Shown piece after piece: positions 1 through 64,000 of a stretch of 64,000 nt of DNA. The notes beneath the pieces are model-generated. The model saw nothing but the letters and a program-made list of their open reading frames with translations, did no database searches and was not told where the DNA came from. Source of the stretch: a virus (taxonomy: Duplodnaviria; Caudoviricetes); the IMG/VR virus record IMGVR_UViG_3300023174_000037; one strand, 5' to 3'. Position numbers and translations under genes: made by a program. Within the stretch, counting starts at the first letter, position 1. Each line of letters opens with the position of its first letter.

Positions 1-306
1 GTTAATTTTTAAATTGTGTAGCTTGCCGTGATAGGTAATTTCGTTATCACCGTTAAACTCATCTAATTTAACACCATATTTGTAGATGGCGCCAGTGGTT
101 CTCATAAATGCTCGATCGTCTTTAAATCCTAACAAATTTTTAAGGTTGTACGGGCCATCAAATGCCATGGCCTCACCGACTTGAAGTTTAGGAATCTTAG
201 AACTGCCTACAATAGTAATTTTAATGCCTGGGACATTTTGTAACAGTGACAAGGCTGTATACCATCCACTAAAGCCAGCTCCAGCAATGACTATTTTTTG
301 AATCAT
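1..306 (-). CDS. FAD-dependent tryptophan-halogenase-like flavoprotein, N-terminal part (runs off the window)
   Basis: Manual translation MIQKIVIAGAGFSGWYTALSL...KLQVGEAM shows a GxGxxG Rossmann motif and a VGEA motif; ATGA overlap with the upstream ORF. Confidence 0.7.
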   Translation of the reverse strand, partial: MIQKIVIAGAGFSGWYTALSLLQNVPGIKITIVGSSKIPKLQVGEAMAFDGPYNLKNLLGFKDDRAFMRTTGAIYKYGVKLDEFNGDNEITYHGKLHNLKIN

Positions 307-758
307 GAAAAAATCCTTCCTGTAATAGAAAATCTAATTTTACCAGGCTCTGTGTTAACGACTTGGTGGGCAGTATCGGCTTTAAAAATATGCCAACGAC
401 GAGGTTCAATACGATATGATGCTAACTTGGTAGCATAGTCATCATCAAAGAATTCAGTCAACACATTGTCGCCACCACAGTCCAATACATAAGTTAGTTT
501 AATTTTTGTAGCATAATCTTTGTGTAGGCGTAAATCTCCAACGGCAGCCTGGAATCCAAAATACATGTCGGCACAGATATTTTGTTGGCACCATTGATTA
601 ATTTCTTCATTGAAACTATCACTCCACCAATAGGTATCAGGGTTAGCTACGTTACCTGGTTGTTTACAATATTGATCGAAGTCGCGGTTAATACGGTCTA
701 ACATTTCCGTGGGAATTTGTGGAAAGTTAACGTATTGTATGTACCTTGGAGTATACAT
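303..758 (-). CDS. Putative 2OG-Fe(II) oxygenase/cupin-fold protein
   Basis: HKD...distal H (AHQV) facial-triad pattern. Confidence 0.5.
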   Translation of the reverse strand: MYTPRYIQYVNFPQIPTEMLDRINRDFDQYCKQPGNVANPDTYWWSDSFNEEINQWCQQNICADMYFGFQAAVGDLRLHKDYATKIKLTYVLDCGGDNVLTEFFDDDYATKLASYRIEPRRWHIFKADTAHQVVNTEPGKIRFSITGRIFS

Positions 759-922
759 TATCTGCCTCGACCAGCACTTTTTGTAGGAGGCTTTTTACTA
801 ACAGGTGGCGCAGTTTTAATTTTTTTTACTTTGGTATCAGTGATGCCACTATCGTTTTCTATATGACGAATACCTTTTTTCTTGTCCAGTGCAGCCTTAA
901 TTGTATCGCTTAGTTTGCTCAT
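758..922 (-). CDS. Small basic hypothetical protein (54 aa, MSKLSDTIKAALDKKK...)
   Basis: Manual translation; fills the gap between tRNA-Thr and the next ORF, with stop/start abutting. Confidence 0.55.
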   Translation of the reverse strand: MSKLSDTIKAALDKKKGIRHIENDSGITDTKVKKIKTAPPVSKKPPTKSAGRGR

Positions 923-946
923 CACAGTTCCTTATTGTATTAATAA

Positions 947-1022
947 TGGTGCCCCTTGTCCGACTCGAACAGACCACCTACGGATTACAAATCCGTTGCT
1001 CTACCGGATGAGCTAAAGGGGC
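947..1022 (-). tRNA. tRNA-Thr(TGT)
   Basis: Cloverleaf, stem ACGGA/TCCGT, loop TT-TGT-AA, encoded CCA. Confidence 0.95.
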
Positions 1023-1083
1023 GCACTACTACTTATTTGTCAAAAAACGCATACATAAATATCATGTGATTTAAAGGCTCTCA

Positions 1084-1230
1084 ATGAAAATTCAACAAGA
1101 CGATATAGGATTCTACCTTGAATTCAAGTATGCCCGTTATATCGAGCACCCGGGCTGGTACCTTATGGCAATAACATTACTCGGTGTCTTTGCATTTAAT
1201 TTAGGATTTTTAATAGGGTCAATTTATTAG
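1084..1230 (+). CDS. Small membrane protein (48 aa)
   Basis: Manual translation MKIQQDDIGFYLEF...LLGVFAFNLGFLIGSIY with a C-terminal hydrophobic helix; TAAATA motif upstream. Confidence 0.45.
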   Translation: MKIQQDDIGFYLEFKYARYIEHPGWYLMAITLLGVFAFNLGFLIGSIY

Positions 1231-1234
1231 GACC

Positions 1235-1324
1235 TGGCGGAGAGTGTGGGATTCGAACCCACGATAGTGTTGCCACTATGACGGTTTAGTAGACCGTTGG
1301 TTTCAGCCGCTCACCCAACTCTCC
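1235..1324 (-). tRNA. tRNA-Ser(ACT), unusual A34 anticodon
   Basis: Class II cloverleaf GGAGAGT acceptor, G73, long variable arm, stem ACGGT/ACCGT, loop CT-ACT-AA. Confidence 0.9.
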
Positions 1325-1385
1325 GTTATTTTACTGTCATATACAATTTGATAAATAATTTTATACAAAATAAACGGCGTATATA

Positions 1386-1817
1386 ATGTTACACACAATT
1401 ACCACTATCTCAGACGATCTTGCTACCCTTATCAAGGACGATCCTGTGCGCCCAGAAATACCCTTGTGTGATCGTGTAAACTCAAACAGTCGAATCTACA
1501 TGTTGAAAGATGGCGATCAAACATTGGCTGTTACTTGTGTTAAATTTTTAGAAACAATTCCTTCAGCAGTTGATGATTTGGTTGTAATGATCGGCAGCGC
1601 AACTACCGCGGTATTTTATACCATCTGGAGTTACACAGCTGGTGCCGGTCGAGAACTCATTGTTGAAGCTCAAAAGTCAATTGAATCAGAGTTTCCAGAG
1701 ATTCAAACTTATGTGACATTGAGTCCTAAGACCGAAATGGCTCGACGTTTTCACTTGAAAAACGGTGCTCGCGAACTACGCGAGAACGTCGACACCATCA
1801 ACTACATCTACAAATAA
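1386..1817 (+). CDS. Hypothetical protein, possibly GNAT-like fold
   Basis: ORF track; YTIWSYTAGAGRELI and RFHLKNGA resemble acetyl-CoA-binding motifs A and B. Confidence 0.5.
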   Translation: MLHTITTISDDLATLIKDDPVRPEIPLCDRVNSNSRIYMLKDGDQTLAVTCVKFLETIPSAVDDLVVMIGSATTAVFYTIWSYTAGAGRELIVEAQKSIESEFPEIQTYVTLSPKTEMARRFHLKNGARELRENVDTINYIYK

Positions 1818-1819
1818 CA

Positions 1820-1981
1820 TCACTTGTTTAAAATTTGTGTTTGTTTGAAAGCCTTGATTTTAGCATGAGCACTGGCTCGGCTGGCAGTAATTTGTCTACT
1901 GGCCTCAGATCTTTTTTCGGTCTTGGTCCATTGCCCTGCCAAGGTACGACTCAATTCAGTTGCTGTTTGTTGTTTTGCCAT
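1820..1981 (-). CDS. Small basic hypothetical protein (53 aa, MAKQQTATELSRTLAGQW...)
   Basis: Manual translation; AGGA RBS upstream. Confidence 0.55.
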   Translation of the reverse strand: MAKQQTATELSRTLAGQWTKTEKRSEASRQITASRASAHAKIKAFKQTQILNK

Positions 1982-2009
1982 TTGTATTCCTATCTAGAAA
2001 ATTTTGTTG

Positions 2010-2231
2010 TTATTTTACTTTGGACATATACTGAAGCATGTCAATTTTGCCTTGTTGCATTTCTAGCAAGGCATCAACAGGAGTAACATACGCACCAGTT
2101 TCTCGTGCCCGACGTTTGAGTTCACGTAGTCGTTGCGACACAGCAACGATCATGTCATACCGAGAACCAGCAAGGCTCACACATTTTTCAAGATCAACCT
2201 GGCTACTACGACTGTCAACGATTGGTTTCAT
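2010..2231 (-). CDS. rpoZ: RNA polymerase omega subunit-like protein
   Basis: SRYDMIVAVSQRLREL and VDALLEMQQGKI match the RpoZ motifs NRFxLVxxAxxRARQL and xALxEIxxGxI; 73 aa. Confidence 0.75.
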   Translation of the reverse strand: MKPIVDSRSSQVDLEKCVSLAGSRYDMIVAVSQRLRELKRRARETGAYVTPVDALLEMQQGKIDMLQYMSKVK

Positions 2232-2254
2232 ATCTTCTCCTGTTGTAAATGTAT

Positions 2255-2283
2255 ATTATACACGAAAACAATCTACTAGTCAA
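2255..2283 (-). promoter_or_regulatory. sigma70-type promoter for the rpoZ-like gene
   Basis: TTGACT-17 nt-TATAAT. Confidence 0.75.
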
Positions 2284-2981
2284 GCAATGATTTTTAATTC
2301 GTTAAACAATGGAACTATTTGTCGTTCAAAATACAATCGATGTCCATCATTGTTGATATGGCTATCAGCGCATTCGTATTGTTGATTAAATTTTAAATCC
2401 TTAATGCCCGAATAATCAAAATCCTGCACATTCTTAATTTGAGAAGCATGTAATACATCTTCTAATAGATCGAATGTGATATTATCTTCTGGTTCAAATT
2501 CTGGTAAACTCCAAAGAAACCGGGCACCTTGAATTGATGCTTGTCCATATGCCGCTAATATATTTGAAGTTGAAATATTTTTGTCTATGGCAATGTTTGA
2601 AAGATATTGGAGCTGGTATTTCTGTGCAGTTTGATAGTCGTCTGGCCCAGGTATTTCCCAACCAGGTACCCATGAGATTATTTTATCAGAATAGTAAGGA
2701 TGTGCAATTTGTTTTCTTTCTATATAGCTTCCTGCAAACACAATTAAATCAAACGTGTTTTCGGCGCAGGCATTTAATATATTAACAAGTATAGAAGTAT
2801 TATCAAGCCCAGGCAATGATTTATTCATCACAGTTAACGTAGGATATTGTTGTTGTAATAATGATGCCCAGCAAAATTCACTAGGACCATCTGTATCTTC
2901 CCATTTTGGTGGAGGACCGTCACCACGGTCACTGCATCCTTGCCCAAACGCAAAACTATCACCGGCAATTAAAATTTTCAT
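2280..2981 (-). CDS. SGNH/GDSL hydrolase-like protein
   Basis: N-terminal AGDSF and C-terminal DSH..DGH motifs. Confidence 0.6.
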   Translation of the reverse strand: MKILIAGDSFAFGQGCSDRGDGPPPKWEDTDGPSEFCWASLLQQQYPTLTVMNKSLPGLDNTSILVNILNACAENTFDLIVFAGSYIERKQIAHPYYSDKIISWVPGWEIPGPDDYQTAQKYQLQYLSNIAIDKNISTSNILAAYGQASIQGARFLWSLPEFEPEDNITFDLLEDVLHASQIKNVQDFDYSGIKDLKFNQQYECADSHINNDGHRLYFERQIVPLFNELKIIA

Positions 2982-3001
2982 ACAGTATTTAATACAACAT
3001 A

Positions 3002-3078
3002 TGGTGCCCCGAGAAAGATTCGAACCTTCAACAGCTCCCTTTTGAGGAGAGTGCGTCTACCAATTGCGCCACCGGGGC
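3002..3078 (-). tRNA. tRNA-Leu(CAA), short variable region
   Basis: Cloverleaf, loop CT-CAA-AA, A73, CCA; variable region about 5 nt. Confidence 0.9.
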
Positions 3079-3092
3079 GTGTAAAGTGCTTA

Positions 3093-3803
3093 TTATACAA
3101 CAACAGAAGTATTCCATTGTTGTGAGATAGCAGGTATTAATATGTTGTCGGCCCAGCTTACATAACTTTCTTTTGCAGGATGCCACTTATCCTCGGCTAG
3201 TGCAAAATTATTAGAGTTAACATATCCAAGAAGATTTTGAGTGTAAGGAACAAATGCTATTTGTTTGTTTGCAAAAAATTCTTGCATTTGATCAACTATA
3301 AGTTGATCTATATCATCAATACCAAAAAATACCAGCATGTGATCAGCCAATTGATTTACTAACCATATAGTGCATAGCAATTGGCTAATATCATTGTTTA
3401 TGTTGGAATAAAAAAAGTCTTGATTTTTTAACACATAAGTGTCATGTAAAATATCTACATGACGTTGGCCATCAATATAATTCTTAGTTGGTGATTGTTG
3501 AGAGTAAGTAAATCCGTTATCATGTTTTGGCATATATTTTTTACCAACAACATCTGGATGGTCTGGCGGCAAACGCATATTGCCGGTCCTAGTTGGAAAA
3601 GTTATTTGCCAAACTATATCAAAGGGTTCGTAAGGTGACAACACAAAATCATTTATTCTATTGATTTGTGTGCGATTAGTTCCGCCGCCAATGGCTAAAT
3701 TTATCAATTTGTTGTAGGCAAAATAGTCTTTGACATAATCGGCCCAGCCCGGTTGTTGAGTGAAACTACACCCACAAGTGACTAGCGTTTTAGGTGAATT
3801 CAT
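3093..3803 (-). CDS. SGNH hydrolase-like protein
   Basis: TCGCSFT, NLAIGGGTN and DKWHP motifs; TATAAATA upstream. Confidence 0.55.
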   Translation of the reverse strand: MNSPKTLVTCGCSFTQQPGWADYVKDYFAYNKLINLAIGGGTNRTQINRINDFVLSPYEPFDIVWQITFPTRTGNMRLPPDHPDVVGKKYMPKHDNGFTYSQQSPTKNYIDGQRHVDILHDTYVLKNQDFFYSNINNDISQLLCTIWLVNQLADHMLVFFGIDDIDQLIVDQMQEFFANKQIAFVPYTQNLLGYVNSNNFALAEDKWHPAKESYVSWADNILIPAISQQWNTSVVV

Positions 3804-3830
3804 TGTGCAATATTTATAGATTTAAATCAA

Positions 3831-3906
3831 TGGGGTAACCAATGGGAATCGAACCCATATTAACGGAATCACAATCCGTGGTGTTGACCGTTACACTATG
3901 ATCACC
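3831..3906 (-). tRNA. tRNA-His(GTG)
   Basis: G-1:C73 eight-pair acceptor, loop TT-GTG-AT. Confidence 0.95.
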
Positions 3907-3912
3907 ATTGTT

Positions 3913-3987
3913 TGGTCCGCCCTGCAGGAATCGAACCCACATTCTAGAGGTAGAAGCTCTATGTTCTATCCATTGAACTAAGGGCAG
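3913..3987 (-). tRNA. tRNA-Arg(TCT)
   Basis: Cloverleaf, loop CT-TCT-AC, CCA. Confidence 0.93.
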
Positions 3988-3994
3988 AATAATT

Positions 3995-4068
3995 TGGCAG
4001 AGGGTACTGGGATCGAACCAGTGATGACAGAGTCAAAGTCTGTAGTGTTACCGCTACACTAACCCCCA
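3995..4068 (-). tRNA. tRNA-Gln(TTG)
   Basis: Cloverleaf, loop CT-TTG-AC, G73. Confidence 0.93.
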
Positions 4069-4078
4069 ACAAAAAACT

Positions 4079-4153
4079 TGGTGCCCTGTAATAGAATCGA
4101 ACTACTACACCCGGACTACAAAACCGGACCTCTACCATTAAGGATAACAGGGC
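4079..4153 (-). tRNA. tRNA-Thr(TGT), second atypical copy
   Basis: Acceptor GCCCTGT/ACAGGGC, loop TT-TGT-AG, T-T mismatch at 31-39, weak D stem. Confidence 0.75.
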
Positions 4154-4158
4154 ATGTA

Positions 4159-4234
4159 TGGTGGTGCCTCCAGGAATTGAACCTGGTTCAACGGCTCTTC
4201 AGACCGCCGCTATGACCACATCAGCTAAAGCACC
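4159..4234 (-). tRNA. tRNA-Phe(GAA)
   Basis: Cloverleaf, loop CT-GAA-GA, CCA. Confidence 0.93.
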
Positions 4235-4300
4235 ATATAGAAGCACACTCACGTTTCTGATGTCTCTGTATACTGTGTGTATACCGAGTATGCTTTTATA
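4235..4300 (-). repeat. Structured spacer motif, copy 1 (similar to the tmRNA intervening segment and the 9337-9404 element)
   Basis: Outer stem AAGCATACTC/GAGTGTGCTT, inner hairpin GTATAC-ACACA-GTATAC, tail AGAGACATCAGAAACGT. Confidence 0.7.
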
Positions 4301-4472
4301 TGGTAGGACCGCCCGGATTCGAACCGGGGATTGGCAGATTAAAAGTCTGCTGTGATACCGCTTCACCACGATCCCTTACTTTTTGTAAACGTCTAAGAGC
4401 TTTGGTACTCTTGCGGTGCGAGCCCGCCTTCCGTTTACTTGCCAATACAGCAAATATATTTCTTGGTTTCAT
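4296..4472 (-). CDS. Small Lys/Arg-rich ORF (MKPRNIFAVLASKRKAGSHRKS...) reading through tRNA-Lys
   Basis: Strong RBS AAGGAG; no in-frame stop before the tRNA. Confidence 0.4.
   Translation of the reverse strand: MKPRNIFAVLASKRKAGSHRKSTKALRRLQKVRDRGEAVSQQTFNLPIPGSNPGGPTI
4301..4375 (-). tRNA. tRNA-Lys(TTT)
   Basis: Cloverleaf, loop CT-TTT-AA, CCA. Confidence 0.95.
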
Positions 4473-4493
4473 TTCGCTTCTCCTTTTAAAAAT

Positions 4494-4570
4494 TGGTGGG
4501 TCTTGAGAGACTCGAACTCCCAACCGCTGGTTTCGAAGACCAGAACTCTAATCCATTGAGCTAAAGACCC
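4494..4570 (-). tRNA. tRNA-Arg(TCG)
   Basis: Cloverleaf, loop CT-TCG-AA. Confidence 0.93.
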
Positions 4571-4576
4571 GTATAC

Positions 4577-4668
4577 TGGTACCCCCGGCGGGAATCGAAC
4601 CCACATGAACCAATTATCTGTTGCTTACGGGATATAAATCCGCCGTTTTACCGTTAAACTACAGGGGC
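4577..4668 (-). tRNA. tRNA-Ile(TAT)-like with about 22-nt extra/variable region
   Basis: Acceptor GCCCCTG/CGGGGGT, A73 and CCA, loop TT-TAT-AT, insert AAGCAACAGATAATTGGTTCAT before the T arm. Confidence 0.75.
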
Positions 4669-4673
4669 AAATT

Positions 4674-4747
4674 TGGTGCTCTAACGTAGAATCGAACTAC
4701 GATTACTGTCATACCAAGACAGAGTTCTGCCATTAAACTATAAGAGC
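4674..4747 (-). tRNA. tRNA-Thr(GGT)
   Basis: Stem CTGTC/GACAG, loop TT-GGT-AT. Confidence 0.92.
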
Positions 4748-4752
4748 AAACA

Positions 4753-4827
4753 TGGAGCAGGATATCGGGGTCGAACCGATGACCTACACGTTGGCAACGT
4801 GTCGTTCTTCCACTGAACTAATCCTGC
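4753..4827 (-). tRNA. tRNA-Gly(GCC)
   Basis: Loop TT-GCC-AA, U73. Confidence 0.95.
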
Positions 4828-4832
4828 ATGAT

Positions 4833-4920
4833 TGGCGGAGAGTATCAGATTCGAACTGATGCGCCTCTTTCGAAACGACAGTTTAGCAAACTGCTGGTTT
4901 AACCACTCACCCAACTCTCC
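4833..4920 (-). tRNA. tRNA-Ser(GCT)
   Basis: Class II cloverleaf, loop TT-GCT-AA. Confidence 0.95.
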
Positions 4921-4927
4921 GTTATCT

Positions 4928-5002
4928 TGGTAGCCACGGTTGGGAACGATCCAACGGCCTAACGCTTATCAAGCGTTTGCTCTACCACTGAGCTACGCGG
5001 CT
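4928..5002 (-). tRNA. tRNA-Ile(GAT)
   Basis: Loop TT-GAT-AA, CCA. Confidence 0.93.
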
Positions 5003-5010
5003 ATATTGAA

Positions 5011-5230
5011 TTTGTTAAAGTAGCAGCACCACATTATTGCTGCCATTCACCCGAATTAACAAGCTCGAGCGGGAGTCGGTAAGTTACTTGGGATACCGGT
5101 CCAGTTTAGTCGCCTCAATGGACCCCTGCAGTTTCCCGCAGGGTGGGTGTCGAACCCATCACCTTCTACTGCGTTGGTCCTTCGAAGAAACCTAGACAGC
5201 GTGACTTTCTCTTGCTAACACTCTAACAAA
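5011..5230 (-). ncRNA. Unassigned structured RNA of about 220 nt (weak RNase P RNA-like elements)
   Basis: Terminal stem TTTGTTAGAGT/ACTTTAACAAA with G-U pairs favouring the minus strand, several internal hairpins, no ORF. Confidence 0.6.
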
Positions 5231-5233
5231 ACT

Positions 5234-5309
5234 TGGTACCTGAGACTGGACTCGAACCAGTATCGCTCTCCTTGTAAGGGAGACGTATAACCTCTCTACG
5301 CACTCAGGC
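5234..5309 (-). tRNA. tRNA-Val(TAC)
   Basis: Loop CT-TAC-AA. Confidence 0.93.
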
Positions 5310-5337
5310 TTTATATTCTCTAAGAACGACCCATGTA

Positions 5338-5416
5338 TGGTCCGAGTAGAAGGATTCGAACCTTCGATCTCCTGCTCCCAAAGCAGGCGGATTAAACCAG
5401 ACTTTCCTACACTCGG
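5338..5416 (-). tRNA. tRNA-Pro(TGG)
   Basis: Stem CCTGC/GCAGG, loop TT-TGG-GA, C1-G72, A73. Confidence 0.93.
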
Positions 5417-5419
5417 AGA

Positions 5420-5463
5420 AAAGAAAAACCACCAAGCTGTCCCCGAAGGCAACAGAAGGTGGC
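5420..5463 (-). terminator. UUCG-capped hairpin followed by a U-tract (terminator or processing site)
   Basis: CCACC..CTGT..CC-TTCG-GG..ACAG..GGTGG then TTTTTCTTTT. Confidence 0.5.
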
Positions 5464-5475
5464 CGTATTAAAAAG

Positions 5476-5596
5476 GTGAACAAGTCGTTATCACTGCCAC
5501 GCCCGGATATAATTACTCGCTCGGCAAGGGTACGTCACTAGACGGTTAGGAAAGGTAACCCGTGTGCATTTAACACTGCTCAAACAACTTGTTCAT
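5476..5596 (-). ncRNA. Unassigned structured RNA of about 120 nt
   Basis: 13-bp closing stem TGAACAAGTTGTT/AACGACTTGTTCA and internal hairpins. Confidence 0.55.
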
Positions 5597-5599
5597 AGT

Positions 5600-5674
5600 T
5601 GGTGGAAATAAGTAGATTCGAACTACTGACCTGCGCCGTATGAAGGCGATGCACTACCGCTGTGCTATATTTCC
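5600..5674 (-). tRNA. tRNA(CAT), elongator Met or Ile2
   Basis: G1-C72 paired (not an initiator), loop TT-CAT-AC. Confidence 0.88.
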
Positions 5675-5678
5675 AAAT

Positions 5679-5753
5679 TGGCGGTCTGTGGGGGAATCGA
5701 ACCCCCGTAAGTGGATAGACAATCCACAGTAATAACCTCTATACGAACAGACC
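5679..5753 (-). tRNA. tRNA-Asp(GTC)
   Basis: Loop TT-GTC-TA, G73. Confidence 0.93.
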
Positions 5754-5759
5754 TAAAAT

Positions 5760-5837
5760 TGGAGCAACGGGCGTGATTTGAACACGCGGTTTTACGGATT
5801 TGCAATCCGTTGCATTGGACCACTCTGCCACCGTTGC
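5760..5837 (-). tRNA. tRNA-Cys(GCA)
   Basis: Loop TT-GCA-AA, U73. Confidence 0.92.
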
Positions 5838-5844
5838 ATAAAAT

Positions 5845-5921
5845 TGGCTCCCCGTCGTGGGCTCGAACCACGGACATCGACATTAACAGTGTCGCGCAAC
5901 TACCAACTGTGCTAACGGGGA
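5845..5921 (-). tRNA. tRNA-Asn(GTT)
   Basis: Loop CT-GTT-AA, G73. Confidence 0.95.
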
Positions 5922-5929
5922 ATAAAAAC

Positions 5930-6003
5930 TGGAGCGGAGTGAGAGAATCGAACTCTCGACCGAAGATTGGAAATCTGCTGTTTTGCCATTAAACTAACCC
6001 CGC
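5930..6003 (-). tRNA. tRNA-Gly(TCC)
   Basis: Loop TT-TCC-AA, U73. Confidence 0.95.
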
Positions 6004-6011
6004 AAAATGCT

Positions 6012-6114
6012 TTCTGTCCGTCGTGGTAATTATAGTGTATCAGAAATTTGGTCAGGCTTTACCCCAATTAATCTTTCATCACTTACACCCTCCACCCACT
6101 CGCCACGGACAGAA
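6012..6114 (-). ncRNA. Unassigned rod-like structured RNA of about 100 nt
   Basis: 10-bp closing stem TTCTGTCCGT/ACGGACAGAA plus further nested helices. Confidence 0.5.
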
Positions 6115-6117
6115 CTC

Positions 6118-6252
6118 TCGTGTTGCCAACGCTGGTTTGGTCGACCCCATGGATGAACCCATGTCCTCTAATTTAATAGAGAAGAACCACCCTACTGAGG
6201 ACAACTCAGTTTCATTTCCTCTGGGTCAGAGTAGCAGTTGTGAAGCTGCATG
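6118..6252 (-). ncRNA. Unassigned multi-hairpin RNA directly downstream of its own promoter
   Basis: Five to six consecutive short hairpins (GCAG/CTGC, CTCTG/CAGAG, ACTGAG/CTCAGT, CTCTA/TAGAG, CATGG/CCATG). Confidence 0.45.
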
Positions 6253-6264
6253 TTCAATAATACA

Positions 6265-6293
6265 ATTATACTTGATTATGGTTACAATGTCAA
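6265..6293 (-). promoter_or_regulatory. Consensus sigma70 promoter inside the tRNA array
   Basis: TTGACA-17 nt-TATAAT. Confidence 0.85.
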
Positions 6294-6304
6294 GCATACT
6301 TTTT

Positions 6305-6389
6305 TGGTGCGACTGGCCGGAATCGAACCGGCACACCCGAAAGCGAGAGATTTTAAGTCTCTTGTGTCTACCTATTTCACCACAGTCGC
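6305..6389 (-). tRNA. tRNA-Leu(TAA)
   Basis: Class II with long arm, loop CT-TAA-AA. Confidence 0.95.
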
Positions 6390-6399
6390 ATTTTATCAC

Positions 6400-6476
6400 T
6401 GGTGCCCAAGGAGAGACTCGAACTCTCAAAATACGGCTTCTAAGACCGGCATGTATACCAATTCCATCACCTGGGC
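6400..6476 (-). tRNA. tRNA-Leu(TAG), short variable region
   Basis: Loop CT-TAG-AA, A73; no long arm. Confidence 0.88.
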
Positions 6477-6500
6477 CTGAATTTTTAAAGAACAAGCGCA

Positions 6501-6529
6501 ATTGTAGCGTTTATTCTTTATGTTGTCAA
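6501..6529 (-). promoter_or_regulatory. sigma70 promoter for the downstream tRNAs
   Basis: TTGACA-17 nt-TACAAT. Confidence 0.8.
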
Positions 6530-6999
6530 CCGTTAACTATCTTAAGGCCTCTTATTCTGTCTGCTGCATAGCTGGCCGCAAATGCCTGTGGCTTTACTAA
6601 CGGAACAACATTACAGGTGCCTTTGATGTAGCCAATCGCTTGTGCGACTACATTACTGCTGGCATGATGATCATCTGGATTGATATCCAGGTGAACTTCA
6701 ACTGCTCTATCTTCCAGCACTTCGGCAAGTTTCAAGTATAGTTCGCTTACTTTATACACTTCGATCATTAGTCTTGTGTTAGGTTTGTTTACACGATCGT
6801 AATCACGTTCACGTGTAACTTCGCCAAACAATTTACAACCATTGTTACCGTTGATATGAACCACAATGGCCGCAGTATAAATGCCATACCATTGCTTATC
6901 GTGACCTCTGACACGCTCGCTATCCACACCAATATAGATACGTGTGTCTGGGCCTTGCGCTTCTATAAATTGTTTAATGTGTGGGATATCAAACTTCAT
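6526..6999 (-). CDS. RNase H-like fold protein (YkuK/DUF458 family)
   Basis: IYIGVDS, RLMxE, EVHLDIN and ASYAAD motifs. Confidence 0.7.
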   Translation of the reverse strand: MKFDIPHIKQFIEAQGPDTRIYIGVDSERVRGHDKQWYGIYTAAIVVHINGNNGCKLFGEVTRERDYDRVNKPNTRLMIEVYKVSELYLKLAEVLEDRAVEVHLDINPDDHHASSNVVAQAIGYIKGTCNVVPLVKPQAFAASYAADRIRGLKIVNG

Positions 7000-7027
7000 T
7001 ATTATCTTTCTATATATTAACTACATC

Positions 7028-7119
7028 TGGCGGAAAGCAGAGGAGTCGAACCCCATCCCATTTCTGAGAACCTGGTTTTCAAGGCCAGTCGCAGGACCAT
7101 CCCCGCTGCATTACTTTCC
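7028..7119 (-). tRNA. tRNA-Ser(TGA)
   Basis: Class II, loop CT-TGA-AA. Confidence 0.93.
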
Positions 7120-7124
7120 ATATT

Positions 7125-7198
7125 TGGCATACCCCCAGGGACTCGAACCCCGACTAATAGTTTTGGAGACTAGTGTGCTGCCATTACACTAGGGGCAT
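7125..7198 (-). tRNA. tRNA-Trp(CCA)
   Basis: Loop CT-CCA-AA, G73. Confidence 0.93.
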
Positions 7199-7205
7199 AT
7201 TAAAC

Positions 7206-7280
7206 TGGTACTCGGAAGGGGAATCGAACCCCTCTTCCCGCCGTGAAAGGGCGGTGTCCTAACCGATAGACGACCCGAGC
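7206..7280 (-). tRNA. tRNA-Glu(TTC)
   Basis: Stem CCGCC/GGCGG, loop CT-TTC-AC. Confidence 0.95.
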
Positions 7281-7287
7281 AAAAACT

Positions 7288-7376
7288 TGGTGGAAGTGGT
7301 TGGATTCGAACCAACAATGTTTCTTATGTGGCGGATTTACAGTCCGTTGCCTTCAACCAATTCAGCGCACACTTCC
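7288..7376 (-). tRNA. tRNA-Tyr(GTA)
   Basis: Class II, loop CT-GTA-AA. Confidence 0.95.
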
Positions 7377-7381
7377 CAACT

Positions 7382-7457
7382 TGGTGGAGGATATCGGACT
7401 CGAACCGATCACCCCTAGCTTGCAAAGCTAGTGCTCTCCCAGATGAGCTAAACCCCC
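7382..7457 (-). tRNA. tRNA-Ala(TGC)
   Basis: G3-U70, loop TT-TGC-AA. Confidence 0.95.
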
Positions 7458-7459
7458 AA

Positions 7460-7657
7460 TTATTTCTTATCTAGCTTTGGTTCTTCATAAACCATTGCTT
7501 CTTTTTCTACATAGACTGGAAAAAATTTCCAACCAAAACTTTTCCAATACTTGTGAATGATATTGTTGATAACAACTGCTGTTACTACAACAACAATAAA
7601 CCCAAGTCCTGTCAAAATTGAACCTGCTAAAAATACTGCTGCTTGATCAATGTCCAT
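7460..7657 (-). CDS. Small membrane protein (65 aa, MDIDQAAVFLAGS...)
   Basis: AAGGAG RBS; the longer ORF-track start overlaps tRNA-fMet. Confidence 0.65.
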   Translation of the reverse strand: MDIDQAAVFLAGSILTGLGFIVVVVTAVVINNIIHKYWKSFGWKFFPVYVEKEAMVYEEPKLDKK

Positions 7658-7671
7658 GCTTACTCCTTTAA

Positions 7672-7746
7672 TGGTTGCGGGGGAAGGAATCGAACCTCCG
7701 GCTTCCAGGTTATGAGCCTGGCGGTCTACCGCTGACGTACCCCGCG
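7672..7746 (-). tRNA. Initiator tRNA-fMet(CAT)
   Basis: C1-A72 mismatch, loop CT-CAT-AA. Confidence 0.9.
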
Positions 7747-7812
7747 ATATTAGGTGTAGGGCTTCCACCTACTCCCACCTCGTTTTAAAGTCCGCGTGTC
7801 CAGGACTTGATC

Positions 7813-8397
7813 TTACATGGTAGGACCATTTCCGTTCTTAAATCCCACCACACCGCCTTCTGCCTCAATACGTTTGATAACGTCTTCAAACAGGATAGGT
7901 GCAAAGTCAGTTTGTTCTACACAAACACAGTGATACCTAGTATCAACAATGTCAGTGATCTTGCCATTGAATCCTGGCAACATGACACGATTGGCATGCA
8001 AGTGTCCGTGGATGTTGACGCCAAAACGACCCAGACTTTCCGAGTGGATAGGAATGTGACTCAGGATCATTCCATTCATAACATGGTAAGCACGAAGTTC
8101 ACGAAAGTGTTCACGGTATTCACTGTCTCTGAAGATATCATGGTTACCACGGATCAACACCTTGTCACCGTTTAACCTGCGCATGATGCCTAAGGCTTTA
8201 CGGTTGATAACAACGTCACCTAAATGATAGACCTTGTCAGTGGGTTTTACCCGTTCGTTCCACGCCTTGACCATAGCTTCGTCCATCTCCTCTGCGGAAT
8301 CCCATGGACGAAGTTTTGTAACACCATCGTTACGTGTGAAGCGGCATACACCTGTGTGTCCAAAGTGCGTGTCGCTTACTAAAAATACACTAGGCAT
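7813..8397 (-). CDS. Calcineurin-like metallophosphoesterase
   Basis: SDTHFGH, LGDV, GNHD, SH and HGHLH motifs. Confidence 0.9.
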   Translation of the reverse strand: MPSVFLVSDTHFGHTGVCRFTRNDGVTKLRPWDSAEEMDEAMVKAWNERVKPTDKVYHLGDVVINRKALGIMRRLNGDKVLIRGNHDIFRDSEYREHFRELRAYHVMNGMILSHIPIHSESLGRFGVNIHGHLHANRVMLPGFNGKITDIVDTRYHCVCVEQTDFAPILFEDVIKRIEAEGGVVGFKNGNGPTM

Positions 8398-8908
8398 CTT
8401 GCCCTCCTTTCTTATCTGTTAAATGCTGTCTATAATCGGCTCTCCAACTGTGAGTCGAATCCTCACTATCGTAAGTCCACCCCAACAAGCGCATCATTTT
8501 ATGCTTGACCAACAAGTTAGGACTACGAAATCTTTCACAATCTCCAAATCCCATCATTACACCTATCTCGCACACTGCACCCGACCTGCAAATGCCAGCA
8601 TGACAGTGAACAACCACATTCATCCGATTTTCCCAGGCATGTTGCAACAATCGGACAAGTTGTTCTGCTTGCTCATCTGTGATGGCAAATTCACTGAGGT
8701 CAATTGTTCGACCGTCACCGGTGGTTGTTACACCTTCTTCTTCTTCTATATCCAAAAACGTAAATTGATGAATTTCTTTAAACGTATGCTTGGGTGTAGG
8801 GAACGCCATGTCGTGGTCTGAAATCTGTATCAGCATACTGTTGGCACCACAATCGTGATGCCTTCCTGTTGCTACATTTTCTAAAGGTATATTTTCAATC
8901 CACGGCAT
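8390..8908 (-). CDS. Protein-tyrosine/dual-specificity phosphatase-like protein
   Basis: VHCHAGICRS CX5R P-loop. Confidence 0.8.
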   Translation of the reverse strand: MPWIENIPLENVATGRHHDCGANSMLIQISDHDMAFPTPKHTFKEIHQFTFLDIEEEEGVTTTGDGRTIDLSEFAITDEQAEQLVRLLQHAWENRMNVVVHCHAGICRSGAVCEIGVMMGFGDCERFRSPNLLVKHKMMRLLGWTYDSEDSTHSWRADYRQHLTDKKGGQDA

Positions 8909-8928
8909 AATTGTCTCTTTCTAACTGT

Positions 8929-8957
8929 ATTATAGCTGATTGGCTATTTTGGGTCAA
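8929..8957 (-). promoter_or_regulatory. sigma70 promoter
   Basis: TTGACC-17 nt-TATAAT. Confidence 0.75.
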
Positions 8958-8988
8958 CCAACTAATTTGTAATACGTTTGTATTACGA

Positions 8989-9315
8989 TCATGCAGTCAT
9001 CCAGCGTTCCTCTGATTCGAGCACCAAACTTTCTGAACCATCATACTCGTCTATGCGGAACCTGGCACCCACTGGCACCCATTCTACTTGTAAATCTTCT
9101 GCCCCTCCGCAGTATGCTTCAGGATATTTTAACTCCATGTAGGTAAGAATTTTATCAAGTTCTTTGTTTTCAATCCAGGTCACAACACAAGGATCGTAGA
9201 CTAGTTCTTCGATATGGTGCCAAGTATACCAACCAGCACCGTATCCTGGACTTACCAACACAGCTACTCGACCATCACGAATTAATTTATTTGGCAATGA
9301 CATGATTTTCTCCAT
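8989..9315 (-). CDS. Conserved phage hypothetical protein
   Basis: ORF track, AVLVSPGYGAGW motif, RBS. Confidence 0.7.
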   Translation of the reverse strand: MEKIMSLPNKLIRDGRVAVLVSPGYGAGWYTWHHIEELVYDPCVVTWIENKELDKILTYMELKYPEAYCGGAEDLQVEWVPVGARFRIDEYDGSESLVLESEERWMTA

Positions 9316-9336
9316 AACACACTCTTATGAATGTGT

Positions 9337-9404
9337 GTATTAAAGCACACTCACCCGAATGGACCTTGTCACCTCCGCCTACTGTCGGAAGTGTGCTTTA
9401 ATAC
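9337..9404 (-). repeat. 15-bp perfect inverted repeat enclosing a hairpin (spacer motif copy 3)
   Basis: GTATTAAAGCACACT...AGTGTGCTTTAATAC; inner TCCG-ACAGTAGG-CGGA. Confidence 0.7.
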
Positions 9405-9510
9405 GCTGTGATTTTTCGCTCCACAAAAGGAGTTTCATCCCACAGGCCGCCCGTTTGTGCTTGTTTATAGTGTAGCACAGGACCTCGTTTCCTGCAACCA
9501 CTTTGTGCTG

Positions 9511-9675
9511 TTAGTTTACACTAAACGTTGGTGCTTTTGCTAACGCTTGGTGATACACTCTGGCACGTTCGAACTTATCTTGAATAAGTTTCTGAAGTTG
9601 TTCTTTATTCAAAACAGCTTCATAAGCCTGTTCAATGACACGTTCATTTAATTTTGTATGATCTATCTTTTCCAT
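9511..9675 (-). CDS. Small hypothetical protein (54 aa, MEKIDHTKLNERV...)
   Basis: Manual translation; AAGGA RBS right after the attenuator hairpin. Confidence 0.6.
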   Translation of the reverse strand: MEKIDHTKLNERVIEQAYEAVLNKEQLQKLIQDKFERARVYHQALAKAPTFSVN

Positions 9676-9689
9676 TTTTCCTTTTCTAA

Positions 9690-9785
9690 AAACAAAAAAC
9701 CCCAGGGTTTTTAATCCTAGGGTTCTTTAAGTTTGAGTAGTATCTGCTATTTAAGCGTACCCACTTCCCTTCAAGAACCCTGAGC
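9690..9785 (-). terminator. Attenuator: terminator hairpin with competing antiterminator
   Basis: AACCCTAGG/CCTGGGGTT stem plus U-tract; AGGGTTCTT (9773-9782) can pair with AAGAACCCT instead. Confidence 0.7.
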
Positions 9786-9906
9786 TAATATAGCCCTCTG
9801 GTGTGCGATCTAATGATAGACTATTGTTCGCAAACCAAGAGGTCAGCGTCAAGCATACCTGTTTGGCTATGGAACTAAATTGTCTATGTAAAGATAGCGA
9901 TTTCAT
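9751..9906 (-). CDS. Putative leader peptide (51 aa, MKSLSLHRQF...GFLKGSGYA)
   Basis: Lies between a consensus promoter and the attenuator; its 3' end overlaps the antiterminator arm. Confidence 0.55.
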   Translation of the reverse strand: MKSLSLHRQFSSIAKQVCLTLTSWFANNSLSLDRTPEGYISSGFLKGSGYA

Positions 9907-9962
9907 TTTTGTTTCTGGTTTCCTAAAATTTTACAAACAGCATCATTGCTGTCTATGTGTTT

Positions 9963-9991
9963 ATTATACAGTTATTTAGTCTCGTTGTCAA
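9963..9991 (-). promoter_or_regulatory. Consensus sigma70 promoter with embedded CTAAATA late-type motif
   Basis: TTGACA-ACGAGACTAAATAACTG-TATAAT. Confidence 0.85.
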
Positions 9992-10083
9992 CCTCTAAGT
10001 TTGTTTTTTTATCTTTTTCTTAAAAATATTTTTCAACTAAGTGTCAAGTATACACTGGATGTCATTCAAGGTCAACCAGCCGT

Positions 10084-10110
10084 AAAAAAAGACACCTAGG
10101 TGTCTTTTTA
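10084..10110. terminator. Palindromic, probably bidirectional terminator
   Basis: AAAAAGACAC-CTAG-GTGTCTTTTT. Confidence 0.65.
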
Positions 10111-10129
10111 TTTCTAGTAGAGTTAACTA

Positions 10130-10855
10130 TTAGAATGCTTTGCCTACTGAAAAGACTGCGGCATTGCGATATAGCTTTTGACCATTCACGGTGTTGGCTG
10201 TGTTGAATGTGCTAGTCTTGTCGCCGTTGGTGTAATACTTAGCGGCCAAGTTCCAACCTTGTAGGTTGTAACCTACACCAAAATTGTAATCATTGTAGTC
10301 CAATGAAGAACTGTTAGCAACATTAGTCTTACCTGCGTGAGCAAGCAAACTGATCTTTGATCCAGCGATTGGATATGCTACATCAGCTTGGTAGTATGCT
10401 GTGCCTTGTGCATTGGCTGTACCAAAATAACCATTGCCTAGTGTACGATTATACTTGACACTAACTGGACCATAACCTAGACCAACATAACCTTCGTATG
10501 TGTCAAAGTTTGAACCTGTCTTAGCTGAAGTAGTAGAACGTGGATAAAAATAGTTATAAGAACCAACATCAAGTGTTAGGCCTTTATAAATGTCTTTCTT
10601 CCAACCCGCATATACATCAGACTCAACACCCGAACCGTTTGTGTAAACTTGTGAGCTTACTGAACTGTTCCAGTTACCGATATAGAAACCGCTGGAGTGA
10701 TTGTAGTCAATGCCGCCTTGGACAGCAGGAGCATTTTGGGATTGACTGATGCCGCGGAAACGGTAGTCACTTGTCAAGCCTAAATTGCCAGATACTTGAG
10801 CATGAGCAGAAGTAATGCCAGCCAATACGAATAATGCTAATAGTAATTTCTTCAT
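10130..10855 (-). CDS. TorF-family putative outer-membrane porin (TIGR02001-like)
   Basis: Signal peptide; SDYRFRGISQS..PAVQGGIDY motif; C-terminal Phe. Confidence 0.85.
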   Translation of the reverse strand: MKKLLLALFVLAGITSAHAQVSGNLGLTSDYRFRGISQSQNAPAVQGGIDYNHSSGFYIGNWNSSVSSQVYTNGSGVESDVYAGWKKDIYKGLTLDVGSYNYFYPRSTTSAKTGSNFDTYEGYVGLGYGPVSVKYNRTLGNGYFGTANAQGTAYYQADVAYPIAGSKISLLAHAGKTNVANSSSLDYNDYNFGVGYNLQGWNLAAKYYTNGDKTSTFNTANTVNGQKLYRNAAVFSVGKAF

Positions 10856-10974
10856 TTGTTTTATTTCCTTTTAAAAGTAATGCTTAGAATAATATTTAGT
10901 GGGTTTCACGAGTGGCCTGTAATTTTTGCACACTTTCCTACCACTTTTATAGTTAACGGCATAGTTAACTGGCT

Positions 10975-11003
10975 AAAAAAGAGCCCACCGAAGCGGGCTC
11001 TTG
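10975..11003 (-). terminator. Rho-independent terminator after the tmRNA
   Basis: GAGCCCGC-TTCG-GTGGGCTC followed by TTTTTT. Confidence 0.85.
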
Positions 11004-11009
11004 TTATTT

Positions 11010-11345
11010 TCTGTTACGAGGTATAACTACCCTATCGCGGTGATTAAACTGCGAAAGATGTGGCTTTCACTGTACGAGCAGAGAACTTGACGTTCTTACC
11101 TGAAACAGTTACTTCGCCTGTAGATGTTTTTGCATTTACATTATTTGCTTGATTTACAGTCATCGCCTACTGTGTTGCCGTCTCTATTATCTCACCCTGT
11201 CGAAACCATGGCAGGCCCATTATGAAGTATACTCACGTTTCTTATGTCTCTGTTGGCTATGTGCCAACCGAATATACTTTATGGTGGACCTGGCGGGAGT
11301 CGAACCCGCGTCCAGAATGCCTTCACTTTGAAGGGATTACAACAA
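11010..11345 (-). ncRNA. ssrA: Circularly permuted (two-piece) tmRNA
   Basis: Acceptor piece ...GGACGCGGGTTCGACTCCCGCCAGGTCCACCA (ends 11282) precedes the coding piece GGGCCTGCCATGGTTTCGAC (starts 11218); G3-U70; tag ORF 11133-11044. Confidence 0.9.
11219..11281 (-). repeat. tmRNA intervening segment = spacer motif copy 2
   Basis: Outer stem AAGTATATTC/GAGTATACTT, inner GTTGGC-ACATA-GCCAAC, tail AGAGACATAAGAAACGT. Confidence 0.75.
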
Positions 11346-11349
11346 TTCT

Positions 11350-11589
11350 TTAATACACTGCAACAGGTATTGCGGGACTAAATCCTGCTAGTAGCGACTG
11401 ATAACCGTTTGCGCTTTCGGTGCTACTCCACATTCTAACATTTGTTGTAGTATCAGCAGTGTTGCTCCATATGTATACCTGTCCGTTGGTTGTTCCTGCA
11501 GTTGTTTGTGCGCTGATATAGCTAGCTAACTGGGAAGTTTCAGCCTCAGTGAGCACTCGAGGTACAGTTATTTCTGTAAAATATGCCAT
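11350..11589 (-). CDS. Hypothetical protein
   Basis: ORF track; AGGAG RBS. Confidence 0.65.
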   Translation of the reverse strand: MAYFTEITVPRVLTEAETSQLASYISAQTTAGTTNGQVYIWSNTADTTTNVRMWSSTESANGYQSLLAGFSPAIPVAVY

Positions 11590-11644
11590 TTAAAAACTCC
11601 TTTTTTAGTATGTGCTATCAAATACAAATAGCACTATTAACTAC

Positions 11645-11848
11645 TTATGCCGGCACAATATTTGATGCCTGCTTGCCTTTTGGGCCCTGAACCAAGTCAA
11701 ATTTTACCACTTGGTTTTCTTTTAATGTTTTAAATCCATTAATATTAATTGCTGAAAAATGTGCAAATACATCCTCGCCGCCGTCATCTGGTGTAATGAA
11801 TCCAAAACCTTTTGCATCATTAAACCATTTTACTTTACCTACTACCAT
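11645..11848 (-). CDS. cspA: Cold-shock protein
   Basis: [16 protein letters not shown] (RNP1) and VFAHFSAI (RNP2). Confidence 0.97.
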
Positions 11849-11882
11849 ATATTACTACTTCCTTTTAAATTAAACATGAGTG

Positions 11883-12062
11883 CTAATTATAGCCTTTTAC
11901 AACATTTTTGTCAACCTTGGGATTACCTTTTGCATGGGCATCTTGATGTGATTGCCTCATGCGATCACGTTCGGTTGGCAACTTTCCACAACCCAACCGA
12001 TCCCATTCTTTTTCAGAATAGTAATACTGGTCAACGGGTTTTTTCTGCTGCTTCACGATCAT
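11883..12062 (-). CDS. Small hypothetical protein (59 aa, MIVKQQKKPVDQYYYSEKEW...)
   Basis: Manual translation. Confidence 0.5.
   Translation of the reverse strand: MIVKQQKKPVDQYYYSEKEWDRLGCGKLPTERDRMRQSHQDAHAKGNPKVDKNVVKGYN
11886..11914 (-). promoter_or_regulatory. Consensus sigma70 promoter for the csp gene
   Basis: TTGACA-17 nt-TATAAT. Confidence 0.85.
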
Positions 12063-12077
12063 ACTATTTAGCTTGTT

Positions 12078-12154
12078 TGGTGGGCCAGGTGGGATTCTAA
12101 CCCACGATCAATGCTTTATGAGAACACTGCTTTAGGACACTAAGCTACTGGCCC
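12078..12154 (-). tRNA. tRNA(CAT), probably Ile2
   Basis: GGGCCAG acceptor, loop CT-CAT-AA, G1-C72. Confidence 0.85.
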
Positions 12155-12171
12155 GGATACGTAGTATAGCA

Positions 12172-12543
12172 CTAAGGCTCGTAGTTGTCAAGGAATTGTT
12201 TGAGATTTCCGTATAAATTTACCATAACTGCTTCTCGGCTGCCAAAAAATACAATCTTTTTAGGTATGCCTTTGACAGCATGAATGTAGTAAGGCATTTG
12301 CATTTTACGGTCTAATTTTAGAATCAATTGTTTATTAAACGTATGTGGATCGTCGATACTGTATGAGTAATGTTCTAGATCTAGGTCTTCTGAAAGTGTT
12401 TGATAACCAGTGCCGGTCAATCTCATGCCACCGTTACGCCGCAAATTAAACCACCAACTGGGAACGGCACTTTCTACACTAATCCGTTGTTCGTCAGGTA
12501 ATAGTGCAATTAGCTCTTCTGTGAGTTTTCTTTTATCACGCAC
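12172..12543 (-). CDS. Hypothetical protein
   Basis: ORF track; in operon. Confidence 0.7.
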   Translation of the reverse strand: MRDKRKLTEELIALLPDEQRISVESAVPSWWFNLRRNGGMRLTGTGYQTLSEDLDLEHYSYSIDDPHTFNKQLILKLDRKMQMPYYIHAVKGIPKKIVFFGSREAVMVNLYGNLKQFLDNYEP

Positions 12544-12544
12544 A

Positions 12545-12832
12545 TCAAGGATAAACCTGATTGCCTGCAGTCAACAAAACCACAGTGAACTTTTCAGTTT
12601 TAAATTGTGTGTTTAATTTTTTTGCCAAGTTCTTGGCATGCCCAGGATTACTAAATGAAACTTTTTTGTATTTGGGGCCTGGATATTGGACCAGTAAGTT
12701 TGACGTTTTGAGATTGATAGGTTTAGCATCATAGAACACAGCCCATACACCTTCCGAAGCCAAAACCTGCTCACTCTTATAGGTGGCCTTGTTTGTGTGC
12801 TCGATCAATACATTGGGTTTTGGACGACTCAT
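12545..12832 (-). CDS. Hypothetical protein
   Basis: ORF track; AGGAG RBS. Confidence 0.75.
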   Translation of the reverse strand: MSRPKPNVLIEHTNKATYKSEQVLASEGVWAVFYDAKPINLKTSNLLVQYPGPKYKKVSFSNPGHAKNLAKKLNTQFKTEKFTVVLLTAGNQVYP

Positions 12833-12877
12833 ATCATTAAACTCCTATATTTTATTTATCTAGAAATATAGGTAGTT

Positions 12878-13093
12878 TTAGAATGTGCCACCATCCATTT
12901 TTACGGTAATTGTTTCTGTGTCTTTTTGGAGGGTTTTAACTGTGTGTTCACGTAAAGCCTGAAGTTCTAGTAGTAGTCTAGTGATATCGGCGTGTAGGTC
13001 CTGGGCATCTTTCAAACTCATAATAAAGTCTCGGGCTCCACGAGCTTGCTGACCTTGAACTCGCTCAATAAATTTACTTAGATGAATTGTCAT
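12878..13093 (-). CDS. Hypothetical protein (start probably MTIHLSKF)
   Basis: ORF track; overlaps the upstream stop. Confidence 0.6.
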   Translation of the reverse strand: MTIHLSKFIERVQGQQARGARDFIMSLKDAQDLHADITRLLLELQALREHTVKTLQKDTETITVKMDGGTF

Positions 13094-13532
13094 GAGCTTC
13101 TTGTTCTGAGTAATACGGGCCTTGATATGGATAGCGTTGCAACACAATTAATTTTGGCGCCAGCACTGTTCGCCAATGACGGCCTTTACGCACATTATAC
13201 CATCCGGCTGAGAACCACGATTTACTTTTATTGGTCTTGGTGTAAACTGGTAACTGTTGACTAACGTCCCACATGGGATTGTATACTCGGCCTGCCACCG
13301 GATAGCCATGAACATGAGCCACGGTTGTCTTGGGACGGGTAACGGTTACCGCTGGTTCAAATATAATATTAGCATTTCGAGCCGCTAACTTTATGGTCTT
13401 GTATTGTGCAATCTGATTATTGATCTTTACTTGATAACCACCTGCACAGGCTTCTATGTTTCCGACCTTTTGATTATTTTCTTGTAATATCCAAAATTGT
13501 TTGTCTATTACGGGTTTTGCTATTAATGTCAT
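13074..13532 (-). CDS. Hypothetical protein
   Basis: ORF track; ATGA coupling. Confidence 0.7.
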   Translation of the reverse strand: MTLIAKPVIDKQFWILQENNQKVGNIEACAGGYQVKINNQIAQYKTIKLAARNANIIFEPAVTVTRPKTTVAHVHGYPVAGRVYNPMWDVSQQLPVYTKTNKSKSWFSAGWYNVRKGRHWRTVLAPKLIVLQRYPYQGPYYSEQEAHDNSSK

Positions 13533-13720
13533 TTGTTACTCCTTTTTCTACATTCTTCTTGTACCTTAACAGGTACATCAGGATGCCATCCCCCGATGAG
13601 AATCCTGCAATCGTACTGCACAACAACTACATTGCCTTTACTGCTGGGCCAAAATGCCAAGACCAATGACCCAATTGCAATACTAACTACTACTGCGGCC
13701 CAGACAATATCCTTAGCCAT
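13529..13720 (-). CDS. Small membrane-anchored protein
   Basis: N-terminal hydrophobic helix; coupled to its neighbours. Confidence 0.6.
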   Translation of the reverse strand: MAKDIVWAAVVVSIAIGSLVLAFWPSSKGNVVVVQYDCRILIGGWHPDVPVKVQEECRKRSNK

Positions 13721-14714
13721 TTAACACACCTTTGTATGTTTCGTTCATCCAACGACCAAACGAGTCGGCACTTTCACTACATTTGTTCAATTCATACTTG
13801 CCACAGAACTGCATAAAACGCACACCAACTTGGCCAATGTCTTTGTGACTGATCTGCTCACGTATGGCAGCATCTACTGTATCTTTAATAGATTGTGGTT
13901 GTGCTGTCAGATCAATCAGTTCTCGATTACGTTCGTAATCATCTAACACTCTATGCTCTACACCATCTGGATCACTCCAGCGTTGCAGCATCATGTTGTT
14001 CCAATTATATCCTCGAGTCTTGCGATCTTTAAACGCCTCTTGGAGACCAACTTTATTTTTTGTTCCTTTAGTTCGAACACCTGGATAAGCCGAAAACACA
14101 TTGTCACTGCTGTCTCCTCGCATACACTTTTCAAAAAGTAGCCACTCCGGATTGGGAATTGTTTTTGGTTCTTTGGTTTTTTTATCAATGACGGCCTTTC
14201 CTTTGGCATCAAAGATTCCATCTATAGTGATTAGTTCGTCTGTGATACCATTATATTGTTTGACATTGGGTGCTACCAATTGAACAAAGTCTGTGTCACT
14301 GCTGATAACAATATGTTCATCTTGGGGGTGTAGTGCAATCCAGCGAGCGATGATATCGTCGCCTTCTGCTGTAGGACATCTTACAACTGAGCAGTTGGTT
14401 CTTTCACTCAAGTATTTAGTCAAACTATCATAAGTTTCCCAAAACATTTTATCTTCATCTGCTTGTGCTTCTGTCAGCGCAGCCCGGGCTACAGCACGGT
14501 TGTTTTTGTAGGGTTTATAGTAGTCTTTGCGCCAACTGCGTCCTTCCAAGGCAAATACCACATGATCAGCTTCAAAACGTCTAGCGACCTTGTTGGCACT
14601 CATTAGGGTTACATGGAGGGCAAATCCAATTTTCTCCCACGTGTCAGCGGCACGAAAAGCACCGTGTCTAGCACGAAAGAACATATTAGCCGTATCTATA
14701 AGAACATATTTCAT
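13713..14714 (-). CDS. rnh: T4-like RNase H / 5'-3' exonuclease (FEN1/PIN family)
   Basis: LIDTAN, EGDDII, SSDTDFVQL and GDSSDNV acidic motifs. Confidence 0.9.
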   Translation of the reverse strand: MKYVLIDTANMFFRARHGAFRAADTWEKIGFALHVTLMSANKVARRFEADHVVFALEGRSWRKDYYKPYKNNRAVARAALTEAQADEDKMFWETYDSLTKYLSERTNCSVVRCPTAEGDDIIARWIALHPQDEHIVISSDTDFVQLVAPNVKQYNGITDELITIDGIFDAKGKAVIDKKTKEPKTIPNPEWLLFEKCMRGDSSDNVFSAYPGVRTKGTKNKVGLQEAFKDRKTRGYNWNNMMLQRWSDPDGVEHRVLDDYERNRELIDLTAQPQSIKDTVDAAIREQISHKDIGQVGVRFMQFCGKYELNKCSESADSFGRWMNETYKGVLNG

Positions 14715-14720
14715 ACTGCT

Positions 14721-14749
14721 AGTATAACAGAAGTTATCTATTATGTCAA
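14721..14749 (-). promoter_or_regulatory. sigma70 promoter
   Basis: TTGACA-17 nt-TATACT. Confidence 0.8.
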
Positions 14750-15450
14750 ACGAATTTATTGGTCATTAGGTAATTGAGTAGATGTTTAAACCACCAACTA
14801 TGCCCATCGCGCCCATAATGGTATGAATCGGGCATGACCGTTTCAATTCCAGCGGCTTGTAATTGAGCATGATAGGTGCCGGCTGGATCGTATGGTCCAA
14901 TGTAATTAACGCCCCAATCTTTTTGGTCTGTAACGGAACTAAAGTCATTGTTACCATTAAAGAACACATGCGGAATATTCTGGTCTAGAAGTTCTTGGTG
15001 AAATGCCCAAATATCGTTGTGGGCTTGTTGAGTTTTGGCTCGCCAATCAAGACCGATTATATAGTTACGATATCTTTCTTGAGCTTCGACCGGAACTTGA
15101 TCAATGCCGCTGCCATTGACTTGGTAAGTAACACCATTGTATTCCCATTCTTCACGCTCCCAGGTACTCCATTGAATAACAACTAAAATATTTTGCAGGT
15201 TATTTTTTTGTTTTGCAATCCAAGCCCGGGTAGTTCTTAATATTCTAGCATTTGAGCTAGCACTTTCAGCTTCGCAATGAAATCCGGCACTAAGAGCAAG
15301 ACTCAACAGTTTTCCCCAAGTGACTTGGAGATTCTCTGGATGCGGTAGTCGTCCTAAATAATATAACGCAGGATCGTCTTCGGCAAATGCATGAGAGTTT
15401 ACTGCTTCTGCGCCGGCGGTGTGACTGTCGCCATTAACATACAAAATCAT
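14746..15450 (-). CDS. SGNH hydrolase-like protein
   Basis: YVNGDSHTAG, ASSN and DSYHY..GH motifs. Confidence 0.6.
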   Translation of the reverse strand: MILYVNGDSHTAGAEAVNSHAFAEDDPALYYLGRLPHPENLQVTWGKLLSLALSAGFHCEAESASSNARILRTTRAWIAKQKNNLQNILVVIQWSTWEREEWEYNGVTYQVNGSGIDQVPVEAQERYRNYIIGLDWRAKTQQAHNDIWAFHQELLDQNIPHVFFNGNNDFSSVTDQKDWGVNYIGPYDPAGTYHAQLQAAGIETVMPDSYHYGRDGHSWWFKHLLNYLMTNKFV

Positions 15451-16097
15451 AATACATTTTCTTTGGTATAGCGACTCAGTTCAATACCCCACGCCGCTTG
15501 AGCATCGGCACCATAATGGTATGGGTCGCCTTCGTTGGCCGAAATATAATTTGATTCAAACCATTTGGCCATGCATCCGTTAGGGTCGTAGGGCTTGTAA
15601 AAATTTCCATGCCAATCATGTTGATCGGTAATGGTGTTAAAATTATTATAGGTAGTCCAAAACAAATGTGGGATCCCACGTTCACGTAATTTTAAATGCA
15701 TGGCATAAATTCTGTCGTGCCACAACTGTGTCATTTTACGATAGTATTCACCAGTTAACGTTTTTTTCCATTCATTAAATCTAGCCTTCATTGGCTCGGG
15801 CATACCAAAGTCTGGTCCGCCACATACACTAATATTATTATAGAGCCAAGGCCATTCTTCTCGTTCAAAACTGGTCCAGCCAACAAACAACATTGTACCA
15901 GGGTCCCAACGATTGTCGGCTAAGAAATAGTCTATATGATTCTCAATCCAATAATTACTAGCACCATTTTTAGCCCAACAACTGAATGACTCACTAAATT
16001 GCCGGCTAAACACCACAATCATGTTGTCAATGTCTACTGGCTGTTCAGATTCAGTGCAAGCCGGATATAAGTTACTGTCACCAATGGCCAGGATCAT
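15447..16097 (-). CDS. SGNH hydrolase-like protein (paralog of 14746-15450)
   Basis: AIGDSN, GASN, WTSFEREEW and DPYHY motifs. Confidence 0.6.
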   Translation of the reverse strand: MILAIGDSNLYPACTESEQPVDIDNMIVVFSRQFSESFSCWAKNGASNYWIENHIDYFLADNRWDPGTMLFVGWTSFEREEWPWLYNNISVCGGPDFGMPEPMKARFNEWKKTLTGEYYRKMTQLWHDRIYAMHLKLRERGIPHLFWTTYNNFNTITDQHDWHGNFYKPYDPNGCMAKWFESNYISANEGDPYHYGADAQAAWGIELSRYTKENVL

Positions 16098-16480
16098 GAC
16101 ACTTCGGACCTTCCATCACCAATGTTACGTGACTTGACTACTCGATCACGTTCTGGATCCATAGCCTTGTATTGCTCGTATGTTTCCAACACAACGTTAC
16201 GACACACCGCAGTAAACCAACGATCTACAATGTCACTGTCGGTATCTTTTGGATTCATTTGATAACCAGCACGAACAAGATTGGCCACAAACTTATCATT
16301 CCAGTCAAGCTCGAATGCACCATTTTGCATATTCTCAGGATCAACCTCCATACTGAGAATATTCACATAAGGTTCGCCTTTTTCAGTAGCCAACTCCTTG
16401 GCAGTTTTTTCTGCCTTCTTGGGTCGGGGTTCAGCCTTGACTTCTGGCGGTTTCTTTTTAAAGCGATCAAATAATCCCAT
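16094..16480 (-). CDS. Hypothetical protein
   Basis: ORF track; coupled. Confidence 0.75.
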   Translation of the reverse strand: MGLFDRFKKKPPEVKAEPRPKKAEKTAKELATEKGEPYVNILSMEVDPENMQNGAFELDWNDKFVANLVRAGYQMNPKDTDSDIVDRWFTAVCRNVVLETYEQYKAMDPERDRVVKSRNIGDGRSEVS

Positions 16481-16488
16481 ACTGTCCT

Positions 16489-17727
16489 TTAGGTTCTTGT
16501 ATTGCCGTAATGCAACACAGCAATGCCGGGCATGTCAAATGGTAACTTGCGCCATGGATCAACAATGATACTGCCGGATTGAATTTCGCAGTATGGTTGT
16601 GTGTCAGGAGTGTTACCGGTATATTCGTAAGTGATCTTGCGATTGTGTGCCCATAAAAATATTGCAGGACCATCTACGGTATCCAAGCAACGATCTCGAT
16701 CATCAGCCAGTGGATCAACGTAGACCACAGGCAATCCAGCTTCTCGAACGTAGAATCCCACCAAGGTGCTGTAACTACCGATACAATATTCAACATCAGG
16801 CTTGTAGGCCTTGCCGTGAATCACAATGGGTAAACTGTATCTTTGTGCCTGATCAACTAAGAACAGGGCCAAGTTCTTGGCCTGAATTTCTCTGGCATGC
16901 ATTACTGTGTCAAACAAATCGTAACCAATGTTGTATTCTTCTGCTAACCAACGCAGGGCAATGTTATCTCTTGGATGGCAAGCACCAGCATCGCCCATGC
17001 CTGCTGTCATGTATTTAGGACCCATGATACGCATTGTGCTTCGTGCTAGAGCATTTGTAACTACGTCAACGTTGATGTGGCCAATCTTCATAGCAAAGTC
17101 TTGAATCATGTTTACAAGACCAACCTTGGCTGAAATAAATGTGTTGTAGAAAATTTTAATGGCTTCGCATTCATCCCATGTGCCAATTTCATAACGTGGA
17201 TTGTTCTGCATGATTGTTTCGTACAAGTCTCGCAGCTCACCAGCTACTCCAGTTAGGTTGCCATCTTCGGTACCTAACATGATCATTTCTGGATTGACCA
17301 TGTCCCACTTGACTGACCCCATGGCAATCAAATAAGGATTGTAAACAAACTGATGTTTTTTATCCAGCAACGGAACAAACTTGTTACGAGTCGTTCCGGG
17401 TAGCACTGTTGAAATTAGCACTACTTTTTTAGGTGTAATGGCGTGTTGGTTTACTTTGTTGATAGCATCAATCACTGCATCATGCCCAAAATCTTTGGGG
17501 GTCATGTGGCTTGACGGAACTGATCCATCGTAACCTTCAGCGTGTGGAGTAGGCACGGCAATAAAAATCCATTCGCTTTCGTTGACTACTTCACTGATGT
17601 CACATACTTTTACCGTATTGCTAACCCGTGGATGAATATCGTAACCACGAACTTCGTGCTTTTCAGCAAACACTTCTGCACAGTCTAGGCCTAATTTTCC
17701 AATTCCAACAAATCCAATTTTTTTCAT
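16489..17727 (-). CDS. UDP-glucose/GDP-mannose dehydrogenase family protein
   Basis: GIGKLG, IAVPTP, STVLPGT, E.IK.FYN and GGxC-like (GACHPRD) motifs. Confidence 0.9.
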   Translation of the reverse strand: MKKIGFVGIGKLGLDCAEVFAEKHEVRGYDIHPRVSNTVKVCDISEVVNESEWIFIAVPTPHAEGYDGSVPSSHMTPKDFGHDAVIDAINKVNQHAITPKKVVLISTVLPGTTRNKFVPLLDKKHQFVYNPYLIAMGSVKWDMVNPEMIMLGTEDGNLTGVAGELRDLYETIMQNNPRYEIGTWDECEAIKIFYNTFISAKVGLVNMIQDFAMKIGHINVDVVTNALARSTMRIMGPKYMTAGMGDAGACHPRDNIALRWLAEEYNIGYDLFDTVMHAREIQAKNLALFLVDQAQRYSLPIVIHGKAYKPDVEYCIGSYSTLVGFYVREAGLPVVYVDPLADDRDRCLDTVDGPAIFLWAHNRKITYEYTGNTPDTQPYCEIQSGSIIVDPWRKLPFDMPGIAVLHYGNTRT

Positions 17728-17780
17728 GTAAGTCCTTAAAGATAAATGATATAATAATTTATCCGTGTTTTGACCGGTGA

Positions 17781-18572
17781 TTAAGATTTCTTGAACACAG
17801 GAATAGGATTCATTTTGTGTAGGCTACGGGCACGGATAGCACGATATTTTTTTAAGATATCTTGCATAGATGGACTGTCGGTTATTAGTTCACCAGTGTC
17901 CATACGCATAGCGGCTTCTAACTCAACATATTTAAGTCCGCCTAGTTGATCTTGATCTGTGCGACCGTCATCCCATAGTCCATCTGTAGGAGCCGCATCA
18001 ATAATATCTTGTAGTATTCCCAACTCACGACCCATTTGCCATACTTCAGTTTTGTAACAGTCAGCAATGGGACTGATATCTACACCACCGTCACCGTATT
18101 TGGTATAAAATCCCACACCAAAGTCTTCTACTTTGTTACCGGTACCTACTACAATACCTTGAACCGTTTGAGCAATTTGATATAGTGTAACCATACGCAG
18201 GCGACTACGGCTATTGGCCAATCCTAGCAAGTTTGGATAGGTAGCAAGACGCTGTTCAAACTCATCAAAGGTTGAAGTTAAATCAATGATATCATGACGC
18301 ACGTTGTCAAAGCGTTCGGTTAACCAAGCACCTTGACGCATACTAAGATCATGCAAGTCTGGACGTTGACGGATCGGCATGGTCACTGCCACGGTGTTTA
18401 ATCCAGTTCTAGCACATAGCGCACTGACCACAGCACTGTCAATGCCTCCACTAATACCTACTACCAAACTTTTCATACCAGCCTGTTGGGCATAGTCTTT
18501 GATCCAGGCAGTGATACGATCCTGTAATGATTCTGTTGCTGATACTCGATCTTCAGTTGTAAATGTTGTCAT
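17781..18572 (-). CDS. nadE: NH3-dependent NAD+ synthetase
   Basis: SGGIDS, GTGNKVE, GFYTKYGDGG and PTDGLW motifs. Confidence 0.95.
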   Translation of the reverse strand: MTTFTTEDRVSATESLQDRITAWIKDYAQQAGMKSLVVGISGGIDSAVVSALCARTGLNTVAVTMPIRQRPDLHDLSMRQGAWLTERFDNVRHDIIDLTSTFDEFEQRLATYPNLLGLANSRSRLRMVTLYQIAQTVQGIVVGTGNKVEDFGVGFYTKYGDGGVDISPIADCYKTEVWQMGRELGILQDIIDAAPTDGLWDDGRTDQDQLGGLKYVELEAAMRMDTGELITDSPSMQDILKKYRAIRARSLHKMNPIPVFKKS

Positions 18573-18574
18573 TT

Positions 18575-18928
18575 TTACTTAACCAAATGTTGTGCTAGTA
18601 CCATCAGGCTCAACCATACCCACATGGTATTAAAACCCACTAACGTTGGTAAGAACTTTTTGTTACTGGCCCAGATAAGTGTTAGGCTGGTAGCCAAGGT
18701 TAAAAAATACAACCACCATAGTTGAATACCGAACACCAATCCCGGAATAATGATAATGGCCTTGGCCAACCAACTGACAAACTCTACTGTATTGTAGTCA
18801 GTCCAGTATGCACGGGTGAACCACATGCCGTAGCACTCTTTGACTTTATCCCAGCCAATGTGTGTGTAACTAACACCGATTAATATTGCCCATACACCTA
18901 CTGCCGCTACAATTTGTATTGTTGTCAT
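18575..18928 (-). CDS. Small multi-pass membrane protein
   Basis: Three to four hydrophobic segments; directly upstream of nadE. Confidence 0.7.
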   Translation of the reverse strand: MTTIQIVAAVGVWAILIGVSYTHIGWDKVKECYGMWFTRAYWTDYNTVEFVSWLAKAIIIIPGLVFGIQLWWLYFLTLATSLTLIWASNKKFLPTLVGFNTMWVWLSLMVLAQHLVK

Positions 18929-18940
18929 TTTGTTTCCTTT

Positions 18941-19147
18941 TTAAGTTTTTAACTTGACCCATATTTCGTAATATGGATCGTACCGCCATCCTGTTGGAGG
19001 ATCTAATGGATTATAAAATTCTGGATGTGTTTGTGGAGTCATTTTAGGAGCATACCTTTGTTGATACTCTCGAACAATCATTGATCTGGTATTTTCATCA
19101 GTATACTGATCAGCATACATGCTTTCTATCAATTTTTCAAATTCCAT
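18941..19147 (-). CDS. Hypothetical protein
   Basis: ORF track. Confidence 0.65.
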   Translation of the reverse strand: MEFEKLIESMYADQYTDENTRSMIVREYQQRYAPKMTPQTHPEFYNPLDPPTGWRYDPYYEIWVKLKT

Positions 19148-19365
19148 ATTAAATGTTCCTTTGATTCGTGATATCTAAATTCAAACACAGTCTCACCGGG
19201 TCCTGTATACATTGCGGTTCCTTCGTAAACTGTGCGTAACCATAACCAACGTCCTGTTATAGCACTACGCTTGGGCCACCAAATAAACTTTAGCCGCCAT
19301 ACCGCTTTGTGATAAAAATGATCATATGTATCCACACCGGGATTATAATAACCAGTGCCCATCAA
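19129..19365 (-). CDS. Hypothetical Trp-rich protein
   Basis: ORF track. Confidence 0.6.
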   Translation of the reverse strand: MMGTGYYNPGVDTYDHFYHKAVWRLKFIWWPKRSAITGRWLWLRTVYEGTAMYTGPGETVFEFRYHESKEHLIWNLKN

Positions 19366-20223
19366 TCAAGTGCCCCACTCATTTTTAAATAATGGCACTT
19401 GTAAGCGATCGCTGTAACGAAGTCCGTGTTTCATTGCCAACAATGCTACATTACGATTGTTTAGTGCATAAACACTTTCAACACCGCCTACTGGCATTAG
19501 ATAAACATGTCCGTTAAATCCTGCTCGACGATATGCAGCAACGGCACACTCAGCATCGGCAAAGTCTTGTTCAGTAGCAATAACAAACTTCAAATATGCT
19601 GTGCCATATTCTTCATAGTCACAAACTACTGTGGGTAGGATGGCTTCTTCCCACTTCTCACCACTGCATGGCAGTTTGGCACTGACACTAAATGTAATCT
19701 CTCGCCAAAAGTCTCGGTCATGATGTGATTTCCAAGTGTGCAAATACGAAGAAAATTCTGGGGTAAGTTTCTGAGTACCGTTGGTTTCGAAGGTAATTTC
19801 TTTTAGTCCGGCCATCTTGGGATGATTCAGCAAGTCTGGATAAGCACGTTGCCAACCCAGCAATGGCTCGCCACCAGTGATGACCAAGTGTTCATCACGC
19901 CATTCACCGTGCGGAAGTATTTCCATAATGCGTTCCACAATGGCGTCTGTTGTGAGCACTGGACTTAAATTCTTAAAACTAGGATGCCAACTAGCATAGC
20001 TGTCACAACCAGTGCTGACTAATGGCAATTCTTCATATCGGTTATATAGGTGTGCAACCTCACTGAGCTCTTCGGCTTCTGCACTCAACTCACCACGTGG
20101 CATGCCAAAGCCAGCACATTTAAAGTTACAACCAAATGTGCGTAGGAACACAGAAGGAACGCCCATATAGCGTCCTTCGCCTTGCACTGAATAGAATAAT
20201 TCTGCTATTTTTAATTTACTCAT
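19366..20223 (-). CDS. queE: 7-carboxy-7-deazaguanine synthase (radical SAM)
   Basis: ELFYSVQGEG..G.PSVFLRTFGCNFKC...CDS, ITGGEPLL and ETNGT motifs. Confidence 0.92.
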   Translation of the reverse strand: MSKLKIAELFYSVQGEGRYMGVPSVFLRTFGCNFKCAGFGMPRGELSAEAEELSEVAHLYNRYEELPLVSTGCDSYASWHPSFKNLSPVLTTDAIVERIMEILPHGEWRDEHLVITGGEPLLGWQRAYPDLLNHPKMAGLKEITFETNGTQKLTPEFSSYLHTWKSHHDRDFWREITFSVSAKLPCSGEKWEEAILPTVVCDYEEYGTAYLKFVIATEQDFADAECAVAAYRRAGFNGHVYLMPVGGVESVYALNNRNVALLAMKHGLRYSDRLQVPLFKNEWGT

Positions 20224-20416
20224 TGTTGACCTTTAATGGAATGCCTCTAAACATGTATTGCACGGAATTGTCTCGTTGAAATGCTTTATCAAAACTACTA
20301 AAGTGTTGATTAAATTCTTCGGGTGTCAGTTCAAAATGATCAATGGGTTCTTTGCTGTCAGCAATGGCCTTTTTCATTTCTTCTAATAAATCGGGTTTTC
20401 TATAATGTATTTTCAT
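20216..20416 (-). CDS. Hypothetical protein (start MKIHY)
   Basis: ORF track; ATGA coupling. Confidence 0.6.
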   Translation of the reverse strand: MKIHYRKPDLLEEMKKAIADSKEPIDHFELTPEEFNQHFSSFDKAFQRDNSVQYMFRGIPLKVNNE

Positions 20417-20946
20417 CGCCACCAATCCTCCCAAGGAAAAACAATCCACACATCTTCTTCGGCTTTATTTAGATCAACTGCACTATAACTAATTTTTAAT
20501 TCACTCTTACTTGCTTCATTATCTACTAATGCCGCAACACGAACATTATTACCCCACACTTCTGCCCAGCGTTCATCATCGGGTAAGCAACCTGATTGCC
20601 AATCTTGTTTGATCCAGTTTAGTGTAGCACCTGAGTCGTTAATATCGTCAACAATAAGAATACGTTTACGACCATTGCCAGAGCACATGGCATCATAAAC
20701 AGGGTATCCGAATGCATCCTCGGCCATCCACAAGTTACTTTCTGGTCCGTGTTCACTATCACGTAAACTTACTTTAAGGCATTCCATTGGAATTTCTAAG
20801 TATTGGCTAATAAGATTAGCCGGCACCAATCCACCACGTGTAAGACCTACTACATAATCGGGTAGCCATGCATCACGTTGTAGTTGACGTAGAATTTCTT
20901 GTGTTTGATTTTCGATATCTTGCCAAGAGTAGTATATTTTCTTCAT
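20413..20946 (-). CDS. Type I phosphoribosyltransferase (xanthine/hypoxanthine PRT-like)
   Basis: GLTRGGLVPA, LIVDDINDSGATL PRPP loop and WIVFPWE. Confidence 0.88.
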   Translation of the reverse strand: MKKIYYSWQDIENQTQEILRQLQRDAWLPDYVVGLTRGGLVPANLISQYLEIPMECLKVSLRDSEHGPESNLWMAEDAFGYPVYDAMCSGNGRKRILIVDDINDSGATLNWIKQDWQSGCLPDDERWAEVWGNNVRVAALVDNEASKSELKISYSAVDLNKAEEDVWIVFPWEDWWR

Positions 20947-20951
20947 ATGCT

Positions 20952-20981
20952 ATTATACAGTAGTTCACTGCTGTCTGTCAA
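20952..20981 (-). promoter_or_regulatory. sigma70 promoter
   Basis: TTGACA-18 nt-TATAAT. Confidence 0.75.
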
Positions 20982-21920
20982 CTATCTTGTAAGCCATTCA
21001 GGGTTATTGATATACCAATTGACCGTTTGATTTAACCGTTGTTCATAGGAGTCGGGTGCTTGCCAGCCTAGCGTGTATAATCGGCTAGGATCAACACTAA
21101 AGCACAAGTCGTGTCCAGGACGATCAACTGGAACCAAACGATAAGATAATTCACGACCCATTATCTGAGCAATGTTCTGAGCAAATTCAAGATTATTGAT
21201 AAACCTATCTCCAGCACTGTTCCATTTTTCACAACGGGTCAATTGTGTTTTCAATACAAATCGAGTATGGCTGGCTACATCTCCAGCATAGAACCAACGA
21301 CGTCCACCAATCCGATCACTGGGCCCCACATGTATGTCCAAGGTTTCGTTGTTGAGTAATTTGCGTATGATAATCACGGGCAAACGATTACTTTGGCAAC
21401 GTGGACCAAAGGTATTGTTAATATGTATAATGCTTGTAGAAACATCAAACGAGTTGGCATAGGCAAGGCACAGTTCTTCACCGGCGGCTTTGCTGGCCGC
21501 ATAAGGACTATTGCTGTTGTAGGCATCAGTTGTTTGACTGTCTTGACCAATTGGAACAGGACCATATACTTCTCCTGAACTATAGTAGACAAATCGATCA
21601 ACACCGGTATGGCGGGCATATTCTAGTAAGTTTAGTGTGCCCAACACATTGTCCATAACGGAGGCAGTAGGGTCGCTCAAGCTATCAGCGGCGCTGGGAT
21701 TAGCTCCTGCATGTAATACGATATCAGCTTTTGGAAGATTATCACAAGGATTTTTAATATCGTGTTCAATGATTTCAATGTCATTGACAAATTCTTCTAG
21801 TCTAATCATGTTGGTAGATCCAGGACGGACCACACAAATCACACGATAATCTTTAAGAAATTCCTCCACTAGGTAGTGTCCAATAAATCCATTGGCACCA
21901 GTGATTAAAACTGTTTTCAT
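20982..21920 (-). CDS. NAD-dependent nucleotide-sugar epimerase/dehydratase
   Basis: TGANGFIG and YAASK (YxxxK) motifs. Confidence 0.9.
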   Translation of the reverse strand: MKTVLITGANGFIGHYLVEEFLKDYRVICVVRPGSTNMIRLEEFVNDIEIIEHDIKNPCDNLPKADIVLHAGANPSAADSLSDPTASVMDNVLGTLNLLEYARHTGVDRFVYYSSGEVYGPVPIGQDSQTTDAYNSNSPYAASKAAGEELCLAYANSFDVSTSIIHINNTFGPRCQSNRLPVIIIRKLLNNETLDIHVGPSDRIGGRRWFYAGDVASHTRFVLKTQLTRCEKWNSAGDRFINNLEFAQNIAQIMGRELSYRLVPVDRPGHDLCFSVDPSRLYTLGWQAPDSYEQRLNQTVNWYINNPEWLTR

Positions 21921-22597
21921 GGTTGGTATTTGTAAACAGTATCAGAATGTTCGTGCATAATTTCTTGATAGCCTCGATCACTGAGAAACTTGTTAAACGT
22001 AGTTTTATCGATTCCGTATCTAGCAGACCATGCATCAAACCACTCTACTATGATCACAGGATGATATTGTTCAATAGTACCAACAGCACCTTGTAAAGCA
22101 AAATACTCATAGCCTTCTATGTCCAATTGAATAAGATCGCACCCGGGCAGATTCAGGTCATCAATACGCACAGTGGGTATATTTCCTTTTTGTCCCACAT
22201 GCATACCACCTGCTTCTAAACCATCGTCACTGACGTGCCCGTCTAATTCTATAAAGATTTTTTCCTTACCTAGGCATGCTTGAGTCTTTATTACATTCCT
22301 AGGACTGTTCAATGTAAGGCACAGAAAGTTTATTGGATCTGGTTCAAATGTATACACTGTGTTAAACCACTTTGCGTATTCTCGAACGTATTGTCCACAA
22401 TTTCCTCCTGCTTGAATCATGATATTACGATTGGGAATATGATCCATTAATGTTTTTAAAAACGCTGGTGTCACTGGGAAGTCATGCATGGCCCTCCAAG
22501 TTCCTCGATCATATTTAGGCCAAAACAACGGATCAACTTCCGGTAACCGCTCGGACGTTCTAACTTCAACAATGTTATTTAATTCTTCATTGGTCAT
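21917..22597 (-). CDS. FkbM-family methyltransferase
   Basis: QAGGNCG, FEP and LDIEGYE motifs. Confidence 0.85.
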   Translation of the reverse strand: MTNEELNNIVEVRTSERLPEVDPLFWPKYDRGTWRAMHDFPVTPAFLKTLMDHIPNRNIMIQAGGNCGQYVREYAKWFNTVYTFEPDPINFLCLTLNSPRNVIKTQACLGKEKIFIELDGHVSDDGLEAGGMHVGQKGNIPTVRIDDLNLPGCDLIQLDIEGYEYFALQGAVGTIEQYHPVIIVEWFDAWSARYGIDKTTFNKFLSDRGYQEIMHEHSDTVYKYQP

Positions 22598-23073
22598 GTT
22601 CTTCTCACATTTAAATACGTTGGCTGGTTGCTATATAAAAACTCCGGCCACATGGATTCTAGTTCAGCTATACTATTGGGCTGATAGATCTTGATGTTGG
22701 GAAATACCGCAACAGCATGAGCAGCATCTTCGGCCCAATGACTAAAACCCAAATGTCCATAATCCTGATCACGCCCTACACCTACCAACTTAACTGGAGC
22801 CAGCTCATGATCTAGATAATTGCGTAGCCACTCATACGGACGAAAGATTACAAACGGAGTAATGCTGTAGCAAACAGGTATCTTGCCACAGTGTGTAAGT
22901 CCTACAGCGGTGCCCAACATCAGCTGTTCTGCAGCACCTACATTAAGAGCACGATCGGGTGCCACTTCTCTTGATCGGTTAAGCACACCAAAGCCAAGGT
23001 CGCCTGACAACAACCATACATTAGTATCTTTGGCCAACGAGTCAGCCATGAGTTCACCAAATCTATTTCTCAT
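22594..23073 (-). CDS. Transketolase-like, C-terminal (pyrimidine-binding) subunit
   Basis: GDLGFG, NVGAAEQ and SH motifs. Confidence 0.88.
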   Translation of the reverse strand: MRNRFGELMADSLAKDTNVWLLSGDLGFGVLNRSREVAPDRALNVGAAEQLMLGTAVGLTHCGKIPVCYSITPFVIFRPYEWLRNYLDHELAPVKLVGVGRDQDYGHLGFSHWAEDAAHAVAVFPNIKIYQPNSIAELESMWPEFLYSNQPTYLNVRRT

Positions 23074-23678
23074 AGTTGATCCAAATCTTCTGGTTTTAAC
23101 ACATAGTAATGCGTGAGTATTCCTTGGGCAAACGGCCAGTTGGGTGGTGCGGTTTCACGTATATTGATTCTTGGCAAAAATGCCTGTAACCTACGAATGA
23201 TATATTCTTTATCAATAAAGTCATAAGCAATCATGCCGTTGACGTTTACATATACTTCTAGGTTGTCTAATTTAGCTTCGTAAATAAAACGCAGTGCTTC
23301 CCATATGCTACCTTCGCCACACTCACCGTCACTGATTAAACAATGAACTCTACGACTGCGATCAGCCAAGGCATATCCACAAGCCACTGTAAGTCCCATG
23401 CCTAGGCTACCAGAACTACAAGGCAAGCCGTCTTCAATATTTCTATGTGGATGAACTCCGTGTTTGTGGAACAGGTGTTCAGCATCCTTGCCTAGGTATT
23501 TTTCCAATACTACATACCAAGCCAAGGCCGCATGACCTGAGCTTAAAATAAACGGCTCGTTGGGCTGACGATTTTTGTAAATTTCTTCAATGATATTAAC
23601 TGCGTTAAGATTAGAACTTAGATGTCCAATCTTTTCGCGATAGCTGATATCAATGATTCTTTGTTCAACATCGTTCAT
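23070..23678 (-). CDS. Transketolase-like, N-terminal ThDP-binding subunit
   Basis: GHLSS, LSSGHA, GSLGMGL and SDGE..EG..WEA motifs. Confidence 0.88.
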   Translation of the reverse strand: MNDVEQRIIDISYREKIGHLSSNLNAVNIIEEIYKNRQPNEPFILSSGHAALAWYVVLEKYLGKDAEHLFHKHGVHPHRNIEDGLPCSSGSLGMGLTVACGYALADRSRRVHCLISDGECGEGSIWEALRFIYEAKLDNLEVYVNVNGMIAYDFIDKEYIIRRLQAFLPRINIRETAPPNWPFAQGILTHYYVLKPEDLDQL

Positions 23679-24994
23679 AGATATAAGCTCATGAATCCAT
23701 CAACCTTTTCGCCAATATAGGCAATTTGTTCTGGAGTGATAACTGGACTACATCCATGGAAGTAGGTGTTCTTCATGGTAAATGTGGCCACAGGATAGTT
23801 GTCACGTGCTGTTGCAGGATTCATCAAATGACTATATGCAGGTTGCAACATGATATTGCCAGCAAAGTAAGGGCGTGTTTGTATCAAGTTTTCTTCTAAA
23901 TAGTCAACAATGTCCATGCGAGAGAACGGAGCATCTGCACGTATGGTCAATGGAAATGCAAACCAACTGACATCGGCCTTGTCTCTAGCACGTGGCAAGT
24001 GGAAGAACTCCTCGTACTTTTCATAGATGGCAAACAATAGATTGTAGTTGCGTTGACGTAAAGCATGTATCTCTGGCAATTTTTTAAGTTGTTCAAGTCC
24101 CATTGCGGCTTGTAGTTCTATAGGTTTCAAGTTGTAACCAATTTCATCATACACATATTTGTGATCAAAAATCTGATCCGGCATCTCAGGAATCCACTCA
24201 TTGAATCGTTTGCCGCACGTGCCGCATTTTAACTTGTTGGCTTCGGGCCCTACACAATAGCAACCACGTCCCCATTCACGTAGGCTACGCACAATGATTT
24301 CTTGCTGTGGATCGTTCATGGCCACAAAGCCACCTTCGCCCATGGTCATGTGGTGTGCTGGATAAAAACTACACGACGCCATTAAACCAAAGCTACCCAA
24401 AGGTTTACCATCATAGTTGGTGCCAAGACCATCACAACAATCTTCAAGCAATACAAGATTATGTCGATTAACCAATTCCATCACACGATCCATATTGGGC
24501 GGATTACCTAACACATGTGCAAAGGTTATAATTTTGATTTCTGGATCATTGGCAAGTATTTGTTCTGCTTGATCTAGATCGATGTTTAAAGTATCAATTT
24601 CAATGTCGCAGAACACTGGTGTAAATCCATTTTGTAAGGTTGGATTAAGTGTGGTCGGGAAGCCGGCAATGGGCATCAACACTTTAGTGCCCGGTGGAAA
24701 GTTATAACCACGCTTGCTTTTCATTGCCGTCATCATCAGCAGGTTAGCACTGCTACCCGAGTTGGTTAACACTCCGCGAGTCTTGCCAAATTCTTGAGGG
24801 AACTTTTGTTCAAAGCGCAGGCTCTTGTTGCCCATAACCAACCACCCATTCAGCAAGGCTTCAGCGGCTGCCACATACTCACTAGAATCAAAATGTGGAC
24901 CTGCATAGTTAACAAAATCTTTACCAGCTACCCAGGTTTTGTCTGCTTGTTTAGCATCGATGTATTTTTTAATATCTTCTAATATTTGTTTCAT
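23675..24994 (-). CDS. rfbH: CDP-4-keto-6-deoxyglucose 3-dehydratase (RfbH/DdhC type)
   Basis: NSGSSANL, EDCCD, SFYPAHHMTMGEGG (His in place of the PLP Lys) and GRGCYC motifs. Confidence 0.88.
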   Translation of the reverse strand: MKQILEDIKKYIDAKQADKTWVAGKDFVNYAGPHFDSSEYVAAAEALLNGWLVMGNKSLRFEQKFPQEFGKTRGVLTNSGSSANLLMMTAMKSKRGYNFPPGTKVLMPIAGFPTTLNPTLQNGFTPVFCDIEIDTLNIDLDQAEQILANDPEIKIITFAHVLGNPPNMDRVMELVNRHNLVLLEDCCDGLGTNYDGKPLGSFGLMASCSFYPAHHMTMGEGGFVAMNDPQQEIIVRSLREWGRGCYCVGPEANKLKCGTCGKRFNEWIPEMPDQIFDHKYVYDEIGYNLKPIELQAAMGLEQLKKLPEIHALRQRNYNLLFAIYEKYEEFFHLPRARDKADVSWFAFPLTIRADAPFSRMDIVDYLEENLIQTRPYFAGNIMLQPAYSHLMNPATARDNYPVATFTMKNTYFHGCSPVITPEQIAYIGEKVDGFMSLYL

Positions 24995-25716
24995 AGTTGA
25001 ATACCTAGTTGATTACAAAGTTCTTTCATGATTTTTATTACTGCCTGGCTTCCACGACTACCATGAAAATGTAATATATGTGCTTGATCCATAGATAATC
25101 CGTTCCATTGATTATGCCACTCTATACTGCCTTGATCTAATGTTCTGAGATTCATAGCTTGATAAGCCATCTCTGGATGCAGTCTATCAGACTCATCAAT
25201 ATCTTGACTCCAGAACATAGCATTATGTCTTAGCTGATCAAATCCCCAATTACGGTCTGGATGAGTTTCTCTTTGAGTCAACCACTCTTCTCCAAGGTTC
25301 CATACATCGTCTGACATGGTATGTGGATAATATTGTATGTCATCGTTGAAATGATGTGCAAAATCTTTATAACTTCGTGGATCAGTATAATTGAACAATC
25401 GGTATTCCGGAAACCTACTGGAAAACAATTCTGTAGGTTTAATCATAAGCGTATCGGCACCTGCCCAAAATATGTTACAAGGTTCTTTGTGCCATAATTC
25501 TTTGATATCCAACCAATTTTGATAAGTGCAAGTATCGCTATTGGTGGCAGGATCTGTCCATACTACTGCTTCAAACGGTTCTTTTACAAAGTGTTGAAAA
25601 CTGGCCAATCTTAAACGATACATTTCTTGATAGTCCAAGTGCAGTTGTGAACTGTTTTGATTCATCCAATTTTCTGAAATAGGACGCACCGAACACACCA
25701 AATAGTTTTTTACCAT
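24991..25716 (-). CDS. Putative glycosyltransferase (GT-A-like)
   Basis: GADTL (DxD-like) and LHFHG motifs; sugar-cluster context. Confidence 0.55.
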   Translation of the reverse strand: MVKNYLVCSVRPISENWMNQNSSQLHLDYQEMYRLRLASFQHFVKEPFEAVVWTDPATNSDTCTYQNWLDIKELWHKEPCNIFWAGADTLMIKPTELFSSRFPEYRLFNYTDPRSYKDFAHHFNDDIQYYPHTMSDDVWNLGEEWLTQRETHPDRNWGFDQLRHNAMFWSQDIDESDRLHPEMAYQAMNLRTLDQGSIEWHNQWNGLSMDQAHILHFHGSRGSQAVIKIMKELCNQLGIQL

Positions 25717-26660
25717 ACAAAATTATTCCTATAGTAGTTGACTATCTGTTCTAGTTCTTGATCAAAATTGGCTGTAGGTAACCACCCTAGTTTTTTTAAT
25801 TTGCTGTCATCAATTGCGTAGCGAACATCTTGCCCTTGTCTGGCACTGAAAGTAGTAAATGTTTCCCAATTGTCGTTGTGCTCGACTCCGTAATATAAAT
25901 GTAATATTTTTTTAATCACTTCGCGGTTGGGCAATTCAGTATTGCCACTGATATTATATATTTCATTGGCACACCCAGCATCGATGATAGACATTACAGC
26001 CCTGGCAGTATCTGCGGCATGCAACCAAGTTCGTACCGGATTACCGTGATTGTGCAAATCAATTAATTTTCCTAATTCAAGGAACTTAATACTTTTAGGT
26101 ATAAGTTTTTCAACATATTGACCAATGCCATAGTTGTTGGTAGGACGCACAATTACATATTTAATGCCATAAGTTCTTGCCCAGGCCATGACCAACATGT
26201 CGGCAGCGGCTTTTGATGCTGAATAAGGATTGCTAGGTTTTAAAAGATCGGTTTCAGTGTGGGCTCCGGACTCGATATCTCCATAGACCTCGTCGGTTGA
26301 AAAATGCAACAGGATTGGTTGCCGTTGAACCGGTTGTTGTTTGATCAATTCCAACAAGCGATGCACACCATTGATATTACTACGCAGGAACACTTCAGAA
26401 CTCATGATTGAATTGTCTACATGAGTTTCGGCAGCTGTGTTAATTATATAATCACAGTCATGCAGTCGATCAAGATCGTTGATGTCTTTGTGTATAAATT
26501 TAAATGTATTGTATTTTTGAAACTCGTCTAGAAAATCAAAATTACTAGCATAAGTGCCCTTGTCCACACCAATAACATGCCACCCACGTTCTAGACATTG
26601 TCTTGTGACATGCACTCCTATAAACCCTAAACACCCAGTCACATATACAATTTTTTTCAT
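25710..26660 (-). CDS. rfbB: dTDP-glucose 4,6-dehydratase-like protein
   Basis: TGCLGFIG, AAETHVD, STDEVYG and YSASK motifs. Confidence 0.9.
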   Translation of the reverse strand: MKKIVYVTGCLGFIGVHVTRQCLERGWHVIGVDKGTYASNFDFLDEFQKYNTFKFIHKDINDLDRLHDCDYIINTAAETHVDNSIMSSEVFLRSNINGVHRLLELIKQQPVQRQPILLHFSTDEVYGDIESGAHTETDLLKPSNPYSASKAAADMLVMAWARTYGIKYVIVRPTNNYGIGQYVEKLIPKSIKFLELGKLIDLHNHGNPVRTWLHAADTARAVMSIIDAGCANEIYNISGNTELPNREVIKKILHLYYGVEHNDNWETFTTFSARQGQDVRYAIDDSKLKKLGWLPTANFDQELEQIVNYYRNNFVW

Positions 26661-26663
26661 TGA

Positions 26664-27485
26664 TTATTTGACCTTTAGTGTAAATTGACGCATTTGACTA
26701 TTAGGATCGTTGTTTCGCAAATGTTCCCATGGATCTTGTTTGCCTGCCTTGACACGATCCCACCAGTCTGACGCCACTCCTATACTTTTCAAGTATACAT
26801 GAATCATTTCAACTTCGTTCATGCGAAGAACTGACATGTTGGGATTATGAAAATCTCTAGGGTTGCTAGGATTACCTTCTAGTAATTCTCTTTCTTTAAA
26901 AGTGGCATCTAAATTGTTACCAGTTAGGTCAGCACGATCGTGCAACACGTTGATGTCAATGCGTTCCCAGATATCTAGTAGATAGGCGATCTGACTTAAC
27001 CAAGCATCAGTCATACTGTGTAAACTTAAATGACCTACAAGATCCAACCACCGCCTGGGCACTATGGGAAATATACTATAAGGATGATCGTTATGGGTAT
27101 GCACAGCCAACAACTTAAACTCGCCTGTGTGCTTGACTATTTCTAAATCCCAATTGTTGCTTTCCATTATGGCATCATCGTTCCAGAAAAATATCCAGTC
27201 TGCATCTGAATTTTTACTTAAAGTGTTAATGTATTCGTTAAGACGGCTGTATCCCAGCGGTTCAAATGTCATAGCAGTGTATGACACTCCTATCTCATCT
27301 AGCTGAGGCTGTAAGGATTCTTGAAAATGGGCAATGCCCACGGTGTCGTCGGTGTCTAATCCCAACAACACTTGTATCGTGTCTAGATCTGCGGCTTTTT
27401 CAAGCAGGCCAATAAGACTACGTGTCAGGGCTTTTGTTCGACCTCGGGTGGGCAATACGATTGCTATTTTGTATTCATGTGGCAT
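26664..27485 (-). CDS. Glycosyltransferase family 2-like protein
   Basis: LPTRGR, GLDTDD and WNDD motifs. Confidence 0.7.
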   Translation of the reverse strand: MPHEYKIAIVLPTRGRTKALTRSLIGLLEKAADLDTIQVLLGLDTDDTVGIAHFQESLQPQLDEIGVSYTAMTFEPLGYSRLNEYINTLSKNSDADWIFFWNDDAIMESNNWDLEIVKHTGEFKLLAVHTHNDHPYSIFPIVPRRWLDLVGHLSLHSMTDAWLSQIAYLLDIWERIDINVLHDRADLTGNNLDATFKERELLEGNPSNPRDFHNPNMSVLRMNEVEMIHVYLKSIGVASDWWDRVKAGKQDPWEHLRNNDPNSQMRQFTLKVK

Positions 27486-27535
27486 AGTGCGAATATTTAT
27501 ATACGTATATTATTACGCAAATAAATCTGTGTTGA

Positions 27536-27736
27536 TTACCAATGACGTATAACGCCGGCTACAATAAAACAGTTAGTGATAATGTATGTTAATAAAACTA
27601 CGGTGCGAATGTAGGCAACACGATCTGCGTCCAAATCAGTATTGCCTGCTTTATCACCTAGTGCTTTGGCCCATAAGCGCCAGAATTGTTTAACCTTCGT
27701 ACGTAGCCGAATTAGCACCATGTTCGAATACTTCAA
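27536..27736 (-). CDS. Small membrane protein
   Basis: LWAKALG..D.VA.IRT...NCFIVAGVIRHW. Confidence 0.55.
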   Translation of the reverse strand: MKYSNMVLIRLRTKVKQFWRLWAKALGDKAGNTDLDADRVAYIRTVVLLTYIITNCFIVAGVIRHW

Positions 27737-28175
27737 CTGATTTAACTCTTACTGTGGGATTGATTGGATAGCGCATGTCACCACTAGCTAAAAGTTCTGC
27801 CATTTTGTCGTAACACATTTTGGCAAACATTTCACAGCCTACACCTGGCACAATACGTAGATCGCAAATGCCACTGTCGTTGAATCCACCTTTGATTTGG
27901 TTCATTTCTTTAAAAAACTCAATTTGAGGATCATCCTCAGCAACAACCAATGTGTGATCAAACATCGAGTCTGCCCATGTTTTAAATTCTTTAAGACCGC
28001 CAAAGTCCATACACCAGTTTTTGTCATCCAGTGTGTCGCATTCAAAGATTAGTTTGATGCCAATTGAGTAACCATGCAGTGTTGAACAGTGGCTATGAGT
28101 GGCACGCCATTGTCTAAAACAGCATGACAGTCCTCTGTCGTTTCCGTAAGTTTTTGTTGAATAATACTTTGCCAT
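27690..28175 (-). CDS. queD: 6-carboxy-tetrahydropterin synthase
   Basis: SHCSTLHGY, MDFGGLK, FDHTLVV and E motifs. Confidence 0.9.
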   Translation of the reverse strand: MAKYYSTKTYGNDRGLSCCFRQWRATHSHCSTLHGYSIGIKLIFECDTLDDKNWCMDFGGLKEFKTWADSMFDHTLVVAEDDPQIEFFKEMNQIKGGFNDSGICDLRIVPGVGCEMFAKMCYDKMAELLASGDMRYPINPTVRVKSVEVFEHGANSATYEG

Positions 28176-28193
28176 TTGTTTCTCCTATGTTAG

Positions 28194-28222
28194 ATTATAG
28201 CATAGGCGGCAGAATTTGTAAA
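28194..28222 (-). promoter_or_regulatory. sigma70 promoter for queD
   Basis: TTTACA-17 nt-TATAAT. Confidence 0.7.
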
Positions 28223-28250
28223 GCGGGATGAACGCCAGAGACCGCTGGGT

Positions 28251-28490
28251 TTATTTTTTCTTGGCTGGCGCTGATTTTCTAGCTGACTTGGTTTCTGTGG
28301 TATCAGCAGTTGAATTAATCAATTGTTCTAATGTATCAAGAGCCTCTGTGGTAACAAACATCTGCCAGAGTTGATTTCCGGTAGCAGAAATGGGTGAGAA
28401 CTTAAATTCGATCACTGAATCATTTTTTAATTGTATTTGGAAGGTACGTTCTTGCGGCGTATTTAAGTTTACTGTGCGGAGGTTAGTCAT
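28251..28490 (-). CDS. Hypothetical protein
   Basis: ORF track. Confidence 0.65.
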   Translation of the reverse strand: MTNLRTVNLNTPQERTFQIQLKNDSVIEFKFSPISATGNQLWQMFVTTEALDTLEQLINSTADTTETKSARKSAPAKKK

Positions 28491-28514
28491 GTTGTGTCTT
28501 TCGTTATGATGAAT

Positions 28515-28673
28515 TTATTTATTGTCTTTATTTGCGGTGTTAGTGTTTGTAGGCTGTACCTCAGCCTTGTCAAACACAGGGTTGATATAGGGTTCCACTA
28601 CTGTTTTTTGTGCAACTCCCCAGCCCACCGCTGAAAAGAAACCAACTACTATCCATGTTGCAACTAATACCAT
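28515..28673 (-). CDS. Small membrane protein (52 aa)
   Basis: Manual translation MVLVATWIVVGFFSAVGWGVAQK... Confidence 0.5.
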   Translation of the reverse strand: MVLVATWIVVGFFSAVGWGVAQKTVVEPYINPVFDKAEVQPTNTNTANKDNK

Positions 28674-28686
28674 TTTATCATTGCCC

Positions 28687-31302
28687 TTATTGAAACGTGT
28701 ATCTATATTCGGCCATTGCTCGATACTGTCCTGTTTGTGTAGTCATTCCTGACAATCTATAACTGTTATGTCGATCAATAACTCCAGTGTATAGCGCACG
28801 AATATACGGAGTGGTCTGACTTACTACACCCATCTTAGTATTAGTATATACTATATTGCCAGCATTGTCAACACCGGTTGGTATAGTAGCGGTTATACTA
28901 CCGCTTAATACTACCGGTTTCACACCCACATAAACACCAAGATCTCCAAATCCTACCTCATTGTATCGGTAACCGGTTTCAGCCCATGCCGCCATAATTG
29001 GACTTACATCAGTTACAATGCCGGATTTAAAATTAGTAGTGGTCATCATAAGTGCGCCTTGCATACTAAATCCATTCTTTCTATAGGTCATCACTTGTTC
29101 TACGGTGCTACTATTATTAACCGAACCAAACGATCCAGTGAAGTTTAACCATGGATTGGTATTCAAACTGGTAAACTGTGTTCCGGTAGAGAAGTTGCCA
29201 CTTTTATAAATTTCTGGTAAACCAAAACTCCATTGTGTTGGTCTAGGCACACCTATATACATACCTTGAGTTGATTGATCGCCAAATTCTTTTGGTAGTG
29301 GAGGAGGGCCGATAGTGTTGAATTGATTACGAGTTTCAGCTCCTAATCTCATGGCCATTCCTTGCTGGTTATACACAGTGTTGGTGTTGCCATTCAACAT
29401 ATACTCAGTATGGCTGGTAAGATTATGTTGGTCAATGTGTTCTGTATTAAATGTAAAACCATTGGGACCAACTGAGCTGCTGGTTCCAAAGTTCAAACTG
29501 TAATTGCGTCCTATCGAATCAAATGCCTGCATCTGGTTTAGTCCTGACATATTAACGCCAGAAACACTGCCGGTCAATCCGCTCAATGGTATCGCACCTG
29601 ACTTGGTAGCAATACTCAGTGCGCCTACTGGACTTAACAGTTTGTCCGGATTTAACACTAGGCCTGCGCCAGCATCAGTCATATAACTGCTGGAAGTTTG
29701 TGCCAGAACCTGATTTACTTGTGCTGGACTCATCCAGGGCCATGTTGCCTTGACTGCATTGAATGCGGCCTGTGCTGTAGTGGTGTTTAGATTTGTACCC
29801 ACAAGACTCAAATATGTGGCCATTCTTACTGGACTTGTGGCATCAGTCTGATATTGCAAGGTGGTCACAAGATAAAGATTTTTACTAGCATCTGTAACTA
29901 CAGCTACTTGATTGCCTCTATTGCCAGTGCCAGCAATCAAGTTGGCCTGACTTGCAAAATCAGTGATAATATTTTGAAATGCCGCCACATAAGGTCCAGT
30001 AGCACTTTGTTTAATTAAGAATTGTGTGCTACTATTTGTTCCAGACCAATCAGTTCCGCTTACAATCATGCTCTTAAAGCCGTTACCAAGATCTACAAAC
30101 TGTGGACGGTAAGTGCCGTGAGTATTGGTGTTATAACCTTTTAACATAGTAGCGGTTACATCAGTAAAATTACCCGCACCATCATTTTGTAAAAATTGTA
30201 TAGCTGATTGTTTCACACCACCACTGGTACCAGGCGAGCTGAACAAAATTAAACTTTGATTGCCACTGGCATTAAAGTCATAATTTATGACCAAATAATT
30301 GTGACTGCTATTGCCCAGGATCGGAGCCGGTAAATCTTTTGCCCAATTGATACTGAGTTTATTAGTAGTTGAATCTATCGCCCAGGTATACATTTTAGTA
30401 GTGCTACTACCACATCCATTCCACCCGGTGTCGCCAACACATGCTCTACTGTCGGTGGCTACCAACTGAGTCTTTCCATTATTTAAAAAGTCAGCGGCCG
30501 CAATACTAGACGTACCCCAAAATAGATCGTTGTTGCCTCGGGCTTGATATACTGTAAAACCGTTTACACGATTATTCATTAAGAATGTAGTGTTTGGGCC
30601 ATAGTCAGTGATAATAGCATCTATCCAACCTGTTTTGGTCAAGTCAGCCATCGTGGTGCCGTGCCCCCATACCTGAGCACCAAGTTCTATAGTGCTACGA
30701 GTAAATTGGCTTCCGTTGTTTCGAAACAACCAGGCTTGGCTGGATCCAGTTGGACCATAGTAGTTCATGTCAGTGGACGCACTGACCAACATATCAGTTC
30801 GTCCAGACTTAAAAAAGTCAGCAAACTGAATATTAGGATCTGTTCCTAAAATTGAGTTACTACCAGCAGTGAACCATGTGGCGGTGTCGTTGACAAAACT
30901 TCCGTTTTTCCAAGTGAATAATTGTATGCTACTGTTAACCCACTCGCTACTAGTAGCTGGCTGACTCATACGCCCGGCTACAATCATACTGTCGGTGCCA
31001 TTGCCGGTCAAGTCGTTTACTACATATTGTTGACTAACCGCAGTTTTAGTAGAATCACTGGTGTAAGGATTAAATGTGCTGACCTGAGCAGGAGTAGCAT
31101 AAGGAACTGTGGTTCGAGTCCCAGGAGTAAAACCGTAACCGGCCAATGTTCCAGAACTATAATATGGATTGTCTGGTTTAATATACGGATTGCCACCTCC
31201 GCCACCACCACCACCGCCACCTCCACCACAGGCTGTGAGTAAGAAAACAACCGACACAGCAACGGCTATAGACGTCTGTCTAATCACACGCTGTTTTTTC
31301 AT
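28687..31302 (-). CDS. Lipoprotein with FG-GAP-like repeats and a probable C-terminal beta-barrel (autotransporter-like)
   Basis: Lipobox LTAC followed by poly-Gly; repeated D(F/L)xxxGxxD motifs; alternating C-terminus ending YRYTFQ. Confidence 0.7.
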   Translation of the reverse strand: MKKQRVIRQTSIAVAVSVVFLLTACGGGGGGGGGGGGNPYIKPDNPYYSSGTLAGYGFTPGTRTTVPYATPAQVSTFNPYTSDSTKTAVSQQYVVNDLTGNGTDSMIVAGRMSQPATSSEWVNSSIQLFTWKNGSFVNDTATWFTAGSNSILGTDPNIQFADFFKSGRTDMLVSASTDMNYYGPTGSSQAWLFRNNGSQFTRSTIELGAQVWGHGTTMADLTKTGWIDAIITDYGPNTTFLMNNRVNGFTVYQARGNNDLFWGTSSIAAADFLNNGKTQLVATDSRACVGDTGWNGCGSSTTKMYTWAIDSTTNKLSINWAKDLPAPILGNSSHNYLVINYDFNASGNQSLILFSSPGTSGGVKQSAIQFLQNDGAGNFTDVTATMLKGYNTNTHGTYRPQFVDLGNGFKSMIVSGTDWSGTNSSTQFLIKQSATGPYVAAFQNIITDFASQANLIAGTGNRGNQVAVVTDASKNLYLVTTLQYQTDATSPVRMATYLSLVGTNLNTTTAQAAFNAVKATWPWMSPAQVNQVLAQTSSSYMTDAGAGLVLNPDKLLSPVGALSIATKSGAIPLSGLTGSVSGVNMSGLNQMQAFDSIGRNYSLNFGTSSSVGPNGFTFNTEHIDQHNLTSHTEYMLNGNTNTVYNQQGMAMRLGAETRNQFNTIGPPPLPKEFGDQSTQGMYIGVPRPTQWSFGLPEIYKSGNFSTGTQFTSLNTNPWLNFTGSFGSVNNSSTVEQVMTYRKNGFSMQGALMMTTTNFKSGIVTDVSPIMAAWAETGYRYNEVGFGDLGVYVGVKPVVLSGSITATIPTGVDNAGNIVYTNTKMGVVSQTTPYIRALYTGVIDRHNSYRLSGMTTQTGQYRAMAEYRYTFQ

Positions 31303-31335
31303 ATAGTTACTCTAAGAATAATTGATCGTACAACT

Positions 31336-31364
31336 ATTATAGCAGATAACTATTTTTGGGTCAA
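31336..31364 (-). promoter_or_regulatory. sigma70 promoter
   Basis: TTGACC-17 nt-TATAAT. Confidence 0.75.
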
Positions 31365-31687
31365 TCTCGTTTTAGATACTGTAGTTTATTAGCAACACCG
31401 GTCCATTTTTCATGTTCGGGCATGGCGTCTTTGGATTTGGTAAGAGGCTTCCATAGTCGAGCTAATTCGGCATTGATCTCAACAAACTGTTTTTGGTCTT
31501 CTGGAACATCATCAAGAGCATAGATAGCATCTTCTGGACATTCTGGAACGCACACAGCACAGTCAATACATCCGTCAGGATCAATGGCTAGAAAGTTTGG
31601 ACCTTCTACAAAACAATCCACTGGACAAACATCTACACAATCGGTATGCTTACAAAGAATACATCCTTCTGTTACAACATAGGTCAT
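31361..31687 (-). CDS. fdxA: 7Fe ferredoxin (FdxA type)
   Basis: MTYVVTEGCILCKHTDCVDVCPVDCF...CIDCAVCVPECP. Confidence 0.93.
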   Translation of the reverse strand: MTYVVTEGCILCKHTDCVDVCPVDCFVEGPNFLAIDPDGCIDCAVCVPECPEDAIYALDDVPEDQKQFVEINAELARLWKPLTKSKDAMPEHEKWTGVANKLQYLKRD

Positions 31688-31908
31688 GCTCGCTGGCCTT
31701 CGAGCCATTCATTAACACGTTGTTCGGCCTCTTCCTGACTAATAGCCGGAACAGTGATTTCTACTGGTCCGCCCATGGCGTGGTTCATCGTGTATGGAAT
31801 TGGATTACCATTAAAAATAATTTCTTCCATGTCTCGAAATACCAAAAACTCTTGTAGGTTTTTGGCACGTTCAATAGCCTGGTTGGCCATTATTTGTGGA
31901 TTGTTCAT
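31684..31908 (-). CDS. Hypothetical protein
   Basis: ORF track; coupled. Confidence 0.6.
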   Translation of the reverse strand: MNNPQIMANQAIERAKNLQEFLVFRDMEEIIFNGNPIPYTMNHAMGGPVEITVPAISQEEAEQRVNEWLEGQRA

Positions 31909-32053
31909 TGTTTGCCTTTCTCTCTTTGTGTTTTGCCAATGCGTCTGCGCTACGTTGTTGAAAGTCTACCATATTGTGATAGCCCATTTGATAGCATGGA
32001 CAATGTTTGCCCAATATCCAGCGGGCTAATCGGATTCTTAATTGTTGTATCAT
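31871..32053 (-). CDS. Hypothetical protein
   Basis: ORF track; coupled. Confidence 0.5.
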   Translation of the reverse strand: MIQQLRIRLARWILGKHCPCYQMGYHNMVDFQQRSADALAKHKERKANNEQSTNNGQPGY

Positions 32054-32475
32054 GCAAACACTTCCTCTTCTAAATAGCGTTTAAGTTCTTTGTCAGTAGG
32101 GTCAACGGTGTAATTGTTTTTGAAGAATATCTCATAACTGTCACTACCGTACTTGCCAATACCATATAACTCAGTAGCATCTTCCCCGTCCCACCGCCCA
32201 AAATCATAGCTCATCTCAACCAACCTTTTATAACGCACATTTACCATGCCCAGGCTCCATATCACATCCTTGATCTCTTGTTCATGTGCCCTTACAAACT
32301 TGCTGGGACTAGGCCAATAGTGCATGAAGATGGGGAATACTGTTTTGACAGGTTTGCGACCAGTCTGGTTCAACATGATCACTGCCACCATGTGTTGCCA
32401 GGCCGCTATCCGGCCCTCTAGGCCATCCGGCAACTGCTGTTGCACCATGAGATCATCACGCAAGGGTTGGATCAT
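32050..32475 (-). CDS. MBD4-like HhH-GPD DNA glycosylase
   Basis: IMLNQT, WPSP, LG...R and LYGIGKYGSDSY.IF motifs. Confidence 0.8.
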   Translation of the reverse strand: MIQPLRDDLMVQQQLPDGLEGRIAAWQHMVAVIMLNQTGRKPVKTVFPIFMHYWPSPSKFVRAHEQEIKDVIWSLGMVNVRYKRLVEMSYDFGRWDGEDATELYGIGKYGSDSYEIFFKNNYTVDPTDKELKRYLEEEVFA

Positions 32476-32651
32476 TGCGTTTTTTCACCTTGTATCAGCT
32501 CACCGGTGACCGCATTAACTCGTGCCCCAGATTCATTAATGTAGTAAGGCTGGCACATTTTGACACCATCCCAACGTTGTCCACACCAACACTCACCCGC
32601 TTCGTTTATAATACAAGTGCCACTATCGCAACATCTAGGATCTACATTCAT
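32472..32651 (-). CDS. Small Cys-rich protein (59 aa, MNVDPRCCDSGTC...CWCG...C)
   Basis: Manual translation; ATGA overlaps at both ends. Confidence 0.6.
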   Translation of the reverse strand: MNVDPRCCDSGTCIINEAGECWCGQRWDGVKMCQPYYINESGARVNAVTGELIQGEKTQ

Positions 32652-33457
32652 CTTGGGGCAAAGTCCTGTTGTAGTTTGATATTGTCCATGAACTCTTTCT
32701 TGGTTCCAGAGTCTGTGGCGAAGCTACCTTTTAATACTGTGGTCTGTGTCAGACTCGAGTGCGCCATAATACCGCGATTCTCACAACAACCATGCGTGGC
32801 CTGTATATACACACCTACATTCTCTGAGTCCGTGGCTCGCATTATTTCTCTTGCGATGTCGTTGCATAGTTCTTCTTGAAGTGTGCCACGACGAGCACAC
32901 CACTGAGCGATCCTAGTATATTTAGACAGGCCAATAAGTTTATTAGCGGCGATGATTCCGATGTAAGCAACACCAGACACAGGCTGGTGATGATGACTGC
33001 ACATAGAACGCAGTTCGCTACGAACAACAAGCATGCCTTCATATCTATCCGCTGAATCATTTGGAAAAGCTGTTGCATCTGGTGCTGGATCATATCGACC
33101 TCCCATAATTTCGTTGTAATACATCTTGGCCAATCGCTTGGCTGTTCCTCGACTATTAGGATCTGTTTCACGATCAATTAATAAGGTGTCTAAGACCTTC
33201 TCAAATGCTTCGGTGGCTTCGTTGATTAGGATTTCCTTATCACCTTCGTGCAAGTAGTCGCTAATGTTGTCACCAGCCCAGAAACGTTTGTTATCACGCT
33301 TCATCTTAAAGCGGATAGCATCTGCTAAGTTAGCTTCTTCGTAGCCTTTATCGCCGATTACAGCATCTTCGTAGCCGGGATGGTATGGTGCTTCTACAAC
33401 CAATTGATCTGCTTTCAATCTATCGAATGTATCTTGGCTTGTATTTTTATCTGTCAA
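32648..33457 (-). CDS. folE: GTP cyclohydrolase I
   Basis: SMCSHH, IGLSK..R, QE.L and HGC...RG motifs. Confidence 0.95.
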   Translation of the reverse strand: MTDKNTSQDTFDRLKADQLVVEAPYHPGYEDAVIGDKGYEEANLADAIRFKMKRDNKRFWAGDNISDYLHEGDKEILINEATEAFEKVLDTLLIDRETDPNSRGTAKRLAKMYYNEIMGGRYDPAPDATAFPNDSADRYEGMLVVRSELRSMCSHHHQPVSGVAYIGIIAANKLIGLSKYTRIAQWCARRGTLQEELCNDIAREIMRATDSENVGVYIQATHGCCENRGIMAHSSLTQTTVLKGSFATDSGTKKEFMDNIKLQQDFAPR

Positions 33458-33501
33458 TTATATTCTCCGAGTTATAGTCGTGGATGACCAGTATTGTTAC
33501 T

Positions 33502-33530
33502 ATTGTAACAGTTATTTAGATTTAAATCAA
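33502..33530 (-). promoter_or_regulatory. sigma70-like promoter with embedded CTAAATA
   Basis: TTGATT-17 nt-TACAAT. Confidence 0.6.
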
Positions 33531-34105
33531 CACTTAAATGGAATTTTTCTAAGATCAGGATAAACTCCAGGCTGTGCTTTTGGCTCAATGGTAGGTAATA
33601 GCTCTAGCCCTTTGATACACAGTTCTAAGGTAGGGCAATAATGGTAACCCAAGATCAATTCGGTTTCTTCCTGCCACGGTATATTTAGATCTCTACCATC
33701 CGACCGTTGTCGGCTAAACAGCCGGTATGCATCTGGGTTATCTAGTAAGATAGCACCCACCTTGCCTAACTGTAATGGTTTGGTCCAACCAAAACTAAGA
33801 CACTGCATTGCGCCCGGCCGGTACATTCCTGGTTCAAGTCTGCGAGCACTATCCCAAATCCTTGTGTTCTTAAACTGATATTCACCGACCCAGGCTTCAT
33901 CAAGCATTTCATAATCTATATCCAGATGCGTCAACGTCATTGGAACACTTAGATATGTATATGCTGGAAACTGACATTCTTTGACCTGTTCGTACCGCAT
34001 ACACAACTCAATGGCGTGTGTGCAACCGTCAGTTAAAACCACATATGGAGCACCTGTGTATTCAGCTAAGGCTTGCTCAAATTCAAATAATTTTTGAAAA
34101 CTCAT
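33527..34105 (-). CDS. Truncated DegT/DnrJ-like PLP-dependent aminotransferase-fold protein
   Basis: FEQALAEY.GAPY, DSA and SF..TK motifs; only 192 aa. Confidence 0.7.
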   Translation of the reverse strand: MSFQKLFEFEQALAEYTGAPYVVLTDGCTHAIELCMRYEQVKECQFPAYTYLSVPMTLTHLDIDYEMLDEAWVGEYQFKNTRIWDSARRLEPGMYRPGAMQCLSFGWTKPLQLGKVGAILLDNPDAYRLFSRQRSDGRDLNIPWQEETELILGYHYCPTLELCIKGLELLPTIEPKAQPGVYPDLRKIPFKC

Positions 34106-34461
34106 TCTGACAGGTGATCTTTCTTGATTTCACGTACCGGACAACTTAATTTTTCTGCCATTAAATTTTTAAGTGCCACACGCTTATTATTATGATCTCG
34201 AATAGCAATAGCACGGCGTCCTATTTCTTCCAATGCAAGTTCTGCCTCTCGACCTGTTTTAAGTTCTGCCTCTAGGTTCCATATTTCGTTGTGTATGCGT
34301 TTAAGATCTTCGTACTCGTTGGCAATTTTTTCAAGGTTAATATGAAGAGCTTGATACTTGTACCATGCTAATTCTTCGTTGTTAGCGCCGGTACGTTGGA
34401 ATTTAATCTCAGCGATGGCTAGTCTATCAACTAATTCAATAATGGGAAATTTTAGATTCAT
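34102..34461 (-). CDS. Hypothetical coiled-coil protein
   Basis: ORF track; coupled. Confidence 0.7.
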   Translation of the reverse strand: MNLKFPIIELVDRLAIAEIKFQRTGANNEELAWYKYQALHINLEKIANEYEDLKRIHNEIWNLEAELKTGREAELALEEIGRRAIAIRDHNNKRVALKNLMAEKLSCPVREIKKDHLSE

Positions 34462-35111
34462 AGTTTAATTTGCTTGATTAAATGATCCGTCCACATTTGA
34501 TGCCCTATTGCATTTATGTGTTGATCTGTTTTGCTCAGTGCTACTTTATTTTCTACAATAAATTCTAACATAAAATTGTCATTTTGCCTGATAATTTGGT
34601 CAACACTTTCTTTGCTAAAATAAAATGGCAAGTATTGGCATGGCACTTTGAGGGCAACACTATCCATACAGGCTTCAAAATTACAGCGTTGTTCGTATTC
34701 CGAATAGTAGTTGTTAAACCAGGAATCATAAAATTCTACTGTAGAATTTTTAGGTTTTGCAGACCAAACCCATCCATCATTCTGTTTAGCATTAAAACTT
34801 CTAAATAAAGTTTTTGTTTCTGTTTGGTAAACTAACCCTGTTTTGGCTGTAGTAACATGAATTGGATTATTTGGATCAAAAACAAATGATTTTCTTGACG
34901 GATGACTCCATCCAATTATGATTATGTCATCATGATTGATTTTTTTATAATTTTCTAAAAAAGAATGATAGATAAAAAAATTGTCTGCTCCTTCTTGAGC
35001 AAAATTGACATATTCACAATCTAATTTTTTAGATAATAAAAATGGCCAAGACTGTTGTTCTTCTAGACCATGCGCCAAACACATACTATGGCCAAAGATC
35101 CATAATTTCAT
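34458..35111 (-). CDS. SGNH hydrolase-like protein
   Basis: IFGHS, NFAQEGADN and DQHIN..GH motifs. Confidence 0.55.
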   Translation of the reverse strand: MKLWIFGHSMCLAHGLEEQQSWPFLLSKKLDCEYVNFAQEGADNFFIYHSFLENYKKINHDDIIIIGWSHPSRKSFVFDPNNPIHVTTAKTGLVYQTETKTLFRSFNAKQNDGWVWSAKPKNSTVEFYDSWFNNYYSEYEQRCNFEACMDSVALKVPCQYLPFYFSKESVDQIIRQNDNFMLEFIVENKVALSKTDQHINAIGHQMWTDHLIKQIKL

Positions 35112-36136
35112 AGATATAATCCTTCAATTTCTTTGGGATTATTCAATATATTTTGTATTTTAATGTTACTAATATTTGGTCTACATGGAGCACAAAATTC
35201 TACACGAGTTTTATTATATATTTCATAATGTCTTTCGTTCAACCAACTATTTCGGAAGTCCCCGGAATCCCAGTCAGCCAATTCAAATTGTGGATTTCCT
35301 TTGCCTTCACAACAAATGTATATTTTGCCGTCGGCACAAAATACAGGAAAGTGAAACATCTGATGACACTTTTTATAATTACGCGGCAGTGTTTTATTTT
35401 GATTGGCGTAGTAGGGCAACTTGTATTCTTGACTATATTTGTCTAACCTAGAAATAGTCTCTTCGGTAATAGGATAGGCTTGGTTGTTAATAATTACCGG
35501 ACGAAAATACAGCATACGTCCACCTAGTTGTTTAACCAACTTAAACAGATCGTTCATTGCTTCGTCAGTGTCGTTTAACGGATTAATTAATGCCTTAAAA
35601 TCAACATTGACTCCGGCTTGGATTAGGCCACGTGCATTGTCGCATACCTTAGTAAACAAACTTTTAGCAGTTAGGCTCCGACGTATTTTTTCATACAATG
35701 GTTGGGTTCCAGCATCAATATCAACACCAATCCAGGCCAACTTACGCAATTTATCCACGTGAACATTATCTAACAAACGATCTAAATTGCTGCCATTGGT
35801 AGTGATACTTCCAAGGAATCCTAGATCTATTGTGTGTTCAATGACTTGTTCGTAGTTGACCAATACAGTAGGCTCTCCTCCACCCGGATATGTTATAGTA
35901 TGCGTTGTTCCGTAACTGTTGGGAGTATGCGCTCTCCAACCGGCTAATTTATCTAGCAAGGAAATGTATTCTGTATATTTTTTTTGCACAGGCATTGCTG
36001 CTCTAAAGTCTGCACTGTTGCAGTAATAGCAGTCTTGATTGCATACATTAGTTAAATCAATGTCTACTTGTGCGGGCAATATTTTCATTGTGCCCTGATT
36101 TTTCATCCAATGAACTAGTTCGGCATATTGATACAT
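35108..36136 (-). CDS. Radical SAM protein with SPASM/twitch domain
   Basis: CNQDCYYC, GGGEP and C-terminal CH...C...CC...CAPC. Confidence 0.88.
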   Translation of the reverse strand: MYQYAELVHWMKNQGTMKILPAQVDIDLTNVCNQDCYYCNSADFRAAMPVQKKYTEYISLLDKLAGWRAHTPNSYGTTHTITYPGGGEPTVLVNYEQVIEHTIDLGFLGSITTNGSNLDRLLDNVHVDKLRKLAWIGVDIDAGTQPLYEKIRRSLTAKSLFTKVCDNARGLIQAGVNVDFKALINPLNDTDEAMNDLFKLVKQLGGRMLYFRPVIINNQAYPITEETISRLDKYSQEYKLPYYANQNKTLPRNYKKCHQMFHFPVFCADGKIYICCEGKGNPQFELADWDSGDFRNSWLNERHYEIYNKTRVEFCAPCRPNISNIKIQNILNNPKEIEGLYL

Positions 36137-36139
36137 CAG

Positions 36140-37093
36140 TTACTTATTGTACCAAGTCCATGCGTGTTGGATAACATCAGTTAACCCAAATTTTGGTTGC
36201 CACGAACTTGCACTCATAAATTTAGTAGGATCGGCAACAAGTTGAGCTGGATCTCCACTGCGTCTTGGACCATGCAAGTAGGCTATGTCTTTACTCAGCA
36301 CAGCAGATGCCGCCTGCAATACTTGTAGATTGCTATGACCTTGGTTGGTACCTAAATTATAAATGTTGGATTTAACGGAAGGATCAATTGCGGCAATATG
36401 AGCCTCGGCTAAATCCTCTACGTGGATATAATCACGAACGCAGGTGCCATCTGGGGTTTCATAGTCGGTGCCATACATAGTAAAGTCTTTGCCATCGCGA
36501 ACACTTTCTAAAAGTCTAGCAACAATATGTGTAGCACCTGGTGCTTGTCCATGACGACCTTGACTATCAGCACCACAGGCATTAAAATAACGGAATGAAA
36601 CAAAGTCCAAACCATATGCACGTTGGTAACTTCGCAACATCCAGTCAATCATCAATTTGCTTTCACCATATGGGCTAATTGGCTCAGTAGGATCAACTTC
36701 CTGCACAGGAGTCATAATAGGATTGCCATAGGTTGCGGCACTGCTACTAAAAATAATCCTAACTTGTTTGTCGTGATTTTTAACCAGATAGTCTAATAAA
36801 ATTTTAGTCTTGACAAAATTGTTATTGTAGTATTCTTCTGGATCCTGCACACTAGGACCAACCAGACTAGTACCAGCACAATGAACAATGGCATCAGGAC
36901 AAAATCTTTTAATAGAATCCAGTCCTATCTCACCAGAGTAATCCCCAGTGTGCCATTGACACGGAACAGGAATCAAATTCCCAGGTGGCATTACTCGATC
37001 AATAGCCAGCACATCGTGACCAGCATCTACTAATTTTAATAAAGTCTCGCCACCAATAAATCCTGCGGCACCAGTAACTACAACTTTGCTCAT
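36140..37093 (-). CDS. galE: UDP-glucose 4-epimerase
   Basis: TGAAGFIG, SSSAATYG, YGESK, RYFN and RDYIHV motifs. Confidence 0.92.
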   Translation of the reverse strand: MSKVVVTGAAGFIGGETLLKLVDAGHDVLAIDRVMPPGNLIPVPCQWHTGDYSGEIGLDSIKRFCPDAIVHCAGTSLVGPSVQDPEEYYNNNFVKTKILLDYLVKNHDKQVRIIFSSSAATYGNPIMTPVQEVDPTEPISPYGESKLMIDWMLRSYQRAYGLDFVSFRYFNACGADSQGRHGQAPGATHIVARLLESVRDGKDFTMYGTDYETPDGTCVRDYIHVEDLAEAHIAAIDPSVKSNIYNLGTNQGHSNLQVLQAASAVLSKDIAYLHGPRRSGDPAQLVADPTKFMSASSWQPKFGLTDVIQHAWTWYNK

Positions 37094-38295
37094 CCTTCAA
37101 TTTTCCTTACGTGGTATTTGGCTTGACTCACATGATCTCGATATCTATTGCCTGCACGATTCCATACCTCGCCTTGGCCTTCTAAGATATCCACAATACG
37201 ATCTACTGTGCCATCTGTCCAATTTGAGATTAACCCCATGTTGTGATGTGGTGTTTGTAACAAGTTTTCTAACTTGTGGTATGCATCGTCGATACTCCAG
37301 GGCACATATAATCGGTTGGGGTCGTTAGCAAAAGTTTCAGGAAAGCTACGGTAAGCAGGATAGAGAACGTTACAGCCCAAAGTGTCTGCTTCAGAGACTG
37401 TGTTAGAGACCCAGTCTTGTAATGCACAATTAAAAAGAACACGAGTATCATTAAGCAAATTATAATAGTCATTTTTCTTCAAGTTCTCATAAATTACGAG
37501 TTTGCCCTCACGTTCTAACTGACGGGCACGATTGATATATTCAGGATTGTTACTGCGTAATGGGCCACCTTGGAACACAGCAAACTCAACGTTTTTAACA
37601 CGACCCTGTGCGTGATACATTTCAATCAAGTCCATAAAGAATCCAGGTTGCTTCTCTTGATCAAAGCGGGCGGCAAAACCCACACGCATTCGACGTTGGT
37701 CAAACGGTTTGATATTTTGTGAGCCACCTATACGCTCTAGCACTTCCGCTTTGCCAAATGCCAATCCACTAATATTGTAGATCGGTGCTTCCCAACCTGC
37801 AATACGCATATGAGCAACCATTTCTTCATTAGTTGCCAATACACCAGTGGCAAATTCATTAACCATTTTTTCATAGATGCCCATCCACTTTGCCATACCC
37901 CACACATGAACAAAGTCATCTGGATCAATGGCCTGAGCAAGACAGCGAACATAAATCCTAGGACGCTGGTTAGGATCCACTTGATCGAGAATATAAGGTA
38001 AGCTCTCGATACCGGGTTGAAACATGTCTTCAAAATAGATGACATCTTCACTGGTAACTTCTCCATTACGCATCATTTGAACTAGATTCATCATCTGGCT
38101 CATGCTGAAATAGGACCTGCCGTGTGCGTCTAGAACCTGACCTACACTAATACTTTGTGTGTTGTCAATAGTGATGCCAGGAACATAGACTACATCTAAG
38201 CCGCGTCGGTCAAACACACGACGGTTCCATTCTGTGAGTTGTAGTGTATAACGGGCCTCGTAACTCTCAAGACCCATATAAAATAACTTACGCAC
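37090..38295 (-). CDS. GT-B fold glycosyltransferase, probably DNA-modifying (GTG start VRKLFYMGLE)
   Basis: ARFDQEKQP, QDWVSNT..EA and P.Y.SFPE motifs; adjacent to galE and the dpdA block. Confidence 0.7.
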   Translation of the reverse strand: MRKLFYMGLESYEARYTLQLTEWNRRVFDRRGLDVVYVPGITIDNTQSISVGQVLDAHGRSYFSMSQMMNLVQMMRNGEVTSEDVIYFEDMFQPGIESLPYILDQVDPNQRPRIYVRCLAQAIDPDDFVHVWGMAKWMGIYEKMVNEFATGVLATNEEMVAHMRIAGWEAPIYNISGLAFGKAEVLERIGGSQNIKPFDQRRMRVGFAARFDQEKQPGFFMDLIEMYHAQGRVKNVEFAVFQGGPLRSNNPEYINRARQLEREGKLVIYENLKKNDYYNLLNDTRVLFNCALQDWVSNTVSEADTLGCNVLYPAYRSFPETFANDPNRLYVPWSIDDAYHKLENLLQTPHHNMGLISNWTDGTVDRIVDILEGQGEVWNRAGNRYRDHVSQAKYHVRKIEG

Positions 38296-38515
38296 GGCGG
38301 TGTCCTGAGAATCTACGGCTATCTTCGTCCCACATGTTCTTGGCATTCTTGCCTTGGGTGAACTTGTTATACTGTTGCCAAGCATAACTGCGGAAGTTAT
38401 ACAAGTCTTCCTCTCGATATCTGTAGCCATAATCTTTACAGAATTCCAAGTAGTTTGACAAATCTTCTAATGCTTGAAGTGCTCTTGGATTTGCACGAAA
38501 TTGGGTTTTGCCCAT
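38288..38515 (-). CDS. Hypothetical protein
   Basis: ORF track; AAGGA RBS. Confidence 0.7.
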   Translation of the reverse strand: MGKTQFRANPRALQALEDLSNYLEFCKDYGYRYREEDLYNFRSYAWQQYNKFTQGKNAKNMWDEDSRRFSGHRRA

Positions 38516-38526
38516 GATATTTCCTT

Positions 38527-38976
38527 TTAAATTACAATTGAATGACTTGGACGGGTGAGGTTATAATTAATTGAGCATCCGTTTTCACCGTCCTCGGACA
38601 CTTCAATTGTAACACAACGATTGGGATAACGTGCAGCAATTTGGAGATATAAGTCATCGGCAATCATTTCGCAAGACTTAAAGTCTAATTCTAAAACGGT
38701 ATTCGCACCGCTATACAACGCTTCGAGCCATCGTTTGAACTGGATAAACTCGATGTCTCGGTCATTGTGCCACACATCGATTGACACCCTGAAATGAAAT
38801 ATATGGCGATGAGGATTAGCAAGGAACGCAACATTGTATTCATCGCTAGTATTTAACTGTGGATCTGTTGCGGCTGCTGGATAACAATGGATTCCTTCCT
38901 TACGGAATGTAACCCAAATCTGTCGACCTGCGGCTTCTTTGATGCGCTCAACTGTTTCTCTTTCTGCTTGTATCAT
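38527..38976 (-). CDS. QueD-like T-fold protein
   Basis: GIH.YP, HRHIFHF, RDIEF, SCEM.A and V.EDGENG motifs. Confidence 0.65.
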   Translation of the reverse strand: MIQAERETVERIKEAAGRQIWVTFRKEGIHCYPAAATDPQLNTSDEYNVAFLANPHRHIFHFRVSIDVWHNDRDIEFIQFKRWLEALYSGANTVLELDFKSCEMIADDLYLQIAARYPNRCVTIEVSEDGENGCSINYNLTRPSHSIVI

Positions 38977-39299
38977 TTTTGTAATAACTCCATAGTTACA
39001 ATTTTGCCGATTGATTCTGACAAGTCTTGGTCAGAAGTGACGATATGTAATTTGACCCGTTGCTCATCTTTTTTGTAGTCGTACCATCTGGTCTCTATCA
39101 GTGTGCCGCCATTGACGGCCTGCACACTAAACCTAATAGGGTCTGGCAGCTCTATACCATTTGAAATGTCGTCGTCAATTATTGAAAGAGAATTAGATAT
39201 GGCACGACCTTTTCGGCGTACCTTAATCTCATCCTCTCTAATATCACGATTGAAATCCCAACCCCATTTCATTAAGTTTGACCATAACCATCTAATCAT
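38973..39299 (-). CDS. Hypothetical protein
   Basis: ORF track; coupled. Confidence 0.65.
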   Translation of the reverse strand: MIRWLWSNLMKWGWDFNRDIREDEIKVRRKGRAISNSLSIIDDDISNGIELPDPIRFSVQAVNGGTLIETRWYDYKKDEQRVKLHIVTSDQDLSESIGKIVTMELLQK

Positions 39300-39835
39300 T
39301 GTATTACTTCGTCCTTGGTATATTTAGACCAGTCAGTAAACACTGATCTTTTTTGTAAGTCGTGTAGACTGTGACACCACACTCCGGGATTGGTTGCGGC
39401 AAAATCCTTGTCATCCAGTTTGAGTGTAGCATTATAACCCAATTGATTGATGTAGGGCAACTTTACTGAAATCATAGGAATAAAGTTGTGATTCTCTGTT
39501 AGGCCACTTTCCAACAGGCCTTCTACACAAGTGCTATCAATGTCCAAGGTACATAGAATGTTCCGTTCCAACACTGAATGAATCATGGTCTCCCAAGGTG
39601 CCCAGCCTGCTCCATCGTTTACAGCCAGCTGAGGAAAACTCATATTGGCTCCAAAATACACATGTTCAATGTGTTGACTAGAATCCAGTAGCGACCGAGA
39701 ATCATTTACTATTTCAAGAATTTTATGATAGTCTTGAATACCGACCACAAACAGAGTTTTCTTGCCGTAAGCAGGGGTATGTTCAACTTCAGTTCCTATA
39801 AAGAAACTAACGTCACTGTGTCCATCTCTGTTCAT
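39296..39835 (-). CDS. Hypothetical protein coupled to dpdA
   Basis: ORF track; overlaps dpdA stop. Confidence 0.7.
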   Translation of the reverse strand: MNRDGHSDVSFFIGTEVEHTPAYGKKTLFVVGIQDYHKILEIVNDSRSLLDSSQHIEHVYFGANMSFPQLAVNDGAGWAPWETMIHSVLERNILCTLDIDSTCVEGLLESGLTENHNFIPMISVKLPYINQLGYNATLKLDDKDFAATNPGVWCHSLHDLQKRSVFTDWSKYTKDEVIQ

Positions 39836-41559
39836 TATACTTGATCTTGTTCTAATTGATCTAATCGGGCCAGTTGGTCCGGGCTAAAGTCTTCGTCTAA
39901 TTGTATACTATCTTCATCGGTGTTGTCAACATCAACTTCTTCAAATAAGGCATTAAATTGACTGTGTGCATTTTTGGCTTTCTTACCTTTGAATCCACGA
40001 GTACCTACAATGTCCATCCAATAACGATCATAGTGCTCAATGATAGCTTCGGCTTCAGCACGATCGGGTGTGGCAAATATAGCATCCACAATGTCTTTGA
40101 ATCGAGCATGGTCGCCATTTTGATTCCACATCATAGCAGGCCACGATCCGTTATCATATTCACGATTGGCACGTTGTACCGCTTCAAGATGCATCCAAAC
40201 ATTATGACCCATCAGCAATGCATAACTGAAACTGTCCCAGCTTGTTTTACCTTCTTTGCCAATTTTGTTTAGCATACCAGGTTGGTAGTAACAAACATCT
40301 TTCATTTGCAGTTGTAGACTAATTGGGCTTTCATCAAAGTGATCAACCAACCCATCTGCTACCACAGCTTGACCGTACGGACGAGTGTCAGTGCTATACT
40401 TTTTGTCATCGGCAATAGGACTCATACGATAGCACCACTTGTCATTATGTGGCAAATCAATGTGGTGATAAACCTGTCCGTTGGCAGTGGCCAAGAACGG
40501 ACTGGCACAGTCAAACGAGATTGTAAATGCTGGATTAACATACTTACGCACAGCACGTTGGATGTCTGTTAGTAATACTGCCCACTCTAGTTTGCTGGTG
40601 CCCAAGAAGTGCATCCAATCGTGAACACCTTCTTTGAGTAATCCATCGTGGCGTAGTGCCACAAGTCTACGCAATACCAAATGAACATCACACATGTTCT
40701 GTCCGCCCATACTCCATCCATCGAAATGTGTGTCTGGATATAAGTTAGGGTCACAATAGTGTTTCATTGTGTCATACCAACGATCAGCGTCGGCATGATT
40801 GGCGCCTTGTAGAACATTCAGCACTTTCATGCCACCATTCTTAGCACCTTTACGATGGCGCATATAGTAATCATTGTTATACTTGGTGGCCGCTACTGCT
40901 TCTTCTAATGTTGTGATACCACATTTGTCGCTGGCATTTTTATCATGTATGACCCAGGTCGGAATATCAAGTGTCATGCCATAATCTGAAACACCATCCA
41001 ACCATTTAACTACCGCCTCTCGTTTCTTCTGTGCAGCATCTAACAAGTTCTGGTAGTTCTTAACATGATCAATCTTGACATACTTTTTGTTGCCATTCTT
41101 ATCGTGCTTGGGCGTTCCGTCTGGTTTAAGATCTAATACGTGTTCAACACCTTTGGCCTTGAGTTCGGCCATCTTAGCCACGACCTCGGGACTAGTTGGG
41201 TCACGCCATTCACCTTCCCATAAGCCTTTGGCAATTTGGAATCCACCCGAGTCGCCTAACATAAGAGTACCTGGCTCACGATTACGAACCATGTCTTCAG
41301 ACCAGTCCTGCTTGGTAAGATCCAAGTTGGCATGTCCACCCGAGTAAAGCGACCATCGGTACGGAAACAGACCTTTGGCGCTGTTAAGCCAGTTCATCTG
41401 TTCCATGTCTTTTATTGCAGCAGGCATACGTGCCGGATCCACATAAGGACCATTAACCGGATCACGTTGTTTGCCTATGTAAGTGGCATAGAAGCCACTG
41501 ATAGCCGGCAGGAATACAGCGTAATCGTTTTGCTTGGCGGTTAAGTTATCTTGGGTCAC
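39835..41559 (-). CDS. dpdA: TGT-like deazaguanine DNA transglycosylase (DpdA-like)
   Basis: GDSGGFQ, MTLDIP, VLQG, HFLG and SFD motifs of the TGT TIM barrel; queE/queD/folE nearby. Confidence 0.75.
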   Translation of the reverse strand: MTQDNLTAKQNDYAVFLPAISGFYATYIGKQRDPVNGPYVDPARMPAAIKDMEQMNWLNSAKGLFPYRWSLYSGGHANLDLTKQDWSEDMVRNREPGTLMLGDSGGFQIAKGLWEGEWRDPTSPEVVAKMAELKAKGVEHVLDLKPDGTPKHDKNGNKKYVKIDHVKNYQNLLDAAQKKREAVVKWLDGVSDYGMTLDIPTWVIHDKNASDKCGITTLEEAVAATKYNNDYYMRHRKGAKNGGMKVLNVLQGANHADADRWYDTMKHYCDPNLYPDTHFDGWSMGGQNMCDVHLVLRRLVALRHDGLLKEGVHDWMHFLGTSKLEWAVLLTDIQRAVRKYVNPAFTISFDCASPFLATANGQVYHHIDLPHNDKWCYRMSPIADDKKYSTDTRPYGQAVVADGLVDHFDESPISLQLQMKDVCYYQPGMLNKIGKEGKTSWDSFSYALLMGHNVWMHLEAVQRANREYDNGSWPAMMWNQNGDHARFKDIVDAIFATPDRAEAEAIIEHYDRYWMDIVGTRGFKGKKAKNAHSQFNALFEEVDVDNTDEDSIQLDEDFSPDQLARLDQLEQDQV

Positions 41560-42278
41560 TTGCTTTGTGCTGGAATAATGTAGGTGTAAACAGCAACTCC
41601 GGAATCAACTGTGATTTGAGCTGCACCATCATCACTGATACGCATGACTTTATCGCCGGTCAAATCAAGAATACTGATCACAGTCTTAATCGGCCATGAC
41701 CATGTGCGTTTAAGTGTTCCTGTTACTCCTGGTTGGAATACAAAGTTGCCAGCGTGTGTGCTGTGGTCACCAAAGAAAAACTTTAGATCACCGTTTTCAG
41801 TTTTGGCTTGAAAATTGACTTCTTCAGCATTGGCCTGTGCCTGCATCTTAAGTCGCTGAATAGAGGCCACTGTGGGTTCAAACTCGATGTGCCAGTTGAC
41901 ACCTTTGAATTTAACTGTCTTGGCTTTTTCAGTTACAATTTCACTGGCCATAAAACGATAGGTATTTTTAAAGTCTTTAGTGGCATTTTGAAAACTGATA
42001 CCATCGGGCTCACCGGTGGTTTTCTTTGTAACACTGAGTTCAGCGCCTTCTTTATACTCCGGCAAATTCAAAAGAATATTAAGTTTTGCCAAGTTTGGCA
42101 TACCAAACAGTCCAATAAATTCTGGCACCGGGTTAGCATACTTGCCCTCTACCACTACGCTACGATCCTCGGCTACACCAAAGATATCAGTTGACTTGTC
42201 GTCACCGGTAATTTTAACCAGGTCAATGCAACCTAATTTTAATGTATGTTCTACTAAGTCTAGTAAATGATCTTTCAT
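41556..42278 (-). CDS. Putative sliding clamp (gp45-like)
   Basis: About 240 aa, beta-rich; AGGAG RBS at MKDHLLD; two genes from the DNA polymerase. Confidence 0.6.
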   Translation of the reverse strand: MKDHLLDLVEHTLKLGCIDLVKITGDDKSTDIFGVAEDRSVVVEGKYANPVPEFIGLFGMPNLAKLNILLNLPEYKEGAELSVTKKTTGEPDGISFQNATKDFKNTYRFMASEIVTEKAKTVKFKGVNWHIEFEPTVASIQRLKMQAQANAEEVNFQAKTENGDLKFFFGDHSTHAGNFVFQPGVTGTLKRTWSWPIKTVISILDLTGDKVMRISDDGAAQITVDSGVAVYTYIIPAQSK

Positions 42279-42309
42279 ATATTTCTCCTTGTGTTTGATT
42301 ATACGTGGT

Positions 42310-43287
42310 TTATTTAGATTTTGCAACAGGTTTAGGTAATATTTTTGCTAAACTTTGGCCGCCACGCAACGAAGTTAACTTTCCGGGTTTTCGAAGTTCT
42401 ACCCATACACTAGGCGAATCGGACTGATGACAAAATATTTCTTCAAATCCTAAATAGTTTGCCCAACCTCTAACCAATGATCCAGGAGTGTAACCAGTAA
42501 TTCCTTGTTCAACTGCCTGCATGGCCATGTAACGATCACAATCATTAAAAGTCATGGCCAACACCCCGCCTGGCAATAATTTTTGATAAATTTCTTCAAG
42601 ATATATTTTTACCATAGCAAACGGACGGTAATCTAAATAATTATAGGCCAAACAAAACCCAATCTGTTGATCAGGTAATCGATTTAAGATTGGATGATTA
42701 AACGATTCGTTGATTACGTAGGGCCGCAACCTATTTTGATACACTGGATTAAATTGTGACAGTGTAGGTTCTAACAAATAATGACTTTCGTCTACTAGAT
42801 ACAACGGATCACTAGCTGTCATTTCGTGTACGAACGGCTCCAACATTGGATGTATGATCATGGCCGGATGTTTCCAATCGCAGTAATTAGCAACTCGGCT
42901 TTTTAATGCTGATTCTGTTTCTGCATCTCTTCGAACTGGTTTATTACGATGTAACCCTAGGTAATTTTCTGTTTGTGCGTAGTTGGTTTCAAGATATTTT
43001 TCATATTCAGTGTAATTTCGATGCAACCATCCTTGCCCTTGTTCAGAAATTAATCGTTGCACTTCAGATTTTAATTCTAGTAATTCTTCTTCAATGCTGA
43101 TAAACACTGATTGCAATGCATGATTCTTTTCTTTTAATTCTTGTTGGAAACCAGCGTCAACACCGGCTTCTGGTACGTCAATGCGTTCAATAATCAACTC
43201 AAATCTGCTACGAGATTCCCGTTGAAGATCTTGCATAGTGAGTTCTTCTAAGCGGTTATTTAAGCGTATTAATTCAACTAAATTCAT
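42310..43287 (-). CDS. Coiled-coil plus class I SAM methyltransferase-like protein
   Basis: YLEEIYQKLLPGGVLAMTFND motif. Confidence 0.55.
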   Translation of the reverse strand: MNLVELIRLNNRLEELTMQDLQRESRSRFELIIERIDVPEAGVDAGFQQELKEKNHALQSVFISIEEELLELKSEVQRLISEQGQGWLHRNYTEYEKYLETNYAQTENYLGLHRNKPVRRDAETESALKSRVANYCDWKHPAMIIHPMLEPFVHEMTASDPLYLVDESHYLLEPTLSQFNPVYQNRLRPYVINESFNHPILNRLPDQQIGFCLAYNYLDYRPFAMVKIYLEEIYQKLLPGGVLAMTFNDCDRYMAMQAVEQGITGYTPGSLVRGWANYLGFEEIFCHQSDSPSVWVELRKPGKLTSLRGGQSLAKILPKPVAKSK

Positions 43288-43288
43288 A

Positions 43289-45946
43289 TTACCATTCAAA
43301 CAATGTTTGGAAAGTATTTTCTGTGTTAGTAGCACTGGCCAAGTCCCACTCCAACACACCTAACAAGTTATCTAATTTTTGATCTACAACCGTGGCTTCC
43401 ATTTCAGAATGATCAAAAGGTAGATCTTTAAACCATTGCGGTATATGAGTTTCGTCTGTGGGATAACCTATGCTGGTCCATCCTAGTGGATTACTTTTGA
43501 GTTTGCATACAATGGTTTTCATTCCATCCACGATCTGCATTGAATATTTGTCGCCGTTCATCCTACGCAAATTATTCCAATTAAGTGCAGCTCGCACATG
43601 CCCAGGCATGTTGGCTTTGCCTAGTCGTTCTTCTTCCTTGCCATACTTGGTCAAGTTGTTGACACGTTTAGGACTGCCTTTTTCCCAGCCTGGACGTTCT
43701 TTAAAAATGTATTTGAACTCTCGAATTTTTTCAATAATCTGGTCACGACTTGCGCCTACCAACACTTCGTTAAGAATTTCGCTTAAGAAATCTTGAATGA
43801 CCTTGGGAGTGTCACTGCGTTTTAGATCAAGACCCATGGCTTTTACTTTACCAGGACTTCCGTGTGTGTCTACACGTTTGTTCTCTTTGTCATAATACAT
43901 GACAGCATAACGCTTTTTAGTAATAAACAAGCCCTTGCTGGCCACAATCTCTCGCCCACCTTTGATCACTGACCCCATTTCACGTGGCACGTGGAATGCA
44001 GTTTCCATAAAGCCAGGAAAGCTATCGTTGACTTGGTCAGCAATACTGTTATACAGTTGAACAGCAATTTCTCTGTTCCAGGTCATTTCACCTTTGTCAA
44101 TTGATTCTTTAAGCACAGGATAGGCAGTAAAGTAACACGAGTCTGTGTCACCATAGATAATACTTTCACCTACGTGATCGTACTTGCCAGTGATACATTC
44201 GTTTACATAGGCATCCATGTGCCGGGCAATGGCACGACCTGTCAAAGTAGTTGACTGTCCAATACGTTTATCAAAGAATCTACAACCGGGATTAAGAATA
44301 GCACCATACAACGAATTCAAGTTAATTTTCTTAACTAGTTGTCGCTTGTCCCAATATTCCTCGTCTTCTGGCGTCTTTGCTTCTTTTAGTTTGGCCTGCA
44401 TGTCTTTACGTTCGGCGTACCAACGTTTTAACAAGCCTGGGATAACTGCTTCCTTTTCAAAAGTAAAGATTGTGCCATTGGCACTGAGCATCCATGGCCG
44501 GTTACTATCAAATATGATTTTCCATACATCAGCGGCACTGTGAACCGATTCTTCTCCGTCTTTCCAATCAATGGTAATTTCTGTTCCAGGCTCAGTATTT
44601 ATAACTGCGGAATATTCTAAGCTACCAAATAATCCCTCCCATGCCGCAGCAAAACTTGATCCACTACGCATTTTGTCTTGAATATAATGGTCAGTCATTA
44701 CGGGACGTAACTGTCCAACAATAGTTTCTGGTCCCATGTTAAGCGCACGAATGGCACTTGGATACAATGAGTTGATGTCTATTGATCCTACATATTCGTG
44801 GATGCCTTTGCGAGGATAAGCAACATAGGCACCTGCCGCTTGTGTGTCTTCGTCTGAGTAACGTTCTTTACGGTTCGGCACAACCATGCCACGTTCGTGC
44901 GCTTCATTGATAATGGCCTGTTCGGTTACGGCTACAGCACCCATTGTGGTCTGTAGTAGCACAGTATTTTCATGTGCCAGTGTATTAGCTAGATCCAAGA
45001 ACTTTAGTTTCTTGTCCAGCTTGGCAAGAATCATTGTGTCTTGACGGTTGTATTCAATAAACTTTTTGAAATTTTGATTATACAGTTGATCCAATGTGCC
45101 TTCGAACACTGTCTTGGTTTCTTGCAGTTCGTATTCAGCAATGGCATCCAAGCTATAACTATGACGTTCTTCATAAGTATATTTGCGATACAGTTGCATA
45201 TAGTCCATATGCACACGACCAATCAAGTCATATGTTTCGTTTTCTGCACCAAAGCGTTCAAACATACGTTTCTTGGGATATTGATTCCACAGACAAAATC
45301 TGCGGGTGTCGTCCTTGCTGAGCACACGAGTGACACGATTTACTGTGTAGGGTATATCATAGCCCTCACTGTTCCATCCAGACAATGCGTCAGCATCTTC
45401 GATGAGATCTAAAAATGTTTTTAACATCTCATCTTCACGTTCAAACACAATGCAGTTTTCAAATTCTCGAGCAATTTCATCTGCGGTTTCGCGACTCATG
45501 TGTTTGGGCGGAACAACTAGTGTAACCATTTGCTCTAGCCATTGCAAATAGACACTAATAGCAGTAATAGCATTGAATGGGTCTGTGGTTGGCGAAAATC
45601 CACGTTCTGGATCAAAGTCCACTTCAATGTCAAAAAACGCTACATTCAGTTTTGGGCCATCTTGGCCTTTGTAGTTGTCTTCTAGGCAACGAAAAATTGG
45701 ATTAATATCGGATTCATACAGTTGTTTGCCACTCTGTATACGAATTTCTTTACGAAACTCTTTGTTGTTACGAGTGCTGAATCTGCTAACAGGTGTGCCG
45801 AATAGGCTTTGGAATTTACCACGAGGATCCTCGTAATAAAAAATGTAGTTGGCCGGATATTCCTGATAGACTCTGCGGCCATCCTTCCGTTCAACCACAT
45901 GAATACGATCGTGTTCACGATCAAATAGTGCATCTACGTAACTCAA
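43289..45946 (-). CDS. Family B DNA polymerase (T4 gp43-like)
   Basis: FDIEV exonuclease motif, DINSLYPS, KINLNSLYG, YGDTDS and KKRYA. Confidence 0.97.
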   Translation of the reverse strand: MSYVDALFDREHDRIHVVERKDGRRVYQEYPANYIFYYEDPRGKFQSLFGTPVSRFSTRNNKEFRKEIRIQSGKQLYESDINPIFRCLEDNYKGQDGPKLNVAFFDIEVDFDPERGFSPTTDPFNAITAISVYLQWLEQMVTLVVPPKHMSRETADEIAREFENCIVFEREDEMLKTFLDLIEDADALSGWNSEGYDIPYTVNRVTRVLSKDDTRRFCLWNQYPKKRMFERFGAENETYDLIGRVHMDYMQLYRKYTYEERHSYSLDAIAEYELQETKTVFEGTLDQLYNQNFKKFIEYNRQDTMILAKLDKKLKFLDLANTLAHENTVLLQTTMGAVAVTEQAIINEAHERGMVVPNRKERYSDEDTQAAGAYVAYPRKGIHEYVGSIDINSLYPSAIRALNMGPETIVGQLRPVMTDHYIQDKMRSGSSFAAAWEGLFGSLEYSAVINTEPGTEITIDWKDGEESVHSAADVWKIIFDSNRPWMLSANGTIFTFEKEAVIPGLLKRWYAERKDMQAKLKEAKTPEDEEYWDKRQLVKKINLNSLYGAILNPGCRFFDKRIGQSTTLTGRAIARHMDAYVNECITGKYDHVGESIIYGDTDSCYFTAYPVLKESIDKGEMTWNREIAVQLYNSIADQVNDSFPGFMETAFHVPREMGSVIKGGREIVASKGLFITKKRYAVMYYDKENKRVDTHGSPGKVKAMGLDLKRSDTPKVIQDFLSEILNEVLVGASRDQIIEKIREFKYIFKERPGWEKGSPKRVNNLTKYGKEEERLGKANMPGHVRAALNWNNLRRMNGDKYSMQIVDGMKTIVCKLKSNPLGWTSIGYPTDETHIPQWFKDLPFDHSEMEATVVDQKLDNLLGVLEWDLASATNTENTFQTLFEW

Positions 45947-46024
45947 ATTTTTCTCCGTTTATGACCGGTTAGCCATGATTCATGTTCGTAACGTGAACGA
46001 CTCGATTGTTGTTGAAAACAATAT

Positions 46025-46288
46025 TTATAGTGTCTTGCCCACGCTGGTTAGAATTGTTTCTAACAATTCATGGTCCTGTTGTTCTCGGCCAAATTCAGCC
46101 TTGTGTGCCAGTTTGATAGCTTTCTTAAGGATATTGGGTTTGATATCCATTTCTTCGGCAATGGCCTTGACTGTGTCGTTGAGTCCGCCGGTTAAGGTTT
46201 CAATTTCCATCATGACCTGCATGCCTTCGTTGATCACTTGGGTAAGTTTGGCCTGTTCGGTACCGCTAAAAGTTCTGCTGTTAGACAT
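46025..46288 (-). CDS. Small helical DNA-binding-like protein (DsbA/DUF2312-like)
   Basis: AIAEEMDIKPNILKKAIKLAH helix pattern. Confidence 0.55.
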   Translation of the reverse strand: MSNSRTFSGTEQAKLTQVINEGMQVMMEIETLTGGLNDTVKAIAEEMDIKPNILKKAIKLAHKAEFGREQQDHELLETILTSVGKTL

Positions 46289-47062
46289 TTAAATCTCCTT
46301 TGAATGTTGATTATATACTAATTTTACACTGTGGTCAATAAAAAATTCATCAAATGATTGCCAAATTTGATCTAACGGTACGGCGTAACCTTGATCATAA
46401 TTTTTTACGTTGTAGGTTATTGGAATAACATTATTCTTATTCAACTGTGAAATTAAGTTTGGAAAGAACTTTTGGACAATATCCCGATTACAAATTGGTG
46501 GACTACATAAATTTTGATATTTAATTCCGCAATCAAGCGAGGTAATAATGTCAGTGGCTAGTCTATTTAATGGATACCACTGTATATAAGAATCTAAACA
46601 AATTTTGTCTAACCAAATTTGTGCCTTAAGATCGTAAAGTATATTTTTGTTCATTAACCGGTCTGACAAACTAGATAATCGTGTTATATAACTGTTAGGC
46701 ATGGCACTGATAGCCTGCTCTAACAACCAACGATTGCGACCATAACTGGCAACAGGGTAAACTAAATGCGGGTTAGCATCTGTGCTGGTTCTGGTTGAAT
46801 AAACATCCAGGGTGCTGATATACACTACTTGATTATACTTGCATTGTTCTAGTAATTTGATAATCTGTTGACAGTCATTTAAGTCTTTAGATGGGTCTTC
46901 TGTAACTGAGATTCTATTGCCTGTTGGTGCAGCAACAATTACAACATCTGATGGCTGTTCTATCAGGGCATTAGATTCATTTCGATTGTAGATAATGCTA
47001 TTGGGCAATTGTCGATGTAACGCCTGGCCAACTAGTCCCGAACCAATAATAGAATATTTCAT
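46289..47062 (-). CDS. NAD(P)-binding epimerase-like protein
   Basis: IGSGLVG, IST.DVY and YG.NR motifs. Confidence 0.7.
   Translation of the reverse strand: MKYSIIGSGLVGQALHRQLPNSIIYNRNESNALIEQPSDVVIVAAPTGNRISVTEDPSKDLNDCQQIIKLLEQCKYNQVVYISTLDVYSTRTSTDANPHLVYPVASYGRNRWLLEQAISAMPNSYITRLSSLSDRLMNKNILYDLKAQIWLDKICLDSYIQWYPLNRLATDIITSLDCGIKYQNLCSPPICNRDIVQKFFPNLISQLNKNNVIPITYNVKNYDQGYAVPLDQIWQSFDEFFIDHSVKLVYNQHSKEI
46310..46338 (-). promoter_or_regulatory. sigma70 promoter upstream of the replication genes
   Basis: TTGACC-17 nt-TATAAT. Confidence 0.75.
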
Positions 47063-47616
47063 AGGTAAGCTACTAGTATATCATCTATAGGATTCACCAC
47101 TCCAAAACTTGTACCACCGTCTAAGTATGTAATTTTATAGTTTGGATTAATTTCAAGTATTCGATCCACAATTGATTGCTTAGAAAGAAAGTTCCATGAC
47201 TCTGTATCAAACAAACGACAATCATCAATAAAAATAACATGATCCTTCCTAGGCGATAACGCAATAGCATCTAGCTCTTGAATCAATGGATTAGGCCCGT
47301 ATACATTGCTACCGGGTGTGTGTAAAGAAAAGCTACGATGTGCATCTAACCAAAATGTGCATCTTGCTGTTATTTTCTGTAAAATTTTTTGTAATACATC
47401 AGGACTGTCCCCGCAATGTATTTTTATGCAATCATTGTGTTTAAATCGTTGCTGGCACTGTTTAAATAACTGATAATTTATTTCAATGCTATGTATTGTC
47501 TGGAATCCAAAATCCATTGCAACTGCTACAGTATCGCCATGATATGTTCCTGTTTCTATAAACACGGTAGTTGAGCCTGAATATGTGTTGAGATAAAAAG
47601 TATTTAACTGTCCCAT
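47059..47616 (-). CDS. Class I SAM-dependent methyltransferase-like protein
   Basis: FIETGTYHGDT, SIE, GDS, FWLDAH and IDD motifs. Confidence 0.75.
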   Translation of the reverse strand: MGQLNTFYLNTYSGSTTVFIETGTYHGDTVAVAMDFGFQTIHSIEINYQLFKQCQQRFKHNDCIKIHCGDSPDVLQKILQKITARCTFWLDAHRSFSLHTPGSNVYGPNPLIQELDAIALSPRKDHVIFIDDCRLFDTESWNFLSKQSIVDRILEINPNYKITYLDGGTSFGVVNPIDDILVAYL

Positions 47617-48731
47617 TAGATAAATCTTTGTAGTATTATTTCTGCTGTGTGTTGATTATGCTCCTTACACCGACGCTCAAACTCGCCAGACCATATTATG
47701 TCGGCATTATGTTTTGAACTTTCTTGTGTCATGTCATTGATGTCAGATATTGAATAATTTTTTAAATCAATTATTGTATCAATCATACTGGATAAGCGAG
47801 ACAAGTTTCCAGGATCTTGGTCCCAAGACAGATCAATACTGCCGTAGTCAAACTTTAGACCAAGTTTAGTAAGTTGTCCGTAGAAATCAAACTGCCCTAC
47901 TGATATAAAAGGGGTTTGAGACAATAGACATTTAAAAGTTTTTTCACTGACATGCGGCCCAGGGCGAATAGAAGTAATTCCATTGTGAGACATTTGGCTA
48001 TAAGGATAACTTTCGTTGTTTAAATGTATAGCAGAATCTAAATAAAATGGTTGCCATGGGATGCTGTTTCTTCTTTGATAATTATGCGTATTATTAGTGA
48101 ACTCATCAACTAGTATTTCGTGCCCGTAATACTTTTCAAAAAAGATTTTAGACAAATTGTCTAATTTTTCTACTCCAGTTGGTTGCCCGTGATGAATATT
48201 TTTTTCCTCCATCCAGGTTCCTAATTTAACCAATAGATCTTCACGATCAAAGTTTTCTAACAAGGCGGTAGTTACTAGTAATTTACTTTGTGTGATACGA
48301 TTACAAATAGCACTTATTTTATATTTTAAATTTCTATTTTGTCTGTTAGGAAACCAATCCATCATTTGACGCAGATGTATATGCCAACTGTAAAAATTAA
48401 AAAAATGCACATTGTCGGGCCACGGAAAATCATAATCAGATCCATCAGCCAAAACAATAATAGGTTGTGTTATTTTTTTACATTGATCGAGCAACCAAAC
48501 ACAGTCTACTGCTTCGGAATGAAAAGACACAACATAAAGATTGTGTCCAGTAGGCAACTCTATTGAGTCAACATTGGCACTGGGCCACCTTACCCATAGT
48601 GCAAAGTAAGTGTCTTTTGGTAAATCTTGAAACCACTGGTAATCTTTCCAAAGTGTTGGAAAGGGCTGTGTTCCTATCAATGTTCCGGGTGCAATTTCCT
48701 CTTTTTCTGGAGGCAACGTACGATATGTCAT
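47616..48731 (-). CDS. Hypothetical protein (possible glycosyltransferase-like C-terminus)
   Basis: ORF track; NNES..SEKTFK motif. Confidence 0.6.
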   Translation of the reverse strand: MTYRTLPPEKEEIAPGTLIGTQPFPTLWKDYQWFQDLPKDTYFALWVRWPSANVDSIELPTGHNLYVVSFHSEAVDCVWLLDQCKKITQPIIVLADGSDYDFPWPDNVHFFNFYSWHIHLRQMMDWFPNRQNRNLKYKISAICNRITQSKLLVTTALLENFDREDLLVKLGTWMEEKNIHHGQPTGVEKLDNLSKIFFEKYYGHEILVDEFTNNTHNYQRRNSIPWQPFYLDSAIHLNNESYPYSQMSHNGITSIRPGPHVSEKTFKCLLSQTPFISVGQFDFYGQLTKLGLKFDYGSIDLSWDQDPGNLSRLSSMIDTIIDLKNYSISDINDMTQESSKHNADIIWSGEFERRCKEHNQHTAEIILQRFI

Positions 48732-49048
48732 ATGTTTTATATATCATTAAACTTTGACGGGTGGTATTAAATGCTCACTTCAAGATACCATTCCGGGGCA
48801 CGACTCCCATAATATCTAGCCCAGCAGCCGGGCACACCTGAAGTAACGCTAACGTTCCTAAGGTAGGTGTTCTATTCTTTTGGAGGACAACAGTAAGATG
48901 GATCACACCAATCAGTTTGAGCGATGTATCCAGCGTAGGCCACGCCACAAACATACATAGCCAATGCACAAATAATATTTTTATACAGGGCTGTAGGGGT
49001 TCTTTGTAGTGTCATAACCATCGTCCTCTGGGTATACTGGATAAGGGT

Positions 49049-49681
49049 TCATTTTCCATCCACGTGTAATTGACTGCCTTTGTTGAAGCTGGGGCTAAAT
49101 GGACTCTGTGCCACACGCCCACCTTTGCTTTGACTCCATGCATAACCAGCACGATGACCTGAACAGTCTTTGGTGCAGGTTGATCCTAAGAAACTGAGTT
49201 CGTTTAGATCATCTTTTAAAAATGTATCAGCAAAGGCTTTGCATAATTTTTCAATTTTGGGATTGCGAGTAATTTCTATGTGATACTGTTTACGTATGCG
49301 TTCCTGGCTAGGATCTTGATAGCCGGCATAAACTTTATGAACACCAACATCGTCAACAAGATCACTACAGTTAATGCCCGCACGTTCGTCCATGTCCTGA
49401 GTGCATGGGCTACAAGTTGTGATAATAATGCTACCAGCAGGAATCTCGCCAAAGCGGGCATAGTAACTGTCTATGGCTGCACGTTCACCGTGAACACGCT
49501 TGCCATCTTTGGTAGGATAATTGATGCCTACTACACAATTGTTATCAGGATCTAACACTGCGGCTGCTACCATACCTAGGTCTTGATCTTTTTGTTGGCC
49601 TTGAATGACCATTTCGCAAAGACGCACTAGAATTTGATCTAGCTTGTTGTGATTGCTAATTTGAAAATCTGATATCTTCAT
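49049..49681 (-). CDS. Zn-dependent cytidine/dCMP-deaminase-like domain plus small Cys module
   Basis: HGE and SPC...C motifs; C-terminal CTKDCSGH after an LNE linker. Confidence 0.7.
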   Translation of the reverse strand: MKISDFQISNHNKLDQILVRLCEMVIQGQQKDQDLGMVAAAVLDPDNNCVVGINYPTKDGKRVHGERAAIDSYYARFGEIPAGSIIITTCSPCTQDMDERAGINCSDLVDDVGVHKVYAGYQDPSQERIRKQYHIEITRNPKIEKLCKAFADTFLKDDLNELSFLGSTCTKDCSGHRAGYAWSQSKGGRVAQSPFSPSFNKGSQLHVDGK

Positions 49682-52600
49682 TAGGCACCAAGAATTTGTC
49701 GAACTTGATTGACATAAGCACTGACATCACTGGTGCCAATTTCATCTACGTCACCCACATTGTAGGCCACTTCCTCTGCGGCCTGCATGACCTTGTCGGG
49801 ACCAAACTTCATCAACAGGTCTGTGTGTGCAACCATGATACGATTTAAGATAGCACGTTCAACTGCTTCACTGGCAGTGCTGGATTCTTCTCTAACAGGA
49901 TCTTTTAGCTTGCCGTAACGTGCTTCTAAATCTTTAAGAGCTTGTTTAATAATTTGTTTGTTGGCTGGATTAGAATCAACTGCCATCATACGGAATAACT
50001 TGTCGCGTTGATCCAAATACTCTTTGCGTGTAGTGGGTTCTTTCATCAAGCCTTCCGCCACACCTTGGTCTTTGTGTTTCTTAACGTCATTGGCAAATTG
50101 TTTTTTGGTTGCCTTTATGATTCCTGCAAAACGTTTGTCACCACGCTCAAAGTTGCCTGCTTTGTCGGCAGCACCAGCATCAAGTGCTGCGGCCTGTTTG
50201 TATTGACTTAATTTTTCATTGCTTAATTCATTTACAGTAGGGTTAGCACCGGTCAAGCTCACAGTCCACTTCTTACCGCTTGTAGCAGATTTCTTTTCTG
50301 CCCAACGACGCATGCCGTTTAGGTAAGCACGTTCTTCGGCACTGTCGGCGTAGCCTTTGCCTGGCACAACTTTCCAAACTTTACCGTTGATGGCAATGGC
50401 AATGTTGTTTCGCTCGTGACCTAGTTCGTGTTGCAGTTCTTTGCGTTTGAACTCACGACGCTCGTGATCACCTAGGCCTTCGCCCATTTCCATGTCCTTA
50501 CGATCTTTAGCACGTTTACGAGCATAGTCAGTCTGTGGATTCTTGGGTACGGGTTTAACCGGACGGCCAGCATCTACGTCACGCTCGCGTTGACGACGTT
50601 TTTGATAATCTGTCTGTGCTTCCGCCATACCTTTTGGTTTTTTGTGATGCTTCTTCATGTTGATAGCAATGGCCGCCTGCTGTGCTGGATTGGCAGCTTC
50701 GTCCAGTTGATCATCTGAGAAAGCCATAAAGTCATATGGTCCCCAGGGTTGGCCTGTGCGACCGTCATTGCCATCTAGATCACCATGCTCATAGTAGTCG
50801 TCACTGTAGATTTCTACACCGTCAAAGTCACTATTGTAATCAATATGTAGTTTACGTGTGACACCGTCGGGACAAACAATGCCACGATTCAGCAGGCGCT
50901 CTACGTCTTCTTTGCTCTTGATTCCTTTTTGCAAACTGCCAGTGTTGAATGTGCCATTGTACCAAGCACTGGCTAAAGCCTGGAAGTAATTGCCTGAGCC
51001 ACTTCCACCTGCAGGGGCAAATTCTTTTAAAGAGTTGCTTTTTGCTTTGGCAGCCGCTTCACGCTTCTTGCGGAAGATCTCACGGAAGTAATCATCATCT
51101 TCTTCCGGGCTGTAAGGATATGGATTGTGGTCACTACTGGGTCGTTTACGAGGTATATCTCCAGGACGGTCGTAATCAATGCCCGGCAAATCTTCCGGTC
51201 TAGCTTCTTCAACTTTGCCGGCGTTACGAGCTTTCCATGCAGTGGCATAGGCAATAGCTTTATCTTTGTCACTTAACCGGCCGTCTTTGCTCAAACTCTT
51301 TTTAATATGCTTGACCATACGTTCAGCTTTGGCACCAGGAGGAGCCACTTCTGTTACACCTTTGGCCTTGGCTTCTCGATCCAAATCTAGTCTACGTTGT
51401 AGGACAGCCGCTTGGTCAACATCTTTGTTCATTGACAAATCTTGTAAGGCTTTGCGTTTGGCCGCATAATCACCTTGAGGATCCTTTGAATTTAGTGCTG
51501 TTTCGGCTACCCGGTGGTTTATGCTCTCACCACCACCGTCTCCGCCGCCGTCACCTGATTCGCCGCCTCCATAATATGCATAGCCAGGAAAGAAATAACC
51601 TCCCATTGCTTTTGAAGATTTTTTCTTTTTCTTTTTCTTGCCTTCTGCTACACCTTCATCATACCAATCATTTTCTTCCTCTTGGTCAGCGTAATCATTA
51701 TAAGCAACATCACTTAGGTGCATACTGTGTTTGCCGTGATTGTATAAGTCCACAATAACAAATGAGCCACTTGGACTGAAATCATATATCTCACCAGTCT
51801 TGCCTTCAAACTCATTGGGTGCTATTACCACAACTGGATCGCCACGTTGTAGGCGTTGGCCTTCGTTTATAGCTTCTGCTGCTCGTTTTAAACTCTGAAC
51901 AGGCGGTTGTGTTTCTGCATCGTTGTCTGGAAATAAGTCAACCACATTACCACCTCTCATGCTAGCGGGTGCTGGATTATTGTTAATACCTTGAACTTGT
52001 CTTGGTTGTGACAAACTCCGAGCCATTTGACTCATCGCATTGGATTTTGATTTAAATTGTTGCACAGGCTCAGCTGGTTCAGCTTTGGCTGCAGGTTGGG
52101 CTTGGGGTTCTGCATCTGCAGGAGCATTTGGAATTAAATTAATTGCTCGAGATTGCGATCTATCAGTAGTATCAGTGCCGTCGGACTGACCTTGTCCGCT
52201 CATTTGGCCAATGGTCTGTGCTAGTTTTGCATTGGTTTGTTCTACATTTGCTAGTTGTTGTTCCAGACGGTCGTTTTCATTATCTAAACTGCCAATTTCT
52301 TTGCCTTGTTTTCGATCCAGAGCCACTAGCTGTTGTAGCAGTCGATCTTGTTCGGTGTTGGCACCTTTGATAGCCGACAATTGTTGTTGGCTTCGCTCGT
52401 TGGAATCTATTTCACTTTTGGCCACAGCTTCCACATCGCTTCGCGCCGCAGGATATTGAGCACGAAGTTTTTGTAACTCTCTAGCAACTTTAACATCGCC
52501 AGCGGCTACATCCGAATTGGAGTTAAACTTTTTTTTTTCTTGTAGTGGCAGTTCGCCCTGGGTAGGAATGCCTGGAAGTTCGGGCTGGACTGCACTATGC

Positions 52601-53376
52601 CAACCTAATCGTTTCAAAGTGGTCACGACTTCATCTGCGCTGGGCAATACACGATAGATAAAATGATTTTTCATTTGATCATTTTCTAAGCCATCGTAAT
52701 AGTCGCTGATCAAGTCAAGGCCTTTTTTATCTAAATGAATGTTGTCTTTGGGGTTAGGAAATTCTAATGTAACACTAGGAATATTACCCATGTTGGCTTT
52801 AAGTAATCGTTGGAAGTTGCCTACACCAAATGCTCTAGGCGACTGTGGGTAATCTCCATATGGGCTTTTTTCTTCACGAAATGCTTCTGGTGGGTTTTCT
52901 TTGAGCATACGCTCAACTTGTGCAACATAAGCACTGACATCACTTGAACCAATTTCGTCAACATCGCCCACATAGTCGGCCACATTGTCAATGGCTGCAC
53001 CTACCAGTTCAGGACCGTATTGTTTTAATAAATCGTGACGTTGCATCAAAATACGACGAGTGATTGCGCTGGCCACTGGACTGTCGTGTTGCTCATCCAA
53101 CTTGCCTTTAGTTGTGCCCAGACTTCCTGTAGGGTCCATACCGGTGGCAGGATTAATTTTAAAGTAGCTGTCACGTTCGGCTTTGATCTTTTGAAATTGT
53201 TTCTTAAGTCCAGCCAATGCCGCAGGATTCTTTTTGTAAGCAGGTTCTTTGGCACTATCTAACAGTTCTAACATTCGCATGTTTAGGTCATCAATGCGGC
53301 GAGCTTCAAGGTTGTCTACTGCACCTTCTTTGAGTTCTCGTTCATATTTTGTGTTGAATAGGTCTAATGCAAACAT
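49681..53376 (-). CDS. Modular 1231-aa putative head-packaged polyprotein
   Basis: About 15 hydrophobic-x-E linkers; internally duplicated VGDVDEIG module; KOW-like and coiled-coil modules. Confidence 0.7.
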   Translation of the reverse strand: MFALDLFNTKYERELKEGAVDNLEARRIDDLNMRMLELLDSAKEPAYKKNPAALAGLKKQFQKIKAERDSYFKINPATGMDPTGSLGTTKGKLDEQHDSPVASAITRRILMQRHDLLKQYGPELVGAAIDNVADYVGDVDEIGSSDVSAYVAQVERMLKENPPEAFREEKSPYGDYPQSPRAFGVGNFQRLLKANMGNIPSVTLEFPNPKDNIHLDKKGLDLISDYYDGLENDQMKNHFIYRVLPSADEVVTTLKRLGWHSAVQPELPGIPTQGELPLQEKKKFNSNSDVAAGDVKVARELQKLRAQYPAARSDVEAVAKSEIDSNERSQQQLSAIKGANTEQDRLLQQLVALDRKQGKEIGSLDNENDRLEQQLANVEQTNAKLAQTIGQMSGQGQSDGTDTTDRSQSRAINLIPNAPADAEPQAQPAAKAEPAEPVQQFKSKSNAMSQMARSLSQPRQVQGINNNPAPASMRGGNVVDLFPDNDAETQPPVQSLKRAAEAINEGQRLQRGDPVVVIAPNEFEGKTGEIYDFSPSGSFVIVDLYNHGKHSMHLSDVAYNDYADQEEENDWYDEGVAEGKKKKKKKSSKAMGGYFFPGYAYYGGGESGDGGGDGGGESINHRVAETALNSKDPQGDYAAKRKALQDLSMNKDVDQAAVLQRRLDLDREAKAKGVTEVAPPGAKAERMVKHIKKSLSKDGRLSDKDKAIAYATAWKARNAGKVEEARPEDLPGIDYDRPGDIPRKRPSSDHNPYPYSPEEDDDYFREIFRKKREAAAKAKSNSLKEFAPAGGSGSGNYFQALASAWYNGTFNTGSLQKGIKSKEDVERLLNRGIVCPDGVTRKLHIDYNSDFDGVEIYSDDYYEHGDLDGNDGRTGQPWGPYDFMAFSDDQLDEAANPAQQAAIAINMKKHHKKPKGMAEAQTDYQKRRQRERDVDAGRPVKPVPKNPQTDYARKRAKDRKDMEMGEGLGDHERREFKRKELQHELGHERNNIAIAINGKVWKVVPGKGYADSAEERAYLNGMRRWAEKKSATSGKKWTVSLTGANPTVNELSNEKLSQYKQAAALDAGAADKAGNFERGDKRFAGIIKATKKQFANDVKKHKDQGVAEGLMKEPTTRKEYLDQRDKLFRMMAVDSNPANKQIIKQALKDLEARYGKLKDPVREESSTASEAVERAILNRIMVAHTDLLMKFGPDKVMQAAEEVAYNVGDVDEIGTSDVSAYVNQVRQILGA

Positions 53377-53386
53377 TTATTTTTCC

Positions 53387-54082
53387 TTATGCTTCGTCAA
53401 TGTAATCTGCTGAGTCGTTGATCTTGCGACGACGTGCCGCGAACATTTCCAAGGCCATCTCAGCCTCATCTAAATTTTTAAAACGTGTGGGCAATCGACG
53501 ATTGCCGTGGCGGATTTCAAAGCCAGTTTTTTCGTTGCCGTGAACTTCAAACATGCCACATTCGTTGGTAATGACTTTAACTGCAGCTGATTCTTTCATA
53601 CTGACACCTTCTTCACCTGGTGGCTGTTGGGCAGGAACAACACCACTCAAGGCCGAGTCTAGTTCGCCTTCGGTTTCTTTGACTTTTTGTTGTTTGGCAA
53701 CAAGAGCACGGTCCACTGTGCTTTTTTCTTTTATATCAGTGTCTTCGTGCTTTTTGTCTTTGAGATCTGAATCTTGGCGAATTTCGTCAGTGACCGTTTT
53801 TAAATAGTCAGCAAATGAAGATTTAACTCGATCCAAAACATCTTCACTGGTAATGGCTTCCTCCAACGGCTCTTCGTCATTTTCGACACTTTCTTCGGCA
53901 CCACCGACTAGTTTGCCAGCCATGGGATTTTTAGGATCTGTTTTGGCTGTGAGCACTGCTACAGTTTTGGGTTTGAATGTAGGGCCAAGTTGGTTTACAC
54001 TTCGTTGATTCGTGTTTAATCCTTCTTCGATAACACGAAGACGTTCAACAATGGTGTATATACTGTTATGGTCGTGTGCCAT
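53387..54082 (-). CDS. Acidic hypothetical protein (possible head/scaffold-associated)
   Basis: ORF track; acidic with x-x-E linkers. Confidence 0.65.
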   Translation of the reverse strand: MAHDHNSIYTIVERLRVIEEGLNTNQRSVNQLGPTFKPKTVAVLTAKTDPKNPMAGKLVGGAEESVENDEEPLEEAITSEDVLDRVKSSFADYLKTVTDEIRQDSDLKDKKHEDTDIKEKSTVDRALVAKQQKVKETEGELDSALSGVVPAQQPPGEEGVSMKESAAVKVITNECGMFEVHGNEKTGFEIRHGNRRLPTRFKNLDEAEMALEMFAARRRKINDSADYIDEA

Positions 54083-54085
54083 AGA

Positions 54086-54526
54086 TCATGCCCTTGCGTC
54101 CTTCAAATAACTCTTTAACTGCCACATGTATTTGCCATGACTGCTTTGGCGTTCTGCGGCAAAGTTTGCAACATCTTCACGACCTTCGGCACTGGCAGCA
54201 TCAAATACTTGCTTGCTCATGTCGACCATGGTCTGTGTATCTGCGAGTAATTCTTGTAACATTAATCGGGCACGAGGAACCTTGATCTGGTCCTGTATTT
54301 GTGATAATTCTTGGAAACGATTTAGGCTTCCTGGGGCATATTCTTCTGTGGTACGGATGTATTCAGCAATGGGATCCACAGCTGAATAAGCGTCTTCGTA
54401 GATTTTTTGGAAAAACTTGTGTAATTGACCAAAGTCTGGACCCTCCACGTTCCAGTGAAACATGTGGGCCTTTAAGTAATAGGCAAATGTTGAGGCCAAG
54501 TAAGTTTTTAACAAATCTGCTAGCAT
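54086..54526 (-). CDS. dps: Dps / ferritin-like protein
   Basis: YLKAHMFHWNVEGPDF.QLH.FF..IYE and D.IAE.IR motifs. Confidence 0.92.
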   Translation of the reverse strand: MLADLLKTYLASTFAYYLKAHMFHWNVEGPDFGQLHKFFQKIYEDAYSAVDPIAEYIRTTEEYAPGSLNRFQELSQIQDQIKVPRARLMLQELLADTQTMVDMSKQVFDAASAEGREDVANFAAERQSSHGKYMWQLKSYLKDARA

Positions 54527-54732
54527 TATTTCTTCCGTTTATACTTTTTATACTCTGCAGGCGTGTTGGGCGTTGCATCGTCAGTAGTGTATTTAGCGCC
54601 AGAAAAGAAAGAACCACCATTTCTTGATAATGTAGTGCCTAACGGCATACTAACTGTGGCTATGCTGCCGCTGGTAGTGCTGGCCGTACTGGCGCCATCT
54701 TCTTGTAAGTTAACAAATTCATGCAATCTCAT
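54526..54732 (-). CDS. Small hypothetical protein (MRLHEF... leader)
   Basis: ORF track; coupled. Confidence 0.6.
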   Translation of the reverse strand: MRLHEFVNLQEDGASTASTTSGSIATVSMPLGTTLSRNGGSFFSGAKYTTDDATPNTPAEYKKYKRKK

Positions 54733-55028
54733 TGGTATGGGGCCTCGTCAATAATTGTTAGAACATTATTTTTTATAGTTCCAGGACCAAAATCCACACG
54801 CATATCTGTTACAGTTAGCCAGGCCAAGTGCGGCAAAACCAATTCATGACGTATTGTGTATTCACCAGGTTCGGCTTCAATTTGTAACAGTTCTTCAAGA
54901 TAATGCTCGGTCCAGCGCCAGGTGCGTTCAGCAAATAATTCATCGTTGACATAGGTACGATAAATGGGTTGAAAACTTTCCCATTCGCAATCAATATTAC
55001 ACAGCACCCGTATGAATTGTTTGGACAT
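54729..55028 (-). CDS. Hypothetical protein
   Basis: ORF track; CTAAATA upstream. Confidence 0.65.
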   Translation of the reverse strand: MSKQFIRVLCNIDCEWESFQPIYRTYVNDELFAERTWRWTEHYLEELLQIEAEPGEYTIRHELVLPHLAWLTVTDMRVDFGPGTIKNNVLTIIDEAPYQ

Positions 55029-55046
55029 GCTGTATTTAGTAGCGTT

Positions 55047-55247
55047 TTATTTGACTTCTTTTACACTGCCAACATGCCATTCTTCTACACCGTATTGTGC
55101 CCGCATTAACCTACGTGCTTCTGTGGCATTGGCGGCGGTTACAGTGACATCAATCCAGCCCACATAGTTGGGTTGTTGTATCCGGACCTGTGCAGTCCAT
55201 AATTTATACTTGGGGTATATGTCTCGGGCTTTCATCGTCCAGTCCAT
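55047..55247 (-). CDS. Small hypothetical protein
   Basis: ORF track. Confidence 0.6.
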   Translation of the reverse strand: MDWTMKARDIYPKYKLWTAQVRIQQPNYVGWIDVTVTAANATEARRLMRAQYGVEEWHVGSVKEVK

Positions 55248-57256
55248 TTAGCTATCATACTAACACGGTTACTGCTATAAATGCCAGTGCCACGTCGTGT
55301 GCTACGCATACTACGTCGACCGGGCTCTACAGGAAATGTGTATCGAGTCCATGTGGCATTTTGATCTACAATTTGATCACCGCGTTTCTGGCGATAATCT
55401 TCAGTGGGCTCCATTGCATAACCCTTGACTTCTACACCCGGAATTGAATTTAACATGAGCCACATGGCTTGTCCAAATTTGGTCTGTGTTTCTCCGGTTT
55501 CAAGCGTGAGTTTAAGGATCGTGAGAGCAATACCATACAATGCTTTGCCCAGCCCGCGCCCACGATAATCAGGATCATTGGCCACAGTTTCTACACGCCA
55601 GGTTTTAAGCGGATCAAGGGTGGCACTAAGATCAAGTTCTGCGACCAATGTATCTCCATCAAAGATCATGATTTCCAAAAACTCAGGATCTTTTCGGTTC
55701 ACCGCATAAGAGAATTGACTACCACCTGGCAAGGGTTTAGTTTTGGGCTTTTTTGCCATGGGCATCAGTGTGTCCTTATCACCAAAGTCGCCTTGTGGTA
55801 TGCGGGCTATTTCATCTAACTCTGTTTCCCATACACGTTTACTACCGCGATTCTTATTCCAAAAATGTTTTCCGGCATCAGTCTGCTCGTGACTGCGTTT
55901 TACTTGATAGCCAAGATCTTTGGCATAATCATACATGACAGCCGCAATACCTTGTCCACGATATGCTTCATCAACTAATAAATCCCGTGCTATTAACGTT
56001 TTGCCCGCAACATCAAATACTACTCGTGCTAGATTACGGCCATGTGTATCTGCATCAATTGTTAATTCATTTCCATATTTGTGTGCTGTTAAATCAAGTC
56101 CATCTCTATATGCTTGTTTAACTGCAGGTTCGGCATCTTCAATGATGCCAGTGCTACGACGTAAGCGTAAATCAAAGTCTACATCAGAAATATAGTTACG
56201 AATAAACTTTTCATAATACTGTTGTGCAAGAGCCGGAGTATCAGCTTCAAAACGATCTACTATCTGTGAGCCGCCAGCAGGACGATCAGCGTGATAAATT
56301 TCATAGCCTTTGTTCAAGCGTTCTCTAGCTTGACTCATACGGTCCATTCTGTTACTGACTTGACGGTCAGCACGACTCAAATAACTTTGTAATCGTTCAT
56401 CGCTGATTTCATTGACATCTTGTTTACGAACTGGCTTCCAATGGAATACTGTCATGCCCATGCTGGGATATTCTTCATGCGCCCACTTTGGTCCTAAAAT
56501 GTTCTGCACCACTGGTACAAAGTATTTGCGATACAGGTTGGCGCGGTTGTCACCTTTGGCAGTAAATGATACGCCAGGCGGGCGAGTCTTGGCAATGTAT
56601 TCAGGCAATTGTTGTTTGATCACGTTGAGCACTGTGCTCAATATTCGAACAGTTGACTTACTAGCACTTGTAGGCTGACTTGGAGCATCATAGTCGCTGT
56701 TTACAGTAAATGTAATGTGTAAGGTACCGTTAAATTCGCTGCGATCAAAGAACACATCCACCCAATGTCCATCCACAGTAGAGTGAAACAAACTGCGTTT
56801 TCTTTTGCGGTTGGGTTTGTAGTCAGCTGGTGCGTTGCCTAATTCTGTAAGTTGTTGAACCGGCGCCCAGGCCTGTATATCTGATCTATTCAACAGGTTG
56901 GCGGCGGCCCAAGCTCTGTGATTGCCATCTATGATCCAACCTTTGGAGTCTACCACAATAGGTCTACGATCCACAAAGTTTGCACTATATTCACCCGCAT
57001 GGTCAGGGTCTACAGTTTGCACTCGATTGTATGGATCTTGTTCGGGCTCTTGTTCTTCGTCATCGTACTCTTGATCAGGTATGTGCAAACTGTTTAATGC
57101 AACACGTCGTAGTTCATACTGCGGATAGCGCAGGATCAATTTTTTTAAAAATCCACCACCCTGTTGGTCTTTGGGGTGTATGCCATCTACATAATTCCAC
57201 ACCTGTTCAGCTGACACAACTTTGGCAGATTCAATGACAAATTCACGGGCTTTCAT
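55232..57256 (-). CDS. Modular protein: ParB/Srx-like domain plus two GNAT-like domains
   Basis: PIVVD..GWIIDGNHR; VDEAYRGQGIA and DPDYRGRGLGKALY motif A. Confidence 0.75.
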   Translation of the reverse strand: MKAREFVIESAKVVSAEQVWNYVDGIHPKDQQGGGFLKKLILRYPQYELRRVALNSLHIPDQEYDDEEQEPEQDPYNRVQTVDPDHAGEYSANFVDRRPIVVDSKGWIIDGNHRAWAAANLLNRSDIQAWAPVQQLTELGNAPADYKPNRKRKRSLFHSTVDGHWVDVFFDRSEFNGTLHITFTVNSDYDAPSQPTSASKSTVRILSTVLNVIKQQLPEYIAKTRPPGVSFTAKGDNRANLYRKYFVPVVQNILGPKWAHEEYPSMGMTVFHWKPVRKQDVNEISDERLQSYLSRADRQVSNRMDRMSQARERLNKGYEIYHADRPAGGSQIVDRFEADTPALAQQYYEKFIRNYISDVDFDLRLRRSTGIIEDAEPAVKQAYRDGLDLTAHKYGNELTIDADTHGRNLARVVFDVAGKTLIARDLLVDEAYRGQGIAAVMYDYAKDLGYQVKRSHEQTDAGKHFWNKNRGSKRVWETELDEIARIPQGDFGDKDTLMPMAKKPKTKPLPGGSQFSYAVNRKDPEFLEIMIFDGDTLVAELDLSATLDPLKTWRVETVANDPDYRGRGLGKALYGIALTILKLTLETGETQTKFGQAMWLMLNSIPGVEVKGYAMEPTEDYRQKRGDQIVDQNATWTRYTFPVEPGRRSMRSTRRGTGIYSSNRVSMIAKWTGR

Positions 57257-58134
57257 CGCATAGCCACCTGATAAGATTTAAATTGGTCCTGTCGTGACTG
57301 TAGACCTTTTGATGCAGGATTGATTTTTTTAGTAACCGCATTAGTATTACTAAAGTCTTTGATTTTTGGAGCAACACGATTTTGCCAATACCATACAGCT
57401 ACCTTGGCGGCAACGTCGGGTCTAGCCGCCAGGTCTGGCTGTTGTGCTAGAGGTAGTCCTAGCGCGGCACCAGCACGAGTGTAATTGTCACGGCCGGTTA
57501 ATTGTATATAACCACGTCCTTTGTAGCGTTCGCCGTCGCCTTTGACTTTGTTGCCTAAGATCTTGGCCTTGCGTGGATTTTGTTCATATTTTTTAGTAAA
57601 GTAAGCTGGGCTACCACGTTCTTCCATGCTGGCAAAGTTTGCACTCTCATGAGCACATTGCGCCAAGAACTGTGCCAGTTCTGTGCCTTGGATGCCACTG
57701 GCCATGGCAACAGATCGTAATTGATTAACTGGACCTGCTTGTTGTGCAGGAGCTTGCACTTGTGCAACAGGCGCCTTTGCTTGTGGAGTTGGTGCGGTCA
57801 TTTTTGCATTGGCTGCGCTGCCACCCAAGGCCATTGCTCCGGCTAAGGCGGCACCACCTAACGCACTCTTCCAACCTTCTTCTAAGTCTTCTAGTTCTTC
57901 AGCTGGCCAACTAATAAAACTGTTACCGTTAACATCGCCAGCGCGAACAACAAATGCGCCGCCGTTGTCATAACCTTCGTCTTGACCAATCTCCCAGCCC
58001 ATTGCAGACAGAGCACGTTCAGCACGTGGATCTTCGTCACCTTGCCACCACTGTGCGGCTAACCGGTGTAGTATTTCTTCTTCATTGGGCTCTCTATCGT
58101 CACCACCTGCGGATGCAAATTCATACAGTCTCAT
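57253..58134 (-). CDS. GH19 (chitinase/lysozyme-like) muramidase with N-terminal module and internal signal-like segment
   Basis: AQFLAQCAHES, YKGRGYIQLTGRDNY, AVWYW and KKIN motifs. Confidence 0.85.
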   Translation of the reverse strand: MRLYEFASAGGDDREPNEEEILHRLAAQWWQGDEDPRAERALSAMGWEIGQDEGYDNGGAFVVRAGDVNGNSFISWPAEELEDLEEGWKSALGGAALAGAMALGGSAANAKMTAPTPQAKAPVAQVQAPAQQAGPVNQLRSVAMASGIQGTELAQFLAQCAHESANFASMEERGSPAYFTKKYEQNPRKAKILGNKVKGDGERYKGRGYIQLTGRDNYTRAGAALGLPLAQQPDLAARPDVAAKVAVWYWQNRVAPKIKDFSNTNAVTKKINPASKGLQSRQDQFKSYQVAMR

Positions 58135-59109
58135 TTAGCAATTCCAACGACGACGTGCCTTGCAAATAGCTTTGTCTGGAGTCTTGGCACATGAAATATT
58201 GTGCATCTTCATTTGTCCACGACTGCGTGAGCAATAACTCTTTCTACGCTTTGACGCTTTGCTACCTTTTTTCAACTTTGAAGGCTTGGTAGTCACTGCT
58301 GTTTGTAGTTTGCTACCAGGATGCTCGCGGCGATATGTTTTAACTGCTTTACGACTCATACCGTCTGTCTTGTCTCGATTGTTGGCTTTTTGCCAGGCTT
58401 CGGATTCCATTAATGGGTCAGAGGTCACAGCAAACACATACAGTTCATCTTCTGTGAGACTTTCTAAATCCGCCCAAACTGCTTCTGCATCAACACCATT
58501 GTGTTCAGCAATGGTTTCAATGATACTCTCAATAAGATCAAATTCTTCATGCAGTTCAGCCCTGGCTTCCATACTTAGGCCTGTGCCCAGTTCAAGAATT
58601 CTGCTGAGTTCATCCATGTTCATCTCCTTGTCTTCATTTTTTACACAGTTTGGCACACGTTTACCAAACAGTTCTTTCATGCCTTCTTTGTGATAGCCTT
58701 TCCAGCAGGCTTCATCTAGATTTTGATTGTGCTCGTGTGTTTCACACATGCCACAGTCTTCACAGACCATTTCCATTTCAACACTTTCATTGTGTTTCTT
58801 TTTGCCTGCACAATGCGCCCGTTGGCTAAAACCTTTGGGATGGCTACAGTTAATACTGCTTTTGTATTTCTGACTCCACTTTTCATCCAGTTGATCTACA
58901 CTCTCACTTTTGTTGCCATAATTGGCCGCGCCTTTTTTACGGCATTGTACCAAGCGTCCTGACGCATAGGCACTGGGCCAAACTTTTGCTGAAGCCTTGA
59001 CCTTGTAATAGCAAGCATCTTTCTTTTCGGCAAGTATTAAATCTGTAAATGCAGGACCGCCGCATTCTGGGCAGGTTTGATGAGATTCAAATAAGTCAGT
59101 TATAATCAT
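58135..59109 (-). CDS. Modular Cys/Lys-rich protein
   Basis: CPECG, CY.KVK..KVWPSAYASG, CWKGY and CSRSRG modules separated by x-x-E. Confidence 0.65.
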   Translation of the reverse strand: MIITDLFESHQTCPECGGPAFTDLILAEKKDACYYKVKASAKVWPSAYASGRLVQCRKKGAANYGNKSESVDQLDEKWSQKYKSSINCSHPKGFSQRAHCAGKKKHNESVEMEMVCEDCGMCETHEHNQNLDEACWKGYHKEGMKELFGKRVPNCVKNEDKEMNMDELSRILELGTGLSMEARAELHEEFDLIESIIETIAEHNGVDAEAVWADLESLTEDELYVFAVTSDPLMESEAWQKANNRDKTDGMSRKAVKTYRREHPGSKLQTAVTTKPSKLKKGSKASKRRKSYCSRSRGQMKMHNISCAKTPDKAICKARRRWNC

Positions 59110-59366
59110 TTTTTCTTAGTGGCCACGTTGATGGCCGCTCCTTTTCTATTGGCGTTAGGATCCTGCCTGCGTTTACGAGCTGCCGCTGATGCACGACCTT
59201 TTTTGCCCAGGGCATGTGCTTTGGCCTGTGGCAAACATTTGGGCTTGCCTTCTTTTTCAGATCCACGGGCACAGTCACCACGAATCTTGCCATCGGGCCC
59301 AAAACGTACCCATTTTTCTTTGAACCAGTCACGTAGATTTTCAGTTACAAACTCACTGGCTCTCAT
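59106..59366 (-). CDS. Small basic protein (MRASEFVTE leader)
   Basis: ORF track; TAAATA upstream. Confidence 0.7.
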   Translation of the reverse strand: MRASEFVTENLRDWFKEKWVRFGPDGKIRGDCARGSEKEGKPKCLPQAKAHALGKKGRASAAARKRRQDPNANRKGAAINVATKKK

Positions 59367-62300
59367 TTTTTCTTTCCTCTACGCATATTTATTTGCCAAC
59401 GTGCCAGCTGGCCTTTACGACCCGGTGCTTTTGCAGCCTTTTCTAATTGAGCCATAGTGGCACCTTTGGGTATGCCGTGACGCTGACTGTCTCCAGGACG
59501 TCCTGGACCTTTACCGTCAGCAAAGTTTTCCGCCACACCCGACGCTTGTTTTGTCAGCGTATAAGTTGCGCCACCTGGCATATCACTTCTTTCCAAATCG
59601 TAACCGCTGCCGCTGATGTAGCGTCGAAGCATTCTATCATACAGTCTAGCTCTACTGCCGGTAGGGTCATCCTCTTTTTCTGCACTGAAATTCAACCGCG
59701 CTGGTTTACGCTTGGCGATGAATTGTTGCATGGCAGCGAGCACAGTGGCAAACACTCGTGACGCATCACCTTCACCGGTGATCTCCATGTTTTCGTCACG
59801 CTCAAACTCCACCATCCAACTGTTGTCGCCTTGAGCCATGAACAGCACAATTAGTTCACTGCCGTCATCCAAGTCAGCAGTGGCATGCCAGTCACCATTT
59901 TGTTTGCGCCATTCAACGGCATAAGGTTGATCAAAGGCTTCGTTTATTGTCTCGGTCGGAGTCCATTCAAAACTAGAAACTGGCACTGAATATTTGTCAC
60001 TGAGTTTTTGTAGCAGTGCATCTAGCGTGGCAACAGGAATATTTTTAGCAACTACACGTTGGCCACGACTGCCTGGAACTGGACGATAGTATACATCAAC
60101 ATGTTCAGGATCAATGATGCGTGATTCTGCTACAGCAAATTGATTGCCCAATTGTTTTGCTAAACTTTTTTGTCTATTGATATTGGCCGGAGTGCCTGTA
60201 CCACTTTGTTTGTGATCAAACACACCATACAGTTTGATCACAGTAGGGTCACGACCATCGACACTGTAGAACAAACTGAGATCTCTGGTTAAATGCACAT
60301 GGCGCAACTTTGGCACTTTGGCCAAAGGACCAGCTGCAACAAACGGTGTGTCTTTGCCCCAAGGACGACCAGGGTTGTCGGTTTTAAATGCTAAAAATTC
60401 CTGTATCTTTGCTGGCAAGTTGGGCAGTTGGTTAGACTTGTCAGCTACTGTTTGATCAAACATACTGCTCTTTCTAATTTCAACATTATTGCCAGACTCT
60501 GACAGCATCCATGCACCTTGATCTATTTCCAGCAACAGGTTGACCAAGGCAGGATCAATACTTTCGATCATGACCGGTACTACTTCAATCTGTGTCATGT
60601 CCGCATCAGCAGGTCCATTTTGTTGCAACCATAAAGAGGCTATTCTGTTAGCATCGGCTTGACTGTTGCCTACGCCACGGAATCTATACAGTTCTTGCCC
60701 GGTATCAGTATCCAAGATTCGCCACTGTCCACTAAAACTGTTGCCTGGTGGTGCCGAACTGGCCTGATTTGTGGCGCCAAACAAGTCTCTGAATGAATAA
60801 TCAATGTTGCGGCCATCGGTTCTGTCCTGCGGGAAGTTCTGTTCTATATCCAAGGGCACTTCGGGAATGGATCCAGTTAATCTAGCCTGTAAGTCTGCGC
60901 TGTCTTGGGCGTTGTCCACAGCCTGGTTAGCATCTGCAGCCTTGGTCATTGTTGGAGCTGAGTCAGTGGTTTTGGGTCTCACGTCAAACAGATCAGGTTG
61001 TTCAGCGCCTACGCTCTTTAACCAATTTTTGCCATCTGTTTTCGCATCAGCAGCAGTGTCGCTTAAGAAGGTATGAACCACATGTCCGGTTTCTTTTTCG
61101 TACACTTCCCAATAAGGAACACCACGTTCGTTTGTGTCCTGTTTGGGTTTTTGTTGTTTAGGGTCTGTAATACGCTTGGCCAACTTGGCACGTGGTGTCA
61201 GTGTTTTAGGATCCACATACGGACGCACATTGAATCCTATGTTTTGATTAAGATACTTGTCAAATACTTTGTCAGCGGCAGCACCTTTGTTTGCAGCTTG
61301 AACTATTTCAAGTGTTGCACCAGTTTTAACATCATACACTTCCCACTGTTGATTGTCACTCATGTTGACCAATTGGTATTCACCCGAGTCCAAGGCTTCA
61401 CGACCGTATTTCATCCATACTCTATTTTTAACTTCGTCTTCTTGGAAGCCACGATATTCAGCACCTGGTACTGCGGTCCAGACGCCGTTGACCTTTTGAT
61501 ACAACTTGAAATACTGATTTATTTTCTTTTCATTACCTAGAGTTTTTTCGGCCCAGAGTTTCTTGAGTTGTTCTTTGTCTAGTTCACCTGCGGCATACTG
61601 ACTAAACAAGGCCAGTTGACTGTCGCCTTCGGGGGCAATTAATTTGTATAATTTTTTAGCATACTCTCTACGATCTGTGCTGGCGCTGGCAGCAATTTGC
61701 ATGGCACGGGCATAACGCAACATGGTACTTTGTAATTTTTCAGGATCAGCTGATTCTTCAGCCAACCAATCGCCTCCGGCACTGCGGAATTCTATGTAGC
61801 CATCTTGTATGTGAGCACTGGTATACTTGCCTTGTCCTACACCCTTTTGAATTTCTCGTTGTGCTAATTCAAGCAAGCCATGTTGCATCAACTTCAAAGC
61901 ACCGGCTGGATCTGCACGACCTGATTTGAGATTTTCACGGAAGCTCTTCATTGCTGACTTGGTGTAAGTGTTGGCTTCGCGGCCAAATTGTTGTAGAACA
62001 TATTCGTCACCTAGGAACAGAATAAGTTTTAGGTAGTCAACATCACCACCTTTGTATGGAACACTAACGCCCATGTGTAGGCCAGTTGAATCGTTAGTGT
62101 AAGCATTGCCTTCTGTGCTGTTGGCCCAGTCTGTGACTTGTTGTAATTTTTCCAAGGCCACTAGTAATGGCATTGGAGGACTTACTATTTCCAAACCGTA
62201 GTCTTCACGATCATCTGGACTCAAACTTGAATCTGGCTCTACAATCCATTGGCCTTCTTTACGTGTGGTACTGTGATAATTTGAACTTACTTTGACTGGC

Positions 62301-64000
62301 ATGTCTACAACACCTTGTAAACTGTTTCCAATATCATCCCAATCACGTGACCCATCATTGCCGCCGCCACCGGTCATGTAGGGCCAGTCTAAACCGTACT
62401 CACTGGCCACATCACTCATGTAGCGTAGGCCCGCATCATCAAAGAAACCAGAGTCGTCATCTATCTGATAATTGTCGCGGAAATCATCCAGTGCGGCATC
62501 CCAGTTTGCACCTTCTTTTCTTACTTCGTCGGCTACTAGATCATCCAATAGGCCTTCGGCTTCGCTTTGTGCATCTAGGTATTTTTCATACAGGGGATTT
62601 TCTTTTGCGTAGGCTTGCTGTTCGCTTGATCGGGTAAATTTAGGAGCAGTTTCTCCAGCTTTGATAATTTCATTTATTTCTTCATCTGACAAGTCCAACA
62701 AGGCCAACTGTTTTTGTATCTCGTCGTCCTCATCCCAATCACCTTCGTCAACCAGCACTTTACGAATCAAATCTTCGGCTTCGTCTCTAAATTCTCGAGT
62801 CATTTGTTCGTCGTACCACTCGTAATAGGCTTCATCCAACTGTTCTTGTAGTCGTGCTTCTTGCCTAGAACTTAGTCCACCATATTCGCCGTTGTTAAAG
62901 AAGTCTATAATCTGACTGATACTGCGAACACGTTCGTCGGCATCATAGTCGGGTTCCATTTCGTAATCACTGTCACCATTGTTGGTGGTGTCACGGAAGA
63001 TCAACTCAGCTTCAAATCCGGCACGTATACCTTCGGCTTCTGGACTAGTGGCCCATTTCATCAGGGCCGACGGTGACATTTTAACTTCGTCCAACTGTTC
63101 ACTTTCGGCCAAGGCAAACAGTTTCTTTTCTGCTACCTGCTTGTTGAACATTGTATAACTACGCAAGAATTCTTTTTCTTGTCGTGTAAGTTCGCGGCCT
63201 TGTTGGACTTTGGCCACTAAAAATTTATAATAGTCTGCTTTGTCACGATTCTTGGATACCGGTGCTTGAATATTTTCTTTAAACTGCGCCAGCTCTAATG
63301 CTAATTTTTCAAACAGGCCATTGGCCTTGGCAATCTGCGGAACGCCTTGCTTGTTTGTTTTGAGATTTAATTTGTTGGCTTCTTTGCCAATTTGTCCCGG
63401 CTTGATGTCCACTGTGAGTGCCATACTATAACGTGGATCCTTGGCCTGTTTCTTTGTGGGAATATAACCCGATGCACCTTCGTTGGTTGGCCCAGACGGC
63501 TTTTGCTGATTTTGTTTTTGTAGTTGATATAGCCGACTTTGATTTTGTGCGTTGACTTCACCGCGCTGAGCACGAATAAAATTGTTTAGTTCTTGAGCAA
63601 CGTCAGCTTGTATTACTGTGCTATTGTATTGTTTGGCATTGTAAAGAACACGAGCCGCATCCATTGGCCGCATGCCTTGTTGAGTAGCACAACCACTGAG
63701 ACTGCCTCCGCCGATGATGCAGGCACTTAATGCGGCCACAGCCGATCCTTTAAGGCCTTCATCAACATCTTCTTCGTGTAGGTTGTTGGCTTGTTTCTTT
63801 GTGGAAATGTAACTTGATGCTGATTCAGTGACAGAAAGTCCATGTTTTTGAATGAACTCTTGCATTTTGTTTTCAATCCATTGATCTTCTTGACCAGCCA
63901 TTCTTATTTTATATAGATTTTTGTCATTGTATTCATAGCGACTTTGGTCTTGAAAGTATTTGGAGATTTGTTCAAATGCAGCAAAAAGCTCTGGAGTCTT
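59363..64000 (-). CDS. Very large modular polyprotein with amidoligase-2-like and RelE-like modules; 5' end beyond the window
   Basis: The frame stays open from 63901 to 64000; DSSL, STGLH and YIEFRS motifs; x-x-E linkers. Confidence 0.75.
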   Translation of the reverse strand, partial: KTPELFAAFEQISKYFQDQSRYEYNDKNLYKIRMAGQEDQWIENKMQEFIQKHGLSVTESASSYISTKKQANNLHEEDVDEGLKGSAVAALSACIIGGGSLSGCATQQGMRPMDAARVLYNAKQYNSTVIQADVAQELNNFIRAQRGEVNAQNQSRLYQLQKQNQQKPSGPTNEGASGYIPTKKQAKDPRYSMALTVDIKPGQIGKEANKLNLKTNKQGVPQIAKANGLFEKLALELAQFKENIQAPVSKNRDKADYYKFLVAKVQQGRELTRQEKEFLRSYTMFNKQVAEKKLFALAESEQLDEVKMSPSALMKWATSPEAEGIRAGFEAELIFRDTTNNGDSDYEMEPDYDADERVRSISQIIDFFNNGEYGGLSSRQEARLQEQLDEAYYEWYDEQMTREFRDEAEDLIRKVLVDEGDWDEDDEIQKQLALLDLSDEEINEIIKAGETAPKFTRSSEQQAYAKENPLYEKYLDAQSEAEGLLDDLVADEVRKEGANWDAALDDFRDNYQIDDDSGFFDDAGLRYMSDVASEYGLDWPYMTGGGGNDGSRDWDDIGNSLQGVVDMPVKVSSNYHSTTRKEGQWIVEPDSSLSPDDREDYGLEIVSPPMPLLVALEKLQQVTDWANSTEGNAYTNDSTGLHMGVSVPYKGGDVDYLKLILFLGDEYVLQQFGREANTYTKSAMKSFRENLKSGRADPAGALKLMQHGLLELAQREIQKGVGQGKYTSAHIQDGYIEFRSAGGDWLAEESADPEKLQSTMLRYARAMQIAASASTDRREYAKKLYKLIAPEGDSQLALFSQYAAGELDKEQLKKLWAEKTLGNEKKINQYFKLYQKVNGVWTAVPGAEYRGFQEDEVKNRVWMKYGREALDSGEYQLVNMSDNQQWEVYDVKTGATLEIVQAANKGAAADKVFDKYLNQNIGFNVRPYVDPKTLTPRAKLAKRITDPKQQKPKQDTNERGVPYWEVYEKETGHVVHTFLSDTAADAKTDGKNWLKSVGAEQPDLFDVRPKTTDSAPTMTKAADANQAVDNAQDSADLQARLTGSIPEVPLDIEQNFPQDRTDGRNIDYSFRDLFGATNQASSAPPGNSFSGQWRILDTDTGQELYRFRGVGNSQADANRIASLWLQQNGPADADMTQIEVVPVMIESIDPALVNLLLEIDQGAWMLSESGNNVEIRKSSMFDQTVADKSNQLPNLPAKIQEFLAFKTDNPGRPWGKDTPFVAAGPLAKVPKLRHVHLTRDLSLFYSVDGRDPTVIKLYGVFDHKQSGTGTPANINRQKSLAKQLGNQFAVAESRIIDPEHVDVYYRPVPGSRGQRVVAKNIPVATLDALLQKLSDKYSVPVSSFEWTPTETINEAFDQPYAVEWRKQNGDWHATADLDDGSELIVLFMAQGDNSWMVEFERDENMEITGEGDASRVFATVLAAMQQFIAKRKPARLNFSAEKEDDPTGSRARLYDRMLRRYISGSGYDLERSDMPGGATYTLTKQASGVAENFADGKGPGRPGDSQRHGIPKGATMAQLEKAAKAPGRKGQLARWQINMRRGKKK

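Follow-up and report, generated by a model that had tools for sequence, protein, structure and literature searches.

Our analysis suggests that a cell-wall muramidase of a giant T4-like phage carries an export signal hidden 86 residues into its chain, right behind a conserved site of the head-protease type. The gene lies at positions 57253–58134 of the window (the whole 64,000-nucleotide stretch of DNA analysed here), on the minus strand like all genes of the window, and encodes a tagged GH19 muramidase precursor of 293 residues, recognised from the open reading frame listing, the Pfam GH19 domain and its homologs. What is seen directly is the architecture of this precursor, the conservation of the junction between its parts, the interchange of the hidden signal with twin-arginine (Tat) signals, an intact pair of GH19 glutamates and a separate endolysin in the closest relative. 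The full chain of events that we propose, in which the muramidase would be packaged into the head, cut after E86, injected and exported, is put forward tentatively, with somewhat less than even confidence. The phage itself is placed by its DNA polymerase (43289–45946), which is 42–50% identical to those of the jumbo T4-superfamily phages Phosso, Atu_ph07 and the 121Q/GAP32 group, and the contigs from IMG/VR that hold 51–92% identical copies of the tagged GH19 gene are referred to below as its relatives.

From its N terminus, with all coordinates on the minus strand, the precursor begins with a tag, MRLYEFASAGGDDREP (residues 1–16, 58087–58134), which resembles the capsid-targeting sequence of T4 through its likeness to IPI, IPII and IPIII, and continues with a small alpha/beta module in the AlphaFold2 model, the would-be propeptide (residues 17–83, 57886–58086). 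The L-E-E site that follows (residues 84–86, 57877–57885) is of the head-protease type by its conservation and by the T4 gp21 rule, with a predicted cut after E86. Behind it stand the export-signal-like segment GWK-SALGGAALAGAMALGG-SAANA, identified from the translation and divisible into n-, h- and c-regions (24 residues, 87–110, 57805–57876), a Pro/Ala/Gln-rich linker, which is the least conserved part and has low pLDDT (residues 111–132, 57739–57804), and the GH19 catalytic domain (residues 133–293, 57256–57738), supported by Pfam, an invariant Glu pair and Foldseek. The initial annotation had located the hidden signal at 57805–57876, and the translation agrees to the residue: residues 84–112 read LEE↓GWKSALGGAALAGAMALGGSAANA↓KM (here and below, ↓ marks a known or predicted cleavage position), with L84-E85-E86 before the segment and K111-M112 after it, and translation of 57256–57876 begins exactly at G87 (GWKSALGGAALAGAMALGGSAANAKM...).

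The presence of a GH19 domain after the linker was likewise verified, since Pfam Glyco_hydro_19 (PF00182) matches residues 150–276 above its cut-off (E 4.3e-14, 53.3 bits versus 25.5); the match to the endolysin profile phrog_181 of PHROG has an E value of 3.8e-40. E163 (57646–57648) and E172 (57619–57621), which lie in AHESANFASMEE inside this domain, are invariant in an alignment of 27 sequences, and these two residues, about 8 residues apart, we take to be the GH19 catalytic Glu pair. Foldseek matched the AlphaFold model to the phage GH19 endolysins 9ms7, 4ok7, 8p8e and 9eoi with a probability of 1.00 (TM by target of 0.76 for 9ms7). The AlphaFold2 model holds two folded parts, the module at residues 17–83 (pLDDT about 80–90) and GH19 at residues 133–293, and the pLDDT is below 50 at residues 1–16 and 86–132, so that the hydrophobic segment would be, as modelled, a free element between domains and not a buried helix of either. 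The N-terminal module has no structural match (best Z 4.1, TM below 0.5), no Pfam family and no ESM Atlas feature match; it is a shuffled module, also present in polyproteins without GH19 (L037–L040, L050, L051 and L053). Two weak matches overlap the hydrophobic segment, DUF5065 (E 0.0063) and the PHROG 443 'holin' (E 3.8e-5), and neither was used as evidence. As for cultured relatives, a tblastn search of phage records gave no match outside the GH19 domain, the best record covering 53% of the protein.

The junction is kept across a large family. The window protein has 1762 homologs at E ≤ 0.001, and the part from G87 onwards, used as query in an exhaustive HMMER search, gave 453 clusters (50% identity) at E ≤ 1e-30; the family counts given here were taken on the best 150 of these 453 cluster representatives. 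The pattern E↓[GDNS][W/L..][KR] followed by an uncharged hydrophobic core occurs in 97 of the 150, looser versions of the junction in 29, a twin-arginine motif in 10 and an ordinary N-terminal signal anchor in one (P0183). Among the 97 representatives with the strict junction, P1' is Gly in 70 and Asp in 25, P2' is Trp in 92, the net charge averages −3.2 over the eight residues up to the junction Glu and it is 0 to +1 after that residue. What lies upstream is freely exchanged among homologs, from a 9-residue tag only (P0099, MRAQEFICEDLDE↓GWKER...) through a small module, a GNAT domain or a string of modules to polyprotein stretches of 1,370 residues. In L014, L017 and L018, the cassette and GH19 stand at the C-terminal end of polyproteins that reach 1,588 residues (open frame), whose starts resemble that of the 2072-residue gene of the window and which contain nucleotidyltransferase and amidoligase modules; the window protein itself has one enzyme domain and one small module. 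The 27-sequence alignment, in which upstream parts are unrelated, nevertheless has E86, A100 and G104 invariant and W88 nearly so, which argues that the junction and the core are more than chance. This invariance of E86, together with Leu, Ile or Val at P3 in 92 of the 97 representatives (95%; L 58, I 19, V 15), answers in the affirmative the check put forward by the initial annotation, whether the Glu site and the hydrophobic stretch are kept in homologs. L84-E85-E86 conforms to the L/I-X-E rule that separates propeptide from mature part, with the caveat for the cleavage-site assignment that [LIV]xE is a short motif. An internal start codon, which the initial annotation had considered as another origin of the segment, was rejected: there is no in-frame start before G87 and no in-frame ATG, GTG or TTG between residues 80 and 100, and the nearest in-frame ATG/TTG codons (M101, L103 and M112) are inside or past the hydrophobic core.

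A protease suited to this junction is encoded by the relatives. Peptidase_S77, the T4 gp21-type prohead protease, is found above the curated cut-off in three related contigs (G001, G003 and G005) and is missing from two relative fragments, both of them incomplete. The contigs with S77 keep the T4 gene order of acidic core protein, protease, gp22-like scaffold and gp23 capsid protein, and in an alignment with T4 gp23 the capsid proteins of the relatives keep LLE↓G and ILE↓N in the propeptide, the end of which is L-R-E↓ or L-A-E↓. T4 gp21 cleaves after L/I-X-E (PMC9026906), and a cut of the muramidase precursor by the head protease may be proposed because its site follows this rule of the protease family encoded by the relatives.

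The start of the precursor points in the same direction, since a T4 capsid-targeting-like tag at the head of these precursors would make them head cargo. In T4, the N-terminal 10 residues of IPIII are enough to direct a protein to the head, and foreign proteins have already been packaged via this system (PMC9026906). The T4 proteins begin with MKTYQEFIAE↓A (IPII/IPIII) and MKTFKEF...ITE↓A (IPI), and proteins of the window with MKAREFVIE↓S, MRASEFVTE↓N, MRLYEF and MRLHEFVNLQE↓D; there are only four M[KR]xxEF starts in the 64 kb, all in one block at 54.7–59.4 kb. The MRLYEF of the muramidase precursor has M-[KR]-x-x-E-F in common with T4, a likeness of sequence only and without the I-x-E end. 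Among the 150 representatives, 100 have an M[RK]xx[ED][FLIY] start, versus a chance of 0.3% per ORF. The neighbours on the minus strand are a gene for 86 residues with the tag MRASEFVTE↓N (59106–59366), one for 324 residues with DUF6321 and the start MIITDLFE↓S (58135–59109) and one for 674 residues with two GNAT domains and the tag MKAREFVIE↓S (55232–57256). The late-promoter motif TATAAATA occurs four times in the window versus 3.6 expected, and none of these copies is near the GH19 gene; a 7-of-8 variant, AATAAATA, stands about 20 nt upstream of the 86-residue gene, and GTAAATA precedes the polyprotein and likewise a head gene in a relative. Dating expression by such late-promoter motifs was abandoned, the matches being too weak.

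The segment behind the junction has a classical signal layout within 24 residues, with K89, a 16-residue core, a helix breaker at G104-G105-S106 and A108-N109-A110↓K. Its mean Kyte-Doolittle hydropathy over 19 residues, calculated by hand, is about 1.3, and the cores of the 97 representatives have a median of 16 residues and a mean hydropathy of 1.45. In the unprocessed product, this segment starts at residue 87, away from the N terminus required of a Sec signal. The ANA signal-peptidase motif described by the initial annotation is kept in the window's own clade, as A[DNS]A↓K, and missing in the GGQQALKQY clade; AxA is present in only 45 of the 97 representatives, and a count of its distance is meaningless because Ala-rich cores yield false AxA matches at position 16. 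The core is weakly hydrophobic, Gly/Ala-rich and SAR-like (about 70% G/A/S in a register-blurred count). On general grounds, so low a hydrophobicity would suit post-translational export by SecA/SecB or Tat rather than the SRP route.

Whether this is a plain Sec signal, as first annotated, is put in doubt by the Gly/Ala-rich core, its 96% conservation and the charge of only 0 to +1 in the n-region. Signal-peptide cores normally drift. Here, the identity of 58 homologs of the same architecture to the window protein is 96% in the core, 88% in GH19, 72% in the N-terminal module and 52% in the linker, the core motif AGA[ML]A[LF]GG recurs across distant clusters, and small-xxx-small patterns like those of membrane-packing helices abound in it. 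Conservation above that of the catalytic domain is not what one usually sees in a segment that is only a signal peptide, and it hints at a different or further sequence-specific role, possibly SAR-like release, helix packing or membrane activity.

The more general claim that the segment serves for export gained support from what else is found in its place. In 10 representatives and in L026–L028, the slot that follows the Glu junction and precedes the linker and GH19 is filled by E↓D(I/L)SRRGFLGG...AQA↓K. The NCBIfam model TIGR01409 (TAT_signal_seq) scores five of these 10 above its cut-off and four just below, its matches beginning 1–3 residues past the junction Glu; every match to Pfam TAT_signal is below threshold (12–15 bits versus 22.7). 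Another buried signal occurs in L007 (LDE↓GWKSNLAGAAMVGLSALGGAGHAQA↓A), the versions with LysM and GH19 have LEE↓DWKSALATGAMAGAMAMGANA↓K (LEE↓DWKS...ANA↓K), and L051 has GVSE↓DMTRRGFLRGVGAAALAGAAGAASA within an open frame of 1,161 residues. In the window, the adjacent 2072-residue polyprotein holds a second buried signal, VDE↓GLKGSAVAALSACIIGGGSLSGC, of the lipoprotein type with a lipobox (63689–63757, minus strand).

These substitutions matter for a reading in which the protein, packaged and cut, would leave the tail directly into the periplasm, where GH19 would open the wall locally and the Gly/Ala-rich helix would enter the inner membrane from the periplasmic side, building or anchoring a DNA conduit after the models of the T7 core proteins gp14–16 and the P22 ejection proteins. 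Virion-borne wall hydrolases acting at entry are exemplified by T7 gp16 and T4 gp5. P22 ejection proteins form a trans-periplasmic conduit (PMC8402733), and both the small-xxx-small patterns and a core far more conserved than a signal peptide needs would suit a helix of this kind. However, Tat signals in the same slot and the lipobox signal in the neighbouring gene are read by host machinery from the cytoplasmic side, which makes export from the cytoplasm more likely than passive insertion from outside. Furthermore, the relatives already have a protein next to head and tail genes that would serve entry, with a Phage_lysozyme or SLT domain in an open frame of 791 or 1,146 residues, which is likely the tail lysozyme, and T4 head proteins reach the cytoplasm (PMC9026906). 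We consider this reading unlikely.

The initial annotation had also set the enzyme apart from a lysis-time endolysin, and this distinction holds in the closest relative. With the junction kept in homologs and an internal start rejected, its interpretation was refuted at none of these three points and is partly supported. Relatives carry a second GH19; in G002, which has a tagged GH19 92% identical to that of the window, this second copy is a soluble protein of 207 residues, without tag or hydrophobic segment. Its gene is directly followed by one whose product has membrane helices at the N terminus, which reads as an ordinary lysis arrangement. With a soluble endolysin and a likely tail lysozyme in the relatives, the tagged GH19 would be a third wall hydrolase and, judged in G002, it is not the phage's lysis enzyme, as a SAR endolysin would be.

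This arrangement weighs on the proposal that the precursor is neither packaged nor cut and acts in the producing cell, its internal segment being a signal anchor (N-in, C-out) or a SAR domain, its GH19 an auxiliary membrane-tethered lysis enzyme and its N-terminal motif no capsid tag. Export of SAR and signal-peptide endolysins by the host Sec system is established (PMC7143992, PMC7312051), the Gly/Ala composition of the core is SAR-like, PHROG endolysin and holin profiles overlap residues 84–285 and 88–165, and the ordinary N-terminal signal anchor of P0183 belongs to a member of the same family. Yet a canonical soluble endolysin beside a membrane-protein gene already exists in G002, the strongly acidic residues before the signal run counter to the charge that an n-region needs, enzyme modules of the cytoplasmic type can stand ahead of the signal over as many as 1,370 residues, and the invariant Glu with its L/I/V at P3 would be left without a role. 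We know of no Tat signal that works far inside a chain. For these reasons, action of the uncut precursor in the producer appears quite improbable.

We thus return to the packaged and cut precursor, a head-cargo muramidase that would bear two address labels in series. The tag MRLYEF... would bring it into the assembling prohead, by analogy with the 10-residue capsid-targeting sequence of T4 IPIII. A T4 gp21-type protease would then cut after L84-E85-E86, removing the acidic tag and small module (residues 1–86) and leaving a mature protein that starts with G87-W-K, a step suggested by the motif, its conservation and the presence of the protease in relatives. A cut after Glu would make sense because the acidic run ahead of the signal is the opposite of a working n-region: the cut would remove this run and leave a free amino group and a Lys or Arg. 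That the junctions are cut instead by a zincin/MPTase-type peptidase borne by the cargo, either in the producing cell or after infection of the next one, with export of the freed GH19, appears improbable, for although MPTase-mediated processing of injected polyvalent proteins has been proposed (Iyer et al. 2017, PMC5512222) and weak metallopeptidase-like matches lie upstream of the Tat signal in P0239, the junction fits the L/I-X-E rule of the T4 protease family encoded by the relatives, the same motif is in the capsid-protein propeptides of these relatives, and many family members, the window protein included, lack a peptidase module of their own.

After cleavage by the head protease, the mature protein would leave the particle together with the DNA and enter the next host. 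There, its new N terminus would be placed as an export signal, with the basic residue, the 16-residue core, the GGS break and A-N-A↓K, and the post-translational Sec route of the host would move GH19 across the inner membrane; we infer this step from the signal itself and count the exchange with Tat signals as support. Once exported, GH19 may be released by signal peptidase I or behave like a SAR anchor, and it could serve early in infection, for example in wall remodelling or in blocking rivals, rather than in lysis. On a broader scale, giant T4-like phages may possess a two-stage address system, in which a capsid tag is followed by Sec, lipoprotein or Tat signals uncovered by the head protease, injected cargo would be re-sorted between cytoplasm and periplasm, and the muramidase would be an early periplasmic cargo; this generalisation we offer as a possibility, and a little more hesitantly than the chain of events for the muramidase itself.

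Each element of this proposal has a counterpart in known systems. The T4 internal proteins (IPI, IPII, IPIII and Alt) are similar in their tags (MKTYQEFIAE in T4 versus M[KR]xxEF[IV]xE in the window), in the cut after L/I-x-E, with a gp21-type S77 protease in the relatives, and in having genes away from the head module. They differ in that here the predicted mature N terminus would serve as an export signal, with a cell-wall hydrolase behind it, and that the putative cargo also comes as long multi-module polyproteins. To our knowledge, the cytoplasm is where T4 internal proteins act, and they are not known to bear an export signal, nor did the papers searched describe one on them. The inner-body proteins of phiKZ, 201phi2-1 and SPN3US are also close, many of them being cut after Glu by a gp21-related protease and ejected into the cell (PMC9026906, PMC7411985), but the motif is S/A-X-E there and L/I/V-X-E here, and export signals at the new N termini of phiKZ-type ejection proteins were not reported in the papers searched.

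With SAR endolysins (P1 Lyz, R21 of phage 21) and signal-peptide endolysins, the window protein shares a muralytic enzyme behind a weakly hydrophobic, Gly/Ala-rich segment. In those enzymes, which act at lysis in the producer, the signal is at the true N terminus, whereas here an acidic Glu junction and between 9 and about 1,370 residues precede it, and a separate soluble endolysin exists in the closest relative. T7 gp16 and T4 gp5 resemble it as cell-wall hydrolases in the particle that are not used for lysis, which is proposed here for the muramidase; these entry enzymes come to the wall straight from the tail or core, while the muramidase would need the export machinery of the host, a need suggested by the Tat variants.

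Polyvalent proteins offer a parallel for the modular cargo, with shuffled effector modules, lysozyme-type and GNAT among them, in one polypeptide (Iyer et al. 2017, PMC5512222), just as relatives fuse the GH19 cassette to polyproteins with nucleotidyltransferase and amidoligase modules. Delivery along with the DNA, followed by processing into single units, is proposed for them (PMC5512222). Unlike in polyvalent proteins, where MPTase autoprocessing is invoked, the junctions here follow the head-protease rule, and some modules have Sec, lipoprotein or Tat signals; signal peptides, transmembrane segments and the periplasm have no occurrence each in PMC5512222.

Capsid targeting and gp21 processing in T4, Sec- and SAR-exported endolysins and polyvalent injected proteins are thus known parts, and their combination, an export signal armed by capsid maturation, is in none of the papers searched; on export signals buried in head-packaged phage proteins, the literature searched held nothing relevant. 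If the proposal is true, phages deliver ready-made proteins to the periplasm too, via the Sec and Tat systems of their victim, and the head protease would be the switch that arms the export label. This would bring a new compartment within reach of injected phage proteins and would explain why a third wall hydrolase is kept beside a normal endolysin and a tail lysozyme. The tag, L/I/V-x-E and signal of this short, modular cassette would also give a simple sequence rule by which periplasm-directed cargo could be found in thousands of uncultured phage genomes.

The best-conserved part of the GH19 protein is its hydrophobic core (residues 90-105, window 57820-57867, minus strand), at 96% versus 88% for the GH19 domain, and within it distant clusters share a recurring AGA[ML]A[LF]GG pattern; acting as a plain signal peptide does not account for either observation. 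A buried lipoprotein-type signal (window 63689-63757, minus strand) is also found about 610 residues into the adjoining polyprotein, a 2072-aa gene that extends past the window end. The sequence there is VDE, GLKGSAVAALSACIIGGGSLSGC and ATQQ in succession, the signal standing directly behind a hydrophobic-x-Glu site, as in the GH19 protein.

Residues 17-83 of the GH19 protein form a small alpha/beta module with a confidently predicted fold (window 57886-58086, minus strand), which had no match in Pfam, PDB or Atlas. Copies at most 91% identical occur in other modular proteins devoid of GH19 (L037-L040, L050, L051 and L053). The 1,158-aa polyprotein of L051 (8606-12079, plus strand) carries an internal textbook Tat motif, GVSE followed by DMTRRGFLRGVGAAALAGAAGAASA, and a Gly-rich hydrophobic module behind MAE/GWK (slash, predicted cut). 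The sequence LNEFAP, which echoes the N-terminal tag inside the chain, marks the borders between its modules.

Across the 64 kb, M[KR]xxEF starts are restricted to four ORFs, all within one block (window 54529-59366, minus strand) whose products are a 68-aa protein, a 674-aa protein carrying two GNAT domains, the GH19 protein and an 86-aa protein. Neighbouring genes start with MIITDLFE, MFALDLF and MNITELD, and the starts look like a family of head-cargo tags. Some 20 nt upstream of the gene for the 86-aa protein, at the end of the polyprotein gene, stands AATAAATA (window 59386-59393, minus strand), which matches the T4 late promoter TATAAATA at 7 of 8 positions; it may be a late promoter of the four-gene block, the motif being too short to judge.

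Other wall hydrolases are encoded by relatives. In G002, the gene directly after that for a soluble 207-aa GH19 endolysin encodes a candidate holin or spanin of 144 aa, which has membrane helices at its N-terminus and a coiled coil as its tail; the pair (L063 748-1802, minus strand) looks like an ordinary lysis arrangement. In two other relatives, a Phage_lysozyme or SLT domain (L061, G003 153958-154323; L062, G001 183383-183616) is part of an open frame of 791 or 1,146 aa adjoining the head genes, and these proteins are likely tail or baseplate lysozymes.

The DUF6321 gene neighbouring GH19 (window 58135-59109, minus strand) has homologs in more than 300 records of cultured T4-like cyanophages, such as S-TIM4 ORF_115, which starts with MATNEIIE. 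These cultured cyanophages offer a possible experimental access to the tag.
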